This document shows, one piece after another, positions 1 to 64,000 of a stretch of DNA of 64,000 bases. The stretch is from the NCBI RefSeq assembly GCF_036321535.1, contig NC_087447.1, positions 558,001 to 622,000 of the forward strand. The letters are read 5' to 3'. The first letter of the stretch is position 1. Each line of letters starts with the position of its first letter. The notes beneath the pieces were generated by a model. The model saw only the letters and a list, made by a program, of their open reading frames with translations. It had not been told where the DNA came from and did not search any database. The position numbers and the translations under genes are program-made. Source of the DNA: Camelus dromedarius (taxonomy: Eukaryota).

Positions 1-461
1 GGGGCTGGACGGACAGACGAGGGACGGACAGGGCCGCCTGTGCTCGGCAAGGTAATAAACAGGTTTGTGCAGGGTCCCCTCTGTGGACGGGGGCCAAGCC
101 CCAGGGACGGGTGCTGGGAGACTGGAAGGCAGGGTCCAGAGAGCCCAGCCCAGGCCTCGAGGCCCCCAGTCCAGAGACCAGCTCTGTCCCTGGGGGTGTT
201 CAGGCTGGGCCAAAGGTAGGGCAGGGCTGGCGCCAGGAATGTAAAGATTTCTGCGTTTTCTACATAAATAAGACATTGATCCCAGTGGTGGTGCAGGCAG
301 GACCTCGCCAGGCCAGTGCCTGCACCACCGTGTGGATCCTGCACCCACTTCCTCTCCCCCACCCCCCATGGGGAGAGACTTGTGCTCGGTCCTGGGTGGA
401 CCCCCGGCTCTGGTCCCACTCTGGTCCTGCTCGGCTGGAGGGTGGGGAGTGGCTGCCGGGC

Positions 462-3503
<3,042 letters not shown>

Positions 3504-4599
3504 TTAACTCCAGGGGCAACCAGGTAGGGGCGGCAGAGAAGGATGCCGGACAGGGAGGTGGTGGAGGAGGAGGAGGGGTGGTCTTCTCCTCTCAGGGGAA
3601 TTTCAAAACCACACTCCTGTCCTAGGAGAAAGAGGGCGCTGGAATCAGCGGGGGTGGGCAGAGGCTTGGAGGCGCACCAGAGCAATAAGCCTTCCCAGAG
3701 CCTTCCTCCCAGCACCCAGCCCCTCACCCAACCACCGAGGCCAGGGCTGCCACGTGTTCTGGGCGTGTGGTGTGCGGGGGAGGCACCCGCCCCCTGGCCC
3801 CATCCCCAAGGCCACCAGTTTCACCCCAAGCCCCCCCCTCCACCAGCAGCGTCCTCCCAGCTGGCCTTGCACAGGCGCCCAGGCTCCCATTCACGCTTAT
3901 GCTCACGTGCACACCGAGCCCTTTAAAGGGCCAGGCGCCTCTGCGGGAGGCAGCATCGGGAGATGGGGCCACAGCGCCAGTCAGGGCACCTCAGCCCCTG
4001 GACTGGGCTGTGGCAAGCCCCCATCCTTGAGCAAAGGCGGTGGGCGCCTGTCCTCTTCAGGATGGGGGTGAGGGTCTCCTCCTTCCTGGTGCCCCAGGAC
4101 CCCTACCTGGGCCCAGATCACAACTGCAGGTAGACACAGCCAACTCAGGTGTGGCCCCTACTCCATGGCAACTCCGTGCTGGACCCCTGACCATCCCCTC
4201 CCCTCAGAGAAGCACCAACTCAACCATAATCAGCCCTGTGTCCACCCACCTCTCCACCCCTCCCAAGAATTTCACTCCCAGACTGACAGACAGACAGAGA
4301 AATGCAGTGACTGTCAGGACCTCTGGTAAGGGGGTGGCTGACCTTCTGAGGCTCCATGTGGTTGGGCCCCCCATCTACTCTAGGGATACAGGCAAGCAGT
4401 CTCTCTCACTAGAAGCAGGGTGGGGGAGCCAGAGCCAACATCGGGGCCTCTGATGGAGGGGCACAGGCATAAAACTGAACCGTGGGGGGGCCTCCCCAAC
4501 TCCGGCCCCCTCAGAGGCCAGCTGTCACCAGTTTGCACCCGAACTGCTACCACCCAGGGTCACACAGCCCAGCTGTCCCTCCGAGGACTGGTGACCTTC

Positions 4600-4830
4600 C
4601 CCTCAAGCTTTCCTGGGCCACGCTCTCCCCTGCCTGCCCAGCATCCCCGCCGCCCCGCTGGCCGCCTCCCGCCCCGGCCCAGGTCGGCTCACCCGGAGGT
4701 GCACAGGACTCGGCTCCTCCTCCAGGACTGCTGCCTGGGGCTCACCGCGGAGATCCGAAGCCGAAGGAGGTGCCGGCTGCGAGGATTGGCTGCGGGGCGG
4801 GGCGGGGCGGGGCTGGCGGGGGAGGGGGAC
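4600..4830 (-). promoter_or_regulatory. SLC25A22: Alternative promoter / non-coding first exon of SLC25A22
   Basis: Local CpG-rich patch; tandem GC boxes GGGGCGGGGCGGGGCGGGG (4794-4812); CCAAT on the minus strand (4785-4789); two minus-strand GTGAG donors (exon ends at 4746 and 4693). Confidence 0.6.
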
Positions 4831-6062
4831 TTTCTCTTTCACTTCGGGCGGGATGAGGCTCCCTGCAGCTGTGGGTGAAGAGATGAGAAGGGGTGTGACA
4901 GCTTCTGCGAGGCAGGGACTGGCCTCAGAACCCCCCTCAGCCCATGGGGCAGTGGGTCTGATTCAGGCTGACTCAGCCAAGCCAGGCAACCTGCTCACAG
5001 GGACCTCAGCCCCGGGCCATAGTGCCCCCAGCTGCCCCTTGGGTTCCTGGCTGCAGTGTGCTGGCTGGATCTGTCTAGGGTCCTGGGACCCCATGGACAG
5101 GGCTCTCCCCGTGTCCAGGCACAGGAAATCCAGTGTCATGGAGTGAGATGAATCTGTGCCCACTTGTGTCTGTGAGACTTGTGTGTCTTTTGGGGGAAGG
5201 AGCATTTCAGGGACATCTCAGGCTGGAGTAGAGGAAGACGTGCCTGTCTGCTGGGGCTCGGAGGCCCCTGGCTGCCACCCACAGGCCTGTTCAGTTGGCA
5301 GGTCCAGAGGGCAGGAGAACTGGCACTCCCAGAACCCTCCGCCCTGCCAAGCTGTCCCCCACACCCCATTCACCCAGGGCCCCAGTGTTAGGGACCAGCT
5401 TCTCCATGCCCCAGCCTGCAGAGAAGTGACCTCTGCACTTCAACCTCACCCTGTCTCCCAACCCCTCCACTTCCCTGGTGCAGACTGGCCACAGCTGATT
5501 CTCTCTGTTGTCTCTGACCCTTGTGCCCTCTGGGGACTGAGCATCACCAGACCCCACCTCCTGTCTAGGATAAGGGACACTTGGATGATGGGGGTCCGGG
5601 AAGTCAGGCAAGGTGGGGAGGGGAGCAGTTGTCCTAGGATGAGAGGAAGGCCTGGAGACCCCAAGCCTGAGAAGACAGTCAGCCCTGGGGTCCCACATCA
5701 CACTCTGTTGGCTGGAGTGGGGAAGATGGCTGCAGAATTGAGAACTGTCGGGCAGAAGGGGCTTTGCCGGGGGAAGATTGACCCGGGGTCCTCTGGACGG
5801 AGAACCCTTTTTTCCTCTGTCTTCACTCAGTAGTTCATACTCCCTGCTCGGGAGACAGCTTGGAGGCCCCTCTCCTTTCCCCCCTGTTGCTATAGAAACC
5901 CCGCAGTCCCACCCAGGCCAGAGGCCCCAGGGCCATCAGCCCTCCCCTTCTCCCCTGTCTCCTGTCTCCTCCCTCCTATTCTGCAGCCTGGTAAACCGAG
6001 GTTGCAGGCAAGGCTGTGGAAGGCTGTGGAAGGCTCGGGTCACAGAGACTACCCACAAGACA

Positions 6063-6749
6063 ATGCTGCTGCTCCCAGGCACCCCAGAGGTAAAATCTCC
6101 CACAAATGAAGCCCTCAAGAAGGGCAGTGGGACTGAGGCTGCGTCTGGGACTGGCCATTTGATCCCCCAGCCCTTTCCCCCTGGGGAGGCACTTTCTGTC
6201 CAATGGGCTGCAATCCGCCGACAAAGGAGACGCGAGGTGGGGGTTCAGGAAGGCGTCTTGGAGGCCGGCTCAGCTCCTCGACCCCTAGAGGGGGTCCAGA
6301 CGGGACCCGGGCGGCCACGCTGTCCCCCGCCAGGCGATGAGGCTCCAGCCAGGCACGTGTCCGCGTACGTCCCGCAGGGTCCCACGTGTGTTCCTCCCCC
6401 CCCCCCCACGGCCCGGCTTCTGTTCCTCGGGCACCGGCACCAGTCTCCCACCCCGCGAGGACACGTGTGCGCGAGGAGCGCGCCCGACACCGCCCGGGGC
6501 CGAGCACGGCCTCCTACACTCGGGCGGCAGCGGGTCGGAGCATCCGCCGGCGCCGAGTCCCGCAGGAGCCGCCTTGTCCCGGCAGATGTCACTTCCCACA
6601 GCCGCTGTGACGCTCCTGGCCCCCGCAGCCCAGCCACACTCGGGTGGGCGCCGCGGAGGGGACCCGCCCCGCGGGCACTCACCGCGCGCTCTGCCGCCGC
6701 CTCCGCCGCGCTCGCCTCCCCGCTGCGCCGCGCGCCCAGCTGCACCTAG
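6063..6749 (+). CDS. Single-exon Pro/Arg/Ala-rich ORF (228 aa from ATG) antisense to SLC25A22 exon 1, at the position of human PANO1
   Basis: Frame open from 5778 to 6749; in-frame ATG at 6063 with A at -3; + strand AATAAA at 7313-7318. Synteny suggests PANO1, but I cannot confirm homology and high GC content alone produces long ORFs. Confidence 0.3.
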   Translation: MLLLPGTPEVKSPTNEALKKGSGTEAASGTGHLIPQPFPPGEALSVQWAAIRRQRRREVGVQEGVLEAGSAPRPLEGVQTGPGRPRCPPPGDEAPARHVSAYVPQGPTCVPPPPPTARLLFLGHRHQSPTPRGHVCARSAPDTARGRARPPTLGRQRVGASAGAESRRSRLVPADVTSHSRCDAPGPRSPATLGWAPRRGPAPRALTARSAAASAALASPLRRAPSCT

Positions 6750-6870
6750 ACGTGGAGGCGCGTCCGCTCGGCGCCGCGCGCGCTCCGCCCCCGGCCCTCG
6801 GCCCGCACGCGGGCTCCGGCTCCCCCTCCCGGCCGCCGCGGCCACTGCGCCCGGCCGGGCCAGCGCGCAC
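6230..6870 (-). promoter_or_regulatory. SLC25A22: CpG island with upstream non-coding first exon of SLC25A22
   Basis: Dense CpG; minus-strand donor CG|GTGAGT with the exon ending at 6683. Confidence 0.65.
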
Positions 6871-7312
6871 CCCAGGTCCCCAAGGGTCTTCCTCTGTGGT
6901 CTGGCCTTGCGCCCTTGCATGGACTGGGACCCAAGGACTACTCCCCCAAGGGCCAGCGGATGGTGGGGCGCTCTGGGACGAGGTGTCCTAGGGTAGGAGC
7001 GGTCCTGGGCCACAAAGTAGGAGCTGAGAGGGTACTGAACTGGCCAAACACCCACCAGCCTGCCCCAAGGGCAGATGCGCAATCCCGCTAACTGGTGACT
7101 TTGTATCCATCGGTGCTGCAGCCGTTACTTTGTAGCTGGGGCTCCCAACCACTCCCAGAGAAGATCAGGACCAAGAGGAGGCCCAGGGCATGTGAGGAGG
7201 AGCAGGACAGGAGCAAGGGCTGTGGGAGAGTCTGTTCGCAGGGCCCCTCCCAGCAGGGCCAGGCCTCTGCTCTCAGCCACCCCTCACCTTCCACCTGCCC
7301 TCCCACCCAACA

Positions 7313-7318
7313 AATAAA
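7313..7318 (+). terminator. Poly(A) signal AATAAA, possibly for a PANO1-type + strand transcript
   Basis: CAAATAAACT lies downstream of the CpG-island ORF and converges on the PIDD1 3' end. Confidence 0.4.
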
Positions 7319-7458
7319 CTGAGCTGAGACAGCAGCCAGAACACTACACGTTTGTTACACACGGGGGTCACTGTCCCCATGCCCAGAGAAGGCTTGAAAG
7401 TGGGAGCTTCCAACCACTGGCCAGGGAGTGTCAGGGACCAGCCCAGAGTCGGTGGGTT

Positions 7459-10400
7459 CTAGGCCTGGGCAGGCTCTGGGGATTGCAACGCTGAAGGGCC
7501 AGGTGGACCAAGGTCCCCGGGGGCCAGGCTTGTGCGCTGGATGCCCTCCTGGTACTTGCGGCGGCCAAGCTCCAAAATGGCCTGCACCTCTTCTGCCACG
7601 TCCTGCCGGTCACTCTGCTCCAGGGCCTGCACTAGGAGCCCCACAGCTCCTGGCCGCCCAGCCTGGCGCTCAGCCCAGGAGAAGAGCATATGGCGGATCT
7701 GTCCATCCAGGTCGTCCCTGGGGGGATGGATGATGGGGGGATGATGGGGGTATGGTGAGGGACGGGAGGGACGGGAGAGAGGGGAGGGACGGGAGGGACG
7801 GGAGAGAGGGGAGAGAGGGGAGAGAGGGGAGAGAGGGGAGGGAGGGGCCCGGCCTAGCCCAGCCCAGCCCAGGACCACCCACCACACCCAGGGTGGTGCT
7901 CACCCTCCCCTGATGGGTTCCTCAATCCCTAGGCTAAGGGTGGGCAGACCCTCCCTTCCCTGCCCATTTGCCCTGGCTCCACCTCCTGTGGACGGAACTT
8001 CAGCCAGCCTCAAGCAGGGCCCTCCGGGCTGCCAGGCCCAGGCCTGAGGCTGGCCTGAGACCAGTGGCAGGAGGCTGAAAGGAATTCACCTGAATTCATG
8101 CCTGATGCGCTGCAGCTCACGGTAGGGCATGCCCAGGTGCAGGGCCACGGCTGGCCAGTCGGGGCCCAGGCGCCCAGCCACAGTCAGCAGGTTGCTCTGG
8201 GTCAGGAAGCCAGTCTCAGCGTCGCCCAGGTTCAGAGGTGCCAGGGAGAGGCTAGCCCCGTGCCCTGGCCCCTCAGACCCCCGCAGTCTCTGTGGGGAGG
8301 ATGCAGTGGCAGTGAGCCTTGGCCCCTGCCCCCAGGCTCCATCCCTGTACCCCTGGCGACCCCCTGCCCCTTCACACACTGCCCCCCGCCAGGCCACACC
8401 GGCAGCTTGATGGGCAGAGTGGCCATCCACAGGGTATCCATGCCCTTCTTCTGCCGGGCAGCCTCCGCCTCCTCGGGCACCTCCTCTGGCACCTCTCCCC
8501 GGTAGAAGGACACCTGGGTGGGGGGATGAGGTGGGGTTCAGTGCTCCTGCCTCTGCCCAGGTGGCCCAGGGGGCCCTACCCCATTGGCTCACCTGGCCCC
8601 TCACAGCCTGAGCCTTCCGGTCCAGGGCGGTGGTCACGTACACCTCCTTCACGTTCCTCAGGTGCGAATAGAAGACAAAGCGCAGTCTGCCCTCCACGCA
8701 GTCCGGACGGCCTGGGGGCAGGGGCGGGCTCAGCAGGGACCCAGGGGGCTGACCGCAGGGGCCGTTCTCCAGGGGCAGGGGGCGTACCGGCATCCACGTC
8801 GATGCCTCCCTCAAAGGCAGCGAAGAATTTCTCGCCCTCAAACATATCCACGGTGTCTGAGGGCTCGGGGCCGCGGTACCGCTCCAGCAGCCGCCGCAGG
8901 GTGGCATCCACCTGGGGGGTACCCACTGGCTGGGAGCCCAACACCCTGCGCCCCCACCTGGCCCCTGGACCCCACCTGGCTGGCTTCCTGACAGGCCCTC
9001 CGCGACCTCCGGCCCCCACCCCGCACCTTGTTCCGGGGCAGGCACTGCAGCAGGACCTGCTCGGGGTCCCGGCGTCTCTGCAGCGCGATCAGGTTCACGC
9101 GGTGGAGCCGCAGCCGCTCCCAGGCCTTCCGGGCCAGGCCCCCCACGCAGGTCGCAGTGGTGTACCAGAGCCAGTACCTGGGAAGCTGGGGGGTGAGGCA
9201 GGCAGTGCAGACAGGCGGGTGGGGAGGGACTGAGGAAGCCAGAGGGAGCACTGACCAGGAAAAGCGTGTGACCTGGAAGCGGGCGTACAGGTGAGTGAGC
9301 TCTAGCGCCACCTGAGCCGTGATGTCATCCCAGGCGGCTGCAGGAGGGGCCCTGTACAGCAGGTGCAGGCGGGAGCGGTCCAGACTCAGGCCTGGGGTGG
9401 GAGGGGCCGCAGGCTGAGGCCACCCTGGCAGGGCTCCCCTTCTGAGCATCGCTGCCCGCCCCGGGGCCACAAGTCCAGGGATACATGCCGCTGCCTCTCA
9501 CCTGTGATGCCGGGGGGCAGAGGCAGCTGCACAGTGACCGGCTGGAGGAAGCTTGGGGGACCACTCTGGGTGAGGCACAGCAAGGGGCTCGCGGCTGCCT
9601 CAGGCTCCTCCAGCAGGGCTGGCAGTCCTCTGCTGCCCACGTGCACCACCTGGAGCAGGCAGGCCACCCGAACACTCAGCTCGGTGCTGAGGCACGCCCA
9701 CCACCCTTGGCAGCTGCCCAGCCCATACCTGCATGTGGACATGCCGGGGCTCCTCAGTGGCCCCAGGGGGGAATGTGACCTTGACCCCAGGATGTCCCGA
9801 GGAACACAGCAATGTCCCCTCTGGTGGCACCAGACAGGTGTTGGACACAGGGCGCGAAACCACAAGGAACCACGAAAAGTGGGGTACCTGGCAGCGGGCC
9901 CAGAGCCGCTGGGCGTCGGAGGCAGGGTTAGAGAGAACAGGGTCGGGGCTAGGGTAGAGCTGCTCCCCCTCCCGGACAGGCCTGGACAGCCCTCACCTTG
10001 GGTGCCTCTTCCTCCAGGTGGGTCTCCAGGTCACTCCAGCTGTTGTCACTCAGGGTCCTGACCACCACCTCCCGGCAACGCCGGGCCCGTGGTGGCACAA
10101 ACAGCAGCCACAGGCCCACCTCCTGCCAGGCAAGGGCAGCATGAGCGCTGGGGCCAGACCCGCGCCTTCCTCACCCGCCCCCCGAGCCGCCCTGGCTGTG
10201 CCTGCAAGAAGGCCACCCCGTGGGGCTGCAGCTCCAGGACACCACTGAGCAGAGAGTCATGAGGACCCAAGGGGACGAGGCGGGGCTCCGGCAGCCACAG
10301 TCGGTAGCGGATGGTAACAGGGGTGGCAGTGGCCCCAGCAGGGAACTGCAGGCGGACGCCACAGGCCAGGGTCACAGAGCAGCCTTGAGGGGTCACGGGG

Positions 10401-12345
10401 AAGCTGAGAGGGGACAGAGTGGGTATCAGGTCAGACAGAGAAAGGCGAGTTTGAGAAGGGAGACCCCCGAGGCGTGGACAGGTGCTTCTCCAGCCCCTCC
10501 TCTCCCCCACACCATACCTGTCCACATCTGAGGTCAACAAGAGTCTGGGCATTTCTGGGACCACGGGTGTCCCTGTGGAAAGACAGGCAAGTTGTTAGGA
10601 TGGTGGGGACAGCTGCGTCCTGACTGTGGTCTGCCCCTGCACGCCAATAAGCCTACCTGGGGGGCTGTGGGGGGCCGGGGGGGCCCTGCCCAGGGGGTTT
10701 CCTTGTAGGCGCACAAAGGGGGCGTCCAATAGCTCGGGGGGCACGTCCCGGAGCTGGTTGTCCCTCAGGTCCAGCCGGGTGAGCAGTGGGAGGCGGGCCA
10801 GGCTGGCGGGCACCGAGGCCAGAAGGTTGCTGTGTAGAACAAGGAGCCGCAGGGACCGGAGCCCCGCTGCGGGCAGGCACTGGCTTAGGGCCAGCAGAGG
10901 ACTGCTCAGTGCCATCCCTGGCCTGGAGCACCAGGGCAGGCTGCTCCCACTAGGGCCTCCCAGAGAAGCCCTTTCAGTCTCTGCCCTGTGGCTGGACTAG
11001 AGAGCTCAGGCAGGCCTGTGCAGGGAGCCTCAAAGGCCAGGGAAGTTGGGGGCTGCCAAGGGGGAAAAGGCTCAAAAGTGGGCAAGCCTGTGTGTGCAGG
11101 GCCCCGCAGAGGAGATAGGGGCCACGGCAGAGTGCAGGCCGGGCAGTGGCCGACAGGCGCTCCCCACCAGGCCCAGTGAGCCAAGGCTGCAACTCACCAA
11201 GGGAGGTAGGGAGGCTCTGCAGCTGGTTGGAGGCCAGATTGAGCTCAGCAAGGCTGCTCAGGCCTCCGATCTCAGGGGGCAGAGTGTCCAGAAGGTTCTC
11301 AGAGAGATCAAGGCGCTGCAGGGTGGACAGGGACCACAGTGCTGTGGGCAGTGTTTCCAGGCGGTTGTGGGTGATGGCAAGGAAGGTGAGGGCAGGGAGC
11401 GCCCCCAGGGCCTCGGGCAGCTCTGAGAGGCAGTTATGAGAGAGCAAGAGGGCGCTCAAGCCACACATCTGTGGGACACAGGCTGGCAACGTCTCCAGGC
11501 TGTTGAAGCTCAGATCCAGGTGGGCCAGGTGGGTGAGGCCACTCAGGCTGGCAGGCAGTGTGGTCAGGGAGCCCTGGAGGCAGGCACCCAGAGCATTCCG
11601 GCGTTGCCCACCTGGGATGGGGGAAAGGCAGACATGACCCTCAGAGCCAGAGTCCTAGGTCCCAGCTCAGCCCTGCTAGCCATGGAAATAGGTGCGTGGA
11701 AACAGAGACCTCCACCCCAACCCCACCAGACAAGGATCGACAGAGATACTGGAGAGACAGCAGCAGGTAGAGGAGACAGGGACAGACAACGCAGGATCAT
11801 CTCAGCAGATAGCCCCCATCCAGGAAAAATACCCACGCAGGGGTCTTCTGGGGACCCCACTGGGCAGCTGCAGGGCCCAGGAGTGGGGCTCAGCCAGCTC
11901 CCTCTTGGGGGAAAATGGGATGGGTAGAGCTGTGCAGAGAATAGTGGAGGGGATGGGATCGGGTTTGCCCGTGAGGACCAAGAGGCAGAGGCAGGAGCTA
12001 GAGATGGGGTTGGGACAGGGCTGGGAGGAGGTAGGGCTCACCTTTGAGGACCAGGGAGCGGAGACGTGGCAGGCTCCAGGGCAGCCGGGCCAGGGTGGCC
12101 TCCAGCAGCCAAGGGTCCTCGTGGCTGCTCAGCTGCAGGAACTCCACCTCCAGCAGCTGAGGGACCTGCTGGGCACACAGGTGCAGCAGCCGGTGGCAGC
12201 CCCTGGGGTACAGGTCCAGGCTCAGCCGGTTCCCAGCCAGGAGAGGGGGCACCCCCAGCCCTGCATCCACAGCATCTGCAGCATCTCTTGCAGCATCTTC
12301 TACAGCAGCTGACTCGGTCTCCAGCCCCTCCGCCACTGCAGCCAT
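7459..12345 (-). CDS. PIDD1: p53-induced death domain protein 1 (LRR-ZU5-ZU5-UPA-DD), 913 aa, 15 coding exons
   Basis: complement(join(7459..7717,8090..8289,8400..8513,8593..8711,8788..8911,9027..9177,9256..9391,9502..9649,9729..9908,9997..10122,10202..10403,10518..10572,10657..10866,11198..11611,12042..12345)); 2742 nt. Contains LRRs (LAHLDLSFNSLETLP), QVPHFSW and a death domain (LGPDWPAVALHLGMPYRELQRIRHEFRDDLDGQIRHMLFSW). One intron (10123..10201) is GC-AG. Confidence 0.95.
7757..7846. repeat. Polypurine tandem repeat (GAGGGACGG / GAGAGAGGG units) in PIDD1 last intron
   Basis: GAGGGACGGGAGGGACGGGAGAGAGGGGAGGGACGGGAGGGACGGGAGAGAGGGGAGAGAGGGG... seen directly. Confidence 0.9.
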
Positions 12346-12370
12346 CACCCACCAGTCGTCCTCGGGGGCC

Positions 12371-12399
12371 AGACATGTCCCAGCTTGCCAGGCAGGCCT
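12371..12399. promoter_or_regulatory. PIDD1: p53 response element upstream of PIDD1 ATG
   Basis: Perfect half-site AGACATGTCC (RRRCWWGYYY) at 12371-12380 and AGGCAGGCCT at 12390-12399, 26 nt upstream of the ATG. PIDD1 is an established p53 target. Confidence 0.85.
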
Positions 12400-12879
12400 G
12401 CTCAGGCAGGGCCCAGGGAGGCTGCAAGGTCAGGGGGAGGAGTGGGTAGGAAGGGGGACTCTGGCTGGGGGGAGCCCTTGAGCCAGGCCAGCTGGTTCAG
12501 AATCCAAAGCCTAGGCTGGACAGGTCATCGCTGAAATGGGGCTGGGCAAGACAGCAGGTAGGGAGACCCCTGTGTGCAGATGGGTCTGGGGACCTGCTTG
12601 AGGGATGGGGGAGGAGTGAGGCTTCACTTCCCAAATCTGGAAACTTAGACAAGGGACTCCTAGGGCTGTCAGGTATCCTGGCTGCCTGCCCCTCTCCTGC
12701 TCCCGCACAAGAGTCGTGGGTCCAGCCCCCACCTCCAATCTTCTCCATCAGCTTTAACCAGAGGTCCAGGACTCTCTTCTACCACGTGGGGGCAGTGGCC
12801 CAAGCAAGGACCATAGTGACCGCGCCCGCGTCCGTCAGACCAGTGAGTGTGAGGGGATTCCTGAGGACGGGACCCCCTT

Positions 12880-13330
12880 CCTGACCCCTGGAGGCGGGCT
12901 CTCCCGCCACTTGAGCTCGCACCTCGGTCCGCTGGGGAGGTCGGTTCACCGCTCAGTTGCGGCCCCCACCGTTCGGGGCGGGTCCCGGCCCGGAGAGAGC
13001 GCCCTCCCCAACGCCGCCGTCCCCAAGGCGCGCTCGCGGCCGGCGCTTTACCTGCGCTCCCGCTCCCGGCGGCGCGTTTCCGGGCCCCGCCGCGTCAGAA
13101 GCGCGCCTCTCGCGTTGGGGTCCCCAAGCGGAGGCCTCAGGGTCCTTACCGCCCTGCCTTCCCTCTGCCAGTCGCCGCCCCGCTGCACTCAACTTCCTGC
13201 CAGGCCGCAAGCGTCCGTGCCGTCTAGCCTTCCCGCGGGAAGGCCCGCATCGCGCGCCACCGGACCCGCCCTCCCAGAGGTTCTTGGCCCCTCAGGCCCG
13301 CTCTGCTCCTGGACTGTGCATTCCTGACCC
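12880..13330 (-). promoter_or_regulatory. PIDD1: PIDD1 CpG-island promoter with non-coding exon 1
   Basis: CpG-dense; minus-strand donors CAG|GTAAAG (exon end 13052) and GCG|GTAAGG (exon end 13150). Confidence 0.7.
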
Positions 13331-13976
13331 CGTGTCAAAATTAGCCGGTGCGATCTCGGGTTGCAGTGGGTATTGGGGGCTGATCGCCATTGCTGCTCCA
13401 TACCCACCTCTTGCTGGAAGACAAGAGCTCTCAGAATGTCCCCAGCCAGCCCCAAGGGCCTCCTCTCAAGCCCTGCAGAGCCCGACCCCCAGCTCCAGTG
13501 ACCCCACTTTATGGACTACCACTCTGGGCCAGACGCCCCGAGCATCTGGCTTCCCCACATGCTGCGCCTCCTTCAGTCCTTCTCTGCTACAACTCACAAA
13601 AGAGGAAAAGGAGGCTCCGGGAGTTCGGACGTTGCCCAATGCCACTTAGCTGGTGAGTGCCGAAGCCAAGGGCCACAAACCAGGTCTGTTTGACCCTCAA
13701 GAAAGCATTCCCCACTCGTGCCTGCATCTTGTCCTAACCCCGCAGAGCAGGTGCCCTGTAAAGGAACACGTGAACACACCCTCTTCTGCCTGTTTGGCCC
13801 CCAAATCACATGGTACGCACTGCACTGTTTCCTCCAGCCTCCCCAGCTCCCAACATCCCTCTCACCAGGATGGGCAGTTTCTGCCAGGCCTCCTTTCTAC
13901 CCAGCTCTTAGCCCCCATTCAGTTTCCACAGAGCTATCAGGAGAATTAAACAAAAACAAAAAATTCATCACAGGAA

Positions 13977-14348
13977 CATCATTCAGTCTTAAAAAGGAAT
14001 GACATCCTGACACAGGCTACAATGTGGATAAACCTTGAGGGCATTACAGTAAATGAAATAAGCCAGATACAAAAGGACAAGTGCTGTGTGTTTCCACTTA
14101 CATGAGGTCTCTAAAGCAATCAAATACCAGAGACAGAAAGTACAATGGGGAGGTGGGGATGTGCAGGGGCTGGGGGAGGTGAATGGGGAGTTACCATTTA
14201 ATGGGTAGAGTTCAATTTGAGAAGATAAAAAAACTTCTGGAAACAGATGGTGCTGATTGTACAACAGTGTGAATGCTCCTAATGCCGCTAAATTGTAGGA
14301 GTAAAACGGTAAGTTTTATGTTATGTATTATTTTACTGTCAACAAAAA
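13977..14348 (+). mobile_element. L1 (L1MB/L1MA-type) 3' end fragment
   Basis: AT-rich block with characteristic L1M 3' sequence: TTCAGTCTTAAAAAGGAATGACATCCTGACACAGGCTACAATGTGGATAAACCTTGAGGGCATTA...AATAAGCCAGATACAAAAGGACAA...GATGGTGCTGATTGTACAACAGTGTGAATG. Subfamily needs RepeatMasker. Confidence 0.85.
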
Positions 14349-14424
14349 TGAGAACAATCACAACATGCCACCTCCCTGTGTGATGGCAATAAAGTCACAT
14401 CCTCGCCGGACGGTTTCCCCACTT

Positions 14425-14520
14425 TACCCCCGCTGTGTGACCTTGAGCGGGAAAGCCTTTCTGTGCCTGACCTGTTCATCTATATAATGGGGGTGCTGTA
14501 TGGTGTGTGTTAACGCACTA
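14425..14520 (+). mobile_element. MIR SINE fragment
   Basis: CTGTGTGACCTTGAGC...TCTGTGCCTGACCTGTTCATCTATATAATGGGG resembles the MIR core. Confidence 0.65.
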
Positions 14521-14604
14521 GCGCTTGATGCGCTACACACGTGGGTTCCCCTTGTCGTCTGAGCCCGCATCGGCTGGTTGCTGCCTCTGGACACACCTCC
14601 GACC

Positions 14605-14862
14605 ACCTCAGGGCCTTTGCATCTGATCCCGCTGGCCTGGGCTCGCCCCAGATTTTCGCAGGGCCGGCTCCTTCCCATCCTTCAGCTCCGTGTCGCCGCC
14701 TCTTCCCTCAGGGTCTATCTCAGCCTGGGACGGCCTCGTTTATTGACTTGGTGTGTCTGCGCGCTAGAGCCTAATTTCCGCGCAAGCAGAACTGGGCCTG
14801 TTCCCTCTCAGGACAGACGCCAGCCTGCAGCAGGGCCCCTGACACGGAGGAGTGAATGAGTG
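14605..14862 (+). mobile_element. L2 LINE 3' fragment
   Basis: CTCAGGGCCTTTGCA...GCCTGG...TCCTTCAG...GTTTATTG...GAGTGAATGAGTGA resembles the degenerate L2 3' consensus. Confidence 0.55.
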
Positions 14863-15199
14863 ACGTGGGATGTGTCTGCGTGAACTCTGAGGCCAGTTCG
14901 GAGCCGAGAGGGCCAAGGCGGGGGCAGGTCACGCGGGTGTCGGGACTCCTGGCTCCACTCCTCGGGGCGGCAGCGGTGACAGGGCCTCCAGCTTCGCCCG
15001 AGGCCCCCGCCATGGCCCTGGAAGGGAGCAGCGGCTCGATCCCGCGGTGTGAGCTCGCGGAAAGGCTCGCCTACCTCACTGGGCCAGGCTGGGCAAGACC
15101 GCCACCAGCCCCCGCCGGTCAGCGGGCGGGAACCACCGGAGAGCCGGAAGGGCTGCGGGTCGGACCAGAGCAGCTGCGCTCGGGCCACGTGCGGCCCGC

Positions 15200-15670
15200 T
15201 CAGGCCGTGGCGCAGCCGCACTTCCGGGAGGCACGCACCATGGGACTTGTAGTTCGTCGGCTGCTCCTGCAGAGATGTGACCGGGACGTGGAAGCCGCGC
15301 TGCATGTTGGGAGCTGTAGGCGCCGCGTGGCATCCTGGGAGCCCTGAGGGAGAAACGCTGCACTTCGGGTTCGCGCCTCGTTTCGCCCCGCAGCCCCCAG
15401 GGACTTCGAGGGACACTCGCCCCATCCTATACAAGAAGGCAGCCCCAGAACTGCCCTTCGCCTTTGTGGTGCGGGACGGGACAACGGCGTTTCCGGCGTC
15501 CTCGCTGGCTGAGCACGTGTGACGTCACTCGGCGGCGCCTTCACGGGGCGCGGCGCGCAGGTCCCGGAGGCTTCTGGGTAGCGGATTATCCCCGCCCCCA
15601 GCACCGGCGCCTTCCTTTCCGTCCTTGACGCCGCCGAGGTTGCACGCGTGAGGCTCTCCCCCGCTGCCGA
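15200..15670 (+). promoter_or_regulatory. RPLP2: RPLP2 promoter and 5'TOP non-coding exon 1
   Basis: ETS/GABP site CACTTCCGG (15219-15227); TGGGACTTGTAGT, i.e. ACTACAnnTCCCA on the minus strand (15241-15253); E-box CACGTG (15514-15519) abutting CRE TGACGTCA (15520-15527); pyrimidine initiator CTTCCTTTCC (~15611-15620); donor GA|GTGAGT after 15670. Confidence 0.8.
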
Positions 15671-15870
15671 GTGAGTGGGGAGGCCGGGGCACGGGCCAGT
15701 CGCCGTCGTGAGCGTCGCGGAGGGCAGGCAGGGCGCGGGGCCGGGTGCGGAGCAGGGCGCGGGCTGGGCCTCAGAGGGGGCCCTCGGGCCGGGCCACGCG
15801 CGGCCGCGCACGGGCCGGGGTGGGGGCGGGAGGCCTCCCGGCAACGCCGCCGCCCTCTCCGCACTTCAGG

Positions 15871-17465
15871 ATGCGCTACGTCGCCTCTTACCTGCTGGCC
15901 GCGCTCGGGGGCAATGCCTCCCCCAGCGCCAAGGACATCAAAAAGATCCTGGACAGCGTGGGCATCGAGGCAGACGACGACCGGCTCAACAAGGTAGCCG
16001 CCCCGCTGGGACCCGAAGCCCCCGGCCAACTCTATATCCTGCGCACAGGGAGTCCCTCTCTTCCTTTCGGGAAAGTGTAGGCTGACGTGCCCGCGGGTTT
16101 GAGGGGAGGCTTGCGCCAGCGCATGTGGTCATTGGGTGCCCTTTTGAGATACCGATACGGCCAAAAGGAAACAAGTTGGGGTAGAGGTAAAGTCCCCATT
16201 AGTAGGGCTCAGTGGGAATACAACACAGTACAGCTCACTTGTAACTTAGGTAGTTTAGCAACTTTTATTTTAACGAAAGTAGCTAAGTTCAGCTTTTTTC
16301 CATCTATCTTACTGAGGATGTTATTTTAACATGTGTTAAATAAAAATTGAGATATTTTGCATTCTTTTAAGTAACGTGTTAAAAATGTGGTGTTAGTCAC
16401 CACGCATGGCACGTCTCACTTACCTCTCTTGACCGTGGGTCATGATGGCTGGGCTAGAGGGGCCGTGATGGTGGGCCTCTAACTGCGCTGGTCCTCCACT
16501 GCAGGTCATCAGTGAGCTGAACGGAAAGAACATCGAGGACGTCATTGCTCAGGGTGAGCTTGTGGTTGGAGCTTTTGTTTTCATGGTCCATCCTAATCCC
16601 TGCGGGTCAGCCTGTGACCTGCCAGGTTTCGCTTGTGGACTAGAGCATCCTAGAAGTCTTACCCGCAGGAGTGAGCAGGGTTTGAGAGAGCTCACTTCAC
16701 GGGCGCTTCTAGACACCCCAGGGGCAGTGCTCTCACTGAGCCTGTTTGTAAACAAGTCTCACTTTTTCCTCTTGGTGAGAGGCGTTCCAAGCAGAGAGCA
16801 GGGGTGCCCGGGAGGACCACAGCCACTGCTCTCCTTTGCTGGGCACGTGGTTTCCTAGCGATATCAAGCTGGTGGGGCTTGTGTGGAAGTTGAGCTGTTG
16901 GGGAGCTGTTTCTGTCCCTGGGTACGTGGTGAGCTTGCTGCCAGAGGTGAGAGTCTGTTCCTGCCTGATCTTCGATGTGTTTATCCGACTTACGTCCTGG
17001 GTGGGGCAGTGTGGTCCTGCTGGAGAGATTCCTAAAAGCCAGTTTTTGGGAGCAGTGACAGAATCTTCTGTCTGGGAGAGCAGAAGTCTGTGATACAGGT
17101 CCTGATACATGGGCAGACTGTTTCTTTATCCTTAGGCAGCGTTCAGGCCAAGCACCTGCCGTGGTCTCACCTCCCCTTTCTGGTTTCTGTAGGCATCGGC
17201 AAGCTGGCCAGCGTGCCTGCTGGCGGAGCTGTGGCCGTCCCAGCTGCCCCAGGCTCTGCAGCTCCTGCTGCAGGTTCTGCCCCAGCCGTAGGTAAGTGCG
17301 GGCTCAGGCAGCCACCCCTGCAGGTGCACTGGGGTCTCAGCTGGGAGGGTGGCCTGCACTGGGGTCTCAACGCTCTTTCTCTCCACAGCAGAGGAGAAGA
17401 AGGAGGAGAAGAAGGAGGAGTCAGAGGAGTCAGACGATGACATGGGGTTTGGCTTGTTCGACTAG
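15871..17465 (+). CDS. RPLP2: 60S acidic ribosomal protein P2, 115 aa
   Basis: join(15871..15993,16505..16553,17193..17291,17389..17465); MRYVASYLLAALGGN...EESEESDDDMGFGLFD; AATAAA at 17482-17487. Confidence 0.98.
16210..16420 (+). mobile_element. Probable MER33-like (hAT-Charlie) DNA transposon remnant in RPLP2 intron
   Basis: AT-rich; ATTTTAACATGTGTTAAATAAAAATTGAGATATTTTGCATTCTTTT...GGCACGTCTCA resembles the MER33 consensus as I recall it. Confidence 0.5.
16584..16718 (+). ncRNA. SNORA52: H/ACA box snoRNA ACA52
   Basis: Intronic in RPLP2; starts TGGTCCATCCTAATCCCTGC; H box AGAGCA (16642-16647); ACA at 16713-16715, 3 nt from the 3' end; two-hairpin layout matches recalled human SNORA52. 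Confidence 0.92.
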
Positions 17466-17914
17466 AGTCTCGCTCCCTGCAAATAAAACTCTTTTTACAT
17501 ATTTCTTGAGTTGTCTGTGAGCAGTTCATTAGAGTGGTCTCTGCACTCTAGTCTCATTCTGGGAGGAACCAAGGCCCTTGCTTCAAGAGGTGGAATGGAG
17601 TGCCTGGGACACTTCCCACTGTGGGTCTTGAGTGTGGCCAAACCTTAAACAGGCTCAGGAGAGAGCGTGAGCCTTCTAGGACACGGTCCTGGCTCTTGTG
17701 GACTGCCAGGGCCTTCCCAGGGAGTGAGGCCTTCAGGGGACACTCAGGAAAACTTGAGAAGCATCAGTAGGTTTCCGCTGTGTGTGCCAGGCTTGGGCAG
17801 TTGAGACCAGCACTTCCTGCAAGACTGGTGGCGTCCTCCGGTTATGCACCAGAGGTGGTGGGTGTATGGGTCCTGCGTATCCTTGTAGGATCAGGGGCCC
17901 AGTTCTTGTTCATT

Positions 17915-18005
17915 TCAGTGCCCCAGCTCCGCCTTAATCCCTGAGCGACTTGAGACAGCCACTTAGCTCTTCTGAGCCTCAGCGTCCCCAGCTGTCTGGT
18001 GGGGC
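17915..18005 (+). mobile_element. MIR SINE fragment
   Basis: CCCAGCTCCGCC...GACTTGAGACAGCCACTTAGCTCTTCTGAGCCTCAG...CTGT resembles the MIR core. Confidence 0.6.
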
Positions 18006-20548
18006 AGCCCCTTTGCTGGCCAGCTGTGGAAGTGGTTCCTGGGCAGTGATACTGGGCTGTGTGCTCCTATGTCCTTTGGTGGCCTGGTGCCTCTTCTGCT
18101 AGGCTCTGGCCCAAAATTTGGGGCAGAGGAGACGGGCCCTCCCTTTACTTACTGATGCCAGGTCGCTCAGCAGACACGTTGCTTCCCCCTCTGAAGACTC
18201 TGGACGGGCAGCCAGCTGTGATGTGTGCTCCTACTGTGTTCCAGGCCACAGCACTGAAGGCTTTGCCTCTGGAGAAAGTAATGAGTACCACACGGGGTGG
18301 GGTGGGTGGAGGGCTTGCCTCAGGAAGAGGCCCCAGGGCAGGAGTGTGTGTGGGGTGGAAGGAAGACTTAGGATCCCTTTTGCTAGAGGAGTGGGGACTA
18401 GGAATGGAGGGGTTGGGGGTGGTGGGGGAACATGGAGCCAAGGGGGAGTGGGGACCCCTGCAGGGATCATAGCGGTGTGGGCCACAAGGCGGGGAAGTGT
18501 GAATGGGATGAGGGGTGGAGCAATGGGTGCCCAGGGACACAGGGACCTGCAGAGGAACGGAGCCAGGGTACCACCCTTGGACCCTGAAGAGAAGGGCCCT
18601 GTGTGGGCCAGAGGACACCACGGGAGTGGGGGCATGGCACCTGCCTGGCAGAGTCATCAGATACCAAGGTTTCTCATCTGTGCTGATGGGGAGGAGGCAG
18701 GGCCACGTCCCACCCCCAACCAGGGTTCCAGGAAGGGCTGCCTTGTTCCTGGCTCCAGGCCTTGTGGTCCCAGGGGCCTGGAGGGAGGTACATGTATCCA
18801 AAGCAATTTGGCCATGATGTGGAAATGAGAGCAGAGGTCTCCCTGCACTGGGGCGGCGCCACCCTCCAGGGCCCCCAGTCTCGGGAGCAGGCAGGGCCTG
18901 GACCCTGGCCACTCCTTGGAGTGGGTTGCAGAAATGGCCTTCTGAGTGTCCTGGCTCAGCTTGTGCTGCCCAGGGCCTCCAGCAGCACCACACTCTCTGT
19001 ACTGTACCTCTCTCCAAAGCCCTTGGGGGCTGGGGTCCCACATACAGTGGAATTCCCTCACCCCCTCTGCTTTCCCCTTTCCTAGCACCCAGCTTTGAGC
19101 TCCCCTCTCAATCCTGGAGCCCAGGGCCTTTACATGTCCTGTAGGACGGTGGCCCTGTGCCCGTCCCAGGTTAACTGTATCCGCACACCCCTTCCCCATC
19201 TTAGTTCTTATTTGAGCTTATAGAAAACATCTCTCCTACCCACCCCACCCTGAGTAAGGCCCGTTTGTGTTGACTTTGCTCACTGCTCAAATCCTTGCCA
19301 GCAAACATGGTGCTAAGTATGGGTGGCTTGGAGCACAGAGGCTGAGGACTGGGTGGCCTGACCCCAGATGGCTGTGTCCTGGGGAGGCCCTGCTCTGGCT
19401 TCTCAGCCTGGGCCTGGGTGGGGGCAGCCCCCAGCTGCAGCTCTGGCACCAGCTGGGTCCTGCCTGGGGGTGAGTGTTCTGGGAAGACAAACGCACACTG
19501 GCAACCCAACCCCCAGCATAGACCAGCACTTGGTTGAGGGGTGGGGTTGGTGCAGGGCCGGCCCTGGAGCCAAGCCGGGCTAGGCCTGCCACACAGTCCA
19601 GGAGAAAAATGCGGAAGAGGGAGGGGGCGGGAGGGTGACATCACCGGGAGTGCTCCACCTGCTGGGGCAATTAGTGGCGGCGGATGGGGCCGAGTCACAC
19701 CTGCGGAGACCACCACGGCCTAAGAAGCTGCGCCAGGACACAGGTCGACCAGGTTAGTGCCCAGGTAGAGGGGGCGGCTCAGCGGGGAGGGCGGGGGCCG
19801 GGATGTTGTTGGGGGACAGTGTCTGCGGCACGGGTGTGTTCTCTCTGGAAGTCGTCTCTGTGTGGTTCCCGTGCAGCCCTGTGTGTTTATGGGTCAGTCT
19901 GTGGATGAGTCCGTAGGTCCTTCGAGTCCCTGCCCCTCAGCGAGTTCCTCAGTGTCCAGGGTGGGTGTTGTAAGCAGACCCCCGAGGGAGGGGGCGGTTG
20001 CTGCCTAGACACCATTGCTCCAACTTTGCGGGTATCCGGACCCCGGTCCCCACACCTCTGGGCCACTGTGTGTCCCCTCCCGCCGCCCACGATGGTTCGG
20101 GGTGGGGGAAGGCAGCTAGAGGCCAGGGGCATGGATTCTCGTCCAGACCTGGCCAGTGCCTTTGGCTGGGCCGGCGTCTCAGGGCCCAGTGGCCTGGACC
20201 GCGGGCGGGAGGGGCTGGAGGCCGAGTCTCGGGGCCGGGGCGGGGGCTCCGAGCCCGGGCTCTGGGCCGAGGGAGACTTCCGGGGAGGGGCGTGGTCTCA
20301 GGGCTCGCCCCGAGGGCGCGGCCGTTCCCCGCTCACCCCGACTGGCCGCGCGTGCCGGCTCAGTCCCGCCCCCCCGGTAAAATCACCGCCTCCGTCACCT
20401 CCCCGCGCAGCGTCTCCAACCCCGCCGGCGGAGACCCGAGTTAGAGCGACCGCGGGGGTCTGGCCCCCGCTCCAGAGCGAGCAGTGAGCGCGCAGTGCAC
20501 AGCGAGGCCGGCCGCCCGCGGAGCCTCGGAGCCCGGCGGGACGCCGCG

Positions 20549-24909
<4,361 letters not shown>

Positions 24910-25371
24910 GCGCCCCTGCTCCAGCCTGCCCCAGTCCCCTGGGACCCTGGTGCTGAGGGATGGGCCCCCCAGCTCCCCTGCCCGGCGAGACGGGGCCCTG
25001 GGACCCGCTGAGATCCTCCTCCCCGACCTCTCCACCCCCGCTGCAGAGTGAGGAGATGGGGGCCCCTCCTGCTGCCAGAGGGGGCTTTGCTGTCAGCCGA
25101 CCGCTCGCCTGCTGCACTAAGGAGGCAGGCACGTGGAGTACTCCTCCCCACAAGGCTCCCCTCTCTGTGCCTTAATCTCCCCTTCCCAGACCCCACCCTG
25201 GAGTGGGGCGGTCATGGCTAGGGGCTCCTGCACCTGCCGCCCCTGCCCAACACCCCACCCATCAGGGCAGTATTACTCCTGAGAACTTTGCACCTGCTCC
25301 TTCCTCCACGTTTTCCTTGTTTTGCTGAAGCATGTGTGTGAAGAATTATTTATTTTTGCCAAAGCAGATGT

Positions 25372-25377
25372 AATAAA
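25372..25377 (+). terminator. PNPLA2: PNPLA2 poly(A) signal
   Basis: AATAAA preceded by AU-rich ATTATTTATTTTT. Confidence 0.85.
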
Positions 25378-26659
25378 TGTGACAGCTTAGCCCCTGCCTC
25401 CTTCACTTGTATGGGACAACCCCCCCCCGACCCCCGCCACCCCCAGCTGACCAGTCTCTACAGCTTCAGGTCAGGACTTCCAGGGGCTGCTCTCCCTGAG
25501 TCTGGCACCTCTAGGCCTGCCAGCCGGGACTGGGGCTCCCCCTGACCCCCTCCAGCTCACTCTTCTGGCTGGGACCCTTGGGCACAGCTTTCCGAGGGCT
25601 AGTGGAAATATTTGGGACCAAGATACTTGCTAAGTAAAAACTAAGAAGTGTTTACAAAAGGTGGTGTCTTCACCTCCACTCCACGGTGACGTGGGGGCGT
25701 GGGGCTGATTTCAGGGTTGGATGGTTGTGGCGGAGGAGGTTCCCAAGCTGAGTGCTGGGGACCTGGCAGTGGCGTGGGGGGGGGGCTGCTCCACTTTGGG
25801 TGTTCCCCCCAAGGCGCTGTGGGAGGTGCAGGTCTTCCCCTGTCATGACCAGCCTCACAGGCCAGATGCAGACACCTTGTTCCCCGTCAGCCTCCCCCCA
25901 GCAGAGTACCCAGTCTCCTGTCCATGTCCAGGAGGGATCTGGGATATTAGGTGGGGTGGAGTCTGAGTTGAAGGGGGCTGGACTTTGTTCTGGGGTAGAT
26001 ACGGTTTTCTGAAAGCTTCTGCTGCCCTGGGCAGTCTGAGGGGATGCAACCAACCCTCCTTGGTGCCCCAAAGGGCCTGTGGGGGTGAGGGGTGCTGGCA
26101 CAGAGTCCAGAACTTCGCTGGCTGTCCAGAGTTCTTAGTCCTACCTGGTTAAGCTCACATCTGCCCCTTCCCCTCAGGGCATGGGGCAGCTGGGGTGGCG
26201 GTGGCCACGGCCCCCAGCCAACAATAACGGTCGGTAGTGGGACTGCCCGACTGGGAGAGCCGGCTCAGCAGGTTGCCGGTGTGCCTGTGCCAGGGGCCAC
26301 CCCCCCTTGGTCTCAAGGTCCTGTCCTATAGTCACAACCTGTTCCAGTTGAGCAGGATCCGAGGCTCCTGGAGAGACGGAGGCCTCCAGCCCCCCAGAGC
26401 TGCCAGGCCAGCCCCTCCAGGTGGGTGCAGGGGTGGGTTGGGGGCTGGGAGGAGGACCCCTGGGAAGAGGTTGGGGTTTTCTCGCCCAGCAGGATGGTCA
26501 CACGCAGGTCCCACCCAGCACCTTTTCCCAGCACCCTGTAACAGGAACCAGCCTCAGGGCTGTGCCCCCAAAGGAGTGCTTGGGATGCCCCCACCTGTCA
26601 CTCACCTTCACAGGCACAGGCACTTGTGTCACTGCTTTAAATACCATTTTCTAGTATAT

Positions 26660-26800
26660 TACATGTTTATTATTTAAAAGTGGAAAAAAACAAAAGTTGA
26701 GAAGTATAAGGAAGAAAAAGTCACCCCACTTCCAGAGATAACGACTGGAAATATTTTGGTCTATTTCCTGCTGGCTTTTTCCTGCACATGCATTTTGGTG
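26660..26800 (-). mobile_element. Ancient L1ME-type fragment
   Basis: AT-rich island AAGTATAAGGAAGAAAAAGTCACC...CAGAGATAACGACTGGAAATATTTTGGTCTATTTCCT resembles the L1ME 3' region. Confidence 0.6.
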
Positions 26801-26899
26801 CCTTGAAACCGGCTCCTCAGGACCCCCACACTTGTTCAAGAAGGGTCCCCAGGAGCATCTCCACCCTACTAGGCGTGCGGGCTCTGTGAGGACAGCCAC

Positions 26900-27500
26900 T
26901 CGGGGGTCGGGAGCCCTATGCGAGGGCGGGCGGGCTGGGAGGCGAGTGCCGGCTCACCGGGGAAGCGCCTAGAGGCGGGGACACGCGCGGACACGGCGAC
27001 AGCGGCGGCAGCAGCGGCGGCTCCGCCCGGGCCGGCCCGCCGGGGGTCTCGCTGCCCGCAGAAGGACAGCGCGGCGCGCGGCAGGTGGGACGGCGCAGCT
27101 CGCAGGTAGGCGCCTCCCGATCCCGCCGCCGCCCGCGTCGGCCCCGCGCCCTCTCCCGCCTCTCCCAGTCGCCGCTGGGCACGCCGATCTTCCGGGTCGC
27201 GGTCAGGGACTCCGGGGCCCCTTGGGGCGCAGCGGCGGGGGCAGGGCGGGCGCGGCCCCCAGGGCGCGGGGTCCTGGCGGCCCTTCCCCTCCCTGCCTGG
27301 ACGCAGCGCAGCTTCCGGCTGGGATGGCCCTTTGGTCTAGTGGAGCCCGCGAGTCGCCGGTGGGGTGGAGCACCCGCCCGGGGAAGGCGGCGGTGTGAGT
27401 GGGGAGCTATTTCTGGGCCCCGTGCGCCCTCCTCTCGCGCTTCCTCAGACCTGCCCTCTTTGGAGATCTTGCCCCCATCCCCAGGAATGCGGATGGGGAG
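26900..27500. promoter_or_regulatory. CRACR2B: CpG island upstream of CRACR2B (likely promoter)
   Basis: CpG-dense; + strand donors (CAG|GTAGGC ~27105, GT|GTGAGT ~27393), about 1-1.5 kb upstream of the ATG. Confidence 0.55.
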
Positions 27501-28428
27501 AGAGAATCACGGTCCTGGAATGAGGGGCAAGGGGTCCGGAACCCCAGGTGGAAGGTGTTACTACACTGCGGGTTAGCTTTTGGGACATCCAGGGTCAGGG
27601 TGCCGTGGGAATGACAAGTGGTCTGATTGGGGACAGGGACTTGGAGGAGGCCAGTCTGGTGGAGAGTGAAGTGCTAGGAGGAGGGGCCGCAAGGATAGAC
27701 TCCGGCTGATCCTGACAAGGGCCACGGAAGGCATCGTGCCCAGGGCGGGACTCTGGGCCTGCACCCCAGGGGCCTGGTGCCGGTGGGAGAAGCTGTGGGC
27801 CAGGAGGGAGGAGCTTACCCCGCCTGCCAGCTGGCAGGAGGCAGAGCGCTGAGGCCCAGACTCAGGGCCTAAGGACTCAGCCAGGATTGGCTGGGTGCTC
27901 CCACTGACCCAGTCAGATCAGCCTCGTCTCCAGGTCTCCAACTCCATGACCTGTTCAGCACCTCTGCGGCTGACCAGCCCTGACCCAAGCCGCCACCTCC
28001 TCATTTTCGTCACAAGATCTTCTATAGCTGCTCCCCAACAATACACTGAGACCCTCTCTCCCCCAGCCCACCCTCTCCTGCCCTGGCTCCCTCCTTGGGC
28101 CACAGCCTCTAGCTCCCTGGGTGGCCCTGAGCCCACATCACTCCACCCCTGACAACCAACATCTGCAGCCCTACCTGCAATTGGGCCATACCTCCCCAGG
28201 TTGCCCCTCCTCTCTGGACCTTGCCATGCCCTCTCCCACCTTCCCATCTGGGGCAGGGAGGCCCTTGGGCTCACTCCTGGCTCCCACCACCCCAGCTCCG
28301 CCCTCAGACACCCTTACCCCACACCCTCTCTCTGCCTTCACTTCCCCTCTCGCCTCATTTCTTCTCAGCTCTGCTCAGGCCCTGACTCCTCCTTGGCTTC
28401 ACAGCACCCAGCAGCTGAGACCCTCACC

Positions 28429-31384
<2,956 letters not shown>

Positions 31385-32329
31385 CCGGCCCGGGTGACTC
31401 ACTGGGCGTTACTTGGTTACTTGAAGAGGCTGCCCCTTGAAGGCAACTCATCATGGCTGAGGGCTGCTCATCCAGAGTGTGGGTTCTACCCAGTGGACTG
31501 CCTGGGCTGCCTGACTTGCAGACATGAAGGAGCTAATCCCAGGGTGGTCAGGGTCTCATGTGCCTCCCTCAAGGTCCTCGTCCTATCCCCATCCCATCAA
31601 AACCAGCAAGCCCCCCCAGTCCAAATAAAGTCCACTGACTTCACCTCCTCGGCCTCCTGTGTGTGAGCCACAGCATTTGTGACGTACACCTAGGTGTCCA
31701 CGGTACATGTGTGTCCCTGGTCGTCTCCCTGAGCCCTCACCGTCTGTCAGAGCTGAAGCCCCACCCCACAAGCACTCTGTAGGGACAAAGGGACTGAGGC
31801 CACTGTCTCCCAGAAAGCAGCGGATGGGGTTTCCTCCCTGCTCCCAGCCTCAGTCAGCCGCCCCCACCCCATGTCCTCACAAGGCCCTGGGTGGGCTAGC
31901 TAAGCCCGCTGGAGTCCTGAGTGGAGCCGCCTGGGGTAGGCCTGGAGCTGCCCCCCCCCCCGTGCCCCTCCTTCCTGCCTGGGGAGCTGGCAGCTGCCAG
32001 CCCGGCAGGGAGCTGGGGATGAGCGCTGCCCACTGTCCATGGAGAGCGGCTCCAACCCACTGTGCAGACTCAGACACGCCTGGGACTACTCCCCTTCCCC
32101 ACCTTACTCCCACTCCCAGCTTCTCAGTTCGGCGTGTCAGCAGGCGCCGCCCTTTCTCCCTCACATCTTCCCACCACTCCCAGGCGGATGCCCTCCAGAC
32201 TGGACTACCTCTCACATTGACCCTACGCCTCCCCTCCAGGCCGTCCTCCAAACTACGCCCAGAGGGACTCCTCTCTGCATCTGACCATACCTCCAGACCC
32301 TCTCCCTCATCTGCTCTGCCGACCCCTGC

Positions 32330-33330
32330 AGACTCCGGGTCTTGGACACAGCCCAGGGCCTCGCTGGCCTGACCGCCGCCCCCCGCCCCTTCCCGCCACA
32401 AGCGCAGCTCCCCCCGAGGGGGCTGGCCCTGGCTGGGCTGTGGGCACCCCCGGGCTGCAACTCTCCCGGTCTCGGCAGCCTCGGGTGGACCCCACCGCCT
32501 GCACCAGACGGTGTCCCACTGGCTGGAGGGTGCGCGCGCGCGCGCGCGCGCGTCGAGCTTTGCTCAGACCTGCCGGGCGTCGGCGGCCGTGGGCGGGGCC
32601 TGCGGGGCTGGGGCTGGGGCGGGGCCCTGGGCGTCCCGGCGCGTCTCGCTTGCAGCCTCGCGGCCGGCCGCGCATTCTCCGCGCTCGGAGCCGCCGCCGC
32701 CCCCGCCGCCGTCGCCGACGGCCCGACTCCAACGCGTGGCTGGTGAGTGCGCCGCCTGGCCCGGCCGACCGGGAGAAGCTGCGCGCCTCGCGGCCCTGCT
32801 GGCCCTTTCCGGAGGGAGAAGGGCGCCGGGAGGCGGGACGCGCGGAGGGTCCACAGAGCGAGGGCAAGGCGCCTCCCGGGTCCTCGATCAGGCCTGGCGG
32901 CCCCCTCGGGCCAGCGGTTCCACCTGAGCACCGCACTCGCTGTGCGTGGACACTGGTCCCCTTCCCTCCGCCCGGTGCAAGTGGGCGGTCCGTGTGCTGC
33001 GCCCGGGCGTGGGGGGCGGCGGCGGCCGCGGTGACTTCATCGCGGTGACGCGCGAATTCCTCACCGGGCCTGGCTGGAGCGGAGTGCGGAGTCCCCCACC
33101 TTGGGGCGCGGGCCGCCGACGGGCCCTGTTGAGCGGCGGGGGCTGGGGGCGGGACAGCTCTGTCGTAGGCCGCAGGAACTATTTTTGGCCGGCCCTTTCC
33201 CGGGAGGATCATCTCCACCAGATACTCCCGGAAAGAGCAGCCCCTCCTCGGCCGGTCTCCGGTGGGCGGGCCGTGGGGGCCGGATCTGTGTCTGGAAGCA
33301 GCCTCCCCAGAAAGCCTAGGGCCTCAGAGC
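32330..33330 (+). promoter_or_regulatory. CD151: CD151 CpG-island promoter with non-coding exon 1
   Basis: CpG island, GC boxes (GGGCGGGG 32591, GGGGCGGGG 32615), donor TG|GTGAGT after 32742. Probable second UTR exon at 33685..33741 (TAG| ... CAG|GTGAGT). Confidence 0.75.
32533..32552. repeat. (CG)10 dinucleotide tract
   Basis: Perfect (CG)10 within an alternating purine-pyrimidine run at 32530-32553. Confidence 0.95.
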
Positions 33331-34513
33331 AGGCTCCCGCACCCCACAGCTCTGTGGTAGGGGTCTGCGCCTTCTTTTCTTCCCAGGTTGCTGCTACTGT
33401 TGCTCGGTGGGGGAAGGGGCAGTGACAATTCTGGTGCCGAGGCCCAGAGTGGGGTGCATGGAGGAGGCGCGTGGTCCCTCCCAGGGTCGGACTGTCCAGA
33501 AATATCCTCTGCCCTGCCCTGCCCCTCCCTAGCCCAGACCAAAATACGCAGCCTGGCCGCTCCCCTCTCAGCCTGCTCTGGAAGCCCAGCTCCGGTCCAC
33601 TGCCTGGGTGGGCCACAGAGAGGGGTGGCAGGATCCCGCCCATCTGGGTTGAGTCAGACGTGCGACCTGTCCCTGCTCTTCTAGCGGAGCCTTCTCAGGA
33701 ACGTCTGTCCATCTGTCTTACAGAGCAGCCCCCCTAGCCAGGTGAGTGTAGGGTAGGGTGGGTCAGAGTCCAGCTCTGTTGGCTCTTTGCCTGTCTGGAA
33801 ATATGGCCCTGGAGCTCAGCGGCTGTCTGTGCCCCACAGCCCTCCTCCCACTCTCCCCAGTGCGGACACCCCGGAACAGAGTGGGTGCCTCGAATAGGTG
33901 TCTCGGGGGAGGAGCACTGCCTGGAGCTGCACTTCTCCCTGGGGTCGGTGTGGCTGTGCGGGTTCCAGGGACGAGGGCGGCACTGAAAGTGCCCCAGCTC
34001 CATCTGCCTCGCACCTTTCCTTTCCCCTGAGGCCGCAGGACTAGGTTAGAAAGGGGCAGGTCAGTCCCCTCCAGCAGCCGGTAGGTTCCTGCCAGCTTGT
34101 GACGTGGGGCCCAGGGAATGCTGGGGTGGGGTGGGGAGCCTGCATGAGCTCACTCGGAGGTGCCTGCTGGGGCTTCCTACCCTGGCTGCCAGCAGAGGTG
34201 AGTCAGCCGCCGATGGCTGTGGGTCCTTCATGCTCCCACTGCTGGGCTCTGGGCTCTGGGCAGGGAAGCCAGGCCCTCTGTCCTTTAGCTGGGCTCTGGG
34301 TGCCAGGGGTCTGCCCTCACTACAGGAGGACTGGGGGCTCCTGAGCTGCCCTCCCAGGAAGTGTCGTGGTTCCCATGGACACTGTCTCAGAGCCCCTGTC
34401 TAGGGCAGGACCCAACCTGGGGCTGGCCTGGACACTTGTGTCCCCTCCCTCCATCCTCACTGGTGGCTGGTGGTTCTCCCAGGCGGGCCCTGCCCCACCT
34501 CCCTGCCGCTAGG

Positions 34514-36647
<2,134 letters not shown>

Positions 36648-36977
36648 CCTGCCCGCGGGCCGCCGGCCTCGCCGAGCTGCCGCTTCTCACTGATGCGTAG
36701 ACTACTGAGCTGATGCTCCGGGCGGCTGGCCGGGGAGCCGCGGGCCCGGGATGCGGCCCCTTCCCCTCCCACTTTGCCAGGGAGATCTTGTCCTCACGCC
36801 TGGGCCCCCGCCGCCGTGCCATCACCAAGACCTCTGGGGACCCCCAGTCCCAGAGGGAGCTTCAAGTGCCTTTAGCTGCACACCAAAGTCCTAAGGCCTG
36901 AGGCAGGGCTCCTTCTGTCTGCCTGTTTGCCTGCCGGGGTGGGTGGAGCTGATGGGATGTGGGGATTGAGTTCTGAT

Positions 36978-36983
36978 AATAAA
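36978..36983 (+). terminator. CD151: CD151 proximal poly(A) signal candidate
   Basis: AATAAA about 330 nt after the stop codon. Confidence 0.5.
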
Positions 36984-37339
36984 TACCCCCTTCCTTGAGG
37001 CCACCTCCTTTGGGGTGGGGTCCTGGGTCCTTGGGTTGCTCCCTGATGTATATTCAGTTAGAGGGGCCAGTTTGATGGGCAGAAATGGCTGGCCCACCCA
37101 GGGTGCTCCCTGTCCCCTGGACAGTGGTCATGGGCAGCACCAGGAAGGGCAAGGCTGGTGAGGGTTGGTGTAGGGGGATGGCAGGCAGCAGCAGGTGAGG
37201 CGCCCCATGTGCCCACCTCCAGAGCCCCCAGGTATTGGGGGCCTCTCGTTAAGCCACCTCCACCCCTCTGGGGAAGCCAAGCAAGAGCCCTCTCCCAGGT
37301 CACTGTTGTCTCCCCTTTCCTGGAGGCAGCTCTGTGGGC

Positions 37340-37405
37340 TTTATTCACTGCTGTCTGACCATGCCTAGGACTGCTCCTGCTGTGTACTAGGTGCTCAATA
37401 AATGC
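37340..37405 (+). mobile_element. L2 LINE 3' terminal fragment containing AATAAA
   Basis: TTCACTGCTGT...TGCCTAGGAC...TAGGTGCTCAATAAATG is the characteristic L2 3' end; AATAAA at 37397-37402. Confidence 0.75.
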
Positions 37406-38687
37406 CTGTGGACCCGATCGGGGAACTCTACGTTAATGATGGAGATGGTTCTGGTCCTCAGGGCCTTCATGTCTAGCAGGGTGGACAGGACTACCCACCT
37501 CGTGCCACAGAAAAGAAGTGCAGAGGCCCAGGCGTGAGCTGAGAGCTGGGGACGCAAGGGAGAGGAGGCCAGTGGCAGGGATGAGCACAGGCCCTGGTGC
37601 AGAGCTCTGGCTGTCCTTGGACCCAGTGACGGGTATGGCCAAGGCCCCACGGAGGAAGTGGAGGTGGACCTCAGGTGGCTCAGGCCGCTTGTGGTTCCAG
37701 AGGTCCTTCTGGCCACTGTGCAGGGACCAGGTGCAGGAGAAGGTAGAAGAGAGGTGGAGGAGGGGAGTGGAGGTGTCTCAAGAGTGAGCTGGGGTCCAGA
37801 AGGACACATGCTAGTGCTGGGCCCAGAGGGGCCATCACAGGCAGACCCCATCTTCCCCTCGAACCGGTTTCCTCATCTGTGGTCAGAGGAGCACTTCAGA
37901 CATCTGGGCCGGCCCTGAGCAAGATGCCCTCCGCCTGCTGGAGGGAGTGGGCCTGCCTCACCCCTCCCATCCCTGCTGCAAGGCAGCTTCTGGCCATTTC
38001 TTCGCATGGAGTGTTAATGCCTGGGACAGTGGGAGCTCATCCAGCCCCTCCTCTGGGCACCTGCAGCCCACAGCGGGGTCTACAGGCAGCCTGTGGAGGT
38101 TGTGCAGCACTTGCTCGCTGTGGAGGGGACAGGCCTGCTGGGCTCCAGCAGAGCCTGGAAGCTTCTGACAGCAGTGCCCTCCAGAGGGGCCCCTGTAACC
38201 ACAGCAGGCACTCTGTTCAGGGCTCAGAGAATCTGGTTCTTTAGATTCAGATCCTGGGGGAGAGGATGTGAGGACCTCTGTCCTCAGCCTAAGGAGCACC
38301 CAGAGCACTGCTGTGGGGATGCCAACGGCCCTTGGCCCACAACCCAACCGCTCACAGTCTATGCTTTTTGTGGGGCTGAGTGCAGCCTCCACAGGAAAGC
38401 CAGCCCGGCAGAGCACGGCCGTGTGGATGGGGGCCCTGTGCATACTTCTCCCTCCTCCTGGGCAGTGAGGGCTGAAATCACCTCCGCTGGCCTCACGCAC
38501 AAGGCAGGACACAGGAACAAAGCTAGGCCAACTGTTAGGACCTCCAGGTGGCCCTCAAAAACCTTTATTGGATGGTTCTTTCCAGAGAGGGAGATGCAAG
38601 CTGACAGGGCTGTGGGCAGGCATGGCTTCCAGGTCCCCACACCAGGGGGGACGAGCTGTGGGCAGGACGCTGTCTGTTGGGTCCACG

Positions 38688-40130
<1,443 letters not shown>

Positions 40131-40689
40131 CCGCGCCCGCGGAGGGGATGCGGCCGGGGTCCCGCTACCCGCGCGCCCGAGCTGGGATCCGGCCCAGGCC
40201 CGAGCCGAGCCCGCGCGGATTTCCGACCCCGAGCGCCGAGTCCGAGCCGAGTCGCAGCAACAAGTTGCGGGACGGGCTAGGGGCGCGGCGACCCTGTGGC
40301 GGGCGCGGAGACGGGCCGGCTGGGGACAGACCGGGAAGGGGGTCTCCCCACCTGGAGCCCCTGACGGCGGGCACCCGAGGGGTCTCTGCGCTGTTGGGAG
40401 GACCCTCGGGGGCGCCGCCGCCCAGTCGCCCGCACAGTAATGGTCCTGGCTCTGTAGTTGCCTGTATCCCTGAAGGCGGGCGGGCGCGGTGGGAGTGACT
40501 GGCGCGGTGGTGGGCTCAGCGGGCGGCTCCAGCCCCCCAGCAGCGTTGCGATCGGCTTCGCCCCTGTCCCTCCTGCCTTCTTCCCGGGGAAAGGGCTTCG
40601 AGGGGTGCGGGATGGGGCTGGCTGCACCCGTCCCAGGCCAGGCGGTGCTGGGTGGGTCGCCTGCGATCTGGAGGGTCGGATCTCTGAGA

Positions 40690-40880
40690 ACCGGGAAGGT
40701 GGTCAGGGGATAGTCGTGGAAGAGGTGTCTTTCAAGCTGAACCTTGAAGAGAGATCCCGAGTGTGTGTGGGAGCAGGACAGATCCTGGCAAAGGGAACCC
40801 TTGGGCAGAGGCCTGCAGGCTGTACCTGGAGCTGGAGGAGGTGATGGGGCAGGAGCCATGAAGGATTTAAAGGGAGGGGA
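40690..40880 (-). mobile_element. L2 LINE fragment
   Basis: GGAAGGTGGTCAGGGA...GAGGTGTCTTTCAAGCTGAACCTTGAAG...GGCAAAGGGAAC...GCAGAGGCCTG resembles reverse-oriented L2. Confidence 0.55.
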
Positions 40881-42350
40881 GGCTGTGTCTCTGGAAAAGA
40901 GGTGGGGTGAACCCCCTGATCCTATGGCTAGGGGTAGTGGGGAGGGCTGTATACAGTGAGAAGCAGGGAAGGCTCCCTGAAGGAGGTAAGCTTTGGACTC
41001 GGGAGGGTGGATGTGTCTCACAGTGGCACCTGTGACTTAGGCACCTATGCAGGCTTTGGGCAGTTCGCTGGCCTGAGGAGTCTGGATCTCAGTTTGGGGT
41101 GGGTGGGGCCTGTGTTGGGTCCCAGGCATCAACTAACTGCCCTCTCAGGGTAGATGATAGACCCTGGCCTTAGTTGAGAGGCAAGGAGATGGAGGTCCAG
41201 GCGGGAGATGGAGAGGCTGACCAGATCCGCTGCCTGCCTGAAGTTGGAGCCCCCACCTTTGCCTGGGCCCTGGATGGCCTCCCCAGTGGTGTTTGCCATC
41301 CCCCATCCTGCCACGTGCGGAGCCACGAGCTGGAGGCCACTTCCCTGCCCTGCCCCCCTTCCCAGGCTGACTGGACGCACATCCTGTCCCCAGCCAGAGA
41401 GGCGGGAAAGGGACCTTGAGTCACAGGGGCCTGGGGTCATAGCCAGGCTCAGCTGTAGAGGCTGCTGCGTCTGTGGAGGTGAGGGAGACGGGGGAGGGAT
41501 CTGGGATGTCATCTGGGTGGGCCTCTGGGAGCACGGGGGAAGCTGGGGCAGAAGGCTTCCTGGAGGAGGGGCTGCCAGTCGGCCTCGCCCAGCTCCTGCC
41601 CCGCGGTTGTTTACTCCCAGAGAGGGAGGGGACGGAGTGCCAAATTGACATTCCTGGAATTCTGAGAGCTCTGTGTGGATTTGAGGGTGGGGGCGGTGGC
41701 GGCCTCCTCCTCTCCAGCTCCCTGATTTCCAGGGGGAGGCTGCGGGGAGCAGTGTGCAGGGTCCCAACGCTCATGTGCACTTGGTCCTCCGTCTCCACTC
41801 TGCCCTGGCTCAGTCCCAGCCAGCTAGACCAGAGGATAGGGGAGCCTCAGAGATCAGCCCTGCCCTCCTGCCTGGCCAGCCCTGGGTGGCCATGTCCTGC
41901 TAGGTGTGTTGGGGGGAGCAGGCCAGGGCGTGGGCAGGCTCTCCTCAGGGTGGGCAGGGGCAGGAGGGAGGCCCCAGGGACCAGAGCATGGGTAAGGGTG
42001 AGGGTGGAGGGGAGGTGGGCTGTGAGGACAGATGTGGCCCAGACCTCCAGGGAGGGCTGGGAAAGGGGCAGGGAGAGTGAGGCACCGGTGTTTGGAGAAT
42101 GGGGTGTCCTGGCCCCAGGAGTGTGGGCAGGGGAGGGAGGGCTGTGCTCACATGTGGTCTGAAACCCGTGAGCCCTGCTTCCTGCTCGAGAAGGGTCACT
42201 TCAGGGCAGGCAGGGGACAAGGGACAATTAGCGATTGAAGTCTCGGCTGCTGGGACCCTCTGGCCCTGAGTGTTCTGGAAACAGGCTGAGCCCAGGGAGA
42301 ACCCTGCCTGGGAGTCGGCTGACCCACCCCCTCGGCCTGGGTCCCAGCCT

Positions 42351-42386
42351 CCGCTTCACCGCTTCACGGCTTCACCGCTTCACCGC
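42351..42386. repeat. 8-bp tandem repeat (CCGCTTCA) x4.5
   Basis: CCGCTTCA CCGCTTCA CGGCTTCA CCGCTTCA CCGC seen directly. Confidence 0.9.
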
Positions 42387-44892
42387 CCGAAAGTGTGGGT
42401 GGAACCAGAAGCTGCCCAGCTGGAGGGTCCAATCGGGGCTACGTGGGCCTGGGGTCCCAGGCTCAGCCCCTGGCCCTGATTGCTGTGGGTAGAGTTGTGC
42501 TCACACGGGGGTGATGCAGGGCACCCGGATGCCTCCCCAGGGGCAGAGGGGGCTGCCCACCTGCTACGCCCACGGGAGCCCTCCCAGCCCCAGGGGCTGG
42601 GGAGTTGGGTGTGGTGGTTTGCCGGTGTGCTTGAAGCTGAACTGGCCCTAACATAGAGACCCCTGGACACGCCTGGGCCGCTCTGGGCTTCCTGAGGGCC
42701 CTGCTCTGGAGGGTTCTGGGCAGCCCAGGGGTGGGGGTGGGTGTCGGGGCTGAGGTTGGGGAACATACCTGGTGGGCACCTGAGAAGGGTGCTCCCAGGG
42801 CCTGTGGTGGGTGGAAGGAGAGGGTGGTAGGGGAAGGCCCTGAGTTTGGGGTGGGACCCAGGGGGCCCAGGAACAGACTGGGGCCTCCTCCCCTGGAGGG
42901 GGTGTCTCCCAGCCCCGGAGGCTCCAGTTTGGGCTAGGGGATGTGGCTCCTCCCAGGGAGGGTGTGCCAGCCTGGGGGTTTGCCTGCCCCTCCCCCAGGG
43001 TGGGGGCCCACGGAGGGCTGAAGCAGCAGCAGGAAGGCCGACACCACAGGCCTGTTTGTGTTGGCGGGGCCCTCCTGGCTCCTCAAAGCCGCCTCAGAGC
43101 TGGGGGCCTGGGTGGGCAGGCCGGCTCCACTCTCCACCCTGAGCTGCCCCCGCTGGGGTGCATGTTCCCAGGCCAGGCCCCTGCCGCGGCCCTGCTGAGA
43201 ACCGCAGGTCTGCCCCAGGCCTCCGGGTCAGCCGTGGGCAAGCCCTGCTTCGGCGTTTGGGGAGGTCCTTCTTCGAGTGGGACCTTGATCTAGCCGGGTA
43301 GGTGCCCACGGCCTCTGTGTGGCTCATGCTCCCCCAGGGCCCCCATCCCAGGGTCCTGGAGGGTCTAGAAGGCCCAGGCCTGGGCTGGCAGGCTGTGGGA
43401 GGGGTGTCTTGGTGTTCTCGTTCAGCCCTATCCCTGCTGCCTGCTGTGTGTGCTGTGCTGGGAGACGCAGGCCTGTCCCACTCTGAGCTCAAAGGAAGCC
43501 CAGAGCAGGGAATGGGGCAGGGAGGCTTCCTGGAGGAGGAGGCTGGGCCTGGGTTGGGGAGCGAGCCAGCCCTGGTCCTGTCCAGCCCTGCTCCCATGCC
43601 CTGACTGCACGGTTGTGTCTGAGTTGTCCGAGATGGGGGTGGGGGCTCTGGATTCATGGAGAGGCATGGTGGGGACCAGAAGGTGCCGGGATCATTCATG
43701 GAGGGTCCAGGGGCTGCCTTGGGGGTTGGGTTGGGAATGTGGCCAGGTAGTGGTGTTGGCCACAGGTCCTCCTCACATGTGGGGGCCCAGGAGGGTTGCG
43801 GGCCATGCCAGGTGCTGCTGGAGCTGCCCTTTAGAGCCTGACTGGGAGGCGCCATCCCCTGATGCCCAGGTCCTGGGGGGTAGGGTGCACAGACGCAGCC
43901 TTAGGCCTGGATGGATGCATGGTTTTTAGCTTCAGCAGTGTTGCTGTGGGCTTTGGGCCCCTCAGCTCCCGGTTCATCAAAGAACGTGGGGCGTGTCCCT
44001 CCCACCCTTCATACTTCGCTGGGCCTGAAAGCCCTCCGTGGATGCTTCATCCCTGGGCACAGCGACTGCTGGGGATGAAGGTGGGCCCGGGGCCCTGGGC
44101 CCAGGGGCGTGCTCTCCCTGTGTGGTAGGTGCACTGGGGTTTCAGAGGGGCTAGGTCTCGGGTTGCCGGGGCCTCCACCGGCTCAGTGGCTTCACATCTG
44201 TCCCAGGTGTGGGTCTGAGTGGACCGGCTGGCAGTGGGCTGCCCATGAGGGGATGAACATGAGATGGGCACGTGCCAGTGTGGCGTCTGAGCCTCTGCTG
44301 CCCCTCCTTGCCCTTGGGCTGCTGGGAAGACCGCCTGCCCCACCCCCCAGGCTGCCAGGAGCCCTGGTCTGAGGGGTGAAGTGCGCATGCGTGGCCAGGA
44401 TGCTGTCGCAACCCCCACGTGAGCTTGGGACCCCTCCCCACAATCCCTGGCTCTCAGGGGAGGACCCCCGTGAGCACTAACGGCAGATCAGTGGGCCTCG
44501 TGAGTCATCACTGGCTGGCTCCTGGGGAGAGCTTAGGTCTGTGGCTTGGCATGTCTGTCTGCTAGCCCCAGACGAGCCCAGGAGGATGTCGTGGGGGAGG
44601 TGGACACTGCAGGTTAGTCTCGGGCCCAGGACCGCTTGGGACTGGGACGGCCCTCAGGCTGTGTGTGTGTCCTCATCTCTGGACGTGTGTGTTCTCTGGT
44701 TGCACGTCCCCACTTGAGCAGCCTGGTGTCTCCCTGGGCGTCTTGGAAGGCCACGCAAAGGGTGGGTGGGGGTGCAGCCCACAGGTCTGAGCACACCCCT
44801 AGCTGCCCCCCAGCTGCCCCCCTGCCACTGGAGGGACCTGGTCCTGAGTGGAGGGCTGTTCCTCATCCCCTTGGAGAGCCTCCATTCTGCAG

Positions 44893-44984
44893 TCGTTCCT
44901 CCAGGGAGCTCCAGCTTGCCTGCTGGCTGCCCAGCCTCCAGGGGCACTGGGCACAGCCTGCCCTCTTTCCTGTGGCCAGCCCAG
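44893..44984 (+). other. TSPAN4: TSPAN4 non-coding 5'UTR exon 2
   Basis: Acceptor CTCCATTCTGCAG (alternative AG at 44903-44904); ends CTCTTTCCTGTGGCCAGCCCAG|GTACGT, matching the recalled human TSPAN4 5'UTR. Confidence 0.7.
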
Positions 44985-46820
44985 GTACGTCCCGGCCTGG
45001 CGGGGCAGGGGCGCAGCACTGGGCTGCCTTCTGGTCTCACCCACACCCAGCCCGAGGGCCTTGATGGCTGGCCGCTCTCCTGGTCCTGGGACAAACTGGG
45101 GCTGAGCCAACCAGACGTCACCTCCTCAGTGTGTCTCACTGGGGTCCCACCTGCTGAAGGAAGGGCTTGACTGTGGGGACAGGGTCCCCGGGGCTGGCTG
45201 GGTAGCGCTCCACCTGGCAGCCTGGATGTACTCCTGTCCTCGCTCCAACTGGCCCCGGGACCCTTGGTTGAGTTTTCTGGTTTAATCTCAGCTCAGTCTC
45301 ACCTGCTCACCTGAGTGATGGGTGCAGGGTTTAGAGATGGCACAGGGGTTAGCAGGAGTTTAAGGGGCTGTAGGAATGCTATTGGCTGAGTGAGGTGGAG
45401 GAGGGGGGTCCTGGGTGCTGGGCCCAGTATGGGAACCCAGAACAGACTTCCCCTTCCCCGCCCCGCCCTGAGCTCCAGTGTGATGAAGGAGTGGAGGGCC
45501 GAGCCCACGGCTCCCCAGGTGGGTGGCCCCACCCTGGTCATCGGAGGCCCTGCCCTGGGAGCCAGGCTGGGGAGACAGACATGCCCTTCCGTCCTCCTTA
45601 GCCTGCCTGTGCCCACAAGTGTGCACAGAGCACACACCCTCTCATATGCTAGGACTCTTGGGGCCCCGAGTGTCCATCCTTGGCTTGGGCGTGTGGGGCT
45701 GGCTGGGTTGGGCCAAGGGAATGGTGGCTGGAGGCTGCTGGGGATCCCCAGAGTCTCCAGGGGTCACCGGCGGCCACTTGCTCCCTGGGCAGAGCTGCAG
45801 GCAGTGGTCTCTGCAGGGCCTGGATGGGGGCTTCCAAGGCCTGCTTCTCCACCGGGCCCCTGGTGTGTGGTCACTGTTGTGTCCCATTCCAGGAGCCCAG
45901 GCACACCAAAGAATCCTTGGGGGAGGAAGGATAGAGGGACCTGGGAAGCCTTGTCAGGCCCCCAGTTTGGGCAGGGTAGGGACACTGGGGTTCTCCTGTT
46001 CCCACTCCCTGCCGGCCAGAGCCAGCTCAGCTCAGAGAGGACAGCATAAGGACACTGCCCCTGGGGCTTGAGCTGCAGTTCTCCTCAGAGCCCTCGGGCA
46101 GCACAGGGCTGGGGCAGTGGTCCTCAGAGCACAGCAGGGCTGCCAGACCTCACTAGGCCCCCCGCCCAGCAGACATCTCCCAGACTTGCCACCGCAGGCA
46201 CCACTTAGTTTCAATCTATCACTTTGTCAGCACCACTGATGGGCCCCCCTCCCTCCTCCTCGTCCCCCCATTTCTTTTCCTTCCTTGCACCATCTCCCCA
46301 TCCCCATTCCTCCCACTCCTCTCCCCTCTGAGTTCTGCGGACCTTGGGTGAGTCCTTCCCTCCGTTTCTGGGACCATCCAATGGGATGGACGCTGTCCAT
46401 GGGTGGCCTTGGGGATAGGGTAGACCCAGTCCAGGGCTCAGGGCTCATCTATGCCTGTGGTGGCCACCCTCCCCCAGGCCTGGCTCTTCTGCCGGTGCAG
46501 ACAGGAGGAGGCTCAACCCCTCCTGGGCCGCAGGCAAAGGGCAGACAGGGAGGCGGCATCTGGGACACATGCTGGTGTCTTCCCAGCACACTCTAGGGTC
46601 CCCGCCAGTGGGGTGGGCTGTGGGGGCACAGCACCTGTGGTGGTGGTGCGTGTGCCTGCCCCTCTGGGCTGCTCCTTGTGCGTGTCTCTGCTCATCAGCC
46701 CTTGGGCACACCACACGCCCGGCACAAGAGGCTTTGGAGCAACACGTGTGCGTGCCACCTGTGATCTGCAAGCCTGGCGTGAACCCACATCCAGCTGAGT
46801 GTGTGGATGTGTCTGGGAGG

Positions 46821-46955
46821 GGCTGGTGCAAAATGAAAGTCAGAGCCCCTTGGTCAAAAATTGTGGAGAATTTCAAGACAGTGGCTGCAGAGCATCAAAA
46901 CCAGAGCATCAAACTGTGTGACTGCACATGTCATGCGCCAGTGAAGCCAGCCATG
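46821..46955 (-). mobile_element. MER45A-like (hAT-Tip100) DNA transposon
   Basis: GTGCAAAATGAAA...GCCCCTTGGTCAAAAATT...AGAATTTCAAGACAG...GCAGAGCAT...GACTGCACA...TGAAGCCAGCC resembles the reverse complement of the MER45A consensus. Confidence 0.75.
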
Positions 46956-47399
46956 CTCCCTTGGCTGGGTGAAGCAGGGTGCCGCCAGGGTTGAGCGCTG
47001 GGTGGGCTTGGGGTGGGCCGCCAGCTTTGCATGGGGTCTGTCTCCCAGGCTGACCCCTGTCCCGTGTGAGCTGCCCGAGTTTCCGGGTCCTGGCGCAGCC
47101 CTTGTCCAGCACAGGGTGGGCTGCTCGGAGAGTGTGCACCCGCTGTGTGTTCCGGCTGTAGTCCCCGAGCTCCCTCAATCTGGGCCAGAGGTCTGGGCCG
47201 GAGCTGCCCCAAGTCGCCACCAGACGGCAACTGGGTCACCCCTCATTTGCATAGTGCTTTGCATTTTGCGTGGGTCAGAGGTCTCCGAGCCCAGCTTGGG
47301 GGCAAGGACGGGGACGTCGTGCCCGGGGCTGAGCGCTGCCTGGGCCCCCTGCCCTCAGCCCCCAGCCCCTTCCATCGCTTCCCGGGCTGGGCGGGCAGG

Positions 47400-47720
47400 A
47401 GAAGTGGAAGACCAAGGGGCGCCGGCGCGGGCGGAGGGCCGGGGGCGGGGGCGCCGTCCCGGGGCTGCGATTGGCCCGCGCGGGGCGGCGCGGTCGGATT
47501 TGCGAGGCGGCGCGGCGAGGAGTGGCGGGGGGGGGGGTCTTCGCGGAGGCGGGGCCGGCGCGGATTGGCCGGCGGGCGGGCACGGGGCGGGGCGGGCCCG
47601 GCCCGGGCTGCCGCGGGCGGGCAGGTGTCCGGGGACCGTCGCGGGTCCGAGAGGGGCGGCGCGCCCGGTGCCACCGCGGCCCGGGGCGCGGAGCCTGGGG
47701 CGGCCCCGGCGGCCCCGCGC
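47400..47720 (+). promoter_or_regulatory. TSPAN4: Internal CpG-island promoter of TSPAN4
   Basis: Two inverted CCAAT boxes (ATTGG at 47470-47474 and 47564-47568) with several GC boxes, directly upstream of the first coding exon. Confidence 0.7.
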
Positions 47721-47940
47721 GATGCGCCGCTCAAGCACAGACGAGTCCACGTACCGGCGCAGCCCGTCGCCGCCGGGCAAGGAACCTGGCTTCGCGCGCG
47801 GCGGCGCCTTCTTCGGCCTGCACGCCAATCCCGGTCCCAAGGCGGCCCAGGCGCGCTACACGTCGCCCAAGGGTAACAAGTACGTAGTCTTCTATCTGGA
47901 CCTCTCCTTCATCTTCCTCCTAGAGCTGAAGCGCTGCAGC

Positions 47941-50900
47941 ATGGCGCGCGGCTGCCTCCAGGGCGTCAAGTACCTCATGTTCGCCTTCAACCTGCTCTTC
48001 TGGGTGAGTGGCCACGGGATGTCGGGGATCCGGGGTCGCCGCTTCGGCAGGGGTACGTGGGGGACACCCGGGACGTGGACTGGGAGGCGTGCCTGGGGGT
48101 CGTCGCTCCCTCTGCAGGCCAGGGCTGGATCGGCCCCTGGGGAGGGGTTCCGGTACCTCTGGGGTCCGCCCCGGCCTCTGCACTCTGGGCGGCCGCCCCG
48201 CATCCTCTCCCTGCTCCGTCTCTTCCTGAGACCAGGCGCGTCCCGCACCTGCCGCAGGATCGCCTCAGGCCCCGTGCCTGGCCTCTGCCGGGTTTAAGTC
48301 CCTGTCAGTGCGCGGGGCCGCGGGTGCCTTCCCTCCGTCCCCTTCCCTCCCTCTTCGTGGCTGCAGCGCTTGTCTCTTCTTCCCTCCCCTCCTCAGCAGA
48401 CTGGCCTACCGGGCTCCAGGGACCACACTTAGGGAGGGGCTGAGGAGGGGAGTTGGTTCCGCGACTCCTGAAGCGCGGTGGGGCGGGAGAGGAGGGTGTG
48501 TGGGTGATTGCTCTGGTTGGGCCCGAGCCTGAGCAGGATGGTGGGCCAGCAGGAGAGGGGTCTGGCCTCTGCTGCTCATCCAACATGAGGGGGGGGGGCA
48601 TCCATAACTTTTGCAGAGTTGGGTTGGGTTTGCTCAGATGAGGTGCCTGTGTTCAGGGTCAGAGGTGTTGGTGCTGCAGGGTTGTCCCCTCCCTGCAAGA
48701 TTGAGAACAGAGGGTCCACCCAGTCCCTTAAGGGCAGGGAGGGTGCTGGACTGGGGCTGGGGCAGGTGTCACACCTGGCTCCACTGGTCGCGCTGGGAGA
48801 AGGTTGATGGAGACATGATGCCAAGGTCACACTCCCTGCTCAGTTGTTAATTCCTGATCGGACCCTCCTTCCACAACTGGGAGTAAGGGGGTGTGGCTTT
48901 AGCTCCTGCCTGGGCTCTGGGCCCCAGAAGAAGGCTGTCATTTGTAAGCTCATTTGCATGAGGTCCAGTTAAGGCCAAATGCTCAGAAAGCCCGTCTGCC
49001 TTTCTGCACCTCCCTTCTATCCTGGGGTGCTGGCTTTCCTCTCCCCAGTTTGTTAAGGGGGGATGTCCCTGAGAGGGGTGGCCAGCCTGGGAGGTTCCTG
49101 CCCTGATGCCCGTCTCCAGAAGGGGTCACCCGCAGGTTTTCTTCTCTGCAGGGGGCTCCTGGGAGGGGCAGGCCCCAGGCCAGAGTGGAGGGGTACACGG
49201 GAGGCCAAGAGCCAGCAGCAGAGGCGGTGTGCAGCTGGAACTCTGCCCAGGCATGAGAAGAGGGGACTGTCTTCTCTTGGTGGGGGACGTTGACCAAATG
49301 TAGGGGCACCAGTGTGGTTAGCACTGAGCGGCTGGCAGGGTCAGCATGCCCTTGGCAGTGTGACAGGAGAAGGCTGCAGGTGACAGTGTGACCAGAGCTG
49401 GCAGCCATGGGTGTGAGGGAGGTGAGCCATGTTTGTGGCAGAGTGACAGGGGAATGGGCTGAGGGTGTGGGGGATGGTCCTACGTGGTGGCAGCACCTGC
49501 TTCTCCCCTTCCCTGCCCTCCTCAGTGACCTCTGCTTGCATGGAGGAGAAGGGGTCCCTCAACGTGGCCTGTGCTCTGAGAGCAGCCCACCCCAATGGGC
49601 TCTTTGCCCTGTGCACCTGCAGGAGCCCCCTGCCAGCTGCAGGGTGGACACACTCCACTGATCCCCATCGTGGATGCCGTCCTCAACCCAGGAAAGAAAA
49701 GTCAGGAAGCCCTCTGGGACTCTCCCCTGAGAAGAAAATCCAATTCCCTTTTATTATCCAATTACATTTCCCAGCCAAGCCAACCGGGCCCCTGTACCAG
49801 CCTTGGCCCCTCCACGCCCCAGCTTTGTGTCAGAGGAGTGCAGAGGCCTGGCAGTCAGAGAGTGGACCCATGGGAGATGTGCTGAGGCCAGGGGTGGGGA
49901 GAATGGCTGCAGGCTGGGTGCGACACTCACCCTGCTTTGTCCCTGTGCAGGTGCCAGCTGAGCCCTTCCTGCTGGGGACCAAGGCTGCAGGCGACAGGGT
50001 GGCGGCTAGAACATGCCTTCCCAGGGACGCTGGCTCCTTTGCTGCCTGGGGGCACTGGGCCCCCACAGGAGTGGTAGTTTTTGCCCCCAACTCCATTTCT
50101 CCCCGAGAGTGTCCTGCCTCAGCCTCCCCACTGGGTTTTTTAAGTAACAGCGTTACTGAAATTTATGTGATATTTATTCACATACCACACAATTAACCCA
50201 TTTGAAATGTGCAGTTCAATGCTATTCACAGAGTTGTGCAACCATCACCAAAATAAATTTTAGGACATTTGATTCGAGCCATGAAAGGTTCACCATGGGC
50301 TCCGAGGTGGTGGTGGGGGAGCCAGTGGGCTGGAGACCCTCTCCCCCTCACCTGTGTCAGTCCTGACTCCACTCTCCAGGGATGGGCCGGCTCTGGCCAT
50401 AATTGACTCCTCGTGCTCTGTTGGACAGGTCTCCCTGGGGGCTCCTGGCTGGAGTCCTGAGGGCAGAGCTGAGGCCTCCAGCCTTGGGTCCCAGTGGGGC
50501 CGGGAAATGTCAGTACCCATCTGTCCCAGGGTTGCTCTGCCCGTTCCTGTGTGGCCGGTGGGTCATGGACCCATCTCAGGGGAGGAACCAGGCCTGCTTG
50601 TTGTCACCAGTGCTTGGAGCTGGGGTGCCCTGAGAAGGGGAGCCAGGAAGGCGTAGGCGGGCGGCAGGGTCACTGGGGGAGGAGAGGCCCAGAGGGGCCG
50701 GTGCTGGGGTCTTTCCGAGCTCAGAGTGGCCAACTCCCAGACCTGCACCTGCCCTCCCGCAGCGGACGGGCCCTCACAGGCAAGGGGCACCCCCCCTGGG
50801 GGTGCAGCCTCCCTTCTCTGAGGTATGCACAGGGGGTCAGCAGCTTACGGCCAGAGTCCCTGGGGCAGGGTGTCTCCTGGGAGCACCATCCTGGTGATTA

Positions 50901-53900
50901 GGGCTCTGTGCAGGGCCCAGGAGTGAGGGCCAGGGGCTGAGCAGCCCCTGGGAAGCGGCCGGGGTTGGGCAGAGGAGGGAGGCGCCTCCCTGCCCCTTCC
51001 TTGCTCTGGGTCAGGTGCTCAGGGCTCCCCCAGCGACAGTTACCGCAGCCCCAGATGTAGTCTGGTTGGTCTGGGGATGGTCCTGGGTGGAGGCAAGGCT
51101 GGGTTCAGAAACAGTGAGGGTACTTCTGGGGCTCTCCTGTGGCCAGGTGCCATGCCCAGCCCTAGCCTTGCAGCCCAGGTCCTCTTGGATTTGGGTGAGC
51201 CAGGGTGGGTGGGCAGCTGTGAAGGGAGGGGGGGTCCCTGACCACCCTGGTCCAGGCAGGGGTCAGGATGCCACAGGACAGCTGTTCTGCATGAGTTCTG
51301 TCCTTGGGGCCAGCAGCTGGCTGACTGGACAGATGGGGACTCTGGGGCCTGGGGATGTAACCCCTCTGTGGTGGCAGCACTGGGACCCCTCCCCTGTTCC
51401 CCTCCCACCGTGCCCAGCCGTTGCCCTGCTGCAGTGCGGATGGCAGGGAAACAGTCCATTTCTCAATAATCAACTATTAGGAGGTTGGTGGCTCCCCGGA
51501 TGGGTTGGGGGTGGCAGGGGCTGGTCAGGGGGCTGTGGGCTCCGGCTGGCTCTGGTGCAGTCCTGGGTGGCCATGTTTGGCCTGTCCACCCAGTGACCCA
51601 GACGGGCTCCGTGGGACCCCTGTGTCAACCTGCTGGGAGGGAGGGTGAGGGGAGAGTCATGGCCTCTGTATGGGTAGAACCTTCCAGACACAAAGCAGAG
51701 GCAGAGCGAGCTGCAGGCAGGGTGGGAGTTCTGTCTGGGGCGGAGAGGGGACAAGGAGCAGTGCAGAGGCCAGAAGGCCTGAGTGGGCAGAGGGGGCCGG
51801 GGTCCCAGCCCCACCCCCCACCCTAGGCCCTGTCCCCCGTTCAGTTCCCCAGCCCCTGTGCAGGGCAGACCTGGTTTCTGTTGCAGGGGACACATTCTGC
51901 ATGAGCTTCGTGTCCATGGGCCCCCTCCCTGCCCCCGTGCCTGCTCTTGGCTGGGAGTGGGGTGTTGCTCGCCGTGCCTAGCCCCACCCTGAGCCTGCGT
52001 TGGCTGCCGGGTGCTGGGCTTCTGGACACAAGCTTGGCCCCTGTGGGCACGCAGCCCTCCACCCCCTTCCAAAGACATGGCCAGCTGCCCGGCCATCTGC
52101 CACACTGAGCCATGTGGCCGGAGGGGCAGCAGTAGAGGGCCGGCTGGTATCCACCCGCCATGGGCCTGGAGGGGGACAGCATCACTAGCCTAGTGGTCCC
52201 CACCTGCCTAGCCCTAGGCCAACCTGAAAAATAGCTGGGCAAGAAAAGAGATGTCAGGAAGTGAGGAACACGTGCCAGGTGCTGGGCTGGGGCTGGGGAC
52301 AGGTGAGGGCAATGGAGGACAGGGTGTGCCCTCAAGGTGTGTGCCAGGGAGACAGGCCACAGCTGACTGTGGGACTAGGGTGGGAGATCCCAGTGAGGGG
52401 GCTGGCTCCTCTCCCAGGCTGTCATGGGGTCGAGGTCTTCTTCTAGGCCTCACCAGGGCTTCTGTCTGGCCCAGGCAGTGATGAGTGGGGCTGGGGAGGT
52501 GCAGGGTAGGCATCATCAGGGTGGGGTGGGACCTCGGCCCCCCGGCCCCCCACTGCTGATGCCCCGGCCACCTGTCCTGGGAGAGACCTCGACCCTGCTT
52601 GTCCTGCGTTGACGCGCCATCTAACGTGGCCCACTTTCTCCTGTACTTGGAGGCTGTAATTTTCTTGCCAAAATGTTTTAAAAGCTGCATACACAGAAAC
52701 GTTTTCAAAACCACAGATAATTGTGTTAACCCTGTGTGCATCTCAGCGCGTCGGTGAGAGTTTTGGTTCCTGGTCTGTGTGGATGTGCCTGAAAGTGGCG
52801 GGGCCTGGGGGGTTTGGGGCATGTCTGTGACGTGTGTCCGTGTGGTGGGTGACACTGTGCGATGCTTAAGGGCGTCTGACAGCCTGGGCTGGGTGCCGCG
52901 TCCCTGTGTGTCATGGCACGCACCTGGGTGACAGCCAGCGGGTGTCTCTTCTGCCACTTTGGGGTGGAGGTGAGGGTGTTTCCTGGAGTGTTAATTAAAG
53001 AAATGTTTCCACCAGGGCTGGGGGGTGGGGCCCGGCCCCACCAGGCCCCCCGACCCCTACAGCCACTCCGCCCGCAGTGTCCTCCCTGTGCACTTCCGTG
53101 CATCCCACGGGGCAAGGGAGCTCAGAGGGGCTCACTTTCCTGCTGAAAGGAGCCATCCGCCTCTGTCCTTGCAGGCAGAGCCAGATGGGCAGGCTGTTGA
53201 GGTTTTAAGTAACAGTTCTCCCTGCTGCACCAGCATCTTCCCGCTGCTCAGGGGCAGCCCCACCCACCCCACCGTGGCCCCAGCCTAGATGTAACCTGGA
53301 GATGTAACCCTCCCAGGATGGGTGCTGCTTGTTCAGTGGGGGACGTGCTATGAGCTGGGCATGGGGCCTGGCCTGGCGGTCACTGTCCTTCCAGCTGGAG
53401 AGGGCCTGACTTCAGCTTCCTCCATAGAGAGGCTGTCCTCCCAAATCCCTCTCCTGCCCCAGTCCCGGGCAGGGGCCAGGGGAGCCCTCTCCATGTGCAG
53501 GTCTGCTTGGGCCCCACTAGGTGCTCCCAGCGCCAGCCTTTCCCAGCATCCTTGGAGATCCCATGAGACGTGGGACAGCCCCTTGGCTCCTGGTTTCTCA
53601 CCTGCAGGTTGGTGGGGAGAGGGTTGAATAAGCCAGCGCCTGTCCCAGCCTCTTTTATGCCCCATGGTGGCAGCCCCTGGGCGGACATGGGGTGTCCAGA
53701 GGCACGGGTGGCCCAGCCTTGCTCCCTCTTGGTGGCCATGCCTGCAGTCAGCACCGTGGACAGCGCTGTCCCTGGCACCACGGGTGGGGGCCTGCCCCAC
53801 AGGGGGTAACCCCACCCCACAGGTGGGGGCACACACATCTCCTGGCAGCACACATGTGCCCTGTCCTGGGGCTGTGCCAAGCCCAGCTCTGGCACACACT

Positions 53901-56900
53901 CAGGCACACGTGCCCCCCACGCCCCTCACGGACCTGCAGGCCCCTACCCTGCTTTGCCCTGGGGAGGGGCTCAGACGGGCAGGATGAACAGGCCAGGGCA
54001 GGAGCCTCTGTGGGGGGCCTGGCGCAGCCTCAGCCAGCAGCAGCCAGAACAGGTGTGGCTTATAATTTTTAGACAGAAGCTCTTCTGTTTTGTGGACAGC
54101 GCAAAGAGGGATAGGGTGGGTGATGGAGAGAAGCTGAGCTAACTGGCCCCCCATGGGGTAGGTGTGGGCATTCTAGCCTGGAGCTCTCCTGTCCACCTCA
54201 GCCAGCCCTGGGCAAGGCCGAGAGGGACATCGGCCACCAGCAGCAGACCTGGGCCAGAGCCCCTGGTACCTGCCCACACCCCTGGGATCCTGGGGCTGCT
54301 CCTGCTCTTGGGCTGGGAGCTGTACCGCCCCCACCCCATAATTGCAGTCTTCTGCCAGCCTGGCTTAATGCATGTGTGCTCCCCAGGGGCTTAGTGAGAG
54401 TGGAGCAGCGGCCCCCACCCCTACCCCTGCAGCCAGGGCTGAACTGCTGGTGGGGGCAGGGCGAGTGAGTACACGTGCCGAGGGAGAAGGCCTCCTTAGG
54501 CAGGGGTTTCAGGGCCCATCAGGCCTGCCTAAGTCATGGGGTATCTACCAGGGTCCAGGCCAGCCTCAAGGAGGCTTCTGGGCCCCGGGGGTGCAGGGCC
54601 CCATGTCCTGTCCAGTCCCAGAGTGGTGTGGAGCCCCCAGGGCTGCCTGGCCTTCCCCGAGCCCGTCAGCCATCCGCCTCCAGCTGGTCTCTCGAAGCCT
54701 GGGTTGCCTCAGGACCCAGAACCGGCTAGCATTTGTAGGGGGCTGCCTGCCCCTAGCCTGTGCCCTGGACACCTTCTCCCGTTTTATCTTGGGATGGCTC
54801 AGAGGCCTCAGAGTCCTGGGGGGCCAGAGCCGCAGCCCCTCAGCTGCCCTGGCTCCACCCTGCTCCCCACCGCTAGGAGGTGGGCATGCCTTCCTCACGG
54901 AAGGCCGAGAGCTCACCTTGGATTCATCACTGCTTGGCCTTCTCCCCTTCCTCATTTTAATTGATTTTTGTAGTAACAAGCAATTATGGAGCTCAATAAA
55001 AGCTGCAGTGGTGGAGGAGAGGTGGTGGCAAGGGCACGTGGGGGCTGCACTTCAGAAGGGATGGTTAGGGGAGGGCATGTGGGGGCCCAGCTGGGGTGAC
55101 GGGACAAGATGGGGAGTTCGGTGGGGCCGCCCGGGACCTGGCGGGACGCTCACCTGCTACTCTGCCGTCCCTCTCTCCCTGCCTGGGTCCCAGCTGGGAG
55201 GCTGCGGCATCCTGGGCGTTGGCATCTGGCTGGCCGCCACGCAGGGGAACTTCGCCACCCTGTCCTCCTCCTTCCCGTCCCTGTCGGCCGCCAACCTGCT
55301 CATTGTCACCGGCACCTTTGTGATGGCCATTGGCTTTGTGGGCTGCATCGGGGCCATCAAGGAGAACAGATGCCTCCTGCTCACTGTGAGTCGGGGGGGG
55401 GTGCTGGGGCCGGGCCGGGCGGGGCCCCCCTTCACGGGACACAGACACACGGGTGCCCGCACACCCACACGCATGCCAGGCAGAGCCCCTTCAGCCGGTA
55501 CCGGGCCCATGCTCTCTGACACCACCTCTCCCATGAACCCTCCCGGCTCCTGCCCCTGCCCTCTTGGCTCCCCAGGACCCTCTGTTCAGAGCTCCCAGCC
55601 CCCGCCTCGGCTTCAGAGGTGGATTTACAGGCAGGATGTTTCCATCCTGTGGAACATAAATCACAGGAGAAGGAGAAGGACCCCTGGGCCAGGCTACGCC
55701 TATTAGTATGCCTGGCAGCGGCCACCGGCGGCTGACTCAAGCCTGAAATCACCTGCTTCATCTGGGGCCTCTGTCTGAGGAGCCCTTGCTGGGGAGGGGC
55801 CTCCCAGAGGGTGCGTCCCCTGTCTGTGCAGCTACCCAACGTGTCCAGTATATGCCCCAGATGTTCCCTTCAGGGCGGTGGGTAGGGGTGGAGCTGAGGC
55901 CCCCAACCCTGACCTTTCCCACGGGGTGACTTGGAGGTCAGAGGTCAGAGGCTAGTGCTCCACTGTTCAGCCCGGTCAGGGCACCTGGGCTGAGGTCAAG
56001 GCTGTGACTTGAGGTACCACCACCCAGTGGGCCACCTGTGCGGTCACAGGTGGGGGCTTCTCTAACTTGTTCCTGCCTGAGTGGGCAGTGGCCACCCCTG
56101 GCTGTCCTGAGGGATGGGACCTGGGGGTTGGGGGTACTGCAGTCAGACCCACTCCCTGCAGGGGCCCCCCTGGGCATCGCTGCACCTGCCCGCCGAGCAC
56201 AAGGACACGGGTCTGGAGCACACGTGTGTGCTCGAAGACGTGAGGCTGTGCTCAGAGGTCGGGCAAGACCCGACAGCCCCTGGCACAGAGACTGGAGGGC
56301 TCCGAGGGAGGTGGGGCAGCACGAGTGGGGCCTGCAGACCTGGCTTGGGGGCTCGGGCTGAGGCTCGCGCCCCACCCTCTGGGGGCAGCTGGGGGCTGGG
56401 TTGCTGAGGCCGCTGGGTCCTCGCCCGCAGTTCTTCGTGCTGCTGCTGCTGGTGTTCCTGCTGGAGGCCACCGTCGCCATCCTCTTCTTCGCCTACACTG
56501 ACAAGGTGCGGCTCCCCCACTTCGGGTGGGGGGGCTCCATCCTCATCACCATGAGGGCCATGGTGCACAGGCGACGAGGGGGCAGGGGCCCTAGCACGGC
56601 GAGGACCAACAATGGGACCCGGGACCCGGCCGTGCATCTGATTTTAACCACAACCACTGGAGGCCGGGCCTGGAGGGAAACGCTGGGGCCCTGGAGGGCA
56701 AAGCAGTGTGAGCTCCCAGGTGGCCCCCAGGCTGGGCCCCCTGCTCCTGCTGACTTCAGCTGTGTATTAGTCGGATGAGGAAAATCTCCTATCCCCCATG
56801 GATTTATTTCATTATTTACACCAGTGAGGGCTCATTTACATTATTCTGAGTTATATACTCCAGGACTGTTATTTTTTGCTCGTCTGTCTTAGCTTTGGTG

Positions 56901-58317
56901 GCTAGGAGCTCTCACTTGCTCCTGTGAGGAGATGCACCTCCTTCAGTGCACCTCCTCTCTGGGGAGTCCCTGCCCCAGCCCTGGACTTGGCCATTTCTCC
57001 AAGGAGCCTGGTTCCTTTCCTGGAGGATGGTCTTAGGAATGAGGACCTCGGCCCTCTTGGCCGACAGCAAGATGTGCGGGTCCTGACAGGTGTGGGCAGA
57101 CGCAGCTGAGGGTTTCTGTACTGTCTCCCTCTGAACATAACTGACGGACGTCGTGCTGATGTCTGACTCGAACCCCGGGCTCAGCACCACGTGTGGCCCA
57201 GGGAGACCAAGGGGCAAAGGCCTGAGCCTGCTGAGGGCTTCTGGGAGGGGGTGACTCCAGGAAGGGGGACAGAAGGCACGGGGTGGGGGCCTGGGCAGAG
57301 GTGGGGTCTGGACGAGGTAGGTGGAGCTGGCTGCAGGGTGGCCCTGCTGTCCTGCAGATCGACAGGTACGCGCAGCGGGACCTGAAGAGGGGCCTGCACC
57401 TGTACGGAACCCCGGGCAACGTGGGCCTCACCAACGCCTGGAGCATCATCCAGACAGACGTGAGTCGGGGCGTGGCAGCGCCGGGCGTGGGCGGGGCCAG
57501 GGCGTGGCCAGGGCACAGTCCCAGCCCGCACTTCCTCCGCAGTTCCGCTGCTGCGGGGTCTCCAACTACACCGACTGGTTCGAGGTCTACAACGCCACGC
57601 GCGTGCCCGACTCCTGCTGTCTGGAGTTCAGCGAGAGCTGCGGGCTGCACGCGCCCGGCACCTGGTGGAAAGCGGTGAGGCTGTGCCCTTCCCCCGGCTC
57701 TGGCCCCGGGGACTTGAGGGTGGAGCGCCGGCCTCGCAGCCCCCGGTGACGCCTGCTCTTCCTCCAGCCCTGTTACGAGACGGTGAAGATGTGGCTTCAG
57801 GAGAACCTGCTGGCCGTGGGCGTCTTCGGACTGTGCACAGCTCTGGTGCAGGTAGGGGGTGGGGCTGCCACCGGAACCGCCGGACCCACCCCAGCCCCCG
57901 CCTTCTTCCCCATGGCAAGTCCTGAATGCGGCAGCATCAGGGCAACGCATCTCCGGGATGCAGACGGGGGTTGCAGCCAGAGCGGGCGGACAGCACCAAA
58001 GGTGCTGATTGCAGTTGGATTAACGGTCAGAGGGCAGCTGCTGGGGCCAGGCCTGGCACCCGTGGGTCCTGACACCACCCGTGGAGGCCAGGGTGGGTGG
58101 CCAAACCTGAGGGGAAAGGGTCTGGACTGAGCCCTAGGGTTACAGGCCATCCAGGCAGTGGGGTGGGGTCAGGGTGCCTACTGGGGCAGGACCTCTCTGG
58201 GCTGTCATCCCTGGAGCAGCCCTGCCCAGCTGCCACCTGTCCCCACAGATCCTGGGGCTGACCTTCGCCATGACCATGTACTGCCAGGTGGTGAAGGCGG
58301 ACACCTACCGTGCGTAG
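47941..58317 (+). CDS. TSPAN4: Tetraspanin-4, 238 aa (canonical form)
   Basis: join(47941..48003,55194..55385,56431..56505,57358..57459,57543..57674,57768..57851,58249..58317); MARGCLQGVKYLMFAFNLLFW..., FRCCGVSNYT, PDSCC, ...ADTYRA; exon acceptor TAG at 47921-47923; AATAAA at 58741-58746. Confidence 0.97.
50136..50273 (-). mobile_element. L1MB-type 3' end fragment in TSPAN4 intron
   Basis: TTCACATACCACACAATTAACCCATTTGAAATGTGCAGTTCAAT...TATTCACAGAGTTGTGCAACCATCACCA...AATTTTAGGACATTT is a typical reverse L1MB 3' end. Confidence 0.85.
56800..57060 (-). mobile_element. L1MC/L1MD-type fragment in TSPAN4 intron
   Basis: TTATTTTTTGCTC...AGCTTTGGTGGCTAGGAGCTCTC and CCAGCCCTGG...GCCATTTCTCCAAGGAGCCTGGTTCCTTT...GGAGGATGGT match the reverse L1MC 3' region. 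Confidence 0.7.
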
Positions 58318-61161
58318 GCTGCGTGCTGCCTGCCATCCCTGCTTCGCTGCCAAAGGATGTTGCCCACTGGGGAGAGGACTGCGTCCCCACCTGCCTCCCC
58401 CGTTGCAGGACTTCTCACCAGCTTGGGCATAAGGAGGGGAGGAGCAGGCAGCCAGACCCCCCAGGACTCCCAGCCAGGCCTGTGAACGTGATGCTGGATG
58501 GGGTGGCCGAGTCCTGGCCTGGGGCTGGGGTCGGGAGGGGCTTCTGGCACTTTTTACACCCAAGTATTCACCAGAGTAGTGTTTTCCCCAACAAACCCTG
58601 TCCAGGGCAGGGGGTTGGGGCCACACACGGGTTGGGGTGGGAGGTGAGGGGCTGACCGCTGGTCCTGGTGCTCGAGGCGGGGCCACAGCCCCGCCATCCA
58701 CATTCCACAGTGGGGCCAGGGTAGGCTCTGGGTGCATCTTAATAAAGTGTGTGGGCAGCAGCCCCTGACCCGTGTCTGTCAATGCCCTGACCTGTTATGG
58801 GCCTGGTGCCTGGAGTGGGCCTGGGGAGCTGCCCAGGCTGGACGGACGGGGGTTCCTGTGTCCGCAGAGGACGGCAGGAAAACCTTAGTAAGAGGAATCC
58901 AAGCAGTGTAAGAGAAGAGCCCTGAGCCTCCCTGACATCCCACCCCCGCCTTGGGGCCTCGCCCTCCCCCTGGGCTGTCCTCACCGAAGGGACTTCAGCT
59001 CCATCTTTCCTGTAACTTCCTGTTCCTAGGGACTTGGCCCTGTGAGTGCTCCTCTCAAGATTTTGCAAATTAAGTAGGCTGTCGGGAGCGGAACGGTTGT
59101 CACAGCCCAGTTAGAGAAGTGGGTAAGCTACGTCAAACCACCTCAGACGGGATGAGGCTTCCTGAGGTCAGCACTGAGGGGGAGAGCAGAGGCCAATAGG
59201 TCTGGGGGCCCCTCCCAGGGGCCTCACTAGCTGTGGGGCATCTGACCCCCAAAACTGCACCCATAATCTGTTTCCAGCCCCTACTCCTGCTCACCCTGTG
59301 GCCCCACCCACTTGGTCACCCCGACCCCCTCTGCATCACTGCTGTTGTGCGGCGACCTGCCTGGTGATGCCCAGCCAAGTACCAACCAAGGCACCACCCA
59401 GCCCACCAGGACACCTGGCCCCTCCTGGCTCTTGGCTTCCTGTTGGCATCGCACTCATCCCACTGACTCCACCTGTCCTCATTCCACGGAAGCCACCAGA
59501 GGTCACACAGGGACTTAGGCTGACGTGGGCCCTCAATCCAGCCCTGACTCAGCTCCCCTCAGCCCGAGCTGCCTTGGTCCCGCTGGGACGTGCAGGGCCT
59601 GTTTCCTCCAGGGCCAGCCCTGCTGCCTGCTGCGGTGTGTCCTGGCCCAGGCTGCCCCTTTGCTGGTCCTCCATGTCTTCCAAACCCCAGGCCGGGGAGC
59701 CTCATGTGCGCCTGGCATGCCTCTCGCTCCACGTCCACTGACACTGACTCACGCTGTGGCCCCACTGCTGACTTTCCTCCCCCGTGTCCCCACTCCTGAG
59801 CAGACCTCCAAACACACCAGGTCCCAGCACTCACTCCCAGTGCAGTGGCCTCTGCGCTCCCCTCCCACTGATGCCTCTGAAGTTGGAGGGAACCAGCTCG
59901 TGCTTTCAGCTCCGCCCTCTAGCCCACAGCCGGTGGGGGGGGGGTGCCAAGGTGGGGCCTTGGGGAGATGGGCTGTGGCCCCATGTGCCAGTCGGCAGAC
60001 CAGCACACTGACTGACCCCCATGCACACACAGGAGCGCACACACCCACTCACAGCAGCTTCTGAGGGCCCCACTTCACCCCTCCTTCCATTCGAGCCCAG
60101 CCCCACCTCACATGCCAGATCTGGGGGACCAGGCCTGTCTCCCAGAACCAACAGACCACCCTACCCCACCCCAATAGCAGGCCTAGGTGGGGACAGCCCT
60201 GGGGAGGCCTCTGTGTGGGTCGGGAGAGGGCCCTGTCTGACGTACCAGCCCATGTACTTATCTGAAGCCCACACCGGCAGAAGCTGGGTGCCCAGGTGGG
60301 CTGCCTTCCCAGACAGACTGGTTTCTGCTGTGGAGCTGCGAGGTCAGACTTCCTGTCCACACCACGAGCAGCTCCTCGGGGCAACTCCTGAGGACCCGGC
60401 CAGTCCTTGACCCCAGGGACAGTTGTGTGTCCCCTAAAGCCCTCCCCTAATTATGCCCCATAGCAGCAGTGACTGTGACCCCATGTGCTTCATCAGCTGT
60501 ACCCGAGCTCACGCCCGACATCTGACCAGCGAGCCCACAGGCACAGTCAGCATGACCACAGGGGTTCATCTGCTGGGAACCAGTGGGCTCACTGAGGTTC
60601 CTCACTGGGGAGGAGTAAGGGCAGGCTCAGCTGCCCCTTGGCTCCAGGCAATCCCAGATTTCTTCCCAGTGTGTCCCCCTGGGAGCATGGCTGCACCTGC
60701 GGGCAGCGGGCCAGCAGCAAGCTATCACTCCACAGCGACCACACAGCTCATGGGCACCAATGGGCTCCCAGAGGGCCCAGGTCCCCTGGGGCAGAGCTGG
60801 CCCCCACGCCCTCTACTTGTGGGGCCTGTCAGGCTCCTCTGCAGGCAGGCCAAGCCGGAGCCTGCAATGGGAGGCGGGCCCCTCTGCACTGCCCTGGGAA
60901 GATGCCCAAAGTCGGAGAGATGTGAACAGGGGCCTGGAGTCCTGGTGTGGGGGACCCTGGGATTGTCCTGGAGTCTCCAAACCCACAGCAAACTGCAGGC
61001 CAGTGGGACCCCTGGCCACCCTGTGTGGTGGGGGCTCTGCTTCCTGCCCTCACCTGGCCGGGACTGCCCGCTCCACGTCACTGAAGGGGAGGCTGGGTCC
61101 CAGGACCTCTGTCCCCACCCGATGCCCACAGCATACAGAGCATGGAGAATGGAGAAGAGTC

Positions 61162-61167
61162 TGTATT
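61162..61167 (-). terminator. CHID1: CHID1 proximal variant poly(A) signal AATACA
   Basis: TGTATT on the + strand, 55 nt after the stop codon. I saw no canonical minus-strand AATAAA between here and the TSPAN4 3' end. Confidence 0.5.
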
Positions 61168-61222
61168 TTGCACATCAGTCCTTCTGTCTCTTGGGAAAGC
61201 GCAGGTCGGCTCCAGACTGGGC

Positions 61223-61859
61223 CTACAGCAGGTCGTAGAAGTAGTCCAGGCCCTGGCCCAGCTCCCAGATGGACACCCCAACACCCAGCTCCCTGGCCAG
61301 CTCCAGCCGCACCTGCAAGGACTGAGGCAGAGGAAGCTCAGTCCCACCCCTTGTCCCTAGGCTGCCCTGGCCCCACCCGGCCCTGAAATGTGCCCAGGTC
61401 CGAGCCCACGCTGACCCCTGCTGCCCACCCCAGCCTGGCTGAGGCCAAGGCTGTCAGGGGAGGGGTGGTGCCGGCTGCCCACACCCCCAGCGTGAAGGCC
61501 AGGCCCACACCCACCTTCAGCGTAGGGTAGAAGACGACGTGCCTCCCACCACGGCTTCTGCAAGAGAGCGGGACCCTCTGTCTGGCCGGGCGGATTCCCA
61601 CCTGCCTCCGCTTCTCCCAGGCCCTCCTCCCCATCCAGCCAAGGTCGCAGGTCTGGCTAGAAAAGGCCCTCCCTGGTGCTACTCCTCAGGCCAGGCTGGC
61701 CCTGGGGGCAGAGGGGCTTGTGGCCTGGGACTCCCGGCTGGCCCACGCCTCACCCGGGCCCTCCTCCGGGACACTCACTTCTTGTACTCGAAGAAGTGCT
61801 CAGCGGCCTGGCTGTCCCACACGATCCGGGGCCTGTGCTCCTTCAGCAGCTGGATGTAC
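61223..61859 (-). CDS. CHID1: Chitinase domain-containing protein 1 (SI-CLP), last three coding exons; gene continues beyond the window
   Basis: complement(join(61223..61321,61515..61557,61779..61859)); [73 protein letters not shown], the GH18-like C-terminus. Confidence 0.96.
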
Positions 61860-64000
61860 CTGGCGGGGGGGAGCCGGGTGTAGGTGCTGGAGCCCTTCCT
61901 GCCCGCCCCAACACCCAGACAGGGAGGAGGTGGCCTCTCCCGTCACCAGCGGGGTGAGGCCGCCCAAGGGCGGAAGCACGTGGGGTGCTGGACGTCGATG
62001 GCCTAGGGAGTGCCAGCAGCCGGTGGGAGGGCCACATGTGCGGCCTGGACACGAGGAAATGCCAAGGAGCAGGGCCACGTGGGTCCTCGCTGGGGTAGGG
62101 GGAGGACAGAGACCCTGACAGATGGCCCCTGAGACACAAGCAGAGGCCGAGGCTGTGTTTCCAGGCTCACTGCCGCCCTGCGACTTGGCTGCACTAGAGC
62201 ACCGCGTGTGACGTGAGTCTCTCGCTGCAGCACCTCCGCCCCACGCGGGCAGAGCGCGGGTGCCCGTGCTGCGGGCGCGGTGCCTGCTGGAGGGAGGGGG
62301 CTGCTTGCTGCTGCAGGAGAAGCAGCAACTTCTGAAATTGGTGGGGGGGCTGGGGGCAGGTGCAGGCCTCGAGGGTGAACGCGGCCTGGGGGCCGCTTCC
62401 TGAGGCCCCTTGGCACCCCGCACCCTAGCCCGTCTGGGGATAGCTGTCCAGGGCGGTGGTTTCCGGGCCCTTCCAGAGGCCAGGCTGCCCTGGGCCGGCC
62501 TTCCCTACTGGGGACACAGCTGCCCCAAGCCTGCAGTAGGCCTGGCCTTACTGCCAGGAGCCAAGGGTTCAAGAATACCCTGCTCTCAAACACACAGAGG
62601 GCTGGCTGGCTCCCAAGGTGCCCCACGGCCAGACAGCCAAGGTCCCTAGCAACGAGCTTCACTGAGCTCGCCCAGGACCCCGAGCCCTGCCTGGCTGATG
62701 GGTGGTTGAGATTCCTGCCTCCACCAGGCTGTGCTGGGTGGAGGGGGGACACACAGCCCACTGGGCAGCTCCACTGGGCGAGTGGGTGGCTGGGCGGCTG
62801 TCCTGAGAGCCCACCCAGGCTCCTCTCAGAGCCCCTGCAGTTTGCAGCCAGGCCCAGGCACCAGGCCCAGCGCAGGCCTCCCCTGGGCTTCGGTTTCTGT
62901 GGCGAGGGCTCTGACTCCCACCTTGCTGGGCCAGGGTGTGGCCCGCCCTCCCTGTGGCCGGCAGAGGGGGGACAGACGGGCCAGCCCTGCCAGGGGCACG
63001 GGAGGAAGTGGGTTTGGGAGGAGCAGCTGCAGCAGGCCGGGGGCCTTCCAGGAGGGGACATTCTCCTCTGCTGCTGCCCACAGGGTCTCTGCGGCCTGCA
63101 CTGGGGAGACCCAGGCGCCCCACCCGCTGCCCGTGGCCCCAGCGTCCCCTAAACACCCTACTGCCTCGAACCTGCAGTGCAAGAGGCCTGGTAGACGTCA
63201 GCCGTCCTCAGCAGGGCCGGCTGGGCAGAGGCCGCAGAGGGTTCTGGAGGGAGCCCCAGAGAGCCCACCAAGGCCCAGACCGGCCAGACCCTGGCCTGTG
63301 ATAAGGGCCTGAGGGTGAGGGGTCAGCCCCTTCAACCACGGTGCGGGACAGCTGCACCTTTGACGAGAAAGGACACCGGCTGGGCCGCACTGTAGCTGGA
63401 GGAGAGGGGAGACACTGACCCTGGGACAGAGCGCGGGGATGGGGACCAGAAGTCAGTGAGGGGCTGACGGAAAGCGTGGGGGTGCAGCCAATGACCAGGT
63501 GGGCTCACCTGCACCCCAGCCCAAAACCCCTGACCTCCCACTGGCCAGCGGAGCAGACTGGCTAGGCCTGACACTGTGTGGGACCCACGCAGCGAGTAGC
63601 CTCTCCTTCCTGTTTTTGCTGCAACCCGAGCCCCCTCACACTAAGCCCCAACCCAAGGCCCCTCTGGCAGGCGGTGGGCCCTGCCTGCAGCACCCCTGCA
63701 GCTTGTGGCCAGGGCTCCATGTCCCCTTGGTGCTGGCCTTCCCAGATTGGGCCCGCAAAGGGCATGGGGAAGAGGCAGGGCCTCCCTGCCTCAGGCCCAC
63801 ACGGGGAGTCCAGTGGGCACCTCTGGGTGACATGAGGAGGTGGCCCCCTTGGTGACCCTGGCTCACAAGTCCCCACCTGCTGGCAGCGGGACTCATCCTG
63901 AGCTGTGCCTCAAGGAAAGCCTCCAACACAGGAGCAAGCAGACAGCGCAGCAGAGGGTGTGCCAGGAAACCGTGCAGGGACAGAGGACACCTAGAAGCCA

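What the first reader, a model, noticed from the sequence alone, without database searches (positions are those of the whole stretch)
9256..9266. PIDD1 second autoproteolysis motif is RFSW instead of HFSW
Seen: site 1 is intact (QVPHFSW, 9870-9881), but site 2 reads FQVT-R(CGC)-FSW, i.e. R589-F590-S591. Established: human PIDD1 self-cleaves at F445/S446 and F587/S588 in HFSW motifs by a Nup98-like His/Ser mechanism. The second cut generates PIDD-CC, which assembles the RAIDD/caspase-2 PIDDosome, while PIDD-C signals to NF-kB. Inference: His to Arg could reduce PIDD-CC and bias this PIDD1 toward survival signalling and away from centrosome/ploidy surveillance, even though the death domain (YRE..R) is intact.
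Basis: partly seen in the sequence, partly recalled or inferred. Interest (0 to 1): 0.75.

Follow-up and report, generated by a model that had tools for sequence, protein, structure and literature searches.

The report
Camel PIDD1 cleavage site: arginine variant
The camel cell-fate protein PIDD1 has arginine instead of the usual histidine next to its second self-cutting site, and this change is shared by camels, pigs, cattle, deer, hippos and whales rather than being a camel oddity, so it gives a natural test of whether that histidine is needed.

Summary
On the minus strand, CGC-TTT-TCC-TG (9266-9256) encodes R589-F590-S591-W592 of PIDD1. Site 1 (HFSW, 9881-9870) is intact. The window's product matches Camelus dromedarius PIDD1 isoform X2 exactly.

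It is not an assembly slip. 31-mers spanning the base occur in 20 runs from 8 studies, and four camelid annotations carry R.

It is also not specific to this genome. R occupies this position in camelids, pigs, hippo, most ruminants and most cetaceans. All 71 other mammals that carry the site have H, as do 119 of 120 ray-finned fishes.

The stem change was CAC to CGC. Later changes gave H in muntjacs and dolphins, Q in one dolphin and N in water buffalo. All five changes fall within the 12.6% of the mammal tree that is Artiodactyla. Of 280 columns invariant elsewhere, only this one changes four times there. F, S, W and the flanks stay frozen.

So one residue lost its constraint in one mammalian order. 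Its effect on cutting is untested. Nup98 and CARD8/NLRP1 tolerate a non-His residue here, whereas the natural RLS motif of ADGRB3 does not cut. My best guess is that cutting is retained but weaker.

The parts
7462..12345 (-). PIDD1 coding region (ATG at 12345, stop ending at 7462), 15 coding exons, 913-aa product
   Evidence: Exact residue-to-DNA matching of P0252 (C. dromedarius PIDD1 isoform X2) to the window, 891 of 891 residues outside the masked places 7584-7647. Pfam hits: LRR_8, ZU5, Peptidase_S68, Death.
9729..9908 (-). Exon carrying autoprocessing site 1
   Evidence: Splice signals read (ag at 9910-9909, gt at 9728-9727). Pfam Peptidase_S68 matches residues 424-456.
9870..9881 (-). 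Site 1 motif H447-F448-S449-W450 (CAC TTT TCG TGG), canonical
   Evidence: The -2 residue is H in all 122 mammalian site-1 motifs scanned.
9256..9391 (-). Exon carrying autoprocessing site 2 (last strand of the second ZU5 domain)
   Evidence: Acceptor ag at 9393-9392 and donor gt at 9255-9254. Residues 548-592 of P0252.
9256..9266 (-). Site 2 motif R589 (CGC 9266-9264), F590 (TTT), S591 (TCC), first two bases of W592
   Evidence: The 31-mers spanning base 9265 are held by 20 runs from 8 studies.
9178..9255 (-). 78-nt intron directly after site 2. It is in frame and has no stop. If retained, it inserts 26 residues between W592 and Y593.
   Evidence: The retained form is annotated as isoform X1 (P0174) and is identical to the window's read-through peptide.
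9024..9177 (-). Exon encoding the start of the PIDD-CC fragment / UPA region (YWLWYTT...)
   Evidence: It aligns with the ankyrin ZU5-UPA junction.

Best explanation
This is the dromedary PIDD1 gene. At its second ZU5-type self-cleavage site, the histidine two residues before the nucleophilic serine is an arginine. The change is a CAC-to-CGC transition fixed in the common ancestor of Artiodactyla (inferred by parsimony). Since then that single residue has lost its constraint in this order: R in most lineages, back to H in muntjacs and dolphins, Q in one dolphin, N in water buffalo. Meanwhile F590, S591, W592 and both flanking strands stay invariant, and the protein as a whole evolves at a normal rate. 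How it probably works (inferred, not shown): the F590-S591 bond sits in a kink between the last two strands of the second ZU5 sandwich, as in CARD8/NLRP1 and GAIN domains. S591 still attacks the F590 carbonyl in an N-to-O acyl shift driven by backbone strain. Without the imidazole base the step must rely on water, another residue, or Arg polarising the carbonyl. I therefore expect site 2 still to cut in camels and other artiodactyls, but more slowly or less completely than an HFSW site. That would lower or retune the PIDD-CC to PIDD-C ratio rather than abolish PIDD-CC.
For: Sequence and identity. Real base. Distribution: R in 27 of 37 artiodactyl species, H in 8, Q in 1, N in 1; H in all 71 other mammals that carry the site. 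Codons: rhino CAC; camel, pig, cattle and beluga CGC; muntjac CAC; Pacific white-sided dolphin CAG; buffalo AAC. On a 109-species tree Artiodactyla is one clade holding 12.6% of the branch length and all 5 state changes (P about 3e-5). Setting aside the stem change that prompted the finding, 4 of 4 later changes fall in the crown (P about 2e-4). Of 280 columns invariant outside Artiodactyla, 267 show 0 changes, 11 show 1, one shows 2, and only column 589 shows 4 inside it. F590, S591 and W592 never change. The gene is not accelerated overall: root-to-tip 0.178 against 0.11-0.23 in other orders. Model of residues 440-790: the ZU5 part has pLDDT 80-93, with strands at 582-589 and 592-597 and a break at F590-S591. 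The model matches ankyrin ZU5 (Z 17.9), UNC5B, CARD8 and NLRP1 FIIND, and the cleaved NLRP1 chain ends at 1212, aligned to model residue 151 = F590. Tolerance of non-His at -2: Nup98 H862A/Q, the CARD8/NLRP1 SF/S motif, and CARD8 S295A cause only slight loss (PMC3210808). Fish site 1 is Q in 91, H in 22 and E in 4 sequences. Cost of Arg at -2: ADGRB3 with RLS is uncut, R855H gives 6.5% cutting and R855H/L821F 24.5% (PMC13062082). CL1 H836S impairs cutting (PMC3321182).
Against: No experiment on any artiodactyl PIDD1 was found, so 'weaker but retained' is an interpolation between conflicting analogies. A review states that the -2 His is essential in PIDD1 (PMC9162469). If so, cutting could be lost. 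Conversely, persistence of Arg in about 27 sampled species, at a CpG that mutates easily to His, could mean Arg works fully. Half of the later changes (R to H, twice) are CpG transitions, which inflates the apparent rate. Invariance of S591 cannot be separated from fold constraints, since nearly all neighbouring residues are invariant too. The UPA half of the model is unreliable (pLDDT under 50), and no coordinates were available to measure the Arg-Ser geometry.
Confidence: 0.5

Rival explanations
1. Neutral replacement. The -2 side chain only needs to be polar, Arg does the job as well as His, and site 2 of artiodactyl PIDD1 cuts normally. The conservation of His elsewhere reflects something other than cutting efficiency.
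For: Nup98 H862A/Q and CARD8 S295A barely affect cutting, and CARD8/NLRP1 use Ser at -2. Fish site 1 is Q, H or E. Hagfish and Lampris carry S at site 2. R, H, Q and N all occur in healthy artiodactyl lineages. PIDD1 is not accelerated overall. No compensating column flips together with 589.
Against: If any polar residue would do, His would not be invariant in 71 other mammals and 119 of 120 fishes. In GAIN domains Arg at this position goes with no cutting, and His restores some.
Confidence: 0.3
2. Dead site. Arg abolishes site-2 cutting, so artiodactyls with R make PIDD-C but little or no PIDD-CC, and FSW is kept only because it is part of the ZU5 fold. The caspase-2 PIDDosome would then be weak or differently wired in this order.
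For: A review calls the His essential. ADGRB3 with RLS is uncut. Constraint was lost at exactly this residue and nowhere else. Non-cleaving ankyrin ZU5 domains keep the same fold with V-S-A at the aligned positions.
Against: S591 is invariant in all 37 artiodactyls, and the death domain and UPA region remain conserved. Mice unable to cut site 2 show hyperpolyploid liver and heart (bioRxiv 10.1101/2025.06.23.660994), so a 60-million-year loss across a whole order would be a large change with no reported sign. Non-His sites cut in the homologous FIIND.
Confidence: 0.12
3. Assembly error or a private variant of the sequenced animal.
For: None beyond the prior possibility. A read pile-up could not be made.
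Against: The exact 31-mers occur in 20 runs from 8 studies and two organisms. R is present in four camelid annotations and about 27 artiodactyl species, and CGC was read directly in pig, cattle and beluga genomic DNA.
Confidence: 0.01

Closest known systems
Human/mouse PIDD1 site 2 (HFSW; S588 in human, S593 in mouse), MEROPS S68 / Pfam PF10461
   Same: It is the orthologous gene, with the same LRR-ZU5-ZU5-UPA-death-domain layout. It has the same F-S-W and identical flanking strands, and the same exon structure.
   Different: The -2 residue is Arg, not His. This is true of most Artiodactyla, not of any other mammal sampled.
CARD8 / NLRP1 FIIND (ZU5-UPA) autoprocessing, SF/S motif
   Same: It is a homologous ZU5 sandwich (Z 9.2 and 7.7 to the model). 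The cut falls at the same structural position: NLRP1 ends at F1212, aligned with F590. A non-His residue sits at -2.
   Different: FIIND uses Ser at -2 and depends on a distal His and Glu (CARD8 H270 and E279). Whether PIDD1's second ZU5 has such helpers was not established here.
Nup98 HF/S autoproteolysis
   Same: It has the same tripeptide logic and an N-to-O acyl shift, and H862A/Q mutants still cut.
   Different: The fold is different (only Z 4.6 to the model). No natural Arg variant was examined.
ADGRB3 (BAI3) GAIN domain with natural RLS instead of HLS/T
   Same: It is a natural Arg at the base position of an H-X-S/T self-cleavage motif, in a beta-sandwich that resembles the model (4dlo_B, Z 9.1), with the scissile bond in a kink between the last two strands.
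   Different: It is not a sequence relative. It is extracellular and disulphide-braced. ADGRB3 is uncut in HEK293 cells and also lacks the aromatic partner of the His.
Ankyrin ZU5N-ZU5C-UPA supramodule
   Same: It is the best sequence and structure match to PIDD1 residues 320-680 (E 8e-15; Z 17.9).
   Different: It does not self-cleave. V-S-A stands where PIDD1 has R-F-S.

Membership tests
PIDD1 orthologue | Product identical or near-identical to annotated PIDD1 | tested here: met
   891 of 891 residues outside the masked places match C. dromedarius PIDD1 isoform X2, P0252. C. ferus and C. bactrianus each differ at 2 residues.
PIDD1 orthologue | LRR, two ZU5, UPA and death-domain architecture | tested here: met
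   Pfam LRR_8, ZU5 (2 stretches), Peptidase_S68 and Death (weak because the query was cut at residue 840). Ankyrin ZU5-ZU5-UPA alignments. ZU5 fold of the model.
S68-type HFS autoprocessing site (site 2) | His at position -2 of the nucleophile | tested here: not met
   Arg (CGC, 9266-9264).
S68-type HFS autoprocessing site (site 2) | Phe at -1, Ser nucleophile, Trp at +2 | tested here: met
   TTT TCC TG+G. These residues are invariant in all 108 mammals that carry the site.
S68-type HFS autoprocessing site (site 2) | Scissile bond at the end of a ZU5 sandwich, in a kink before the last strand | tested here: met
   In the model, DSSP gives strands at 582-589 and 592-597 with a break at 590-591 and pLDDT 83-89. 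The cleaved NLRP1 ZU5 chain ends aligned with F590.
S68-type HFS autoprocessing site (site 2) | Match to Pfam PF10461 at site 2 | tested here: inconclusive
   PF10461 matched only site 1, residues 424-456. I did not test whether the model matches HFSW-type site 2 of other species.
S68-type HFS autoprocessing site (site 2) | Demonstrated self-cleavage giving PIDD-CC | not testable with these tools
   This needs protein expression and blotting. No paper on an artiodactyl PIDD1 was found.
FIIND-type SF/S site (CARD8/NLRP1) | Distal His and Glu that support cutting when -2 is not His | not tested
   H556, E577 and H580 lie upstream in the same domain and are conserved. Their equivalence to CARD8 H270 and E279 could not be checked without coordinates.

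The most novel reading that the evidence does not exclude
A whole mammalian order (camels, pigs, cattle, deer, hippos, whales) runs its PIDD1 with a weakened or histidine-independent PIDD-CC-generating site. Close relatives form a natural allelic series: Bos R versus Bubalus N; beluga R versus orca H versus Pacific white-sided dolphin Q; red deer R versus muntjac H. If R lowers PIDD-CC output, caspase-2/p53 control of ploidy after cytokinesis failure in liver and heart would be set differently in these animals. A smaller side possibility is that R-x-S creates a basophilic-kinase site on the nucleophile itself, making cutting switchable.
Probability: 0.3. Interest if true: 0.75.

Novelty: new variant of a known kind. 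Interest (0 to 1): 0.5.

Why it matters
PIDD1 self-cutting decides between NF-kB signalling (PIDD-C) and caspase-2 activation (PIDD-CC). Recent mouse work shows that the amounts of each fragment matter for liver and heart ploidy. The field treats HFS as the invariant catalytic motif, and one preprint states that the processing sites are very well conserved among mammals.

Here the motif is not conserved in one large order that includes the main livestock species. The -2 residue there behaves as if freed from selection, while everything around it stays fixed. That turns an unsettled mechanistic question, whether the -2 His is a true catalytic base in ZU5-type autoprocessing, into a simple experiment. 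Nature has already supplied the R, H, Q and N variants on almost identical backgrounds.

It also cautions against carrying PIDDosome results from mouse and human over to pig or cattle models (for example pig heart regeneration studies) without checking the fragment pattern.

Tried and rejected
There is therefore no read pile-up, no allele frequency and no splice-junction evidence. I replaced it with a k-mer presence test on 9235-9295.

Tinel 2007 (PMC1782377) and Rosenblum and Blobel 1999 (PMC18040), the primary mutagenesis papers, are not held. What they showed is quoted second-hand from PMC3210808.

Searches for PIDD with H444 or H586 mutants, PIDD-CC with porcine, PIDD1 with cetacean, and PIDD/RAIDD/caspase-2 with porcine found nothing relevant. 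One search was badly framed and returned noise.

I looked for a compensating substitution. Six other columns separate R-type artiodactyls from outgroups (12, 61, 300, 502, 730, 885), but none flips back in muntjacs or dolphins. No co-evolving partner can be named.

The look-up of encoding contigs had no record for the shorter isoforms of Tursiops, Bos mutus and Bubalus X2. The dolphin His codon was therefore not read directly.

The Arg seen at fish site 1 in Albula glossodonta is a gene-model artefact, because the upstream sequence is unrelated. Nyctereutes 'lacking' the site is an isoform that skips the exon.

The UPA half of the AlphaFold model is too poor to use.

The assembly-error and private-variant readings were rejected.

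Full report
THE OBSERVATION. On the minus strand the window reads GTC ACA CGC TTT TCC TG followed by gtcagt. CGC occupies 9266-9264, TTT 9263-9261 and TCC 9260-9258. TG at 9257-9256 is completed to Trp by the G at 9177, after a 78-nt intron. Site 1 is CAC TTT TCG TGG at 9881-9870.

WHAT THE GENE IS. Stop-free segments on the minus strand between about 12400 and 7460 spell a PIDD1 protein. A representative search with the site-2 and following exons, read through the in-frame intron, returned full-length PIDD1 proteins. Exact matching shows that the window encodes a 913-aa product identical to Camelus dromedarius PIDD1 isoform X2 (P0252) at all 891 residues outside a masked stretch. C. ferus and C. 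bactrianus each differ at two residues. Pfam finds LRR, ZU5 (two stretches), Peptidase_S68 (at site 1, residues 424-456) and the start of a death domain. Residues 320-680 align with the ZU5-ZU5-UPA module of ankyrins (E 8e-15).

IT IS NOT AN ARTEFACT. Window and camel-protein references were kept outside them, and they were masked before local BLAST and exact matching against the window. Local alignments and trees did use full-length database proteins. As a substitute I asked which runs hold the 61 bases 9235-9295, where every 31-mer spans base 9265. Twenty runs from eight studies, covering two coded organisms and RNA libraries, hold all sampled words (only three words, so this shows presence and gives no frequency). 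Protein models from three camel species and alpaca all read TRFSW.

WHO ELSE HAS IT. Two searches of the large protein collection, plus cluster listings, gave site-2 motifs for 109 mammal species.
- Arg is found in Camelus (3 species), Vicugna, Sus, Phacochoerus, Hippopotamus, Bos (2), Ovis, Oryx, Moschus, Cervus (2), Dama, Odocoileus and Rangifer.
- Arg is also found in five baleen whales, Kogia, Physeter, Mesoplodon, Monodon, Delphinapterus and Phocoena.
- His is found in two Muntiacus species (three assemblies) and six delphinids.
- Gln is found in Sagmatias obliquidens, in both the RefSeq models and an independent transcript contig.
- Asn is found in Bubalus bubalis.
- All 71 non-artiodactyl mammals that carry the site have His.
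- Site 1 has His in all 122 mammalian motifs scanned.

CODONS. Genomic DNA reads CAC in white rhinoceros. It reads CGC in camel, pig, cattle and beluga, CAC in Reeves' muntjac, CAG in the Sagmatias transcript and AAC in buffalo. The stem change is therefore one A-to-G transition that created a CpG. The two returns to His are the easy CpG transition. Gln needs one further transversion, and Asn needs two steps from CGC.

A CLADE-SPECIFIC LOSS OF CONSTRAINT. On a FastTree tree of the 109 proteins, Artiodactyla is a single clade holding 12.6% of total branch length. All five amino-acid changes at this column lie within it, stem included.
- At equal rates per unit branch length, the chance of all five falling there is about 3e-5.
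- Leaving out the stem change that drew attention to the site, the chance of four out of four later changes falling in the crown is about 2e-4.
- CpG mutability accounts for two of those four, so the true excess is smaller, but Gln and Asn are not CpG events.

A scan of all 893 well-filled columns makes the same point without a model. Of these, 280 are invariant in the 72 outgroup species. Among those 280, 267 are also invariant in Artiodactyla, 11 change once, one changes twice (H617 to Y) and only column 589 changes four times. F590, S591, W592 and the YWLWY strand never change, and the apparent outgroup exceptions come from one exon-skipping isoform. PIDD1 as a whole is not accelerated in the order: mean root-to-tip 0.178, against 0.11-0.23 in five other groups. 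No other column switches together with 589.

OUTSIDE MAMMALS. In 120 ray-finned-fish PIDD1 proteins, site 2 is His in 119 and Ser in one (Lampris). Site 1 is Gln in 91, His in 22 and Glu in 4, and the single Arg is a gene-model artefact. All cyprinids sampled and the gar have Gln at site 1. Hagfish has Ser at site 2. The -2 histidine is therefore dispensable at some PIDD1 sites in some lineages. At site 2 specifically, however, it is among the most conserved residues in vertebrates, which makes the artiodactyl pattern stand out.

STRUCTURE. An AlphaFold model of residues 440-790 is confident for the second ZU5 domain (pLDDT 80-93) and poor for the UPA part. DSSP places strands at 582-589 and 592-597, with a two-residue break exactly at F590-S591. 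The scissile bond thus sits in a kink, as described for GAIN domains. The model matches ankyrin ZU5B (Z 17.9), UNC5B ZU5 (9.9), CARD8 (9.2) and NLRP1 FIIND (7.7 and 7.6). It also matches several GAIN domains, including BAI3 (9.1), and more weakly Nup98 (4.6). The cleaved NLRP1 ZU5 chain, which ends at F1212, aligns up to model residue 151 = F590. Site 2 is therefore structurally equivalent to the FIIND cut site.

WHAT IS KNOWN ABOUT THE -2 RESIDUE. The evidence points both ways.
- For tolerance: D'Osualdo et al. report that Nup98 H862Q and H862A only slightly affect cutting. They also report that CARD8 and NLRP1 have Ser at -2, that CARD8 S295A loses little activity, and that a distal His270 and Glu279 matter instead (PMC3210808).
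- For a cost: a PIDD1 review calls the -2 His essential (PMC9162469). In latrophilin, H836S impairs cutting, and BAI3, whose base position is Arg, is uncut in insect and HEK293 cells although BAI proteins appear cut in brain (PMC3321182). In ADGRB3 the RLS wild type shows no cutting, R855H gives 6.5% and R855H/L821F gives 24.5% (PMC13062082).
- I found no test of H444 or H586 in PIDD1, and no blot of an artiodactyl PIDD1.
- In mice, blocking site 2 (S593A) phenocopies Pidd1 loss for liver and heart ploidy, and fragment stoichiometry matters (bioRxiv 10.1101/2025.06.23.660994).

READING. Three things are shown. The Arg is real. It is ancestral to and widespread in Artiodactyla. The position lost its constraint there and only there. 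The functional consequence is inferred. I put about 0.5 on retained but slower or less complete site-2 cutting, about 0.3 on full neutrality, and about 0.12 on a dead site kept for fold reasons. It is plausible but unproven, and it would apply to the whole order rather than to this genome.

NOVELTY AND SCORE. The sequences are public and annotated. I found no paper noting the RFSW state or the lineage pattern. It is a new variant of a known autoprocessing motif, of moderate interest (0.5). It is not a new system, but it is a clean and cheaply testable natural experiment on a mechanism the field takes for granted.

Noticed in passing
window 9178-9255 (minus strand): The 78-nt intron directly after site 2 is in frame and free of stops. 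Its retention is annotated as isoform X1 in dromedary (P0174, identical to the window's read-through), Bactrian camel, alpaca, hippo, sperm whale, beluga, grey and right whales, pig, reindeer and slow loris. It inserts about 26 residues between W592 and Y593, at the new N-terminus of PIDD-CC. RNA runs hold 31-mers from a stretch that crosses this exon-intron border.
   Followed up: partly
window 9729-9908 (minus strand): A predicted dromedary isoform X3 (P0279, 879 aa; likewise alpaca X4) skips the exon that carries site 1 and also retains the 78-nt intron. It lacks the Pfam Peptidase_S68 hit.
   Followed up: partly
window 12041-12376 (minus strand, other frame): An alternative-frame ORF starts at an ATG 31 nt upstream of the PIDD1 ATG and overlaps the first coding exon. 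Its position matches that described for altPIDD1, reported as conserved in placental mammals (bioRxiv 10.1101/2024.06.27.601030). I did not compare the sequence with the human protein.
   Followed up: no
window 9102-9104 (H617 of PIDD1): This is the only other column invariant in 72 outgroup mammals that changes more than once in Artiodactyla. It is H to Y in Bos (2 species), Bubalus and Phocoena, 26 residues after site 2.
   Followed up: no
loci L007 (Bubalus), L002 (Sagmatias-type transcript), L001 (Muntiacus): Close relatives carry different residues at the same position: Bos CGC (R) versus Bubalus AAC (N); beluga CGC (R) versus delphinids H versus Sagmatias CAG (Q); Cervus R versus Muntiacus CAC (H). 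These are ready-made comparison pairs.
   Followed up: yes
fish PIDD1 proteins P0306-P0424: At site 1 most ray-finned fishes, including all cyprinids sampled and the gar, have QFSW. Chanos and Alosa have EFSW, and some percomorphs and Scleropages have HFSW. Site 2 is HFSW in 119 of 120.
   Followed up: partly
window 7757-7847: A purine-rich tandem repeat (9-nt unit GGGAGAGAG on the plus strand, about 9 copies; also scored as a 27-nt period) lies in the last PIDD1 intron.
   Followed up: no
protein cluster of P0081: A sheep gene model (P0194, 1217 aa) fuses PIDD1 with the neighbouring mitochondrial glutamate carrier SLC25A22. This pulls SLC25A22 proteins of many mammals into the same 90% cluster as ruminant PIDD1. 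It is a database artefact to keep in mind when counting cluster members.
   Followed up: no

What the first reader, a model, noticed from the sequence alone, without database searches (positions are those of the whole stretch)
47722..48003. Hidden 73-aa N-terminal extension of TSPAN4 from an internal promoter, reading through the canonical splice acceptor
Seen: downstream of a CCAAT/GC-box promoter, the first ATG (47722, G at -3) is in frame with the canonical ATG (47941) with no stop, giving MRRSSTDESTYRRSPSPPGKEPGFARGGAFFGLHANPGPKAAQARYTSPKGNKYVVFYLDLSFIFLLELKRCS-MARGC. Unlike neighbouring GC-driven ORFs, this peptide has normal complexity. It has Arg/Ser/Pro kinase-type motifs (RRSS, RRSPSP, TSPK) and a hydrophobic segment (YVVFYLDLSFIFLL) encoded by the branch point and polypyrimidine tract of the upstream intron, so that DNA would serve as both splice signal and codons. 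The internal GT at 47873 would leave only a 51-nt intron, so transcripts starting here should retain the segment. Inference: a 311-aa TSPAN4 isoform with a long phospho-regulatable cytoplasmic tail and a possible extra membrane-embedded segment. Typical tetraspanins have short tails, and TSPAN4 drives migrasome formation (established), so the isoform could alter curvature sensing or sorting.
Basis: partly seen in the sequence, partly recalled or inferred. Interest (0 to 1): 0.8.

Follow-up and report, generated by a model that had tools for sequence, protein, structure and literature searches.

The report
Conserved long N-terminus of TSPAN4
The 73 codons upstream of the usual TSPAN4 start are a real protein-coding extension, kept by selection in TSPAN4 and its sister gene TSPAN9 across jawed vertebrates; gene-prediction pipelines already model it, but no searched paper describes it.

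Summary
ATG 47722 is in frame with the canonical ATG 47941, with 73 stop-free codons that run through the canonical acceptor (AG 47922-47923).

The open frame alone is weak evidence. It stays open for 450 codons in this GC-rich DNA.

Comparison with other species is decisive:
- The same extension is found in TSPAN4 of mammals, birds, reptiles, frogs, ray-finned and cartilaginous fishes, and also in TSPAN9.
- The start Met and frame are kept, and indels are in frame.
- Substitutions fall mainly on third codon positions (dN/dS 0.06-0.12 among most placentals).
- Conservation begins exactly at the ATG.
- The segment KYVVFYLDLSF(I/V)FLLE is almost invariant. Its codons also form the polypyrimidine tract and acceptor of the upstream intron, and the Leu codon CTA is fixed by the acceptor.

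A CpG island with conserved inverted CCAAT boxes lies upstream, but no transcription start or translation was shown here.

It is not truly hidden. RefSeq and Ensembl already predict such isoforms in many species, and a camel model has an identical N-terminus. I found no paper describing it, and a 2019 survey names only TSPAN10 as having a long N-terminus.

Function (phospho-regulated tail, membrane-associated segment) remains inference.

The parts
47300..47721 (+). CpG island with GC boxes; putative TATA-less internal promoter and 5' UTR of the long isoform
   Evidence: GC 0.82, CpG o/e 1.01, ten GGGCGG, no TATA, no ATG. Apart from the CCAAT boxes it aligns poorly with other placentals (42-54% identity over the 120 nt before the ATG). 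The transcription start was not determined.
47470..47474 (-). Inverted CCAAT box (ATTGG), distal
   Evidence: Lies at -252 from the ATG. Paired ATTGG boxes occur at -160 to -262 in two other placental TSPAN4 loci, and single ATTGG boxes in the rodent contig and in mammalian TSPAN9.
47564..47568 (-). Inverted CCAAT box (ATTGG), proximal
   Evidence: Lies at -158 from the ATG. Counterparts at -177 (L006), -175 (L001) and -166 (TSPAN9, L011).
47722..47724 (+). Start codon of the long isoform
   Evidence: First ATG after 47031. Purine at -3 here and in all 9 lineages examined, with GCCACC in bird. The Met is invariant in 38- and 67-sequence alignments. Nucleotide conservation begins here.
47722..47781 (+). 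Conserved Ser/Arg-rich N-terminal motif MRRSSTDESTYRRSPSPPGK
   Evidence: M1 and S4 are invariant across both alignments of TSPAN4, TSPAN9 and frog TSPAN4-like. S14 and S16 are invariant across TSPAN4 and TSPAN9 (A2); S14 stays invariant and S16 nearly so (>=90%) when frog TSPAN4-like is added (A3). R13 is invariant in A2 and nearly so in A3. Arg codons switch CGC/CGG/AGA/AGG and Ser TCN/AGY between lineages. AF2 predicts disorder.
47800..47811 (+). Site of a lineage-specific in-frame deletion (FRRYSSxYG motif plus Gly-rich linker lost)
   Evidence: The window, camel, whales, ruminants and porpoise lack 18-22 codons that other placentals, birds, frogs and sharks have. The frame is preserved. 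The exact breakpoint is ambiguous because GGCGGC(C/G)CCTTC flanks both sides.
47782..47877 (+). Variable linker with conserved islands (FFGLH.NPGPK, Y.SPKG)
   Evidence: Length varies only by in-frame indels across vertebrates.
47878..47925 (+). Nearly invariant hydrophobic segment KYVVFYLDLSFIFLLE
   Evidence: 271 of 319 retrieved proteins carry it with almost no change. It is the most conserved stretch of the whole protein. Changes are synonymous. Kyte-Doolittle mean is 1.87, the same as TM1, with helical moment 0.10. AF2 predicts a helix at low confidence.
47871..47921 (+). Branch-point region and polypyrimidine tract of the upstream intron, overlapping codons 51-67
   Evidence: Read from the sequence. 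Pyrimidine-to-pyrimidine changes: 2 at codon positions 1-2 (19 sites) against 26 at position 3 (10 sites). Amino-acid constraint therefore exceeds splice-signal constraint.
47922..47923 (+). Canonical 3' splice acceptor AG, inside codons Leu67 (CTA) and Glu68 (GAG)
   Evidence: CTA followed by G is invariant in all 9 DNA sequences, including TSPAN9. Models that use other upstream exons join here, giving ...(G|AG)E-LKRCS (P0057, P0058, P0060, P0064-67, P0069).
47941..48003 (+). Canonical TSPAN4 start codon and first 21 codons (MARGCLQGVKYLMFAFNLLFW), then donor GT at 48004
   Evidence: Strong Kozak context (A at -3, G at +4). The Pfam tetraspanin domain begins about 9 residues after this Met.
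55194..55385 (+). TSPAN4 coding exon 2
   Evidence: tblastn 95-100% identity, flanked by cag| and |gtga.
56431..56505 (+). TSPAN4 coding exon 3 (TM3; skipped in some predicted isoforms)
57358..57459 (+). TSPAN4 coding exon 4
57543..57674 (+). TSPAN4 coding exon 5 (CCG motif)
57768..57851 (+). TSPAN4 coding exon 6
58249..58317 (+). TSPAN4 last coding exon including the stop
   Evidence: The joined model gives 311 aa and is 94% identical to the deer isoform model.

Best explanation
Positions 47722-47940 are genuine coding sequence: an alternative, longer N-terminus of TSPAN4.

How it is made. Transcripts that contain this DNA continuous with the first coding exon, and so do not use the acceptor at 47922-47923, are translated from ATG 47722 into a 311-aa protein. 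Such transcripts most likely start in the CpG-island, CCAAT/GC-box promoter just upstream. Transcripts from the distal promoter splice into the acceptor and give the ordinary 238-aa protein. Promoter choice would therefore switch a 73-residue module on or off, and the same nucleotides serve as intron 3' end in one transcript and as codons in the other.

What the module contains:
- a disordered, Ser/Arg-rich cytoplasmic tail with conserved basophilic and acidophilic kinase-type sites (RRSS-TDES, RSPS);
- a variable linker;
- a nearly invariant 16-residue hydrophobic segment (YVVFYLDLSFIFLLEL), then Lys-Arg-Cys, about 13 residues before TM1.

The hydrophobic segment most likely lies in or on the cytosolic leaflet next to the tetraspanin bundle.

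Age. The module predates the TSPAN4/TSPAN9 split, so it is at least as old as jawed vertebrates.

Shown here: coding-type purifying selection, its taxonomic range, the dual use of the splice signals, and the gene model.

Inferred: the internal transcription start, cytoplasmic location, phosphorylation, membrane association, and any effect on tetraspanin domains or migrasomes.
For: 1. An exhaustive phmmer search with the 94-aa exon translation found 70 proteins, 55 below 1e-10. Many begin at the same Met and cover the whole query at 50-99% identity.
2. Named models with the extension span primates, rodents, pangolin, carnivores, whales, ruminants, camel, koala, birds, lizards, turtles, frogs, sturgeon/paddlefish, bichir, gar, teleosts, sharks and rays for TSPAN4. 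The range for TSPAN9 is similar, including elephant shark.
3. In the codon alignment of 9 DNA sequences, 25 ungapped extension columns have an invariant amino acid across 8 sequences, and 22 of these vary in codon. Arg switches between CGN and AGR.
4. dN/dS for the extension: window vs placental B 0.12, vs rodent 0.06, placental B vs rodent 0.115, vs bird 0.075. These values match those of the adjoining canonical codons.
5. Differences by codon position in three independent pairs are 31/26/81 (P = 9e-10). Window vs rodent is 4/2/23 (P = 5e-7).
6. Identity to other placentals is 42-54% in the 120 nt before the ATG, 85-93% in the first 28 codons, 89-97% in the last 22 extension codons, and 37-49% in the following intron.
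7. In lower-GC lineages (bird, teleost, frog paralogue) frame 0 has no stops while the other frames have 2-5. P(no stop) is 0.01-0.03 for each.
8. All length differences are in frame.
9. Purine at -3 in all lineages examined.
10. In the polypyrimidine part, pyrimidine-to-pyrimidine changes are about 25-fold rarer per site at codon positions 1-2 than at position 3.
11. Promoter: a CpG island, with inverted CCAAT boxes at similar distances in four mammalian TSPAN4 loci and in mammalian TSPAN9.
12. RNA: a rodent RNA-derived contig joins the extension to exons 2-3. A skate TSPAN9-like mRNA contig carries a complete 330-aa extended ORF, with an in-frame stop 4 codons before the ATG.
13. The window's gene model gives 311 aa.
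Against: - There is no direct evidence in this species, or in any mammal here, for a transcription start upstream of 47722, for ribosome initiation, or for peptides.
- The rodent contig also retains a downstream intron and reaches past the CCAAT box. It could be partly processed pre-mRNA from the distal promoter.
- Orthologues were found through databases of predicted ORFs and gene models, so lineages where the frame is broken would be under-sampled.
- One mammalian lineage (L001) shows dN/dS 0.57 against the window.
- Armadillo is divergent, and a 65-aa fragment (P0053) has two replacements in the invariant segment.
- The window's own clade has lost the second conserved motif (FRRYSSxYG) by deletion.
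- AF2 confidence for the hydrophobic helix is low (pLDDT about 45-61). The segment has only 16 residues and includes Asp and Glu, so membrane insertion is not established.
- Curated human RefSeq entries listed in 2019 encode only the 238-aa form or a truncated form (PMC6773723).
Confidence: 0.8

Rival explanations
1. Chance open frame. The ATG and the stop-free run are by-products of GC-rich CpG-island and intron DNA and are never meaningfully translated.
For: The frame is open for 450 codons, through the CpG island and into the next intron. All six frames have long ORFs here. Shuffles stay stop-free about 20% of the time.
Against: Codon-periodic substitution, dN/dS of 0.06-0.12, conserved Met and frame, in-frame indels only, open frame in lineages with 49-53% GC, and conservation that begins at the ATG. 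Found in the paralogue TSPAN9.
Confidence: 0.02
2. Non-coding conservation. The region is conserved because it holds the branch point, polypyrimidine tract, acceptor and promoter-proximal or 5' UTR elements, and the amino-acid conservation is a side effect.
For: The last 17 or so codons overlap the polypyrimidine tract and acceptor, and the CTA-G at the acceptor is invariant. Pyrimidine-rich DNA read in any frame gives Phe/Leu/Ser-rich peptides.
Against: Third positions vary freely, including changes to purines, while positions 1-2 do not. Pyrimidine-to-pyrimidine changes that a splice signal would tolerate are about 25-fold depleted per site at positions 1-2. The N-terminal 20 codons, far from any splice signal, show the same pattern, with CGN/AGR Arg switches.
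Confidence: 0.03
3. Coding in other vertebrates but a decaying relic in this lineage. Cetartiodactyls lost one conserved motif, and the long isoform may no longer be expressed or needed here.
For: An in-frame deletion of the FRRYSSxYG motif and linker is shared by camel, whales, ruminants and porpoise. There is no expression evidence for this species.
Against: The remaining 73 codons are 98-100% identical in protein among the camel, whale and ruminant models. dN/dS against other placentals is 0.06-0.12. ATG, frame and hydrophobic segment are intact. Whale and camel annotations model it.
Confidence: 0.07
4. The extension is translated, but its main role is to control the amount of protein. For example, it could act as a degron or sorting/retention signal, or be removed after synthesis, rather than adding a stable functional domain to the mature tetraspanin.
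For: The tail is predicted disordered. YLDL and YVVF fit the YxxPhi sorting pattern, and the tail is rich in phospho-acceptor sites (read from the sequence, inference).
Against: Nothing tested here separates this from the main reading. Near-invariance of a 16-residue hydrophobic block over more than 400 million years suggests a structural or interaction role, though that is also compatible with a signal.
Confidence: 0.08

Closest known systems
Automatically predicted long TSPAN4 isoforms in RefSeq, GenBank and UniProt-TrEMBL. Examples: Camelus bactrianus isoform X6 (A0A9W3HIP8), Microtus oregoni isoform X1, Nomascus leucogenys isoform X1, Gallus gallus isoform X2, Danio rerio tspan4a isoform X1, Lepisosteus W5LV52
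   Same: They carry the same extension. The camel model's first 94 residues are identical to the window's.
   Different: They are computational models with no described function. The curated human and mouse entries surveyed in 2019 lack the extension. No searched paper mentions it.
Predicted long TSPAN9 isoforms (mouse XP_017176801, macaque, bats, Callorhinchus A0A4W3JLW3, many teleosts where it is the only model)
   Same: Homologous extension: MEKSSSE(D/E)SxIHRSPS(V/L)DS(R/K)DS ... KYVVFYLDLSFVFLLEFKKCN, then MARGCLCC. The position relative to the acceptor is the same.
   Different: Paralogous gene with a different linker. The S-P of YTSPKG is replaced (Y[SN]APKG).
[quoted passage not shown]
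   Same: A tetraspanin with a long cytoplasmic N-terminus (PMC6773723).
   Different: No sequence relation was found, and TSPAN10's N-terminus is constitutive. A feature-based atlas search listed TSPAN10 only as a weak lead (score 0.42).
PRPH2 (peripherin-2/RDS) C-terminal amphipathic helix that partitions into the cytosolic leaflet and drives curvature
   Same: A tetraspanin-family protein with an extra membrane-active cytosolic helix (as summarised in PMC6773723). This is a functional analogy for the hydrophobic segment.
   Different: It sits at the C-terminus and is amphipathic. The TSPAN4/9 segment is N-terminal and uniformly hydrophobic (helical moment 0.10). Membrane activity was not tested.
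N-terminal proteoforms generated by alternative promoters or first exons (general class; review PMC13082882)
   Same: Promoter choice decides whether an upstream in-frame AUG is present.
   Different: Here the extra codons double as the 3' splice signals of the alternative transcript, and the arrangement is conserved in two paralogues.

Membership tests
Tetraspanin (Pfam PF00335), TSPAN4 orthologue | Tetraspanin domain with four TM helices and a CCG motif in the large loop | tested here: met
   The extended orthologue P0088 hits PF00335 at 8e-57, residues 104-324. The window's exons encode FRCCGVS and all helices. The joined model is 311 aa and 94% identical to the deer model.
Conserved protein-coding N-terminal extension | In-frame upstream AUG with no intervening stop | tested here: met
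   Weak on its own in GC-rich DNA.
Conserved protein-coding N-terminal extension | Purifying selection on the reading frame (synonymous bias, dN/dS well below 1, in-frame indels) | tested here: met
   dN/dS 0.06-0.12 among most placentals and 0.075 vs bird. Position-3 bias P = 9e-10. Indels are all multiples of 3.
Conserved protein-coding N-terminal extension | Conservation boundary at the start codon, with the start codon itself conserved in a usable context | tested here: met
   Identity rises from 42-54% to 85-93% at the ATG. Met is invariant in 67 sequences. Purine at -3 in all lineages examined.
Conserved protein-coding N-terminal extension | Mature transcripts that contain the upstream AUG | tested here: inconclusive
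   The skate TSPAN9-like mRNA contig is complete and spliced. The rodent TSPAN4 contig is spliced downstream but retains an intron. Nothing is available for the window's species.
Conserved protein-coding N-terminal extension | Ribosome initiation or peptide evidence | not testable with these tools
   No Ribo-seq or MS data were available. Peptide strings were not found in the searched paper texts.
CpG-island, NF-Y/Sp1-type TATA-less promoter | CpG island with CCAAT and GC boxes conserved in position | tested here: met
   GC 0.82, o/e 1.01, 10 GC boxes, ATTGG at -252 and -158. Counterparts are present in L006, L001, L002 and L011.
CpG-island, NF-Y/Sp1-type TATA-less promoter | Mapped transcription start sites | not testable with these tools
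   No CAGE or 5'-end data. The bacterial-type promoter scan is irrelevant.
Transmembrane helix (a fifth TM) | About 19 or more consecutive apolar residues with favourable insertion energy | tested here: not met
   Only 16 residues, including Asp and Glu. A crude sum on the Hessa scale is +3.4, against +0.5 for TM1. This does not exclude a half-membrane or interfacial segment.
Amphipathic in-plane helix | High helical hydrophobic moment | tested here: not met
   Moment 0.10 at 100 degrees, as low as TM1. AF2 gives a helix at low confidence only.

The most novel reading that the evidence does not exclude
The nearly invariant block KYVVFYLDLSF(I/V)FLLE-x-(K/R)-x-C is an ancient membrane-inserting module, either a cytosolic-leaflet wedge or half-helix, or a short fifth membrane segment. 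Together with a phospho-regulated tail, it changes how TSPAN4 and TSPAN9 pack, sort or bend membranes. Because its codons are also the 3' splice signals of the distal-promoter transcript, promoter choice works as a hard-wired on/off switch for the module. That switch would have been kept in two paralogues since before jawed vertebrates diverged. All functional work on TSPAN4 and TSPAN9, migrasomes included, would then have used only the 'off' form.
Probability: 0.3. Interest if true: 0.8.

Novelty: new variant of a known kind. Interest (0 to 1): 0.6.

Why it matters
TSPAN4 is the standard marker and driver of migrasomes, and TSPAN9 is studied in platelets and cancer. As far as the searched literature shows, experiments and curated human annotation use the 238- and 239-aa forms. 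A 2019 survey states that only TSPAN10 has a large N-terminus (PMC6773723).

A 73-95-residue extension has been under purifying selection in both genes across jawed vertebrates, and its hydrophobic block is more conserved than any transmembrane helix. That points to an unstudied regulatory or structural layer.

It is also a clean example of DNA under two constraints at once: branch point, polypyrimidine tract and acceptor in one transcript, and codons in another. The rare Leu codon CTA is frozen by the acceptor.

The idea can be tested directly by expressing long and short forms and by searching existing proteomes and CAGE data.

Tried and rejected
- Open reading frame as evidence. Rejected as uninformative here: the frame is open for 450 codons and shuffle P is about 0.2.
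- Bacterial-type promoter/terminator scan. Irrelevant to a vertebrate CpG island and found nothing.
- Pfam scan of the extension. No family.
- ESM-atlas feature search on residues 1-96. Only weak tetraspanin leads with scores of 0.49 or below.
- Logan contigs P0099/L001 and P0306, taken at first for mRNAs with long ORFs. They proved to be genomic read-through ORFs (FW|VSGG...) and were used only as orthologous DNA.
- P0004 (whale model), P0030 (mouse TSPAN9 model) and P0015 (stingray). No DNA obtainable.
- The 303- vs 327-aa and 301- vs 326-aa isoform pairs, suspected at first of lacking the hydrophobic segment. They differ by skipping the TM3 exon instead.
- The 'deep' sequence L008, suspected of being a jawless-fish or invertebrate version. 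It is an anuran TSPAN4-like paralogue, so no evidence older than jawed vertebrates was obtained.
- Absence of out-of-frame ATGs between the two starts (a leaky-scanning design). True in the window and two other placentals but not in rodent, bird or fish, so it is not a conserved feature.
- Literature searches for TSPAN4/TSPAN9 long isoforms, PhyloCSF mentions, tspan4a isoforms and the peptide strings. Nothing relevant.
- Two AF2 runs gave only low-confidence helices for the hydrophobic block. Fold searches were not run, because they would only return tetraspanins.
Full report
**What is in the window.** The ATG at 47722 (gcgATGc, G at -3) is in frame with the canonical TSPAN4 start at 47941. 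The exon ends at 48003, followed by GTGAGT. The canonical acceptor of the upstream intron is the AG at 47922-47923, within ...ttcatcttcctcctAG|AGCTGAAG. It therefore lies inside codons Leu67 (CTA) and Glu68 (GAG) of the proposed extension. The GT at 47873 would indeed leave only 51 nt. No other ATG occurs in any frame between 47032 and 47940. Positions 47300-47800 form a strong CpG island (GC 0.82, CpG o/e 1.01) with ten GGGCGG boxes, two inverted CCAAT boxes (ATTGG at 47470 and 47564) and no TATA. The exons are 55194-55385, 56431-56505, 57358-57459, 57543-57674, 57768-57851 and 58249-58317.

**How much of this is chance.** The stop-free run is not evidence. The same frame is open from 46942 to 48295 (450 codons), through the CpG island and on into the next intron. 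All six frames carry long ORFs here. Shuffles of the 219 nt remain stop-free about 20% of the time. The one internal hint of coding is composition by codon position: GC 0.58/0.53/0.86, close to 0.52/0.33/1.0 in the adjoining true coding codons.

**Comparative evidence: proteins.** An exhaustive phmmer search of 1.84 billion representative proteins with the 94-aa exon translation returned 70 hits, 55 below 1e-10. Many start at their own Met1 and cover query residues 1-94 at 50-99% identity. Look-ups and two word-indexed searches gave names.
- TSPAN4 'isoform X' models with the extension exist for gibbon, squirrel monkey, voles, pangolin, sea lion, cats, whales, porpoise, cattle relatives, deer, camel, koala, chicken and many other birds, lizards, turtles, frogs, sturgeon/paddlefish, bichir, gar, zebrafish, salmonids and other teleosts, and skates, rays and sharks.
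- A homologous extension precedes the TSPAN9 start (MARGCLCC...). It reads MEKSSSE(D/E)SxIHRSPS(V/L)DS(R/K)DS ... KYVVFYLDLSFVFLLEFKKCN. It occurs in mouse, macaque, bats, tree shrew, tenrec, birds, lizards, frogs, elephant shark, sharks and many teleosts, in some of which it is the only model.
- A third, anuran-only TSPAN4-like gene has a more divergent version.
- In alignments of 38 and 67 full-length extended proteins, the invariant or nearly invariant extension residues are M1, S4, R13, S14, S16 and the block K-Y-V-V-F-Y-L-D-L-S-F-x-F-L-L-E...C. This block is the most conserved stretch of the whole protein.
- 271 of 319 retrieved sequences carry this block almost unchanged.
- The Bactrian camel model (isoform X6, A0A9W3HIP8) has first 94 residues identical to the window's, and other exon peptides also match. 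The window is therefore probably camelid.

**Comparative evidence: codons.** I fetched orthologous DNA for three other placentals, a bird, two teleosts, the frog paralogue and a mammalian TSPAN9 and built a codon alignment.
- Amino acids are held while codons drift. Of 25 ungapped extension columns with an invariant residue across eight sequences, 22 vary in codon.
- Arg alternates between CGC/CGG/CGT and AGA/AGG, and Ser between TCN and AGY.
- Nei-Gojobori dN/dS for the extension is 0.12 (window vs placental B), 0.06 (vs rodent), 0.115 (placental B vs rodent) and 0.075 (vs bird). These values are as low as for the adjoining canonical codons.
- Differences by codon position in three phylogenetically independent pairs sum to 31/26/81 (binomial P = 9e-10). 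Window vs rodent is 4/2/23 (P = 5e-7).
- All length differences are multiples of three.
- In lineages where this DNA is only 49-53% GC, frame 0 has no stops while the other frames have 2-5. P(no stop) is 0.01-0.03 each.
- Conservation starts at the ATG. Identity to other placentals is 42-54% over the preceding 120 nt, 85-93% over the first 28 codons, 89-97% over the last 22 extension codons, and 37-49% in the intron after the exon.
- Every lineage examined has a purine at -3 of the upstream ATG, and the bird has GCCACCATG.

**Splice signal and codons in the same DNA.** Codons 51-68 overlap the branch region, polypyrimidine tract and acceptor.
- The Leu67 codon is CTA in all nine sequences, TSPAN9 included, and is followed by G. 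That is the acceptor cTAG|.
- Gene models that use other upstream exons all join at this point (...E-LKRCS).
- A pure splice-signal constraint would tolerate pyrimidine-to-pyrimidine changes at any codon position. Observed are 2 such changes at positions 1-2 (19 pyrimidine sites) against 26 at position 3 (10 sites).
- The peptide is therefore constrained beyond what the splice signal needs.

**Transcription.** This remains the weakest link.
- Indirect support comes from the CpG island. Two other placental TSPAN4 loci carry paired inverted CCAAT boxes at -160 to -262 from the ATG, and the rodent contig and mammalian TSPAN9 each carry one. NF-Y-type boxes usually sit 60-100 nt upstream of start sites (established knowledge). 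That would place starts roughly at 47540-47660.
- A rodent RNA-derived Logan contig joins 230 nt of upstream sequence, the extension and exons 2-3 without using the acceptor. It also retains a later intron and reaches beyond the CCAAT box, so it may be partly processed pre-mRNA.
- A skate TSPAN9-like contig is a complete spliced mRNA with a 330-aa extended ORF and an in-frame stop four codons before the ATG.
- Whale submitter models and many Gnomon models start at this ATG.
- None of this maps a start site in the window's species.

**Anatomy and likely mechanism.**
- AF2, run with family alignments, predicts residues 1 to about 80 as disordered. The hydrophobic block is predicted as a helix (83-92 in vole TSPAN4-L, 71-88 in bat TSPAN9-L) separated by 2-3 residues from a long TM1 helix. 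pLDDT there is only about 45-61.
- Pfam assigns nothing to the extension, and PF00335 begins about 9 residues after the canonical Met.
- The 16-mer YVVFYLDLSFIFLLEL is as hydrophobic as TM1 (Kyte-Doolittle 1.87 vs 1.88) and is not amphipathic (moment 0.10). It is short and contains Asp and Glu, with a crude insertion sum of +3.4. It fits neither a classical TM helix nor an in-plane amphipathic helix. A cytosolic-leaflet or bundle-associated segment next to a conserved Cys is my best guess.
- The tail carries conserved RRSS-TDES and RSPS sites, and in most vertebrates FRRYSSxYG as well. These are plausible kinase targets (inference).
- YLDL and YVVF also fit the YxxPhi sorting pattern (inference).

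**Lineage notes.**
- The window, camel, whales, porpoise and ruminants share an in-frame loss of FRRYSSxYG plus a Gly-rich linker, flanked by a GGCGGC(C/G)CCTTC repeat. What remains is 98-100% identical in protein among them.
- One unidentified mammal (L001) shows dN/dS 0.57 against the window.
- Armadillo is divergent.

**Known or new.** The isoform is not hidden from databases, because automatic pipelines predict it widely. I found no paper that describes it. A 2019 survey of curated human tetraspanin mRNAs lists only the 238-aa TSPAN4 (plus a truncated form) and the 239-aa TSPAN9. [quoted passage not shown] I class this as a new variant of a known kind: an alternative-promoter N-terminal proteoform on a tetraspanin.

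**Caveats.**
- Orthologues were found through predicted ORFs and models, so broken lineages are under-sampled.
- Pairwise counts summed over all sequences are not independent. The independent-pair test is the one to rely on.
- Transcription start, translation, topology and function were not tested.

**Verdict.** The coding interpretation is strongly supported, the promoter is plausible, and function is open. The search of earlier scan findings returned nothing on this feature.

Noticed in passing
window 47800-47811: In-frame deletion of about 18-22 codons (FRRYSSxYG motif plus Gly-rich linker) relative to other placentals, birds, frogs and sharks. It is shared with the camel, whale, porpoise and ruminant models. 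It is flanked by a GGCGGC(C/G)CCTTC direct repeat, which suggests slippage.
   Followed up: partly
P0056, P0063 (cobras), P0068 (emu TSPAN9), P0285 (Xenopus tropicalis TSPAN9): These gene models splice from a donor inside the extension to the canonical acceptor, in frame. That removes the linker and the hydrophobic block (...GAA|K-LKRCS; ...GAFY|EFKKC). If real, it is a second long isoform without the hydrophobic segment. The window has no comparable donor.
   Followed up: partly
L008/L009 1313-1906; P0313-P0316: Anurans have a third gene ('tetraspanin-4-like', 317 aa) with a divergent extension (MQTSSSDDPSY...RVIVLYLDLSFLLLLELKKMS). It keeps YLDLSF and LLLE and the CTA-G acceptor codon.
   Followed up: partly
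L001 628-1260: An unidentified, very GC-rich mammalian TSPAN4 locus has many amino-acid changes in the extension (dN/dS 0.57 vs the window; GC3 0.99) but keeps the frame and the hydrophobic block. Possible causes are relaxed constraint or GC-biased gene conversion.
   Followed up: no
L006, L001, L002, L011 (43-88 nt before the extension ATG): Each of four other mammalian loci (three TSPAN4, one TSPAN9) has one out-of-frame ATG at -43 to -88, always in the same relative frame. The window has none. This could be a small uORF, or it could lie upstream of the real start site.
   Followed up: no
P0053 (65 aa, 430-nt NCBI contig): A fragment with a primate/rodent-type MARACLQAV start has two replacements in the otherwise invariant block (SIIFLRE instead of SFIFLLE). 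It may be a lineage with a degraded extension or a poor assembly. The organism is unknown.
   Followed up: no
window 56431-56505: The 75-nt TM3 exon is skipped in many predicted isoforms (chicken X2 303 aa, salmon X2 301 aa, camel X6). That would give three-TM products, as described for other tetraspanins in PMC6773723.
   Followed up: partly
window 36095-36271 (+): Weak tblastn match to the tetraspanin large loop (32-36% identity). This is probably the neighbouring CD151 gene. Together with the PIDD1 note at about 9256, it fits synteny with human 11p15.5.
   Followed up: no
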